IMG/VR virus record: IMGVR_UViG_3300016476_000531
Location: 1 to 31,339 of that record
Source: a virus
Taxonomy: Duplodnaviria > Caudoviricetes
Length of the DNA: 31,339 bases
Strand: one strand, 5' to 3'
Shown here: positions 1-31,339 of the stretch, one piece after another
How positions within the stretch are numbered: the first letter of the stretch is position 1
Layout: every line of letters starts with the position of its first letter
Notes under the pieces: generated by a model
Database searches by the model: none
What the model saw: only the letters and a program-made list of their open reading frames with translations
Told to the model about the DNA's origin: nothing
Made by a program: the position numbers and the translations under genes

Positions 1-2
1 GC

Positions 3-1244
3 CTCGGTGGGGCAATGGCTGGATATGGCAGCGCCGCAAACGGTATGGGCCAGTCCATGCGGGGCTTCGGGCAGGCCGCCAACCAGCTCGGCAATGTGCT
101 CGGCGGCTATGGCTCCATGGCGGGCGGCGTCAACCAGGCCATGGGAGGCTATGGCGGCGTCGCGGGTGCCATCAATCAGGGCATGGGCATTCTGGGCCAG
201 ATGGGCCAGCAGTTCGGCGGCGCGGCCTCGACCTACGGCAAGATGGCCGGAATGGCCCCGGACCAGATCCGCGAGCAGTCTCTCGCAGGCACCAGCCTTT
301 CGCCCTACATGAACCCCTTCCAGCGTGACGTGATCGACGCGACGATGGGAGAGCTTGGGCGGCAGGAGGAACTCCAGAACCTTGCCATTCAGGACCGGGC
401 GCAGCGCGCAGGCGCCTTCGGTGGCGACCGCATGGCGGTGCAGGAGGCCGAGAACAACCGGAACTTCGACCAGACCCGTGCCCAGACGCTGGCAAACCTG
501 AACTTCCAGAACTTCGGCAACGCGCAGCAGCAGGCCACCAACGACATCAACCGGAACTTCCAGGCGCAGCAGGCCAATCAAGGCATGAATGCCGGCATGA
601 TGCAGTCTGGCGCTGCGGGTCTTGCGGGCATGGCCGGGCAGGGAGCCACGGGCCTCTCAAGCCTCGGCCAGTTCGGCGTCTCCGGTCTCGGAAGCATGGG
701 GCAGTCTGGCCTTGCCGGGCTCGGGTCTCTAACACAGATGGGGCTGTCCGGCCTCAACAATTCCGGCCAGTTCGGCATCTCGGGCCTGGGCAACATGGCC
801 CAGACGGGCACCGCAGGCCTCGGCAGCTTGGGCCAGGCGGGCGTGTCGGGTCTCGGAAGCCTCGGCCAGACGGGCCTCTCGGGCCTCGGCTCGCTTGGCC
901 AGAGCATGGCAAGCATGGGCCAGAACCAGCAGCAGTTCGGCCAGAACCAGCTCGGCGGCCTCGCCAACCAGGGATTCCAGATGGGCGAGAGCGTCGAGAA
1001 CCGGAACCTTGCGATGGGCCAGCTCCAGCAGCAGCAGCAGCAGATGATCCTCGACGCCATCAAGGCGCAGACGATGGGCTGGCAGAACTACGGAGACGTG
1101 GGCCTCGCCCGCTACTTCGGCGCGACGCAGAACCCCAGCGGCTACGGCACCTCGAACACGAAGGGCACCGTGACCACCAGCAGCAACCCCGGCTTGGGCG
1201 GGATCCTCGGATCTGTCGCCTCCATCGCCGGCGCCTTCGCATAG
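3..1244 (+). CDS. DNA ejection/pilot (internal virion) protein, probably 5'-truncated by the window edge
   Basis: G/Q/M/A-rich. Contains the LSPYMNPF...AQRAGAFGGDR motif typical of podoviral ejection proteins. The frame is open upstream of the ATG at 15. Ends in a hydrophobic Gly-rich tail. Confidence 0.75.
   Translation, partial: LGGAMAGYGSAANGMGQSMRGFGQAANQLGNVLGGYGSMAGGVNQAMGGYGGVAGAINQGMGILGQMGQQFGGAASTYGKMAGMAPDQIREQSLAGTSLSPYMNPFQRDVIDATMGELGRQEELQNLAIQDRAQRAGAFGGDRMAVQEAENNRNFDQTRAQTLANLNFQNFGNAQQQATNDINRNFQAQQANQGMNAGMMQSGAAGLAGMAGQGATGLSSLGQFGVSGLGSMGQSGLAGLGSLTQMGLSGLNNSGQFGISGLGNMAQTGTAGLGSLGQAGVSGLGSLGQTGLSGLGSLGQSMASMGQNQQQFGQNQLGGLANQGFQMGESVENRNLAMGQLQQQQQQMILDAIKAQTMGWQNYGDVGLARYFGATQNPSGYGTSNTKGTVTTSSNPGLGGILGSVASIAGAFA
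618..914 (+). repeat. Nine degenerate 33-nt (11-aa) tandem coding repeats, consensus about GLGSLGQxGxS
   Basis: GLAGMAGQGAT/GLSSLGQFGVS/GLGSMGQSGLA/GLGSLTQMGLS/GLNNSGQFGIS/GLGNMAQTGTA/GLGSLGQAGVS/GLGSLGQTGLS/GLGSLGQSMAS. Confidence 0.9.
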
Positions 1245-1253
1245 GAGTAAGGC

Positions 1254-2633
1254 ATGGGCATTCTCGGCAATCTCTTCGGCATGTCGGACGAGACGAGCAC
1301 CGACTTCGGCTCGCGTCTTGCGCTGGCAGGCCAAGTGCTCATGGCCATGGATCAGGGCCAGGTGGCGAATATTGGCCCGTCCGTCGCGGCGCTGAACGAG
1401 CGCCGCCGCCGGATCGCGGACGAGATGCAGTCCAAGAAGTGGCTTCAGAACCAGGCGGCGGCCATGGCCGACAAGAACCCGCGCCTGGCGCAGTTCCTTG
1501 AGGGTGCGCCCGCTGGCGTGGGCGAGAGCCTTATTTCGGAATATTACAAGACGCTGCTGGCACCGCCGGACTGGAAGACGTTTGAGAGCCAAGGCGACAT
1601 CTACCGCTACAACCCGCTCGACCCGAACAGCAAGCCCGAGATATTCTTCGACGGGCCCGGGCCGGCTCCCGAGTGGAAGACGCTTGAGAACGGCGGCGAT
1701 GTTTACCGTTACAACGCCAACGACCCGAACAGCCGGCCAGAGTTATTCCTCGACGGCCAGCCGCAGATGCCGGATGGCGAGCTGGGCCAGTACCTCAACG
1801 ACCAGAAAATGCGCGAAGCTAAGGGCCTTCCGCCGCAGCTCTTCGCGGACTGGAAGATGTCCATGCAGAAGCCCGAGTCCTCATTCCGCCCTGCCACGCT
1901 CGAGGAGAAGCGCCAATTCGGCGTCGGGCCCGAGACGCCGCTCGCAATAGATACGGTCTCGGGCAAGCCGTTTGTCGTCTCTGGAAATGGCGTCACGGTC
2001 AACATGGGCAGCGAGATTGGAACCATTCCGCCCGGCTATCAGGCCGTAAAGGGTGAGGACGGGCGCTATCGCCTCGAGGTCATCCCCGGTGGCCCGGCTG
2101 AAGCAGAGCAGGCTGCGGCTGGGGCAAAGTCGGACAGGAAAACCGCACAGCAGCAACAGGCGGTGGACATCGTTACCCAAGATATTGATCGCGCTTTGGC
2201 TCTCCTTGACAACGATAGTTGGTACAATCCCGCCGCCGGCTTGGGCGCAGGAACTATGGCTCGTTTCGGGGGAACAAACGCTGCAAATCTGGTTGAGCTC
2301 ACAACGACAATTGCGAGCAACATCTCCAAGGATGGGATGAACCAGATGCGCGAAAACTCGCCAACCGGGGCTGGCATGGGCACTGTCAGTGACGCAGATC
2401 TCGCGATGCTTAAGACGGCGCTCGGTAGCGTAGGAAACAGCCAGAGCGAGGACCAGCTCCGCTATAACCTCAACCGCCTTTGGAACCTATATCAGGACAC
2501 TATCCACGGCCCGAACGGAGGCCCGCCGCGCAGGCAGCTCACGCCGCCCGTAGACGGCCAGGCGGCACAGCCTGCACCAGCTAATCCGCCCAAGGTTCTC
2601 AAATGGGATCCCCAGAAAGGACTGACGCCATGA
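1254..2633 (+). CDS. Putative DNA ejection protein (P22 gp20-like position)
   Basis: RBS GGAG upstream. C-terminal GAGMGTVSDADLAML motif seen in ejection proteins. Internal 34-aa duplication. Second gene of the ejection cluster. Confidence 0.7.
   Translation: MGILGNLFGMSDETSTDFGSRLALAGQVLMAMDQGQVANIGPSVAALNERRRRIADEMQSKKWLQNQAAAMADKNPRLAQFLEGAPAGVGESLISEYYKTLLAPPDWKTFESQGDIYRYNPLDPNSKPEIFFDGPGPAPEWKTLENGGDVYRYNANDPNSRPELFLDGQPQMPDGELGQYLNDQKMREAKGLPPQLFADWKMSMQKPESSFRPATLEEKRQFGVGPETPLAIDTVSGKPFVVSGNGVTVNMGSEIGTIPPGYQAVKGEDGRYRLEVIPGGPAEAEQAAAGAKSDRKTAQQQQAVDIVTQDIDRALALLDNDSWYNPAAGLGAGTMARFGGTNAANLVELTTTIASNISKDGMNQMRENSPTGAGMGTVSDADLAMLKTALGSVGNSQSEDQLRYNLNRLWNLYQDTIHGPNGGPPRRQLTPPVDGQAAQPAPANPPKVLKWDPQKGLTP
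1563..1766 (+). repeat. Two tandem 102-nt (34-aa) repeats
   Basis: PPDWKTFESQGDIYRYNPLDPNSKPEIFFDGPGP / APEWKTLENGGDVYRYNANDPNSRPELFLDGQPQ. Confidence 0.9.
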
Positions 2634-4564
2634 TCGTTGAAGGCCCGAACGGGATTCGCGTTGAATTTCCCGAAGGCACAGACCCATCCGTCATCGACAA
2701 GGTGATGCGCCAGGCTTCTCAGCAGGCGGCAGCGTCTCCGTCTCCGAAGGAAGCTCCCAAGGCATACTGGGACAGTTCCAGCCAGGCAATGGACACGCTC
2801 ACCATGGGCGGAACGACCAAGGGCGGCGCCGCCATGACGGCGCTTCTCGACGCCACGCTGAACGCCATCAAGGGCGAGGGGTTCGACTACTCAAACCAGT
2901 ACAACGAGAACTTGGCCGCTCTCCGCGAAGCGCAGGCCCGTTACAACGAAGAGAGCCCTGTCATGGCCCGCATTGGCGATGCCGGTGGCCTTGCGTTGGG
3001 AGCGGCGAGGCTTCCTGTTGTCGCCGGGCGCGGTGTCCTTGGAGCCATCGCCACTGGCCTTGGCTATGGCGCGGCAGGCGGCGCTCTGGAGGATGCCAAC
3101 TCGCTCTCAGAGCGCGCGACCAATACGCTGAAAGGCGGCGCAGCAGGCGGCCTGATCGGCGCCGGTGGGTATGGCGCAGGCAAGGCCGTTGCGTGGGGCC
3201 TCGACAAGGCGGGCCGGGCGATCAAGAACATCACGCTGCCGCCTGAGACGCGGGCTGCTGGCGAGATTGCCAGCATGGCCGACGACAGGTTTGGGCCCAA
3301 CTCGGCGATGCTTATGGATCGCGAGCTCGCAAGGCTGGGCCCTGATGCCGTACGTGTTGACGTGCTGGGTGAGCAGGGGCTGGCTGCGGCGCGGCGGGCC
3401 GCCAACGTGAACCCGGCCGCCCGGGAGACCCTTGAGACTTTTGCCCAGGCACGCAAGACAAACCAGAACGCCCGTCTCGTGGCCGATGTTCAGAATGCTG
3501 GCGGAGTTCCCAAGGGCTCGCGCAAGACGGTCGAAGAGCTGCAGCAGGACGCCTACAAGGCCGTGCGGCCGCAGATCTCGGCCGCATATGAGGCCGCCCG
3601 GGAAGCGGGAAAAGATGTGCCGCTGGATTTTTTCCAAGACGTTCTGAATACGCCGGTGGGCAAAGCGGCATTCGAGCAAGCGTCTGAGAACGTGGCAACG
3701 CGCACAGCCATTCGAGGTGAGGGCGGCGGTAATCTCGCTATCCTCGACGAGACCAAGCGCATCCTCGACAAGAAGGCGACCAAGGCATACCGCGAGAGCG
3801 ACGCCATGGCAGATGTCTACTCCGACCTTTCCAAGCATCTCCGCTCCCAGATGGATGTTCTGCTCAACGCGAATGAGTATGCTGCCGCCCGTGGGCTGCG
3901 CCAAAAAGCCTACAAGGCCGAGGAAGCCTTCCAGCTTGGCGAGGAACTCGGGCAACGCAACGTGCCCATGGATGCCCCGGGGCGGGCCGCAAAGGTCGAG
4001 CCAGACAACGCCAAGAACGTGGCGGCGGCCTATGCCCAGACGAAGGCGCAGCGGCTGTTGAACAACAACAATACCGAGGCGGCCATGACGGAGTTTGCCA
4101 CGCCTTCGGGCAGGGAGGCATCCAAGGCCGCGCTCGGCCAGAAGGCTGCGGATATTGATGCGGCGATCGAGCGTGAAAAGCTGTTCAATGCCCTGAACAA
4201 GGCACTCGGCAACTCCACGACTGCGCGGCAGCTTATTGAGGCTGGAGGTGCTGGCGTCGCAGGCGCAGGGCTGGGCGGCTATCTCTCAGACTACGACCCT
4301 TTCACCATGGGCGTTACGGGTGTCCTGAGCGCCTTGGCGCGTCGCACCGCACCGAAGATCGGCCAGCAGATCACGTCGCGCACGCAGATGCGCGTGGCGC
4401 CTGAATCGGCACGACTGCTTACCGGCAGGGGCGCACTCCCGTCCGCGCAGCTTGTGGGCCCCAATGTGCTTGAACGTCTGTCGAAGGTGGAAGCCGAGGC
4501 AATGATGAAGGCGCTGCTGCTCGAGCTTCAGAAGAACAATCCCCAGACGAACCGGGCCCAATAA
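2630..4564 (+). CDS. Large DNA ejection protein (P22 gp16-like position)
   Basis: ATGA overlap with the upstream stop. N-terminal VEGPNG..VEFPEGT motif, Gly/Ala-rich hydrophobic segments, and a late GNSTTARQL motif typical of this class. Confidence 0.75.
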   Translation: MIVEGPNGIRVEFPEGTDPSVIDKVMRQASQQAAASPSPKEAPKAYWDSSSQAMDTLTMGGTTKGGAAMTALLDATLNAIKGEGFDYSNQYNENLAALREAQARYNEESPVMARIGDAGGLALGAARLPVVAGRGVLGAIATGLGYGAAGGALEDANSLSERATNTLKGGAAGGLIGAGGYGAGKAVAWGLDKAGRAIKNITLPPETRAAGEIASMADDRFGPNSAMLMDRELARLGPDAVRVDVLGEQGLAAARRAANVNPAARETLETFAQARKTNQNARLVADVQNAGGVPKGSRKTVEELQQDAYKAVRPQISAAYEAAREAGKDVPLDFFQDVLNTPVGKAAFEQASENVATRTAIRGEGGGNLAILDETKRILDKKATKAYRESDAMADVYSDLSKHLRSQMDVLLNANEYAAARGLRQKAYKAEEAFQLGEELGQRNVPMDAPGRAAKVEPDNAKNVAAAYAQTKAQRLLNNNNTEAAMTEFATPSGREASKAALGQKAADIDAAIEREKLFNALNKALGNSTTARQLIEAGGAGVAGAGLGGYLSDYDPFTMGVTGVLSALARRTAPKIGQQITSRTQMRVAPESARLLTGRGALPSAQLVGPNVLERLSKVEAEAMMKALLLELQKNNPQTNRAQ

Positions 4565-4647
4565 TGCATGGCGACCATCATGGCGATGAAGATGGCCAGT
4601 TTAATGAGCCCACCGGCTACGAAGATCGGTTCATGTTCTTGGTTCAT
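4528..4647 (-). CDS. 39-aa antisense membrane peptide (candidate superinfection exclusion)
   Basis: Manual translation MNQEHEPIFVAGGLIKLAIFIAMMVAMHYWARFVWGLFF*. Preceded by TTGTGC-N16-TAGGGT with an extended -10 (TGn), 6 nt before the ATG. Confidence 0.55.
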   Translation of the reverse strand: MNQEHEPIFVAGGLIKLAIFIAMMVAMHYWARFVWGLFF

Positions 4648-4701
4648 TCCCGCACCCTACCACTCCGTAGTTTCCGCACAACGTAAAAAGGATTGACGCC
4701 G

Positions 4702-5595
4702 ATGAAGCTCCCCAGCGTCCAAGAAATGGAGGCCTATATCCGCCAGGCGGCGCAGGCTCGAGGCATCGACCCGGACATCGCGGTGCGCGTCGCTCGCAGC
4801 GAAGGTTTGGCGCCCGATACGTGGCAGAGCAATGTCACGCTGAAGTATGGCCGTGAGCAGAGCTATGGGCCTTTCCAGCTTCACGTTGCGCCTGCCGGCT
4901 ACAAGCCTGGCATGGGTAACGACTTCGTGAAGGCCACGGGCCTCAACCCGGCGGATCCCTCGACCTGGAAGCAGGGCGTCGACTTCGCGCTCGACAATGC
5001 GGCCAAGGGCGGCTGGGGGCCTTGGTTCGGTGCCAAGGGCGTCGGCATCACCGGCATGATGGGCATCAACAACGGCAAGGCCCTCGGCGTCTCGCCCGCA
5101 GCCCCGCAGGGGGCGGGCCCGGGCCGCGGCACCATGGCGGGCTACAGGAAGCAGCCCGGGCAGTATTCGGGCGGCCAGTACGTGCCGCCGGTGGATGTCA
5201 CGTTCTATGCCGACAACTCCCCGGCCTTGCCGCAGGGCGGGGCAGGCACGGTCATGGGCGGGTTCATGGGCGGCCAGAGACAGGTTGCGGCCCGCCAGCC
5301 TGACGTTCAAATCCAGCCCGCCGTGGGGCAGCAGACGGCAGACTTCCGGCCGACGCGCTTTCAGCAGGACATGGCCCGCCAGGCGTTCAACGGCGACCCC
5401 TCGCAGCTCGCGCGCATCCTTGAGGCCACTGGGCTCGACCCCACCGGCAAGAAGCGCCTTAACCCGCGCGGCATGAACAACCCCGGCATCATGGCAATGC
5501 TGCAAAGCAAGATGAACGCGCCGAAGATCCCGGCTTCGGGTGGCGGACTCGGAGGCGGCGGCATCCTCGGGAAGATCTTCGGCCTCTTCGGATAA
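4702..5595 (+). CDS. Virion-associated lysozyme-like/lytic transglycosylase domain protein
   Basis: YIRQAAQARGIDPDIAVRVARSEG (putative catalytic E), SYGPFQL and GWGPW are SLT-like motifs. Low-complexity C-terminal half. RBS AAGGA. Confidence 0.75.
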   Translation: MKLPSVQEMEAYIRQAAQARGIDPDIAVRVARSEGLAPDTWQSNVTLKYGREQSYGPFQLHVAPAGYKPGMGNDFVKATGLNPADPSTWKQGVDFALDNAAKGGWGPWFGAKGVGITGMMGINNGKALGVSPAAPQGAGPGRGTMAGYRKQPGQYSGGQYVPPVDVTFYADNSPALPQGGAGTVMGGFMGGQRQVAARQPDVQIQPAVGQQTADFRPTRFQQDMARQAFNGDPSQLARILEATGLDPTGKKRLNPRGMNNPGIMAMLQSKMNAPKIPASGGGLGGGGILGKIFGLFG

Positions 5596-5607
5596 GGATT
5601 TAAGGCG

Positions 5608-7209
5608 ATGGCGAGACTGACGGCAGAGACATTGAAGAAACCCAAGCGCCCGGTAGACGTGATGCAGGGCGACGGCACTTTCGTTGAGACCCGCCCGAGC
5701 AAGTGGCAGCAGACATGGGACATCGTCGGCCCCTATGTGACAGCGCCCGTCGACGCCTGGAAGGGCCTGATGGATGCCGATCTCGGTACGCTGCTTTACG
5801 ACACCGGCCCGCGTGGTCGGCAGGCCGTCGAGAATGCGTTCAACGTCGCCGGCACGGTGACCGGCGGCTCAAGCGTTGTGCCGAAGCAAGCCGGGGCCGT
5901 GACCATGGGCGTGTCCAGCGGCCCGAAGCTCCGTGGCCTCAAGAAAGGCAAACCGCGCCTGACGCCCGAGATCCTCGACAGCACGCCGCCCAAGAGCGGC
6001 CACAACCGCCCGCCAGCGCCGCTGCCGCGCCTCGAGGACGTTCTCACCGCTCGCGCGCAGCAAATGGCACTGCCCGAGAAAAAGCGCATCCAGCCAGACC
6101 CGAACCGCACCCGGCTCATCGATACAGACTATCAGACCCCAGCGCCGTTCAACGACCGGCCCAACCTGGCCGACAACTACCCGCGCAACCCGGATCCGAT
6201 GGCCGCACTGCCGCTGGGCGACCGCGCGCGGGTTCTGGTCGACTACCGTGAGCAGATCGCTGATCGGCTCGCGGAGAAGATCAAGGCTCGCGGTCTCGTC
6301 GGCACCGACGTTCAGTATTTCTACAGCTCTGACGGGCCCATTTACCGGGCCGCCATCAAGGCTGGCCTGAGCGACCCCGAGGCAAAACAATACATCAACG
6401 ACTTCGCGCAGTATTACGCCGCCACCAGCCCCCGGACGGACACAACGCAGAACCTTCGCAACGCCACGCTGGCGATGGCGAAGAAGGAACGCGGCATCCC
6501 GCTTCGTGACGTGATCGGCCCCGGCACGATCGACGCCAAGGGTAACAAGGGCATCTCGGAGAAGGGTTACCCGATGATGACCGGCAAGGGCGGCATCCAC
6601 GGGCAGCTCCTCGACGCGGTGCAAAGCGGCGCTGGCATCGACAGCATGACCAACCCCAAGCCGTCGACATTCGGGGGCAATATGGGCGGTAACCTCTCGG
6701 GCGTGACGGCCGACACGCACGCGATCCGCGGCGTTCTAATGGCCCTGAACGAAATCCAGCCGGGCATTGTGCCTGATGGCTGGATCATCAAGGACTCGCT
6801 TGCGGACTACAAGGCGAGCCCGCAAAGCCTGAACCCGAGCATGATCGACGACACGCTTGGCACCCAGATGATCGGCCCCAAGGGCAAGCGAGTGGAGGCG
6901 CAGACGGAATACCCGGTGATTGCCGACATCTGGCACACGGTGGCCGACAGGTTGGGCGTTAAGCCGGCCGAGGCTCAGTCCTTGGGCTGGTTCAGTCTGG
7001 GCGACGAGACCAACCTGGGCAGCGAGCTCAAGACGGTGGCGGCTCTTATGGATGACCGGATCAACGTGACCTCCCAGGCTCTGGGCGTGCCCCCAGAGGT
7101 AGTGGCGAAGCAGCTCTTCCGCCGGCAGATTCCGTTGATGGGTATGGGCGGCGCGGGCATTCTCGGCGCCTTGGCGGCGCAGCAACCCTCGGAGGAGCCC
7201 CGGATCTAG
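5608..7209 (+). CDS. Probable injected protein with HhH-GPD DNA glycosylase/AP-lyase-like domain
   Basis: Motifs AATSP..N, NPK(351)PSTF..N..G..VTAD(369)THAIR and Y..IA....A..LGV.PAEAQ..W. Ejection-protein-like termini. Last gene of the late operon. Confidence 0.6.
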   Translation: MARLTAETLKKPKRPVDVMQGDGTFVETRPSKWQQTWDIVGPYVTAPVDAWKGLMDADLGTLLYDTGPRGRQAVENAFNVAGTVTGGSSVVPKQAGAVTMGVSSGPKLRGLKKGKPRLTPEILDSTPPKSGHNRPPAPLPRLEDVLTARAQQMALPEKKRIQPDPNRTRLIDTDYQTPAPFNDRPNLADNYPRNPDPMAALPLGDRARVLVDYREQIADRLAEKIKARGLVGTDVQYFYSSDGPIYRAAIKAGLSDPEAKQYINDFAQYYAATSPRTDTTQNLRNATLAMAKKERGIPLRDVIGPGTIDAKGNKGISEKGYPMMTGKGGIHGQLLDAVQSGAGIDSMTNPKPSTFGGNMGGNLSGVTADTHAIRGVLMALNEIQPGIVPDGWIIKDSLADYKASPQSLNPSMIDDTLGTQMIGPKGKRVEAQTEYPVIADIWHTVADRLGVKPAEAQSLGWFSLGDETNLGSELKTVAALMDDRINVTSQALGVPPEVVAKQLFRRQIPLMGMGGAGILGALAAQQPSEEPRI

Positions 7210-7418
7210 TACATCCTGTCGAGCATGTGCTTGGTGGCGGCTGTGAGGCCGCCGACCATCCCCAGCGTCCGCACGCCGGCACTGTGAGCGGTGCCGCCAA
7301 AGCGGTCTGTGACGATCGCGACGCCTTGGATTTCGCCAGTCTTGGCAAGCTCAAGCATGTTCTCGAGGAGCTGGACAACAGCCTCATCGGCCTTCGGGGT
7401 AAGGTCAATCACTTTCAT
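7206..7418 (-). CDS. Small conserved-type phage hypothetical protein (70 aa), convergent with the late operon
   Basis: RBS GGAG before the ATG at 7418 (MKVIDLTPK...). Stop overlaps the stop of 5608..7209. Confidence 0.7.
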   Translation of the reverse strand: MKVIDLTPKADEAVVQLLENMLELAKTGEIQGVAIVTDRFGGTAHSAGVRTLGMVGGLTAATKHMLDRMY

Positions 7419-7477
7419 CTGCGGATCTCCGGGTACATCCAAACGCTACCACAAATTGGCCCGACACAGAAGTGGAT

Positions 7478-7654
7478 CGTTCTGACATTGGCTCAGGCCA
7501 GCCGCGTCACGGGAGGACCGTAACAAGAACGCACGTCAGAACGTAAGCCAATGATTTCAATGGGATAGGCTAGTGCCGGCTTCTTGTGAACTTCTATCTT
7601 TTTCCATTTTGCTTCAATGGCGACGTTCTGACGCGTTCTTACCGGCGTTCTGAC
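7478..7654. other. attP: integrase arm-type sites and IHF-like site
   Basis: CGTTCTGAC-type sites at 7478-7486 (+), 7524-7531 (partial) and 7535-7543 (inverted), and three direct copies at 7624-7632, 7634-7642 and 7646-7654. IHF-like TAAGCCAATGATT at 7544-7556. Lies immediately downstream of int. Confidence 0.75.
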
Positions 7655-7655
7655 G

Positions 7656-8867
7656 CTATTTTTTACGGTTCGTCGTGCGGAACTCGGCCACCGACTGCGT
7701 CTTTGCCAAGGTCTGCCGTGAGTAACGCATGGTTGTCCTCGCATCGCGGTGAGTGGCGTGGTGCCGCACTGCTTCGATCGGCGCCCCGGCGTCGGTCGCC
7801 TCGGTGATCCCGCCCGCTCTGGAGTCCATGTTGTAGACGCTTCGCGGCACACCGGCGGCAGTGGCCACCTCGCGCCAGCGTTTGCTGAACCGTTCGTTAC
7901 GATAGGGAAGACCTGACCGCTCGTCGATGATCATCGGGCCTACCTTCGGACCCGCCCATCGCCCCAGCTCCTGCACAACCAGAGGATAGCGGTTAATCTC
8001 GAAGACAGCTTCGGCCTTTGTCTTGGTCGTGATCTTGCGCAGCACGCCATCGGCCCCGATGTGAGACCACAACAGGCCATTTGCCCACCGGCGACCGGCC
8101 GCCACGATCGCGCCTGAAGCATCTTCCACGCCCGGGATCCATTCCCCGATCACATCCTTCTGCCGCATGGTGAGCTCGAACTGCAGCGCCTGGGCGAGGG
8201 CGATCGACGGCAGACCCATCTCATGCGCCTTCTCGATGATGGCGGCGGCCTGCTCATAGCTGACGAAGGTCGTCCGCGGCGGTGGCTTCGTGAAGCGCAT
8301 CTCGGACAGGATTTCACGCAAACGTGAACACTGAGGAAGCTCGAGAACGACGCCCCAGCTTACCGCGATGCGAAACATATTCATGAGCTTGTGGGCGCTT
8401 GAGATAAGGGTCTCGGCGCCGGTGTTGTCCGTAGCGAAATTCTTGTACCAGGCAAGGAAGTCAACGCCTGTCAGGCTCCCGAGCCGCCTCTTGCCCACCA
8501 CGTCGCGCAGCGTGTCGAGATGCTGGGAATAGGTGTGCTGGGTATTGTACTTCAACTCACGGTATGGAGAGTTCGGGTGTTCGCGATAGTACCGGATCAG
8601 CGAGGCGACGGTGCCGTCGAAGCCCGACTTGTCGAATACCCGGCTGGGATCCATGTCGTTCAACCAGAGCTGCAGTTCCATGTGGAGCTGTTGGCACTGG
8701 GATGCCCTGGCGGCGTCGCCACCGGGCGTCTGGTCTGCAAGGCGCACAGTCTTGAGGCCATAGCGTTTCGCCTTCCTCGAGCAGTTGGCGGCGACCCAAT
8801 ACCAGACGATTGATCCATCTTTGCGGTGCCGAGGCTTAAGCCCGGGCGCGTCGTTTTTTGAGGGCAT
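7656..8867 (-). CDS. int: Tyrosine recombinase / phage integrase
   Basis: Catalytic R (TMRQKD), K (TTKTK), variant HxxR (NMDSRAGG), H (ATH) and Y (RYSR). N-terminal arm-binding domain. Start assigned at MPSKND. Confidence 0.92.
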   Translation of the reverse strand: MPSKNDAPGLKPRHRKDGSIVWYWVAANCSRKAKRYGLKTVRLADQTPGGDAARASQCQQLHMELQLWLNDMDPSRVFDKSGFDGTVASLIRYYREHPNSPYRELKYNTQHTYSQHLDTLRDVVGKRRLGSLTGVDFLAWYKNFATDNTGAETLISSAHKLMNMFRIAVSWGVVLELPQCSRLREILSEMRFTKPPPRTTFVSYEQAAAIIEKAHEMGLPSIALAQALQFELTMRQKDVIGEWIPGVEDASGAIVAAGRRWANGLLWSHIGADGVLRKITTKTKAEAVFEINRYPLVVQELGRWAGPKVGPMIIDERSGLPYRNERFSKRWREVATAAGVPRSVYNMDSRAGGITEATDAGAPIEAVRHHATHRDARTTMRYSRQTLAKTQSVAEFRTTNRKK

Positions 8868-9081
8868 CCCAATCCTCCACTTCTTCCGGCTCCGGTGTGC
8901 GGAGCAGGGGGTTCCCAGAGTATCTCTGTAAAAGCCACGTCTCAACCGCCGGCCAGTACCGTTTGCCGATTAGGGGATCCACGCGAGGGAACCCCTGGCG
9001 CTCGAAATGCTGCACCGCAGGACGCCAGCGCCGCTCTGGGATGTTCAGCCGTTCGCGAATTTCGGAATCCGAGAGGTACAT
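8836..9081 (-). CDS. xis: Excisionase / winged-HTH recombination directionality factor
   Basis: Small basic protein directly upstream of int with GFPRVDPLIGKRYWPAV motif. RBS GGAGG. Confidence 0.75.
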   Translation of the reverse strand: MYLSDSEIRERLNIPERRWRPAVQHFERQGFPRVDPLIGKRYWPAVETWLLQRYSGNPLLRTPEPEEVEDWDALKKRRARA

Positions 9082-9083
9082 GG

Positions 9084-9353
9084 TCAGGCCTCCTTCGGGA
9101 TCAGGGCGCGGATCGCGGCGGCGGCTTTTGCACACCCCGCGCTTTCGCCAAGCCACATATCGCCGTTGTACATCTTGCGCGCCCTGCGCTCCGCCTCTTC
9201 CTCCATTGCGTCACACACTTTCGCCGCCTCCTCCAGCGCCACGGCGATGGCGGCGCGGGCGAGCTTTTCGGCATCAGCCCTGCCCCAGAACGATGACCAC
9301 GGCTCTGACTGCATCATCGCCCGCGTTCCGCGCTTCACCAGATCGTCACTCAT
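9084..9353 (-). CDS. Hypothetical early protein
   Basis: MSDDLVKRG...ARAAIAVALEEAAKVCD...AAAIRAL. RBS GGAGG. Start overlaps the upstream stop. Confidence 0.7.
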   Translation of the reverse strand: MSDDLVKRGTRAMMQSEPWSSFWGRADAEKLARAAIAVALEEAAKVCDAMEEEAERRARKMYNGDMWLGESAGCAKAAAAIRALIPKEA

Positions 9354-9585
9354 CGCGGGCCTCCTGCGGCAGGGGGAGGATGATCTTGTGCTCAAAATCG
9401 ACGGCCTCGATATGCCACATTCCCGGCCACGCATTGATGGCGGCGGCGATGGTCGCGCGGGCTTCGTCTTTCCAGTCAGGCTGTGTGGCCTTCAGGATTT
9501 CCCAAAACCTTTGATCCTTGAGTTTCCAAGCGGCTTGCGCAGCAGCCTCTACTACCTCATCTGGCACCTGTTCAGGTTTCAGCAT
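9346..9585 (-). CDS. Hypothetical early protein (paralog of 9572..9886)
   Basis: VPDEVVEAAA...AAAINAWPGM...IILPLP. RBS GGAG. Confidence 0.75.
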   Translation of the reverse strand: MLKPEQVPDEVVEAAAQAAWKLKDQRFWEILKATQPDWKDEARATIAAAINAWPGMWHIEAVDFEHKIILPLPQEARDE

Positions 9586-9886
9586 TGGTGTTCTCCGTGG
9601 GAGTGGGGAGGATAAGGCGGGGGTCAGCAACGGCGCTTCCATCATTGCGCGCGCGCAAGATGCGGTCTGCCTCCATCCCCGGCCACGCCGCGATCCCTGC
9701 GCGGAGGGCGGCGGTGGCGTGCTTCATGTAATACTCCTTGCCATCTACGCTCAGGTTTTCCCACGGGCAGTAGGTCAAGCTGGCCATTATCCCGTGATCA
9801 GCTAGCGCCTCATCGCGGGTCATTTCGTAATCGGCCCTCGCAGCCGCCTCCACCGCCTCGGGCGGGATGGTGATGCGGTCAGTCAA
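9572..9886 (-). CDS. Hypothetical early protein with TIPPEAVEAA leader (TTG start)
   Basis: ITIPPEAVEAAARA...AGIAAWPGM...LILPTP. RBS AAGGAG. Confidence 0.7.
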   Translation of the reverse strand: MTDRITIPPEAVEAAARADYEMTRDEALADHGIMASLTYCPWENLSVDGKEYYMKHATAALRAGIAAWPGMEADRILRARNDGSAVADPRLILPTPTENTNAET

Positions 9887-10097
9887 CTGAGATTTCTCCT
9901 TTTTCATATTCGCCACACCATTCCGTCAACCGTACCAGAGGCCACGCAGTCCATGCCGGAGACATGTGGCCACCGGCCACAACTGGGGATCGTCTGTGGC
10001 AGCGTAGCATTGGTTCCGGGGAAACCGCTTGGTCGGGGTAACTGTGATTGCTAAAGGGGTACGACGAAAAACGGCACGTCTCACAAGTATGTGTCAC
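9879..10097 (-). CDS. Small Cys-rich (CxxC...C...WCGE) protein
   Basis: GTGA start/stop overlap. CETC...CHRRSP...WP...WCGEY motif common in phage early genes. Confidence 0.7.
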   Translation of the reverse strand: MTHTCETCRFSSYPFSNHSYPDQAVSPEPMLRCHRRSPVVAGGHMSPAWTAWPLVRLTEWCGEYEKGEISVD

Positions 10098-10318
10098 CAC
10101 TCTACATCCCTCTTGAATGGGCTGTCGCTCCAAGGCGTACCGCCGCGCGATGATGTCACTTCCTTCATGCCTTCCTGAAATCCGCTGTTATATGCGTACT
10201 TCACCATCTTCTTGAGCCGACAAATTTCGGCCTCTAGCTGCTCAATAACCTTTCCTCGCCTATCCATTTCGGCAGCGGTTTCGGCATGAGAAGCGCCGCG
10301 CTCTATCGTTATCCTCAT
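10094..10318 (-). CDS. Hypothetical protein (coiled-coil)
   Basis: ATGA overlaps with neighbours in the operon. Confidence 0.65.
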   Translation of the reverse strand: MRITIERGASHAETAAEMDRRGKVIEQLEAEICRLKKMVKYAYNSGFQEGMKEVTSSRGGTPWSDSPFKRDVEW

Positions 10319-10512
10319 GGGCGCACCGGATGTTCTTCGTCGATCCAGCCGAAGCCATTGCAGGTGTAGCAGCGGACTTCATAGACGCCGGGACCAAGCC
10401 GGATGTCTTTGACTGCGCGCCACTGCTTGCCGTTGCAAGCTGGGCAGATAGTGCATCCATCGGCATCTCTAGTAAGCGCCTCGGGCGGGATGGGGATGTC
10501 AGGTGTCATCAT
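10315..10512 (-). CDS. Zn-ribbon protein (CxxC..CxxC) with IPIPPEAL leader
   Basis: CPACNGK and CYTCNGFG motifs. Confidence 0.7.
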   Translation of the reverse strand: MMTPDIPIPPEALTRDADGCTICPACNGKQWRAVKDIRLGPGVYEVRCYTCNGFGWIDEEHPVRP

Positions 10513-10514
10513 CT

Positions 10515-10727
10515 TCACTGCTCGCTTTTGAACAACATAGACCGAACGGCGCAGTCTTTTGCCTCCAACAGCTTGCGGAGGCAAACCGTGCGTTCCGCGT
10601 TGCGTGGAAGCGCCTTGATGATGGTATCGGCCAGCGCGTGGAATGGGGCGCTGACCTCTTGGAGGTGCGCCGGCAGGTGGGAGTAGGCAAAGAACTGAAG
10701 CAGGGGTTCATTCATCGGTTCATTCAT
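10515..10727 (-). CDS. Small helical-hairpin protein, Acb2/Tad1-like nucleotide-signal sponge candidate
   Basis: LQFFAYSHLP.HLQEVS.PF...A..I...LPRN.ERTV.LRKLLEAKD.AVR pattern. Confidence 0.6.
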   Translation of the reverse strand: MNEPMNEPLLQFFAYSHLPAHLQEVSAPFHALADTIIKALPRNAERTVCLRKLLEAKDCAVRSMLFKSEQ

Positions 10728-10956
10728 TGGTCTTTTCCTTGGTTAAGGCGGCCCCATGATGTAGCCCGCTTAGGTAGATAGCCAAAAGACTGTCTTGGAA
10801 ACTGACACCGACATTGGTGCAGTCTGTGAATATGCTGACAGCGATGTTGACCATCGCTTCGTAATGCTCACGGTCCATGTTCATGCGGCTCATGCTGTAA
10901 GGCGTGGTTCGCAATCCCTTTAGGCTGTGATGAACTGGTGCTATTGCGCGCTTCAC
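10720..10956 (-). CDS. Hypothetical protein (GTG start)
   Basis: RBS GGAGGAG supplied by the upstream mini-ORF. Stop overlaps the next gene. Confidence 0.7.
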   Translation of the reverse strand: MKRAIAPVHHSLKGLRTTPYSMSRMNMDREHYEAMVNIAVSIFTDCTNVGVSFQDSLLAIYLSGLHHGAALTKEKTNE

Positions 10957-11003
10957 GGTATAATCTCCTCCACCGCCTCGGGCGGGATGGTGATGTCAGT
11001 CAT
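10953..11003 (-). CDS. 16-aa mini-ORF MTDITIPPEAVEEIIP (orphan leader/remnant)
   Basis: Manual translation. Start overlaps the upstream stop, its stop overlaps the downstream GTG, and it has its own GGAG RBS. Confidence 0.45.
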   Translation of the reverse strand: MTDITIPPEAVEEIIP

Positions 11004-11349
11004 GCTTCGGCTCCCTCCAAACTGGGCGGGCTGCTAAGTATGAGGCGAGACGCGTCATCAAGGTGTGTTCCTTCTGACGCCAGCGGTCTTCGTCCTCGCT
11101 TTTGCGCGGAGCAGCACCCGGCAATACGTCAAGAAGCATGTGAATTTGCTCCAATTCAGCCTCAAGACGGGCTGACTTCTCGTAGAACGTCTTTTGCCCG
11201 CTCTTCTCGTTATCGCGCTCCTTGGTGAGCTTTTCGATCTGCATCTTCAGATCAGAAATTTCGGATTGCGCTGCTTTAAGAAGCGTCGATGCGGCAGGCT
11301 TTTTCTTGCTCATGCGTTTCCTCTTGGTCTCAAGGGTGATGTCAGTCAT
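10996..11349 (-). CDS. Coiled-coil hypothetical protein (alternative start 11313)
   Basis: MTDITLETKRKRMSKKK... TGATG overlap with the upstream gene. Confidence 0.7.
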   Translation of the reverse strand: MTDITLETKRKRMSKKKPAASTLLKAAQSEISDLKMQIEKLTKERDNEKSGQKTFYEKSARLEAELEQIHMLLDVLPGAAPRKSEDEDRWRQKEHTLMTRLASYLAARPVWREPKHD

Positions 11350-11630
11350 CACGGCCTCCCAGCAAGGCCGCAGTAGCCGTGAGTGGTGGATGGCCCGCCA
11401 GCAACAATAACAGGTCCATACTCGCGGTCCTCTATCTGGTGTGTTGTGCCAGCCCACCGCCACGCCATGCAGCTGGCACCGACACAGGCACACGACCAAT
11501 TCCCAAACGCGCGGCCTGTGTTGATTTCATTTCCTTCTTCGTACCCCCGGTTAAATGTGCCGCCCTCTTCGCCGGGGTGACGAACATGAGGACACCAATG
11601 TTCACATGCCTTCTTCTCTTCAATAATCAT
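11349..11630 (-). CDS. Cys-rich hypothetical protein
   Basis: WCP...C.GASCMAWRW...GYCGLAG motif widespread in phages. Confidence 0.8.
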   Translation of the reverse strand: MIIEEKKACEHWCPHVRHPGEEGGTFNRGYEEGNEINTGRAFGNWSCACVGASCMAWRWAGTTHQIEDREYGPVIVAGGPSTTHGYCGLAGRP

Positions 11631-11908
11631 GCTTCCTCCTTCCCCGGCGCGGGCTGGGCGTCGAGGGCGGCGCGGGCAATTTTAGAAATTGGCGTGTAAC
11701 CAAGCTGCTCCAACATAGCGATGCAGCTTTTCAACGCCGCCCGCAGCCGCTCGTTGTCAGTCGCAATTTTTGCCTTTTCCAAGCGCAACACCTCTATTTC
11801 ATGTGCTGCATATTCGCGCTCGGCCTGACGCCTTACTCGCATCTCAGTGTCGCTTTCTGACGCAAGGCGAAAAGGACGCTCACGTAATGTCGTTACAATG
11901 TCAGCCAT
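11627..11908 (-). CDS. Ead/Ea22-like hypothetical protein
   Basis: MADIVTTLR...AAHEIEVLR...RLRAAL...ARAAL. Confidence 0.65.
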   Translation of the reverse strand: MADIVTTLRERPFRLASESDTEMRVRRQAEREYAAHEIEVLRLEKAKIATDNERLRAALKSCIAMLEQLGYTPISKIARAALDAQPAPGKEEA

Positions 11909-12546
11909 CACTTCCCCTCCAGTGCGGCGCGGGCGTTCCAATATAAACAGCTACCCTTAAAGCAGAGGCCGCCTACCCCTTCACCTTTTACGCTGCACAT
12001 ACAGGCAAACGGCTCAAGCGCCGCCCGCAGCCGCTCAACCTCGGCGCGCACGTTATTGGCAGCATCACACGTCCCGCACTTGAACGGGTTTGACGGCAGA
12101 ATGTGATGCTCAAGATCGGCAGGCATCGGATACCCCAAGGCGAAGCGCATCTGAATGTTCTCGATCCGCAGCCTTTCGTAGTCTGCCTTCAGCACATCCC
12201 AATGCAGCATCACATCGCGGTTGGCGGCGAGGATGGCCTTGTTCTCATCTTCCAGCCGCTCGTTCTCGGCGCGGAGGCGCTCCACTTCTTTCGCCATCGC
12301 GCAATACGTGTCACCACCTTCGGCAGCGACAAGGCCCGTCTTCCCGTCCGGAAACTTGCACTGCCACGCGGCAAGGCTGAAGCATTCCGCCTCTAGCTTC
12401 CCAACTTTTGCGGCCAGTATCGCAGCCTCCGCGCAATACTGCGTCGTGCCCTGATCTCGGGCGCAGCCGCCGGAACGGAGGCGCTCTACCTCGGCGCGCA
12501 GCGCGGTGATCTCGTCGGCGGCGTCATCGAACAGGTCCGTGTTCAT
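11908..12546 (-). CDS. Ead/Ea22-like mosaic protein with repeated EVERLRA linkers
   Basis: AADEITALRAEVERLR plus further ERLR linkers separating Cys-containing modules. Start assigned at MNTDL. Confidence 0.7.
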   Translation of the reverse strand: MNTDLFDDAADEITALRAEVERLRSGGCARDQGTTQYCAEAAILAAKVGKLEAECFSLAAWQCKFPDGKTGLVAAEGGDTYCAMAKEVERLRAENERLEDENKAILAANRDVMLHWDVLKADYERLRIENIQMRFALGYPMPADLEHHILPSNPFKCGTCDAANNVRAEVERLRAALEPFACMCSVKGEGVGGLCFKGSCLYWNARAALEGK

Positions 12547-12548
12547 AT

Positions 12549-12809
12549 CTATGTCCCTTGAGGCTGAAGCCACGATAAAACGCCGTCGTTATTGCGGGGC
12601 GTAGGTGTGCTTGTTTCCTTCACGCGGCGTCCCTGCATGCTCGTAAATCGGCTCATAAACTCGTCATACCTGTCGGCCAAATCGAGCATTTCACCGTTTG
12701 TCAAAGATACAGCCGCCGTGCCATCAGAGTTCCTAAACACAACGACAACGTGGTCGGCTACCAACGCTGCCACCTCGCCCTTTTGCGTTTTAACTCTCAA
12801 CACGCTCAT
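12549..12809 (-). CDS. Hypothetical protein (small beta-rich domain)
   Basis: RBS GGAGG. ATGA overlap. Confidence 0.65.
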   Translation of the reverse strand: MSVLRVKTQKGEVAALVADHVVVVFRNSDGTAAVSLTNGEMLDLADRYDEFMSRFTSMQGRRVKETSTPTPRNNDGVLSWLQPQGT

Positions 12810-13033
12810 GCTTGGCCCTCCGTGATGTTTTCCGACCGGGCATACTCAACCTCGATGAACACGGTCGGCCCGATGGCCGGGTGGGTGGAGATGCTGGTAC
12901 GATGCCCGGTGATGTTGCCCCGCTTTGTCGTGGGCCTTCCGGCATGGCGGGACGGGAAGGTGACGCAGACATCCGCCCCCGGATGAGACTTCGCCAAGTT
13001 GGCGATGATCTCGCTGAGATATTCGATCTTCAT
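12806..13033 (-). CDS. Hypothetical protein
   Basis: RBS GGAGG. In the operon chain. Confidence 0.65.
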   Translation of the reverse strand: MKIEYLSEIIANLAKSHPGADVCVTFPSRHAGRPTTKRGNITGHRTSISTHPAIGPTVFIEVEYARSENITEGQA

Positions 13034-13240
13034 TCACCAGCCTCCCAATACACGCAGCAGATTCCGAAGGCGTACGGCAACGTCATTCACGGGCGGCGCA
13101 ATACGCGCCACACGCTCCTGGTATTCGTAGACCTGTATCCAGTCCTGAGCTTCGATGAGGCGGTTACGCAGGACGATGAAGTAGAGGCCGGCCGCACCAG
13201 CAATTGCACCCGCAATCAGTCCAAGGGCAAATGCAATCAT
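13034..13240 (-). CDS. Small membrane-anchored protein
   Basis: N-terminal hydrophobic helix MIAFALGLIAGAIAGAAGLYFIVL. Confidence 0.7.
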   Translation of the reverse strand: MIAFALGLIAGAIAGAAGLYFIVLRNRLIEAQDWIQVYEYQERVARIAPPVNDVAVRLRNLLRVLGGW

Positions 13241-13611
13241 TGGCCAGCCCCCCGATGCTTCGGGAATCCTCGTGACTGCAAGGGGCGCGGCGAGCGGGGC
13301 CAGAGGCCGGCGTGCTTGAGACGGATGCGGCGCTCCTTGGCGCGGGCCCGGTTCTCGTCAACCGTCTTCTCGCGGTGGGCATCGGCCAGCACGAGCTGAA
13401 GGTTTGACTCCGAATTGGTCCCGCCGTCCTTCAGTGGCTTGATATGGTCGGCGTGCGTCGTGTCGCCGGGCCGGATCTTCCGGCCAGAGATGGCGCAACG
13501 GCCGCCCTGGCGCAAGAAGAGGCGATCAATGACGGCCTTCGGCGGTTTGGTGTCAGGCGTCTTGCCTACCCATTCCTCGACCTTTCTGCCGGTCAGCACA
13601 AAATCATCCAT
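13237..13611 (-). CDS. HNH endonuclease
   Basis: GRCAISG...ADHIKPLKDGGTN.ESNLQLV...HREKT. Confidence 0.88.
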   Translation of the reverse strand: MDDFVLTGRKVEEWVGKTPDTKPPKAVIDRLFLRQGGRCAISGRKIRPGDTTHADHIKPLKDGGTNSESNLQLVLADAHREKTVDENRARAKERRIRLKHAGLWPRSPRPLQSRGFPKHRGAGQ

Positions 13612-13921
13612 GACGCGGCTCCTTGAAGCGCATGACCGGATAGACGAGGCCGTAGCGTGTGTATCTGGCGTTCAGCTCTTCAAACAGCCAGCCGCGGTCG
13701 ACCAGCTCGCGCACGCTGTGGTGCACGGTGGAGAGCTTCATGTTGATGTCCGCAGCTGCTTCGCGGAAATGAACCTGGAAGGCCTCGCCATGCGGCTTAT
13801 TGGCCACGAGCCAACGATAGACGCGGGCTTGTTCTGGGGTCATGCCATAGCGAGGCCGGCCGTCGTAGGGCTGGCCAAGCGGGAAGGCGGGGGTAGTCTT
13901 TTCAAGGGCAAGGGCGGTCAT
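13604..13921 (-). CDS. Winged-HTH DNA-binding protein
   Basis: GMTPEQARVYRWL...FREAAADINMKLSTVHHSVRELVDRGWL. Confidence 0.75.
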   Translation of the reverse strand: MTALALEKTTPAFPLGQPYDGRPRYGMTPEQARVYRWLVANKPHGEAFQVHFREAAADINMKLSTVHHSVRELVDRGWLFEELNARYTRYGLVYPVMRFKEPRHG

Positions 13922-14307
13922 GAGCGGGCCTCCTCTGCAAGCCGCATCTTACGGATGGCGGTTCGCATCATGGAGGAGTTGTGGGCATTAAGCGGGATCA
14001 GCTTGCCATCGTACTGGGCGCGGAACTCACGTGGCACATCCTTCATGAGTTTCATCAACTCATCGCGGGTCATTTCGCTCAGGCCCATCCGGTCGAAGTC
14101 CAGCATTTCCTGCACGTCTTTCCGTCTCTCTTCGGCGTAGGGACACCAGTCTGGACTGTTCGCCGCATCGGGGATGTCGCGCTCTGGCTTCACGGCGCAG
14201 CACTTGCGCCCGATCATCTGGAAGCAATAGGTCTGCTTCGTGATGCACGAAATCTGCACCTGATTGTCTTTGGTGACGGTTGCGGCGGGGCCAAATGACT
14301 TGTTCAT
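13918..14307 (-). CDS. Hypothetical protein
   Basis: ORF with ATGA overlap downstream and a Cys cluster (C..C..CC..WCP). Confidence 0.6.
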   Translation of the reverse strand: MNKSFGPAATVTKDNQVQISCITKQTYCFQMIGRKCCAVKPERDIPDAANSPDWCPYAEERRKDVQEMLDFDRMGLSEMTRDELMKLMKDVPREFRAQYDGKLIPLNAHNSSMMRTAIRKMRLAEEARS

Positions 14308-14362
14308 GCTGCGGGCCTCAATGTTGCGGGATCGGTTTCAATCAGTTCGTGGGTGAGGGAGG

Positions 14363-14578
14363 TCATGCGATCCTCCAGACGCGGCACCCCATCTCGCCGC
14401 TAACCATCACCGTCTTGCAGCGAACCTTCACGCCAGCCTTCCGGGCCAGCTGGTTCATGTAGGTTGCGCGCTTGCCCGGTACGAAAAAGCTGTCGCCAAC
14501 GGCCAGCGTATACCAAGGATACTTGGGCGGCCTGCCGCCGGGATTGCGGAAGTCCGTCTGTGGGCTGATGAAGTTCAT
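14363..14578 (-). CDS. Small putative DNA-binding protein
   Basis: GRPPKYPW..L.VGDSFFVP...G.RVWRI motif. Confidence 0.75.
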   Translation of the reverse strand: MNFISPQTDFRNPGGRPPKYPWYTLAVGDSFFVPGKRATYMNQLARKAGVKVRCKTVMVSGEMGCRVWRIA

Positions 14579-15000
14579 GCGGCCTCCCGTTCTGTCTCTG
14601 CTAGGGGATCAAACCCGCAGACTTCGGCCAGGCGAGCCGCCGCGCGGTCAAAGAACCTCTGGAACTCTGCGGCATCCATCTTCGACATGGCGGTGGAGTC
14701 CGGCACGTAGACCATGCGCCCATCAAGCAGCCGCATCGGGGTTACTAGGCCAAGGTCCAGCTTGAGCGCCTCATGCAGCTTTTCTGCCGAATGCCAGGCT
14801 CCGGTGGCCTCGACGACCTCCGTCAGCATCACCCAGTAGCGGGCAAGCTGGCGAGAGCTGCGGCGCTTCTTGATCGTGATCTCGACATCGGAATGCAGCG
14901 CATACTGATCGAGCAGATCGCGGGCGAGACGGGAGCGGGGTTCTAGCCCCCGCTCCGTTTTACGCAGTACCAAAGGCGCTGTTTCGCGGTCCTGTTTCAT
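14575..15000 (-). CDS. NinB/DUF1367-like recombination accessory protein
   Basis: RRS..Q..RYW...LK...G...PDS.AMSKMD.AEF..FF. Located next to ERF. Confidence 0.7.
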   Translation of the reverse strand: MKQDRETAPLVLRKTERGLEPRSRLARDLLDQYALHSDVEITIKKRRSSRQLARYWVMLTEVVEATGAWHSAEKLHEALKLDLGLVTPMRLLDGRMVYVPDSTAMSKMDAAEFQRFFDRAAARLAEVCGFDPLAETEREAA

Positions 15001-15638
15001 TCTGCTGCCTCAACCGTGGCGCCGGGGAACGAGTTCTGGACCCAGTAAGCGCGGCGGGCCTCGATGCTGTTCGTGACCTTGGCGCGGTCGGCAGTGCCGA
15101 GCCTCGACCACGCAGCGCGGGCCTTGGTGACCTCTTCCTCAAATGCCTCTGCCGTGGCCGCCTCGTTGAACTTGCGGACGATGGTGTCGCCGATGCTCTC
15201 GACGGCAGCCGGGATGATGGCTTTTGCGGCAGGCGCCTGATAGGCGGGACGAGAATGCGCAGCTTCGGCGTCATCATCTTCGTCTGCCGCAATATTGCAG
15301 ATGGCCGAGAGCGTGTAGCGGCGGCCATAAGTTATGGCGCTGCCCATGGCTTGCGGCTTGTCTTGCGAGATAGGGAAGCGGCTTTCAATCCACTGCCCGG
15401 ACTTGTGCAGCATCCGCGTCACAACCAGCAACTTGCCATCATCAGTCGTGTCCAGCCCCTGCGTGATTGCAAGGCCGTTCTTGGACAGAGATGGCGTGAC
15501 GGTATCCCTGATCTCGCTGAGATCTGCATAGCGAGACTTGAAGTGAGGGTTCTGCTTGTTCAGCCGCGCATTCTTCATTTCGGCTTGTGCCAAGGCGAGC
15601 GCGGAAGCAAGTTCATTGATCTGTTCTGACATTCTCAT
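14997..15638 (-). CDS. erf: ERF-family single-strand annealing recombinase
   Basis: NPHFKSRYADL...HKSGQWI...PQAMGSAITYGRRYTL...EDDD. Confidence 0.93.
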   Translation of the reverse strand: MRMSEQINELASALALAQAEMKNARLNKQNPHFKSRYADLSEIRDTVTPSLSKNGLAITQGLDTTDDGKLLVVTRMLHKSGQWIESRFPISQDKPQAMGSAITYGRRYTLSAICNIAADEDDDAEAAHSRPAYQAPAAKAIIPAAVESIGDTIVRKFNEAATAEAFEEEVTKARAAWSRLGTADRAKVTNSIEARRAYWVQNSFPGATVEAAE

Positions 15639-16138
15639 GAGAAGCGCACCGAGAGGGCAGGGGGTTGATTGGAAAGCATGGCGCCGGGAATGGCCTCGCC
15701 GCTCTTGAGCGAAGCCTTGAGGGCGTTCTTGTCGGGCACCGGCGGCGGCTGCTTGAGGAAGATCGCCGGAAGCGCCGCCTGATCTGTGATCTCGACAGAG
15801 GGCGGCGAGGGGCGGATTGACAGCGTCGCAGCCGGCGTCTTGAGGCTGGTCAGCTCGGCCGTCTCCATGGCCGCCTGGATGGCATCACGGATGCCTTGGG
15901 CGCGCTCGCAGTGCCGCGTGAGGCGGGCCTTGAGCTTGGCAATGGCAATCTCGATGCCTTCCTTTTCGCCCTCGACCGCGGCCAGCTCAAGGCTGGCCTT
16001 GACGATGGCTTCGTGGAGTCCGGTCTCCCCTTCCACCATGTCCCGCAGTAAATCCGCGTCCTCGCCATAGGTGGCAATGAGCTTCTCCTTCAGCCGCTGG
16101 GCGGCCTCCATTTCGAGATGCAGCTTGCGGTCAGCCAT
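15635..16138 (-). CDS. Siphovirus Gp157-family protein
   Basis: Coiled-coil N-terminus, then TLSIR..PPSVEI.D...LP..F...PDK..LK..LK.G..IPGA. Adjacent to ERF. Confidence 0.85.
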   Translation of the reverse strand: MADRKLHLEMEAAQRLKEKLIATYGEDADLLRDMVEGETGLHEAIVKASLELAAVEGEKEGIEIAIAKLKARLTRHCERAQGIRDAIQAAMETAELTSLKTPAATLSIRPSPPSVEITDQAALPAIFLKQPPPVPDKNALKASLKSGEAIPGAMLSNQPPALSVRFS

Positions 16139-16202
16139 AGATGCCGCCTCCGATGACCATGATGAGGAAGATGCTGGTGCAGATGAGATAATCGCGGAGC
16201 AT
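16131..16202 (-). CDS. 23-aa hydrophobic peptide MLRDYLICTSIFLIMVIGGGIYG
   Basis: Manual translation. TGATG overlap with the upstream gene, overlaps the gp157 start, and exactly fills the gap. Confidence 0.55.
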   Translation of the reverse strand: MLRDYLICTSIFLIMVIGGGIYG

Positions 16203-16405
16203 CACGCTGCCTCCGTCTCGGGCTGGGTTTCGACCTTGCGCGTCCTGACGAGCACGTAACCAAGGGCATTGGCCGTCTCAGTCAATTCCTCGACAGCAAG
16301 CTTCAGCCAAGCGTCATTGGACTTGCAGTCGATCTCGCAGGCAGCGGCCATCGCAAGGTGACGCGCGGCCAGTGACGCCTTGATGCTTGAAAGGTGGATG
16401 TCCAT
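16202..16405 (-). CDS. Hypothetical protein
   Basis: TAATG overlap with the upstream gene. Confidence 0.65.
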   Translation of the reverse strand: MDIHLSSIKASLAARHLAMAAACEIDCKSNDAWLKLAVEELTETANALGYVLVRTRKVETQPETEAA

Positions 16406-16764
16406 TACAGCACCGACGCGTGATAGTCGGCGCGGAGGTCAGCCGCCGACGCCATCTCGATCTCGCCGCTCATGATCAGCGAACCGACGAGCTGCTCTTC
16501 AATGTGCTCCTTGTCGGCATAGTGGAGGAACACAGGGCGCAGCTCATCTGGGCACCAGTGCTCGGCGATCTTCTTGCGGGTCCACACTTGGGCGGTGTCA
16601 TCCCATGCGGCGCGCTCGTCGTCGAAACGAAAATCGCGGATGTACCAGTCGGCCAGGGCGCCGTCCTCGATCTGGTACTCGACCTCGGCAACGCAGTCCT
16701 TTTCGAGGATGCAAACGTCACCCAGCATCGCGGTGACGGTGGTGTCGATGTAGGCAGTTGGCAT
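16405..16764 (-). CDS. Acidic hypothetical protein, first gene of the pL operon
   Basis: RBS GGAGG. Directly downstream of pL. Confidence 0.75.
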   Translation of the reverse strand: MPTAYIDTTVTAMLGDVCILEKDCVAEVEYQIEDGALADWYIRDFRFDDERAAWDDTAQVWTRKKIAEHWCPDELRPVFLHYADKEHIEEQLVGSLIMSGEIEMASAADLRADYHASVL

Positions 16765-16790
16765 GTCGGCCTCCCTTGTTGGTGAGGCAG

Positions 16791-16856
16791 ATTATGCACA
16801 ACGCATAATATTGCGTCAACTGCAAACCGCATAATTAGCGCATAATGTTTATGCGC
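16791..16856 (-). promoter_or_regulatory. pL promoter and left operators
   Basis: Minus-strand TTGACG(16819-16814)-N17-CATAAT(16796-16791). Operator palindrome ATTATGC-N5-GCATAAT at 16791-16809, degenerate copy at 16817-16835, and further GCATAA/TTATGC half-sites to 16856. Confidence 0.85.
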
Positions 16857-16876
16857 CGTAGAATCGGCGGTGGAAA

Positions 16877-17584
16877 TCAGGCGCGCCGGTAGTAGCCCAG
16901 CACTTTGCCGACCACGGCAATCTCCTCGCCGTCCTTCATGTCAGCTTCTTTGATCAGAATGGGTTTGTGTGCGGAGTTGGTACTGTCTGGCGCCAAGTGC
17001 AGTGTGCCTTTCGGACTGGCTTTCACAACCTTGATTGTGGCCTCAAAGAGACCTGCTCTGCGGCGCTCCACAATCACAACATCTTCGGGTTGCACGGGCC
17101 CGTGCCATTCCACGCAGACGGCATATTCGCCAGGCTTCGCGCGACGGTCAATGGAGTCGCCTTGAATCTCCAGCGCGAACTGGAGATGCCGAGGGAAACG
17201 GGCGTCCGCCGAAATGGGCAGCGTAGAGAGTTCGCTTTCGGGCGCATAGGTCTCCTGCCATATGCCGGCCCGCACAAATCCTTTCACAGGCATTCCATCC
17301 CCGTCAACGATCGGCGCTAATTTGGTGGAGTGTTCACTTCTGGGCTGAACAGTTTTGCGGCCCGTGAGGAGATATTCAAGAGAAATATTAAAGTATTTAG
17401 CATAACGCATGGCTGCGTCGCGCCGTAACCCTCGAGAACCATTCTCGTGCGCCGCATAGGTCTGATAATTCACACCCATAGCCTGCGCTGCCTCTGCGGC
17501 TGTGGCGAATATTCTCTCGCGTGCCGCCTTCAAGCGTTCGTGAACTTCCATATTGTCATGCTCTTGCGCTAATTCCTCCGTCAT
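16877..17584 (-). CDS. cI: CI-type repressor (XRE HTH + S24 autopeptidase)
   Basis: HTH (AEAAQAMGVNYQTYAAHENGSR), Ala-Gly cleavage site (VRAG), catalytic S (GDSI) and K (ATIK). Alternative start at 17551. Confidence 0.92.
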   Translation of the reverse strand: MTEELAQEHDNMEVHERLKAARERIFATAAEAAQAMGVNYQTYAAHENGSRGLRRDAAMRYAKYFNISLEYLLTGRKTVQPRSEHSTKLAPIVDGDGMPVKGFVRAGIWQETYAPESELSTLPISADARFPRHLQFALEIQGDSIDRRAKPGEYAVCVEWHGPVQPEDVVIVERRRAGLFEATIKVVKASPKGTLHLAPDSTNSAHKPILIKEADMKDGEEIAVVGKVLGYYRRA

Positions 17585-17613
17585 CTTTACTGGTCCGTTC
17601 TCTGCGTTAGGCG

Positions 17614-17642
17614 TTGACTTGATTATGCGAAACGCCTACAAA
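17614..17642 (+). promoter_or_regulatory. pR promoter with operator
   Basis: TTGACT(17614)-N17-TACAAA. Operator ATTATGCGAAACGCCTACA (17622-17640) resembles the left operators. Confidence 0.7.
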
Positions 17643-17649
17643 TGCATAC

Positions 17650-17829
17650 ATGACCTATGCGTTTGACCTGAAGATGCTTCGCAAGAAGCTCAATCTAACT
17701 CAGTCGCAACTGGCTGAAAAGATTGGCGTAAATCTCGCCACAGTATGGCGTTGGGAGAACGAAGGCATACCCCAGAGGGGGACTGCCCGCGCATATTTGG
17801 ACAAGCTGGCCGAAGAGGCCGCACAGTGA
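17650..17829 (+). CDS. cro: Cro-like XRE HTH regulator (59 aa, absent from the ORF track)
   Basis: Manual translation MTYAFDLKMLRKKLNLTQSQLAEKIGVNLATVWRWENEGIPQRGTARAYLDKLAEEAAQ*. Divergent from cI. Confidence 0.9.
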   Translation: MTYAFDLKMLRKKLNLTQSQLAEKIGVNLATVWRWENEGIPQRGTARAYLDKLAEEAAQ

Positions 17830-17927
17830 ACCCCGCCGGCTGCTCCATCCCAACTAGCAGGCAGCAAGCGCACCTCCCGCGCGGCGGCAACTTGGCCCGC
17901 GTCAACACCCAGAACGCGGGCCATTCT

Positions 17928-18095
17928 TCATTGCTCCGTCAGCTTGCGGATGATCTCCGCGCTGATGGCTCCGATCGAGACGAAGCCTGGGCCTCCCTCC
18001 GGGCGCGTAGGGCGGGTGCGGCGATCCATAGGCACATTCTCCGGTGTGCCGAGTCGCATCCGCCTTCTCTTCTTCAAGCTGATGACGTTGCTCAT
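17928..18095 (-). CDS. Small basic antisense protein (55 aa)
   Basis: Strong RBS AAGGAGG before the ATG at 18095. MSNVISLKKRRR...FVSIGAISAEIIRKL. Confidence 0.6.
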   Translation of the reverse strand: MSNVISLKKRRRMRLGTPENVPMDRRTRPTRPEGGPGFVSIGAISAEIIRKLTEQ

Positions 18096-18174
18096 GTGGT
18101 CCTCCTTTCTGTCCGTAAATTTACTGAAGACCGCATCCTGAGCGGCGGAAACATCGTCCGCGCATGAGGAAAGC

Positions 18175-18537
18175 ATGACGACTGCTGAACAGGTTCAGGA
18201 CGAGATCAGCGCGCTGCTTCGGCAGCTCGCAAGCCCGAGCGAGCCGGGCGAGTCAGTGAAAGCGTGCATTCGGAGAGCCGCGCGTAACAGCGGCCTCACA
18301 TTCAACCAGGCACGTCATGGGTGGTATCGCGAATGGAAAAACATTCCCGCCCATGTCGCAGATCAGATCAGGGAACGGGCGGCAGAGCATGACCGAAAAC
18401 TCAAGCAGGCAGCATTTCAAACTCTTCTGGCGATGCAAAAAAGCGACCCGGAACTGTTTCGCGAAAGCATTGAGGCACTGGGCGATATTCTGCATCGACA
18501 GGGCGAAGGCCGCCGTGCTTCTGGCGGATCGCGTTGA
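18175..18537 (+). CDS. CII-like HTH regulator
   Basis: GESVKACIRRAARNSGLTFNQARHGWYRE motif. Located after cro. Confidence 0.7.
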   Translation: MTTAEQVQDEISALLRQLASPSEPGESVKACIRRAARNSGLTFNQARHGWYREWKNIPAHVADQIRERAAEHDRKLKQAAFQTLLAMQKSDPELFRESIEALGDILHRQGEGRRASGGSR

Positions 18538-18556
18538 GCGTCGGGCCTGAGCGCAG

Positions 18557-18934
18557 ATGAAAACCCGGCTGCACCTCATCAACCTTCCTCCCTCGACAAA
18601 CGCCATCTGGCGTCATGGCAAGGGCGGCCAGACCTATCGCGCGCCAGCCTATGTGAAGTGGCTTGGCGGCGAGGGCTGGAACCTCAAGGCGCAGCTCGCG
18701 AAGCAGCACAGGTTCACCGGCCCTGTGTTCGTGACGCTCGCCATGCGCCGCCCGCGGGCCAACGCCGACCTCGACAATAGGAGTAAGGCCGCCCTCGACC
18801 TTCTCCAGCACGTCGGCGCCATCGCCAACGACAAGGATGTCGTGCGGCTCGAGATGTTTTGGACGGAAGCCTTGCCCGCCGGGATCGCCGCGGAGGTGAG
18901 CATCACGGAATCGACCTCGCGCGTCGCGGCCTGA
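18557..18934 (+). CDS. rusA: RusA-family Holliday junction resolvase
   Basis: LPPSTN..WR...DLDNRSKAALDLL...IANDK.V. Confidence 0.9.
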   Translation: MKTRLHLINLPPSTNAIWRHGKGGQTYRAPAYVKWLGGEGWNLKAQLAKQHRFTGPVFVTLAMRRPRANADLDNRSKAALDLLQHVGAIANDKDVVRLEMFWTEALPAGIAAEVSITESTSRVAA

Positions 18935-18984
18935 CAGTTCCCCAAGCCGGCAGGGGTTGATGCTGGCATTCAGAAGGTAGTTCT

Positions 18985-20067
18985 ATGTTTAATCGGAACG
19001 AGATTGCTGTCGTGAAAGGCATGCTTGCCCGCGGTGACAAGCAGCACAGCATTGCAGCGCATTTCAACTGCAATGCCGGGCGCATTGCGGAGATTGCTAC
19101 TGGCAAAGTGGGGTCTGCCGTTGAGGCGGCTCCTGCGAATGAGTTGCCGTCAACGGCTCCGATGAAGCGGTTCTTCACGCCTGGCATGCCGCTCCAAGAG
19201 CAAATCGCTGTGTTTGACTCTCTCGCCAAGCAGGGCCCGTTCGACGTGGCCCGCGCGCATTATGTCAGCCCCGAGCTGGCCGAATACATCCTGCAGCAGT
19301 TTAACACGACAGGCACGGGGAAGCCGGGCAATCGTCCCAAGCGCGCCAACAACATTGGGCGTTTTGCTGACGACATGCGAGACGATTGTTGGGGCCTGAC
19401 CGGCGAGACACTGATCTTCAGCAGGCCCCCGGTTCGTCTTATTGATGGCCAACACAGGCTTGCGGCTTGTGTCAGCGCGGGCGTGGGGTTCAAGACCTTC
19501 ATCGTCTTCGGCATCGACTACGGCGAGTTCACCAAGATCAACACCGGGGCCAAGAAGACGAATGCAGATGCTTTGGCCATGCGCGGCGTTGAAGACCCCA
19601 GCGTCGTAGCTGCAGCGATCCGGTGGGCGCATCTTCTATCTCACAATGCCTTGGACCGCAGCGCACTTTCCAATGAGTTTGTAGTCGAGTTCTACGACTC
19701 TCTGAAAAAGGATGGAAAGCATGACCTGATGCACTCCTTCTGCGACCTTGCGCGCGACATCACCAAGGTGACGAAGGTGCAGTCCAAAGTCCCATATTCA
19801 CCGGGCCAGCTTGCTGGCGTGCTTTTTACCCTGAACAGTCGCGATGCCAAGGTTACTCAGAAGTTTGCTGATGCTCTGTTTTTCGGGAAGGGAGCCGGAA
19901 AGGTCTTGACCACCAAGCTCGTCAAGATTCTCGAGCATGGCCGCATTCATGACGTTGCTCGGGCTGCGATGCTGATCAAGGCTTGGAATTTTGTGAAGCA
20001 GGGCGAGACCCCTAGCCCGGGCAAGCTGACGTGGGACGCCGAGAAAGAAGACTTCCCCAGCTTTTAA
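18985..20067 (+). CDS. HTH + ParB-like (DGQHR) domain protein
   Basis: N-terminal HTH (KQHSIAAHFNCNAGRIAEI), then NRP.....RFADDM...W...GETLIF...LIDGQHRL. Confidence 0.75.
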   Translation: MFNRNEIAVVKGMLARGDKQHSIAAHFNCNAGRIAEIATGKVGSAVEAAPANELPSTAPMKRFFTPGMPLQEQIAVFDSLAKQGPFDVARAHYVSPELAEYILQQFNTTGTGKPGNRPKRANNIGRFADDMRDDCWGLTGETLIFSRPPVRLIDGQHRLAACVSAGVGFKTFIVFGIDYGEFTKINTGAKKTNADALAMRGVEDPSVVAAAIRWAHLLSHNALDRSALSNEFVVEFYDSLKKDGKHDLMHSFCDLARDITKVTKVQSKVPYSPGQLAGVLFTLNSRDAKVTQKFADALFFGKGAGKVLTTKLVKILEHGRIHDVARAAMLIKAWNFVKQGETPSPGKLTWDAEKEDFPSF

Positions 20068-20075
20068 CGTCAGTG

Positions 20076-20100
20076 GCGGCAGCGGTTCGGCCGCTGCCGC
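20076..20100. terminator. GC-rich intergenic hairpin (10-bp stem, no clear U tract)
   Basis: GCGGCAGCGG-TTCGG-CCGCTGCCGC. Confidence 0.45.
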
Positions 20101-20121
20101 ATATCCCATGCGGAGGCATTC

Positions 20122-21264
20122 ATGATCCACCAGATTGACGGGCATCCCTACGCAAACCTCTTTCCCACGATGGGAGACTCTGAGTTTGAAAAGCTGAAGC
20201 AGGACATTCTGGTAAATGGTGTTCGTCAGCCCATCGTCATGTATCAGGGGCTGATCCTCGACGGGCGGCATCGCTTCGCCGCCTGCACCGATCTCCTCAA
20301 GACGTGCCCACAGGTGCAGTTCGAAGGCGATGATGCGGCTGCGCTGGCATTTGTCATCTCGACCAATCTTCACCGCCGCCATCTTGATGAGTCGCAGCGC
20401 GCCTGGGTGGCGAGCAAGTTAGCGAACATGCGGCAGGGGGAGAGGACGGACATTGTGGAAATTTCCACAAAGTCTGTTTCCCAAGCCGATGCCGCCAAGA
20501 TGCTGAACGTCAGCCGAGAGAGTGTGAATAAGGCGAAAGCTGTCCGCGACCACGGCGTGAGAGAACTGCACGAGAAGGTCGAGAAGGGCGAAGTTGCTGT
20601 TTCGGTTGCTTCCAAGATTGCCAAGCTGCCCGAGAGCACGCAGCGCGAGATACTGAAGGACGAGCGCCCGGAGCAGGCCATCAAGAAGGTGGCTCGCGCC
20701 GAGAAGGAAAAGGCACTAGCCGAGAAGACGATCAGTGTCTCGCTCGCATCCGAGGCCCGTCGCTACGGCGTCGTGTACGCAGATCCGCCCTGGCGCTTTG
20801 AGACCTTCAGCGAGAACGGCATGGACCGCTCGGCTGACAACCATTACCCCACGATGGATCTCGAGGCGATTAAGGCCCTGCCGATCCCCGCGGCGGCAGA
20901 CAGCGTTCTCTATCTCTGGGCCACGGCACCTATGCTTCCCGAAGCTCTGGAGGTCATGCAGGCCTGGGGCTTCACCTACAAGAGCCATGCCGTGTGGTCG
21001 AAGGACAGGGCAGGGACGGGATACTGGTTCCGCAACAAGCACGAGCTGCTGCTGGTCGGCACCAGGGGCAATGTCCCGGCGCCGGCGCCTGGCACGCAGC
21101 TTCCCTCGATCTTGGAATCGCCTCTGGGGCGTCACAGCGAAAAGCCCGCGCTCTTTGCAGAGATGATCGAGCAGCTCTTCCCGAACACCCCAAAGATCGA
21201 ATTGTTCTGCCGCTCTCCGCGCGCCGGCTGGGCTGCTTACGGCAATGAAGCGGAGGCCGCATGA
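20122..21264 (+). CDS. ParB-N domain fused to MT-A70-family N6-adenine methyltransferase
   Basis: HPYANLFP...PIV...ILDGRHRF...NLHRRHL at the N-terminus. VVYADPPW, HYPTM, WGF.YK, HELLL.G, HSEKP and IELFCR at the C-terminus. Confidence 0.9.
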   Translation: MIHQIDGHPYANLFPTMGDSEFEKLKQDILVNGVRQPIVMYQGLILDGRHRFAACTDLLKTCPQVQFEGDDAAALAFVISTNLHRRHLDESQRAWVASKLANMRQGERTDIVEISTKSVSQADAAKMLNVSRESVNKAKAVRDHGVRELHEKVEKGEVAVSVASKIAKLPESTQREILKDERPEQAIKKVARAEKEKALAEKTISVSLASEARRYGVVYADPPWRFETFSENGMDRSADNHYPTMDLEAIKALPIPAAADSVLYLWATAPMLPEALEVMQAWGFTYKSHAVWSKDRAGTGYWFRNKHELLLVGTRGNVPAPAPGTQLPSILESPLGRHSEKPALFAEMIEQLFPNTPKIELFCRSPRAGWAAYGNEAEAA

Positions 21265-21566
21265 CTGACACGTTAACCGACACCTATCCGCACCGGGCAG
21301 GCTTCAAGGAGCCTACCACCAGCAAGGAGGCCGCCAAGGCGATCGACGCCAAGGGCAGGGCGGCCACGCTCCGTGATGCCGTTCTGGCCTTCTTCCAGGG
21401 CGGCCGGAATGCCACGGCTGACGAGGTAGCCGAGGCTCTGAAGGAAAGCCCGCTTTCGGTGCGCCCGCGCGTTGCCGAGCTGAAGGCCGCCGGCAAGGTT
21501 ATCGAGACCGGCCTGCGCCACAAATCATCGGCGGGACGCCCTTCGCACGTCTGGAGGGCCGCATGA
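21261..21566 (+). CDS. Winged-HTH DNA-binding protein
   Basis: TTSKEAA...TADEVA..L....LSVRPRVAELK..G.V..TG.R. Confidence 0.75.
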   Translation: MTDTLTDTYPHRAGFKEPTTSKEAAKAIDAKGRAATLRDAVLAFFQGGRNATADEVAEALKESPLSVRPRVAELKAAGKVIETGLRHKSSAGRPSHVWRAA

Positions 21567-21778
21567 GCGACACCCGCTGCACTGACTGCGAATGGATGCA
21601 GGCAGACAATCAGATGCGCCGCCGCTGCTACAGCCCCCAGCTTCGCCGCCTCGGTGCCGCTGGCATCCTCATCAACTTTGAGCGCGATGACACCGTCGAA
21701 GATGGTCGCAGCCATGGCGAAGGAACGGGCAAGTGTGGGCCTCAGAAACTGAACTGGCGCAAGAAGGAGGGCCTGTGA
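21563..21778 (+). CDS. Small Cys-rich hypothetical protein
   Basis: CTDC...C.SP...ER...CGP motif. ATGA overlap. Confidence 0.7.
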   Translation: MSDTRCTDCEWMQADNQMRRRCYSPQLRRLGAAGILINFERDDTVEDGRSHGEGTGKCGPQKLNWRKKEGL

Positions 21779-22376
21779 TGCAGTGGACCGAGGACGCCAT
21801 TCGGAACGCCTTGGACGGCCATTTCTACACGATCAGCCACGAAGGCCGGGTCGCGGTCGTCGACACGCTGGGAGGGCTCTCAAGCCCGGCCGCGGCACAT
21901 ACCGCGCTTGGGATTCCGACGCGCTTCGAGAGTTGTGGAAGCTGAAGCGTGATGGCCACACGATCGACGAGATCGAAGGCATCACGGGCCGTGACCGCCG
22001 CAGCATCTCGGAGCAGTGGAGCAAGCGCCGCCGGTGGGCACCGGCATTGATTGCCATGACCAACATGCCGGCGAACATCTACGACATCCGCCGCGTGGTT
22101 TGCGCCGTCTACCAAGTCGGCAAGCACGACTTCTGCAGCCACACGCGCATCCGCAAGGTCTGCGACGCCCGTCAGGTCTACTACTGGATCGCCCGGAAGT
22201 TCACCACCCGGTCAACGACGCAAATCGGGGAGGCGGCTGGAGGGCGGGACCACAGCACGATCTTGCATGGCGTGGAGAAGGTGTCGGCTAATTACGAATA
22301 CTTCCGCCCGCATATCGAGCTCGCGCTGATGGATCTCGGCCTCGAGATGCCGAAGCAGGGAAGGGCGGCGGCATGA
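21778..22376 (+). CDS. DnaA domain-IV (C-terminal HTH) protein, with an apparent -1 frameshift near 21870
   Basis: C-terminal R..V.DARQV.YWIARKFT.RS.TQIG...GGRDHSTILHG. The ATG with AAGGAGG RBS at 21778 is out of frame with this domain. Confidence 0.75.
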
Positions 22377-23221
22377 GCTATTCAGCAATGGCATGGGCTC
22401 GCGGAATCAAGACTGGGTCTCCTACGGCCAAGTCGGTTCTGTTGGCCATTGCCAACTATGCGGATGAGGAAGGCATTTGCTGGCCATCCCAGGACCAGCT
22501 CGCCGATGACACCGAGCTGTCGCGCCATTCCATCATGCGCGCCATCGATCATCTCGAGGAGCTTGGGCTCCTGAGCCGGGAGCGCCGCCACCGCAAAGAT
22601 GGGTCAAGATCTTCTGACCTCATCATGCTTGACCTAAGTAGCACAGTGCTACGTAGCACACAGCAACGTAGCAATGAGCAACGTAGCACACAGCAACAGC
22701 CAAAGTCGCACAGTGCTACAGCAGAACCTATCACTGAACCTTCAAATATACCTTCTCGAGCGCGCGGTGCGAAACCGAAGGGCGAGGAACACCTCGCCTT
22801 TGATGCCTACAACGATCTCGCCTCGGAGCTTGGTCTGGCAAAGGCCCAGGCTCTTACCGATGAGCGCAAAACCCGCATCCGCCAGCGCCTCAACGACTGC
22901 GGCGGCCTCACCGGGTGGTTGGATGCCCTTGGCAAGATCAGGGGCAGCCCGTTCCTGTGCGGCGACAATGACCGCGGCTGGAAAGCCAGCCTCGACTTCC
23001 TGCTTCAGAAAGCCAGTTTCACTCGCCTCATGGAGGGCAGTTATGACAGATCAAACGCCAATCGACGGGTTCAGCAAGGTTCAAAACCCTCTCTCCGTGA
23101 CGGGTTCGCAATGCTCGATGCCGTCACTGACGAAGCCATCCGCCGCGCAGATGGACACGGCGCGGAAGGCAGCGAAGAAGATTTTGGGTGGATACCCGGA
23201 CTACGGCAAAGCGCCGCCTGA
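22373..23221 (+). CDS. Phage replication initiator (O-like, N-terminal wHTH)
   Basis: AKSVLLAIANYADEEG.CWPSQ..LA.DT.LSR.S...L.E.GL. Internal iterons. C-terminal SPFL.G.N.RGWKASLDFL..EG.Y domain. Confidence 0.88.
   Translation: MSYSAMAWARGIKTGSPTAKSVLLAIANYADEEGICWPSQDQLADDTELSRHSIMRAIDHLEELGLLSRERRHRKDGSRSSDLIMLDLSSTVLRSTQQRSNEQRSTQQQPKSHSATAEPITEPSNIPSRARGAKPKGEEHLAFDAYNDLASELGLAKAQALTDERKTRIRQRLNDCGGLTGWLDALGKIRGSPFLCGDNDRGWKASLDFLLQKASFTRLMEGSYDRSNANRRVQQGSKPSLRDGFAMLDAVTDEAIRRADGHGAEGSEEDFGWIPGLRQSAA
22637..22718 (+). repeat. Replication origin iterons (15-bp units)
   Basis: AGTAGCACAGTGCTA, CGTAGCACACAGCAA, CGTAGCAATGAGCAA and CGTAGCACACAGCAA in tandem (22637-22696), plus AGTCGCACAGTGCTA at 22704. 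Confidence 0.8.
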
Positions 23222-23687
23222 GTACGTCATCAACTTTGCGGAAGCCTTGTCATATTTGACGGCGGAAGAGATGGCGGCGGTGACGGACCCTCGCAACGGC
23301 GTTGCCAGCCGCTGCCAGTATCTGCCGACCATTGCCGATCTCCACGCCTTGCTGCGGGAACGAAAGGAAAAAGCCGAGCAATTCAAGCCAGCCCATACGA
23401 ACTACCGCCGCCTAAACGAAGACAAAGGCCCGTGGGATCAAGAAACGGACTTCGAGCGCAAGCGCCGAGTGGTCACGGAGTGCTTGGGCTACAACCCCGA
23501 TGACCGTGGGAGGCCCGCCGAGAAGCGCATTTTCACGGCCCCGGACGAGGCCACTGTCCGCAATTTGAAGCTCAAGACGCCGCCCGCTGGCCCGTCGCCA
23601 TACCTGATCGCGTTGCTTCAGGAACAGGGCTGGCCGTTTATCCCGACTGAGAACAAAACAGAAACGAATGATGGGCAAGCAGCATGA
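23043..23687 (+). CDS. Replication accessory / helicase-loader-like protein (start uncertain: 23043, 23118 or 23151)
   Basis: ILGGYPD...GVASRCQYLPTIADL motif, directly after the initiator. GGAGG RBS before the ATG at 23043. Confidence 0.65.
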   Translation: MTDQTPIDGFSKVQNPLSVTGSQCSMPSLTKPSAAQMDTARKAAKKILGGYPDYGKAPPEYVINFAEALSYLTAEEMAAVTDPRNGVASRCQYLPTIADLHALLRERKEKAEQFKPAHTNYRRLNEDKGPWDQETDFERKRRVVTECLGYNPDDRGRPAEKRIFTAPDEATVRNLKLKTPPAGPSPYLIALLQEQGWPFIPTENKTETNDGQAA

Positions 23688-23947
23688 CGCAGACTCTTTC
23701 CAATTCCGCCGGCCACCTCAAGAGCCTCATTGAACGCATCGAGCGTCTCGAGGAAGACAAGGCCGCCATCTCTGCCGACATCAAGGAGGTCTACCAGGAG
23801 GCTAAATCCACCGGCTTCGACACCAAGATCATGCGGCTGCTCGTCAGGCTCCGCAAGAAGTCGGCAGAGGAGCGCCTTGAGGAAGAAACTCTGCTCGAGG
23901 TCTACATGAATGCCATGGGCATGACACCGCAAGAGGAGTCCGCATGA
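23684..23947 (+). CDS. gapR: GapR / DUF2312 nucleoid-associated protein
   Basis: LKSLIERIERLEEDKAAISADIKEVYQEAKSTGFDTKIMR.LVRLRK...R.EEE.LL..Y..A.GM. Confidence 0.92.
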   Translation: MTQTLSNSAGHLKSLIERIERLEEDKAAISADIKEVYQEAKSTGFDTKIMRLLVRLRKKSAEERLEEETLLEVYMNAMGMTPQEESA

Positions 23948-24144
23948 CAGACTCCCTCTTCCGCAAGGCCATTGAGATCGCCGGCAGCGAAACCCGCCTC
24001 GCCAAGGCCATCGGCTTCTCTCAGCACGCCGTCTGGAGCGCCAGGCGGAAGGGCAAGCCATCTGCCGAGATGGCCGCCGCGATCGACAAGTTCACCGAAG
24101 GCAGGGTCTCCAAGCAAGAGCTCAGGCCAGACCTGTGGGGCTAA
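23944..24144 (+). CDS. Cro/YdaS-like HTH protein
   Basis: AIEIAGSETRLAKAIG.SQ.AV...I...T.G.VS..ELRPD. Confidence 0.85.
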   Translation: MTDSLFRKAIEIAGSETRLAKAIGFSQHAVWSARRKGKPSAEMAAAIDKFTEGRVSKQELRPDLWG

Positions 24145-24186
24145 CACAGCGATGTATTAAACCATTGATGTGTAACGGCAATCCCC

Positions 24187-24216
24187 TTGTTTGCAGAAAA
24201 AGTTCTTGTTATGTTC
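24187..24216 (+). promoter_or_regulatory. Putative late promoter with alphaproteobacterial LexA (SOS) box
   Basis: TTGTTT(24187)-N17-TATGTT(24210). GTTC-N7-GTTC = GTTCTTGTTATGTTC at 24202-24216 covers the -10. Confidence 0.7.
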
Positions 24217-24227
24217 CACGTGAAACG
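24212..24227. promoter_or_regulatory. Chromosomal-type parS site
   Basis: TGTTCCACGTGAAACG versus the consensus TGTTNCACGTGAAACA, with one terminal mismatch. Confidence 0.7.
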
Positions 24228-24238
24228 TGGGGAACCTC

Positions 24239-24616
24239 ATGCCTGCCGGGCGGCCGAGCAAATACGACCCGAAGTACTGCGATGAAGTGATCAAGGTGAT
24301 GGGCGAGGGCTTGTCGCTCACCGCTTTCGCAGGCCGGATCGGCGTTGACCGCTCCACGATCGATGAATGGCGGAACAATTTCCCCGAATTTTCCCTAGCT
24401 TGCCGTAAAGGCCAAGCAAAACGCACCGAGCGCCTTGAGATGGGCATGCTTGATCCTGACATGCCGGGCCCGGCCGTCAATGCCCGCCGCTTCGCGCTTG
24501 CCAATGCTGCGCCAGAGGAATGGCGCGAGAAGCAGCAGCTCGAGCACACAGGCGCCGAGGGCCAGCCTCTCAGCATCGGCGTCCAGTTCCTCACGCCTCT
24601 GAGGCCTGAGCCGTGA
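24239..24616 (+). CDS. terS: Terminase small subunit
   Basis: MPAGRPSKYDPKYC...G.S...A..IGV.RST..EW...FPEF..A. Directly upstream of TerL. Confidence 0.88.
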   Translation: MPAGRPSKYDPKYCDEVIKVMGEGLSLTAFAGRIGVDRSTIDEWRNNFPEFSLACRKGQAKRTERLEMGMLDPDMPGPAVNARRFALANAAPEEWREKQQLEHTGAEGQPLSIGVQFLTPLRPEP

Positions 24617-25908
24617 ACCAGATGAGCCCGATAAAGAAGGGCGAGTTGCTGGTCAATCTCCCGGCCAAGTTCGAGCCGCTCACGCGTCCCGCCAGGTACA
24701 AGGGCGCTCACGGGGGAAGAGGCTCAGGCAAGTCACACAGCTTCGCCACGCTCTGCATCCTGCGCTGCATTCAGTCTCAAACCCGCGTGGTCTGCATCCG
24801 CGAAGTCCAGAACACCATCCGCGATTCCGTGCGCCAGCTCCTTGTGGACAAGATCAACGAGATGTCGCTCGGCTCCCTGTTCGAGGTGCTGGAGACCGAG
24901 ATCCGCGCCAAGAATGGATCGCTCATCATCTTCCGCGGCATGAAGGACATGAATGCGATCGGCATTCAGTCTCTGGAAGGCTTCGACATCGCCTGGGTGG
25001 AGGAGGCGCAGAGCCTCTCGCAGCGGTCCTTCGACGTTCTGCGCCCCACAATCCGCAAGCCTGGCAGCGAGCTTTGGTTCTCGTGGAACCCAAGGCGCAA
25101 GGCTGATCCGGTGGATGCCTTCTTCCGCGGCCCCGTCAAGAACCCGGACGCGATCTGCGTCGAGATGAACTGGGAGGACAACCCTTTCCTCCCGACCGAG
25201 CTCCTGCAGGAAAAGTCCTTCGACTATCTCCGCGACCCGGTAAAGGCGCAGCACATCTGGGGCGGGGGCTATGAGGTTCTGACCGAGGGCGCCTATTACG
25301 GACGGGACATGGTCGCAGCCGAGACCGAGGGTCGCGTCACCCGCGTGCCGCATGACCGATCGGCTGACGTCTACGCGTCGTGGGATCTTGGCATTGGCGA
25401 TGCCATGGCCATCTGGACGTTCCAGGTCATCAACAACGAATGGCACTGGCTCCACTACATCGAGGGCACCGGCAAGGGCCTCGACGCCTATGTGGACCTG
25501 ATCAAGGCGCTGCCCTATCCGGTCCATGAGCATCTCCTGCCGCACGACGCGCAGGCCCGCGAGCTCCAGACCGGCAAGAGCCGCAAGCAATTCCTTGAGG
25601 AGCGCGGCCTCAAGACCCGCATCGTTCCCAATCACCGGGTTGACGATGGCATCAACGCTGTCCGAACTGCCTTCAACCGCTTCTGGATTGACGAGAAGAA
25701 CTGCGAGCGCGGCATCGACTGCTTGCGGAACTATCGCTCCGAGTTCTCCGACAAGCTCCAGACCATCAAATCGCAGCCCCTTCACGATTGGGCCTCGCAC
25801 GGCGCCGACGCCCTCCGCATTGGCGTGATGGGCATCAACGAAACCTTTCTCAAGACCCGGACTGATTGGGGCAAGCCTCTCGTCCGCGCCGGCGCGGGAG
25901 TCGCATGA
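24613..25908 (+). CDS. terL: Terminase large subunit (PBSX-like)
   Basis: Walker A GGRGSGKS, Walker B IAWVEEA, nuclease motifs WDLG and SHGADALR. Confidence 0.96.
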   Translation: MNQMSPIKKGELLVNLPAKFEPLTRPARYKGAHGGRGSGKSHSFATLCILRCIQSQTRVVCIREVQNTIRDSVRQLLVDKINEMSLGSLFEVLETEIRAKNGSLIIFRGMKDMNAIGIQSLEGFDIAWVEEAQSLSQRSFDVLRPTIRKPGSELWFSWNPRRKADPVDAFFRGPVKNPDAICVEMNWEDNPFLPTELLQEKSFDYLRDPVKAQHIWGGGYEVLTEGAYYGRDMVAAETEGRVTRVPHDRSADVYASWDLGIGDAMAIWTFQVINNEWHWLHYIEGTGKGLDAYVDLIKALPYPVHEHLLPHDAQARELQTGKSRKQFLEERGLKTRIVPNHRVDDGINAVRTAFNRFWIDEKNCERGIDCLRNYRSEFSDKLQTIKSQPLHDWASHGADALRIGVMGINETFLKTRTDWGKPLVRAGAGVA

Positions 25909-28055
25909 TGTTCAAGAGCCCCAAGACGCTGAAGCCTCTCGAGCAGGAGAACATCCAGGCGATCGTCAAGAACGCCATTCACGACGCGCGCGAGTTCATG
26001 GACGAGGACATCGCGCCCCATCGCGAGCAGGCGGACGCCTATTACCGCGGCAAGACCTCCGTGCAGGCAATTCCGGGCCGTTCGTCGATCGTCGTCACCC
26101 GCGTGCGAGACGCAGTGAAGTCCGTGCTGCCGTCTCTCGCCCGCGTCTTCACCCAGTCTGACACGATCGCCGAGTTCACCAGCGAGATGGAGGCTGACGA
26201 AAAGCTCTGCCAGCAGCAGACGCTCTTCGTGAACCAGGTCTTCCACAAGTTTGGCGGCTATTCCGCCCTGATCCAGGCCTGCACCGACGCGCTCAAGGCG
26301 CGCGTGGGCGTGGTCAAGGTCAGCCTCGAGCGCAAGCCGGTCGCTGTCCACACGTTCGAGGATCTCGTGACGCCCGAGCAGCTCCAGATGCTGCAGACGG
26401 ACGAGACGCAGATGATCACCGAGCAGACGCCGCCGATGCCAGCCCCGGACGGGCAGGGCGAGGTCTATGGCGTCGTGCTCACCAAGCAATCCTTCCGCAA
26501 TCGCTGGCACCTCGACCCGGTTCCGCCCGAGAGCTTCTTCATCAGCCGCGGGGCCACGAGCCTCGAGGACGCCCGCGTCGTGGGCACGGCCATCAACCTT
26601 CAGGTTTGGGAGGCCATGCAGACGCTCGGCCTCTCGCGCGAGGATCTGGCCGATGCCGATCGCGACCCGGATCTCGACACCGAGGCGCATCTCCGCACCG
26701 GCGTCGATCCCGAGGGCGATGCCGACAATGCCGACGCCATGAGCCGCGAGGTGCTCGTGTGCGAGGCCTGGATGCGCCTTGATGCCGATGGCGATGGCGT
26801 GCCGGAACTGCGCCACCTGATCACGGTCGGCACCGGCTACAAGATCATCGTCGACGAGCCGGCCAACTTCGTGCCGCTTGCCGTCTTCAAGGCCGAGCTC
26901 CAGCCGCATCGGTTCTTCCCGATCTGCATGGCGGAAGACCTCATGCAGGACCAGGACGCCCAGACGGCGCTGCTTCGGTCCATCATCGACAACACCGCGC
27001 TGGTTAACAACCCGCGCACGGCCGCCGTCGAGGACGCGGTCAACGTGCAGGATCTCATCAATGGCGAGATCGGCTCGATCATCCGCACGAAGGCTCCGGG
27101 CATGATCGAAGAGCTGGCGACGCCCTTCGTGGCAGGCCAGACGCTGCCCGTGCTCCAATACCTCGAGGCCGTGGCCGAGGCCCGCTCGGGCGTCACCAAG
27201 ATGAGCCAGGGCATTTCGGCCGACATCCTGCAGTCGACGCCCAAGGAGGCCGCCGGCGCCATGGTGCAGGGCTCGGACGCCCGCATCGAGATGATGGCCC
27301 GCAATCTTGCCGAGACGGGGGTCACGGAGCTTTTCCTCTGCATCCTGCGCGTGGCCATGTACGAGATGCGTGGGCCGCAGTCTGTGAAGACGCCAACGGG
27401 CTACGAGGAAGTGCGCCCGGATATGTGGCACGACCAAACACACGTTTCTGTGAATGTCGGGCTCGGGAATGGACGCATCGGCGAAAAGGCCATGGTCCTG
27501 ACCGAGGTCGCCCAGGTCCAGCAGCAAATGATCGGCATGCTCGGGCTTTCCAACCCGCTGGCCGGTTGGGAGCAGTTCCGCAAAACCGTGACGGACAAGC
27601 TGAAGCTGGCCGGTATCCGCAACGTCTCGGACTATCTGCCGCTGGTTCCCGATCAAGTCCTGCAGCAGCTCACCCAGCAAATGCAGCAGATGCAGGCCCA
27701 GGCCGGAAAGCAGCCCGATCCCACGGCTGGACTAGTGGAAGCTGAACGCCTGAAAGGGCAAGTCCAGCTTCAGATCAAGTCCGCCGAGCTCCAGCAGCGC
27801 GGCCAGCTCGAAAGCGCCAAGCTCAGGCAGCAGGGCGAGATCGAAATGGCGCAGCTTCAGACCAAACTCCAGAGCGATCTGCTCAAGTCTCGCATGGACG
27901 ACGACCGGGCGCGCGACATCGCCGCTGGCCAGTTCGCGGTGGATGCACAGAAGGCGCAGCTCGACGCCGCCCAGCGTGCCGCCGTGGCCCGCGAGCAGGC
28001 CGCCGCACGTCCGACACCCGGCGCCGCTCCCGCTCCGCAGGGAATGCCGCAATGA
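25905..28055 (+). CDS. Portal protein (P22-like)
   Basis: About 716 aa, after TerL. YYRG, L.RVF, VPPE.F and D.DGDG.PE motifs. Q-rich coiled-coil C-terminal barrel. ATGA overlap. Confidence 0.92.
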   Translation: MMFKSPKTLKPLEQENIQAIVKNAIHDAREFMDEDIAPHREQADAYYRGKTSVQAIPGRSSIVVTRVRDAVKSVLPSLARVFTQSDTIAEFTSEMEADEKLCQQQTLFVNQVFHKFGGYSALIQACTDALKARVGVVKVSLERKPVAVHTFEDLVTPEQLQMLQTDETQMITEQTPPMPAPDGQGEVYGVVLTKQSFRNRWHLDPVPPESFFISRGATSLEDARVVGTAINLQVWEAMQTLGLSREDLADADRDPDLDTEAHLRTGVDPEGDADNADAMSREVLVCEAWMRLDADGDGVPELRHLITVGTGYKIIVDEPANFVPLAVFKAELQPHRFFPICMAEDLMQDQDAQTALLRSIIDNTALVNNPRTAAVEDAVNVQDLINGEIGSIIRTKAPGMIEELATPFVAGQTLPVLQYLEAVAEARSGVTKMSQGISADILQSTPKEAAGAMVQGSDARIEMMARNLAETGVTELFLCILRVAMYEMRGPQSVKTPTGYEEVRPDMWHDQTHVSVNVGLGNGRIGEKAMVLTEVAQVQQQMIGMLGLSNPLAGWEQFRKTVTDKLKLAGIRNVSDYLPLVPDQVLQQLTQQMQQMQAQAGKQPDPTAGLVEAERLKGQVQLQIKSAELQQRGQLESAKLRQQGEIEMAQLQTKLQSDLLKSRMDDDRARDIAAGQFAVDAQKAQLDAAQRAAVAREQAAARPTPGAAPAPQGMPQ

Positions 28056-28288
28056 TGGACGAAATCGCTATCCGCAAGCGCCGCGCCCTTGTCCAGGCCC
28101 TCGAGCAGCCGCTGTTCGACCAGGCCATCGAGGACTTGCGCCGCCGCCTTGCAGACGAGATTGCCGACTGCATGGACCCGACCAAGGCCGAGGCGCTGCG
28201 GGCCGAGAGGTTCGCCCTCTCGCGTGTCCGCGCCCGCCTGCAGGCCTACATCAACGACCTTCAAATGGAGAAGCTGAATGCCGCCTGA
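28052..28288 (+). CDS. Small head-module hypothetical protein
   Basis: Between portal and scaffold, with overlapping start and stop. Confidence 0.75.
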   Translation: MMDEIAIRKRRALVQALEQPLFDQAIEDLRRRLADEIADCMDPTKAEALRAERFALSRVRARLQAYINDLQMEKLNAA

Positions 28289-29333
28289 CGCGGAAAGCTC
28301 GGAAGTTCTCAACGCCATCCTGTCACCCGCGCCGGCCGTGGCCCCGGCTGCGGGCGAGGGGGCAGGCGGCGAGGCGGCTGAACGCATCCCGGGCAGTGCG
28401 CGGGATGCGAACGGCCGCTTCGTTGCCTCCGCAGCCGAGGCCACTGAGGCCGAGGACGATGTCGAGCAGGGGGAAGATGCCCCGGAGACCGCGGAGGCCC
28501 CTGACGAGGCTCCTGACGAGCAGGAAGAGGCCGACAAGGCTACGCCTGAGAACCTCGACGACTACACGGTCGAGGTCGTGGTCGACGGGAAGCCAGCCGA
28601 GGTCACGCTCCGCGAGCTGAAGCAGAGCTATTCCGGCACCCAGTACATCGCGAAACAGGTGCAGCAGGCGGTCGAGTACCGCAAGACATTCGAGACCACC
28701 GCGCAGCAGGCCCAGGCCGTGCTGCAGCAGGAGGTCCAGCACCTTCAGGCCATTCAGGAGGTCTGGAGGAAGTTCGCAACCCCACAAGTTAACCTGGACG
28801 AACTGAAGTACCGCGACCCGCAAGCCTACGCGCTGAAGCGGGTGGAACTGATGGACGCCCAGGAGAAGGCGCAGAAGATCGAGGCTGAGATCCAGAACAA
28901 GTTGCAGCAGCAGGCCGCCATCGAGGCCCAAAGCAAGCAGCAGCGCGTTCAGGAGGAGACCAGCATCCTTCTGCAGAAACTGCCGGCCCTTGCAGACCCC
29001 CAGAAGGCGCCCGTCGTCATGGGGAAGATCCGCGAGGTGGCACAGAGCTATGGCGTGACGGACGAGGAGCTCAATGCCCTCGACGGCCATGTGCCGGTTC
29101 TCATCTTGGCTGAACTTGCCTGGAGGCGAGAGCAGATGAGCAACATCGAGGCACGCCTGCAGCGGCCGAAGGGTGACCAGCCCAGGCCCAAGACGCTCAT
29201 CAGGCCCGGCACCGCACAACCGGCTCAGAGCTCCGAGAAGAAGCTCCGGGCTGAACTCATCAATCGCGCGAGGAAGAGCGGCAAACCCGACGATGTCGCC
29301 GCAACGCTCCTCGTCTCGCGCAAGAAGGCTTAA
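28278..29333 (+). CDS. Capsid scaffolding protein
   Basis: Acidic N-terminus with RDANGRF, YTV.VDG...EVTL.EL..SY, helical body. Immediately upstream of the capsid gene. Confidence 0.88.
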   Translation: MPPDAESSEVLNAILSPAPAVAPAAGEGAGGEAAERIPGSARDANGRFVASAAEATEAEDDVEQGEDAPETAEAPDEAPDEQEEADKATPENLDDYTVEVVVDGKPAEVTLRELKQSYSGTQYIAKQVQQAVEYRKTFETTAQQAQAVLQQEVQHLQAIQEVWRKFATPQVNLDELKYRDPQAYALKRVELMDAQEKAQKIEAEIQNKLQQQAAIEAQSKQQRVQEETSILLQKLPALADPQKAPVVMGKIREVAQSYGVTDEELNALDGHVPVLILAELAWRREQMSNIEARLQRPKGDQPRPKTLIRPGTAQPAQSSEKKLRAELINRARKSGKPDDVAATLLVSRKKA

Positions 29334-29344
29334 GGAATACCATC

Positions 29345-30316
29345 ATGGCCGTTGCTGCTTCTGCTCTTGAAAGCTACGACTCCAAGACCATCAGGGAAGA
29401 CCTGACCGACGCCGAGAACATGATCTCGCCGACCGAGACCCCGTTCATCAGCTCGATCGCCGGAAAGGGATCCTGCACCAACACCAAGTACGAGTGGCCC
29501 GTTGTGGAACTCGGCGCGGTGGACGCCAACAATGCCGTGCCCGAGGGCGAGGATGCCCCGGCCGCCGACACGCCCGTCACTGCCCTGCGTATGGCGAACT
29601 ATACGCAGATCATGGACAAGGTCGTGAAGGTGACGGACACCAGCCAGCGCGTGAACGGCGCGGCGAACGTCGAAAAGATCGCGAAGCAGATCTCCTACAA
29701 GCTGAAGGAGCTGAAGCGCGACAAGGAGACGATCCTGCTCGCCAACACGGCGGCGGCCACGGGCTCTGCCCAGGGCGCCACGACCCGCAAGCTGGCTGGC
29801 TTCGAGGCCTGGGTCATCACCAACGCCTCCCGTGGCGCCGGCGGTGCGGCTCCCACGCTCTCTGGCACGACCGACGGCTATCCGAACGCGGCCCACACGC
29901 CGGGTACCTCGCGCACCATCACTGAGGATATCCTCAACACGGTGGTGCAGTCGTGCTGGACCAACGGCGGCGAGGTCAAGTACGGCATCGTCGGCCCCGG
30001 CGTGAAGCGCACGATCTCGAAGACCTTCAACGGCTATGCGACCAAGTACAAGGACGCGGATGCCAAGAGGCTCGTGAACGCGGTCGACTTCTACGAGTCC
30101 GAGTTCGGCCTGATTGAGATCATTCCCAATCGGTTCAGCAACGCCGCGTCGATGATCCTCATCGATCCCGAGTACGTGAAGGTGGTTGACCTTCAGCCGA
30201 CCCGCCAGCTCGAGCTGGCCCGTACCGGCCACACCGAGAACCGCCTGATCCAGGCTGAATTGACATTGGAAGTCGGGAATCAGAAGGCACATGGAATTAT
30301 TACTTCCGTGACGTAA
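29345..30316 (+). CDS. Major capsid protein (SU10-like/DUF5309 type)
   Basis: IREDL.D....ISP.ETPF, NYTQI..K...V..T, ELKRD.E, Y.SEFG, LARTG......I..E.TL. Confidence 0.92.
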   Translation: MAVAASALESYDSKTIREDLTDAENMISPTETPFISSIAGKGSCTNTKYEWPVVELGAVDANNAVPEGEDAPAADTPVTALRMANYTQIMDKVVKVTDTSQRVNGAANVEKIAKQISYKLKELKRDKETILLANTAAATGSAQGATTRKLAGFEAWVITNASRGAGGAAPTLSGTTDGYPNAAHTPGTSRTITEDILNTVVQSCWTNGGEVKYGIVGPGVKRTISKTFNGYATKYKDADAKRLVNAVDFYESEFGLIEIIPNRFSNAASMILIDPEYVKVVDLQPTRQLELARTGHTENRLIQAELTLEVGNQKAHGIITSVT

Positions 30317-30323
30317 AAATCTG

Positions 30324-30345
30324 GCGCGGGGCTTCGGCCCCGCGT
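30324..30345 (+). terminator. Hairpin after the major capsid gene (cUUCGg loop, weak pyrimidine tail)
   Basis: GCGCGGGGC-TTCG-GCCCCGCGT. Confidence 0.65.
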
Positions 30346-30363
30346 CTCTCATCAGGAGACACA

Positions 30364-30639
30364 ATGAAAGTCATTCTCAAGAAGCCCAATTGCTACGCAG
30401 ACGTGTTCTGGGGCGTGGGATCGGTCATCGAGGTCGAGAAGAACTGGGCTGCGTTCGCCATTGGCGTGGGCGATGCCGTCGAGGCGCCTGCGGGTGCCGA
30501 GCTCTCGCCGGTGCCGGATCTCGGGCCGCCGCGCCAGTCGATCGAGACGGCCGCCATGGAGAAGGCCGCCACTGCCATCGTGACGGCAGTCGCCAAGGCC
30601 TCCACGCGGAAGGCGAAGGGCGCGGACGATCTTGCCTGA
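30364..30639 (+). CDS. Hypothetical head-module protein
   Basis: RBS AGGAG. Confidence 0.7.
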   Translation: MKVILKKPNCYADVFWGVGSVIEVEKNWAAFAIGVGDAVEAPAGAELSPVPDLGPPRQSIETAAMEKAATAIVTAVAKASTRKAKGADDLA

Positions 30640-30949
30640 CAGGCGGTACATAGACCCAGTGACGGGCCACCTCGTCGAGGAGCACTGGGACTGGAAGGAG
30701 CAGAAGCTCCTCATCCGCCAGACGCAGGACGTGGAGCCGCTCCTCGAGGAGCTCGCCCACGAGCGCGGCATGGGCAATGCCGGATGGTCGACGGGCCGCA
30801 CCTGGCGGAAGATGGGCTCGATCCCGAACCTCGAAATCGAGCGGATCCTGCGGGAGGAGGGCATCAACCTCCTGCAGAATACGCCCGAGGCGCAGAAGCG
30901 CATCCGGCAATATTTTCGAGACAACCCGAAACTCTCAACCAAGTACTAA
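30632..30949 (+). CDS. Conserved-type hypothetical protein following the capsid gene (TTG start)
   Basis: QDVEPLLE...RKMGSIP...REEGIN motif. Confidence 0.75.
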   Translation: MPDRRYIDPVTGHLVEEHWDWKEQKLLIRQTQDVEPLLEELAHERGMGNAGWSTGRTWRKMGSIPNLEIERILREEGINLLQNTPEAQKRIRQYFRDNPKLSTKY

Positions 30950-30959
30950 GGAGGAACCC

Positions 30960-31016
30960 ATGTTTGGTTCAAAAAAGAAGCCTGCGAAGCCGTCTAAGCC
31001 GAAGCCGAAGTATTGA
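30960..31016 (+). CDS. 18-aa Lys/Pro-rich micropeptide MFGSKKKPAKPSKPKPKY
   Basis: Strong RBS AAGGAGG 5 nt upstream of the ATG. Confidence 0.55.
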   Translation: MFGSKKKPAKPSKPKPKY

Positions 31017-31041
31017 TTGCCGAGCCCAGATAGGGCATAAT
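31013..31041 (+). promoter_or_regulatory. Putative internal sigma70 promoter
   Basis: TTGATT(31013)-N17-CATAAT(31036). Confidence 0.5.
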
Positions 31042-31111
31042 TCCCGGTGCGCGACGCCTCGGTCTCGAGGCAGGGCATCTCCTCTCGATCAATACTTGGA
31101 GACCTCGCGCA

Positions 31112-31339
31112 ATGTCCCTCAATTCACAGATTCCTTCCAATGCCTCGGCGGTGACGCCGAGCGCCACGGCCGACAATTTCGGCGTGGCCCTGTACGTCGG
31201 CGGCGCCGGTAACGTCGTGCTCGAGACCGAGGGCGGCCAGACGGTGACGTTCACCGCTGTGCCTGCAGGATCCACGATCGTTCAGCGGTTCGCGAAGGTG
31301 CTTACGGCGACGACCGCCACGAACCTCGTGAGGCAGTGG
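31112..31339 (+). CDS. Head spike base protein (RcGTA Rcc01079-like), runs off the window end
   Basis: Manual translation MSLNSQIPSNASAVTPSATADNFGVALYVGGAGNVVLETEGGQTVTFTAVPAGSTIVQRFAKVLTATTATNLVRQW, matching the AVTPS..ALYVG.AG...VTF..VPAGS..TTAT pattern. Confidence 0.75.
   Translation, partial: MSLNSQIPSNASAVTPSATADNFGVALYVGGAGNVVLETEGGQTVTFTAVPAGSTIVQRFAKVLTATTATNLVRQW

What the first reader, a model, noticed from the sequence alone, without database searches (positions are those of the whole stretch)
24187..24238. Host LexA box and chromosomal parS site interlocked on the packaging-operon promoter
Seen: in the short intergenic gap before terS, GTTCTTGTTATGTTC (24202-24216) overlaps TGTTCCACGTGAAACG (24212-24227) by 5 nt, over a predicted -10 (TATGTT) and start site. 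Known: GTTC-N7-GTTC is the alphaproteobacterial LexA box, and TGTTNCACGTGAAACA is the widely conserved chromosomal parS loaded by host ParB-CTP. Inference: virion assembly genes may be gated directly by host LexA, a second SOS lock besides CI cleavage (I see no Q-type antiterminator in this window). Host ParB may compete for the same bases to silence late genes, segregate an unintegrated phage circle, or position DNA near the pac region. A combined SOS/centromere switch on a phage late promoter would be an unusual system.
Basis: partly seen in the sequence, partly recalled or inferred. Interest (0 to 1): 0.85.

Follow-up and report, generated by a model that had tools for sequence, protein, structure and literature searches.

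The report
SOS-gated packaging promoter with add-on parS
Just before its DNA-packaging genes, a phage with an integrase and its own repressor carries a close match to the bacterial DNA-damage repressor (LexA) site, which likely keeps that predicted promoter off until damage occurs, and an overlapping copy of the bacterial chromosome-partition site (parS), which likely binds host ParB but is missing from its relatives, so the overlap is probably a recent add-on rather than an established two-way switch.

Summary
Both motifs are exactly where stated, in the 94-bp gap before terS of a temperate, probably alphaproteobacterial podophage.
- LexA box: the window's best match to a matrix from real recA/lexA promoters (22 bits; 0 of 200 simulations). 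The closest relative keeps it.
- parS: identical to sites beside parAB/mnmEG in Hyphomicrobiales, but absent from this promoter in 6 of 6 close relatives.
- Overlap: no second locus with both motifs in three sets of terminase loci. In IMG/VR the overlap occurs at chance rate (17 vs 14); the two motifs share TGTTC.
Best reading: a LexA-repressed, IHF-assisted late promoter with a recently gained host-type parS. Both halves have precedents (GIL01 P3, SaPI operon I; phi29), and this scan has noted each on other DNA. Most novel reading left open: LexA masks the parS in the lysogen and uncovers it on induction (about 13%). No binding or expression was tested.

The parts
24158..24170 (-). IHF-type site (WATCAA-N4-TTR, one mismatch at W), about 58 nt upstream of the predicted start site; flanked by imperfect ACACAT-N2-ATGTGT repeats at 24144-24157 and 24160-24173
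   Evidence: Present upstream of terS in 6 of 6 close relatives with upstream DNA (2 strict, 4 with the same mismatch). Only 2 relaxed matches in the window, 0.89 expected. Consensus from PMC8942017 passage. Binding inferred.
24187..24192 (+). predicted -35 (TTGTTT), weak
   Evidence: 17 nt from the -10; similar spacing in L001-L004; not called by the consensus scan
24202..24216 (+). alphaproteobacterial LexA-type operator over the spacer and -10
   Evidence: top matrix site, 22.0 bits, 0 of 200 simulations; kept in L001/L126, 18.7 bits
24207..24215 (+). predicted extended -10 (TG-N-TATGTT); start site would fall near 24222-24223, inside the parS
   Evidence: conserved in L001; inferred, not mapped
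24212..24227 (.). host-chromosome-type parS, sharing TGTTC with the LexA box
   Evidence: the same 15-mer pattern lies within 1.5 kb of parA/parB/mnmE/mnmG in 20 of 30 fetched Hyphomicrobiales loci; absent from this promoter in 6 of 6 close relatives
24239..24616 (+). terminase small subunit, first gene downstream (purine-rich RBS 24229-24234)
   Evidence: PHROG 309, E 4e-23
24613..25908 (+). terminase large subunit (PBSX-type best hits), followed by portal, scaffold and major capsid
23651..23665 (-). second, weaker SOS-type box just upstream of gapR (inside the 3' end of the preceding ORF)
   Evidence: 16.4 bits, 19 of 200 simulations reach it; L126 has an 18.3-bit intergenic box at the same place although the upstream DNA does not align
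23684..24144 (+). GapR-like gene and Cro/YdaS-like HTH gene directly upstream; the HTH is a candidate late regulator
   Evidence: Pfam PF10073 and PF15943; role inferred
16877..17584 (-). CI-type repressor (HTH + peptidase S24), the phage's own RecA-sensitive lock
   Evidence: Pfam PF00717 and PF01381
7656..8945 (-). tyrosine integrase (temperate life style)
   Evidence: PHROG 1; plasmid-collection hits all alphaproteobacterial, 8 of 8

Best explanation
The 94-bp gap before terS is likely the late (packaging and head) promoter of this temperate, probably alphaproteobacterial phage; host LexA would repress it through the box over its predicted -10, an IHF-type site upstream would bend the DNA, and a host-type parS that was probably gained recently would load host ParB onto phage DNA. 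Steps. (1) Shown: the motifs, their order and their distribution in relatives. (2) Inferred: in the lysogen CI blocks early transcription and LexA blocks this internal promoter; RecA-driven cleavage lifts both. No terminator is predicted before terS, so read-through or titration of LexA by replicating genomes could supply late RNA in an undamaged cell. (3) Inferred: IHF helps an activator/RNA polymerase or terminase assembly. (4) Inferred: the parS is an independent, phi29-like accessory that positions or segregates free phage DNA. It sits on the LexA box because both contain TGTTC, so a -10 ending in TGTTCCA is already half a parS. LexA and ParB would exclude each other physically, but this would be a by-product, not a conserved switch.
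For: LexA box is the top matrix site, fits the Caulobacter consensus quoted in PMC13384398 with one flanking mismatch, and is kept in L001, where the DNA just downstream is unrelated. Second SOS-type box before gapR in both phages. Candidate host-type genomes have lexA, 5 of 5, and such boxes lie at their lexA loci and at 21 of 32 recA upstream regions. IHF-type site in 6 of 6 close relatives. The parS 14-mer is about 9-fold more frequent in viral contigs than a swapped control (about 5800 vs about 670 stretches) and equals origin-proximal host sites. The overlap occurs at chance frequency (17 vs 14.3). The phage's own ParB-like fusion does not match host ParB's recognition helix, and L126 has the fusion without a parS.
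Against: The LexA box is in only 1 of 6 close relatives, 1 of 111 terS loci and 3 of 66 genome-borne terL loci, with no enrichment, so it rests on two phages plus near-identical strains. TATGTT is itself part of the box, so conservation of the promoter partly explains conservation of the box. The promoter was not called by the scan. The host is not identified below class or order. Against 'mere by-product': where the overlap occurs elsewhere its spacer looks LexA-like more often than expected (10 of 16 vs 32%, p about 0.01, post hoc), and two such contigs are alphaproteobacterial.
Confidence: 0.55

Rival explanations
1. SOS-gated centromere. LexA covers the left half of the parS while the phage is integrated, sparing the host an ectopic centromere. 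On induction LexA is cleaved, and host ParB loads on the excising or replicating phage DNA at the moment packaging genes turn on. The overlap is selected.
For: The 5-nt overlap makes simultaneous binding implausible (sequence; inference). The phage is temperate. The same register occurs in unrelated alphaproteobacterial viral contigs L056 and L078 (a provirus), and before a terS-like gene in L040. LexA-like spacer excess, p about 0.01 post hoc. One near-identical strain has a change that completes the parS consensus (single contig, depth 3.3).
Against: No co-conservation in relatives. Overall overlap at chance level. 0 of 401 alphaproteobacterial genomes searched carry the composite. The promoter of L056's downstream gene has neither motif in 5 of 5 plasmid relatives.
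Confidence: 0.13
2. One reading: ParB competes with LexA/RNA polymerase and silences late genes, a second host lock on the promoter.
For: The parS covers the predicted start site. P. aeruginosa ParB represses two genes with intergenic parS upstream (PMC7022226 passage). An unrelated terS relative (L765) also has an exact parS 36 nt before the aligned terS start.
Against: ParB loss changes few neighbouring genes in B. subtilis and several other species. parS absent from relatives' promoters. Only 5 of 125 non-redundant phage parS loci have a terminase as the next gene, with no clear excess over my rough 2-3% expectation.
Confidence: 0.08
3. The parS is a chance product of leader remodelling and has no selected role; only the LexA box and the IHF-type site matter.
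For: Absent in 6 of 6 relatives; no exact parS core in 5 related genomes. Relatives' longer leader holds a TCCACG motif from which a deletion could make the core (inference). About 1 in 9 such matches in viral contigs is background.
Against: The extra bases needed have a probability near 3e-5 per site. The site is intergenic and exact to host sites. Near-identical strains show no listed loss.
Confidence: 0.14
4. The GTTC repeat is not a host LexA site: it is a by-product of the -10, or is read by a phage protein (CI or the adjacent Cro-like HTH), and the IHF-type site serves packaging initiation rather than transcription.
For: The bare pattern is at chance level. Most relatives lack it; L002-L004 have another operator-like repeat there. 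A role of IHF at lambda cos is recalled, not confirmed by my look-up.
Against: Matrix score and second box. No similar repeat among those listed for the cI-cro region.
Confidence: 0.1

Closest known systems
Bacillus thuringiensis tectivirus GIL01 late promoter P3 (PMC6182141; abstract and Discussion read)
   Same: Host LexA boxes on the promoter of virion genes; an upstream site for an activating factor.
   Different: GIL01 has no phage repressor and needs gp7 and gp6. This phage has CI and an integrase, one alphaproteobacterial-type box, and no parS is described at P3 in what I read.
SaPI operon I (PMC3152322, passages)
   Same: A LexA-regulated operon that encodes terS.
   Different: SaPI is a helper-dependent satellite of Staphylococcus; here it is an autonomous phage's own late operon.
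Bacillus phage phi29/Nf parS sites used with host Spo0J (PMC2731898 and PMC9437464, passages)
   Same: Host-type parS on a phage with no cognate partition cassette; phi29 also carries sites for a second host regulator (Spo0A).
   Different: phi29 is virulent, has five parS and uses spore entrapment. Here there is one parS, a temperate phage, a host class not known to sporulate (recalled), and overlap with a LexA box.
Chromosomal parS of Hyphomicrobiales beside mnmE/mnmG/parAB
   Same: Identical sequence, including the terminal G variant.
   Different: Not at an origin; no parA or specificity-matched parB in the window.
IHF sites at phage promoters and at lambda cos (role recalled; consensus from PMC8942017 passage)
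   Same: Consensus-type site shortly upstream of terS.
   Different: Whether it serves transcription or packaging here is untested.

Membership tests
Alphaproteobacterial LexA operator | GTTC-N7-GTTC with LexA-type spacer | tested here: met
Alphaproteobacterial LexA operator | overlaps promoter elements | tested here: inconclusive
   covers the predicted -10; promoter not called by the scan and not mapped
Alphaproteobacterial LexA operator | host is an alphaproteobacterium with this LexA type | tested here: inconclusive
   GapR, integrase and terL hits point to Alphaproteobacteria; candidate genomes have lexA and such boxes; actual host unknown
Alphaproteobacterial LexA operator | conserved at orthologous promoters | tested here: inconclusive
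   1 of 6 close relatives (the closest); 1 of 111 terS loci
Alphaproteobacterial LexA operator | LexA binding and SOS induction | not testable with these tools
   needs EMSA and reporter
Chromosomal-type parS | 16-bp palindrome matching the consensus and real host sites | tested here: met
Chromosomal-type parS | part of a ParABS locus (cognate parA/parB or origin nearby) | tested here: not met
   no parA among 53 ORFs; the ParB-like/MT-A70 fusion lacks the host-type recognition helix
Chromosomal-type parS | ParB-CTP loading | not testable with these tools
   needs BLI or ChIP
phi29-type use of host ParB | parS kept among related phages | tested here: not met
   0 of 6 at this promoter; 0 exact cores in 5 related genomes, 4 of them incomplete
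GIL01-type LexA-held lysogeny | no dedicated phage repressor | tested here: not met
   CI-type HTH + S24 protein and integrase present
IHF binding site | WATCAANNNNTTR consensus | tested here: inconclusive
   one mismatch in the window and 4 relatives, strict in 2
IHF binding site | IHF binding and bending | not testable with these tools
   needs EMSA or footprint
Conserved LexA/parS composite switch (proposed) | co-conservation and enrichment of the overlap | tested here: not met
   weak contrary hint

The most novel reading that the evidence does not exclude
A host repressor hides a host centromere: LexA masks the phage's parS while the prophage is integrated and uncovers it on SOS induction, so host ParB-CTP loads only on induced phage DNA, timed with packaging-gene expression; the same register has arisen independently in other alphaproteobacterial phages (L056, L078, perhaps L040).
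Probability: 0.13. Interest if true: 0.8.

Novelty: new variant of a known kind. Interest (0 to 1): 0.4.

Why it matters
LexA control of a virion/packaging promoter is known from GIL01 and SaPIs, and host-type parS from phi29; my searches found no paper on either at the late promoter of an alphaproteobacterial temperate phage, or on their overlap. The roughly 9-fold excess of host-type parS in viral contigs suggests that many phages of non-sporulating hosts use host ParB, for an unknown purpose. This 94-bp fragment can be tested directly in Caulobacter or Sinorhizobium. If LexA gates ParB loading, it would explain how an integrating phage can carry a centromere without harming its host. As the evidence stands, the overlap is a lineage-restricted coincidence of two known devices.

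Tried and rejected
- Pattern scan for upstream motif plus LexA box in IMG/VR: 53 stretches, only the known relative is terS-linked in register.
- First genome scan with the close TerL alignment: 0 of 80 candidates confirmed. No close prophage in 241 Aestuariivirgaceae-type genomes (12 matches, 47-53% identity); 1 of 401 order-level genomes had a CI match, 41%. Host therefore not pinned down.
- The ACACAT-N2-ATGTGT repeat as a CI operator: not significant in the window (8 vs 4.8 expected) and absent from the cI-cro gap.
- A sigma-54 promoter: GG/GC spacing does not fit (read by eye).
- One-mismatch parS elsewhere in relatives: L504 and L004 lie in ORFs, L505 is unclear; not counted as conservation.
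- Phage-encoded ParB as the binder: rejected on the alignment.
- GcrA-like activator: present in L502, not detected in the window fragment tested.
- GapR as a host marker for five other overlap contigs: 0 of 5, uninformative for fragments.
- Terminase bias of phage parS: 5 of 125, no matched control, not established.
- No RNA holder listed for this DNA.
- Literature search for the IHF-like motif under 'RTTGAT' gave nothing relevant.
- Rows dropped: duplicate L569; L617 from an unpublished genome left out of the matrix; 50 of 161 terS loci removed as redundant or short; 35 of 160 parS loci likewise; L005/L129 has no upstream DNA.

Full report
Setting. The window is 31.3 kb of a temperate podophage-like genome (GC 62%); the record that holds its CI protein is 40,305 bases. 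It encodes an integrase, a CI-type repressor with an S24 peptidase domain, Cro, a replication initiator, a GapR-like protein, a second Cro-like HTH, then terS, terL, portal, scaffold and capsid. GapR hits are mostly phages of Alphaproteobacteria, all 8 integrase hits in the plasmid collection are alphaproteobacterial, and terL relatives in named genomes are mostly Hyphomicrobiales. The host is therefore inferred to be an alphaproteobacterium; it is not identified further.

Observation. Both motifs are at the stated coordinates and overlap by TGTTC. The gap is 94 bp. A TG-extended -10 lies at 24207-24215 with a weak -35 17 nt upstream; the consensus scan called no promoter and no terminator in 23000-25000.

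LexA box. The bare pattern is expected 0.69 times by chance. I built a matrix from 33 unique sites taken from recA upstream regions (21 of 32 had a GT[TA]C-N7-GTTC site) and six lexA loci of alphaproteobacterial genomes. The site scores 22.0 bits, the highest in the window and at the top of the leave-one-out range of the training sites (4.0-22.6); 0 of 200 simulated windows reach it. The closest relative (TerL 94%, TerS 82%) keeps box and -10 without gaps, while the bases just downstream are unrelated. Both phages have a second box before gapR: 18.3 bits in the relative, 16.4 bits in the window, where 19 of 200 simulations reach that score. Against: the other 5 close relatives lack the box. 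It is not enriched before terminase genes in 66 genome-borne loci (3 of 66) or 111 non-redundant terS loci (1 of 111, the same relative). I put functional LexA repression at about 70%.

parS. The core 14-mer occurs in about 5800 IMG/VR stretches against about 670 for a control with the central two bases swapped (estimates from 2 and 12 of 64 parts), so most phage matches are probably selected. The pattern TGTTCCACGTGRAAC is found in 37 of 401 Hyphomicrobiales genomes, and 20 of 30 fetched sites lie within 1.5 kb of parA, parB, mnmE or mnmG, some with the same terminal G. Host ParB would therefore likely read it. The phage's ParB-like/MT-A70 fusion differs from four host ParBs in the recognition helix described in PMC7383237 (passages) and occurs in the relative without a parS. 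The parS is absent from this promoter in 6 of 6 close relatives, and no exact core is found in 5 related genomes, 4 of them incomplete. Near-identical strains show no listed change in the LexA box; the only listed parS change completes the consensus (one contig, depth 3.3); some differences were not listed. One about 85%-identical contig has one-base gaps in both motifs. One distant terS relative has its own exact parS just before terS, without a LexA box (L765).

The overlap. No other locus has both motifs: none of 63 viral terL loci with enough upstream DNA (of 80), 66 genome loci or 111 terS loci. In IMG/VR, GTTC at the overlapping offset of this parS variant was seen 17 times against 14.3 expected; 0 of 401 alphaproteobacterial genomes hold the composite. 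Because both motifs contain TGTTC, a LexA-covered -10 is the cheapest place to gain a parS. A contrary hint: 10 of 16 such overlaps have a LexA-like spacer against 32% expected (p about 0.01, threshold chosen after the fact), and two are in alphaproteobacterial contigs, one a provirus. For one of them the downstream gene's promoter has neither motif in 5 of 5 plasmid relatives.

What the clade conserves. All 6 close relatives with upstream DNA have a site of the IHF consensus type (PMC8942017, passage) shortly before terS, strict in 2 and with one mismatch in 4 and in the window; its distance to the predicted -10 is kept within 1 nt in the window and L001-L004 (spacing read by eye). It is not common in more distant terS loci (4 of 111). 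I recognised the motif as IHF from memory and then confirmed the consensus. Whether it aids transcription or packaging initiation is open; IHF's role at lambda cos is recalled (my look-up in PMC11868608 returned nothing useful).

Mechanism (inferred). In the lysogen CI blocks early transcription and LexA blocks the internal late promoter; RecA activation removes both. With no predicted terminator upstream, read-through or LexA titration by replicating genomes could open late genes in undamaged cells. The parS would load host ParB on free phage DNA for positioning or segregation. Steric exclusion between LexA and ParB is likely but appears to be a by-product. If it is selected, the more economical direction is LexA masking the parS in the prophage rather than ParB silencing late genes, since chromosomal ParB affects few neighbouring genes (PMC7022226, passages).

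Known systems. GIL01 P3 (PMC6182141, abstract and Discussion), SaPI operon I (PMC3152322, passages), phi29 parS/Spo0J (PMC2731898 and PMC9437464, passages); LexA consensus from PMC13384398 (passage); PMC6473078 passages were read and only confirm GTTC/GAAC motif classes. No supplements were read. Searches listed no paper on a LexA/parS overlap; the library lacks most subscription papers. Earlier notes of this scan report host-type parS beside terminase genes and LexA boxes on late promoters in other genomes, none on the overlap; they were used as leads only.

Verdict. Observation confirmed; interpretation partly supported. New variant of known kinds; interest 0.40. Novel case probability 0.13, interest 0.8 if true.

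Noticed in passing
window 23651-23665; L126 3501-3515: Second SOS-type box just upstream of the phage gapR and Cro-like genes in both phages, although the upstream DNA does not align; suggests SOS-linked expression of a phage GapR.
   Followed up: partly
L002-L004, upstream of terS: In place of the LexA box these relatives carry GTGAY-N10-GTTAC over the promoter spacer, and tandem ACACAT-N2-ATGTGT repeats around the IHF-type site; possibly another operator.
   Followed up: no
L001-L004, L006 leader before terS: Relatives share a roughly 80-110 nt leader with a TCCACG-containing motif; the window has a leader of about 16 nt, so the parS may have arisen with a deletion.
   Followed up: no
window 20122-21264: ParB-like N-terminal domain plus HTH fused to an MT-A70 methyltransferase; also in L126.
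   Followed up: partly
L078 2501-2525; L056 2501-2525; L040 1702-1726: Same LexA/parS register in unrelated viral contigs: in a provirus before a DUF1902-like gene, before a DUF5131 gene, and before a DUF5681 terS-like gene.
   Followed up: partly
L007, L071, L102: Small contigs with a parS directly before a microvirus-type major capsid gene (PHROG 514 for L007).
   Followed up: no
L765, 36 nt before the aligned terS start: Independent exact parS immediately before a terS homologue (55% identity), no LexA box.
   Followed up: partly
L508, L512, L515, L545, L563: Rhizobiaceae-type genomes with a terL (some with a terS-like gene) just downstream of a LexA-boxed host-like gene of about 275 aa, without an obvious phage early region in view.
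   Followed up: no
L126 4005-4472: A 156-aa gene without Pfam match is inserted between the Cro-like gene and the terS promoter in the closest relative.
   Followed up: no
window 21783-22376; L502 1340-1885: DnaA C-terminal HTH protein in the early operon of the window; L502 has a GcrA homologue in its early operon. Candidate late activators.
   Followed up: partly
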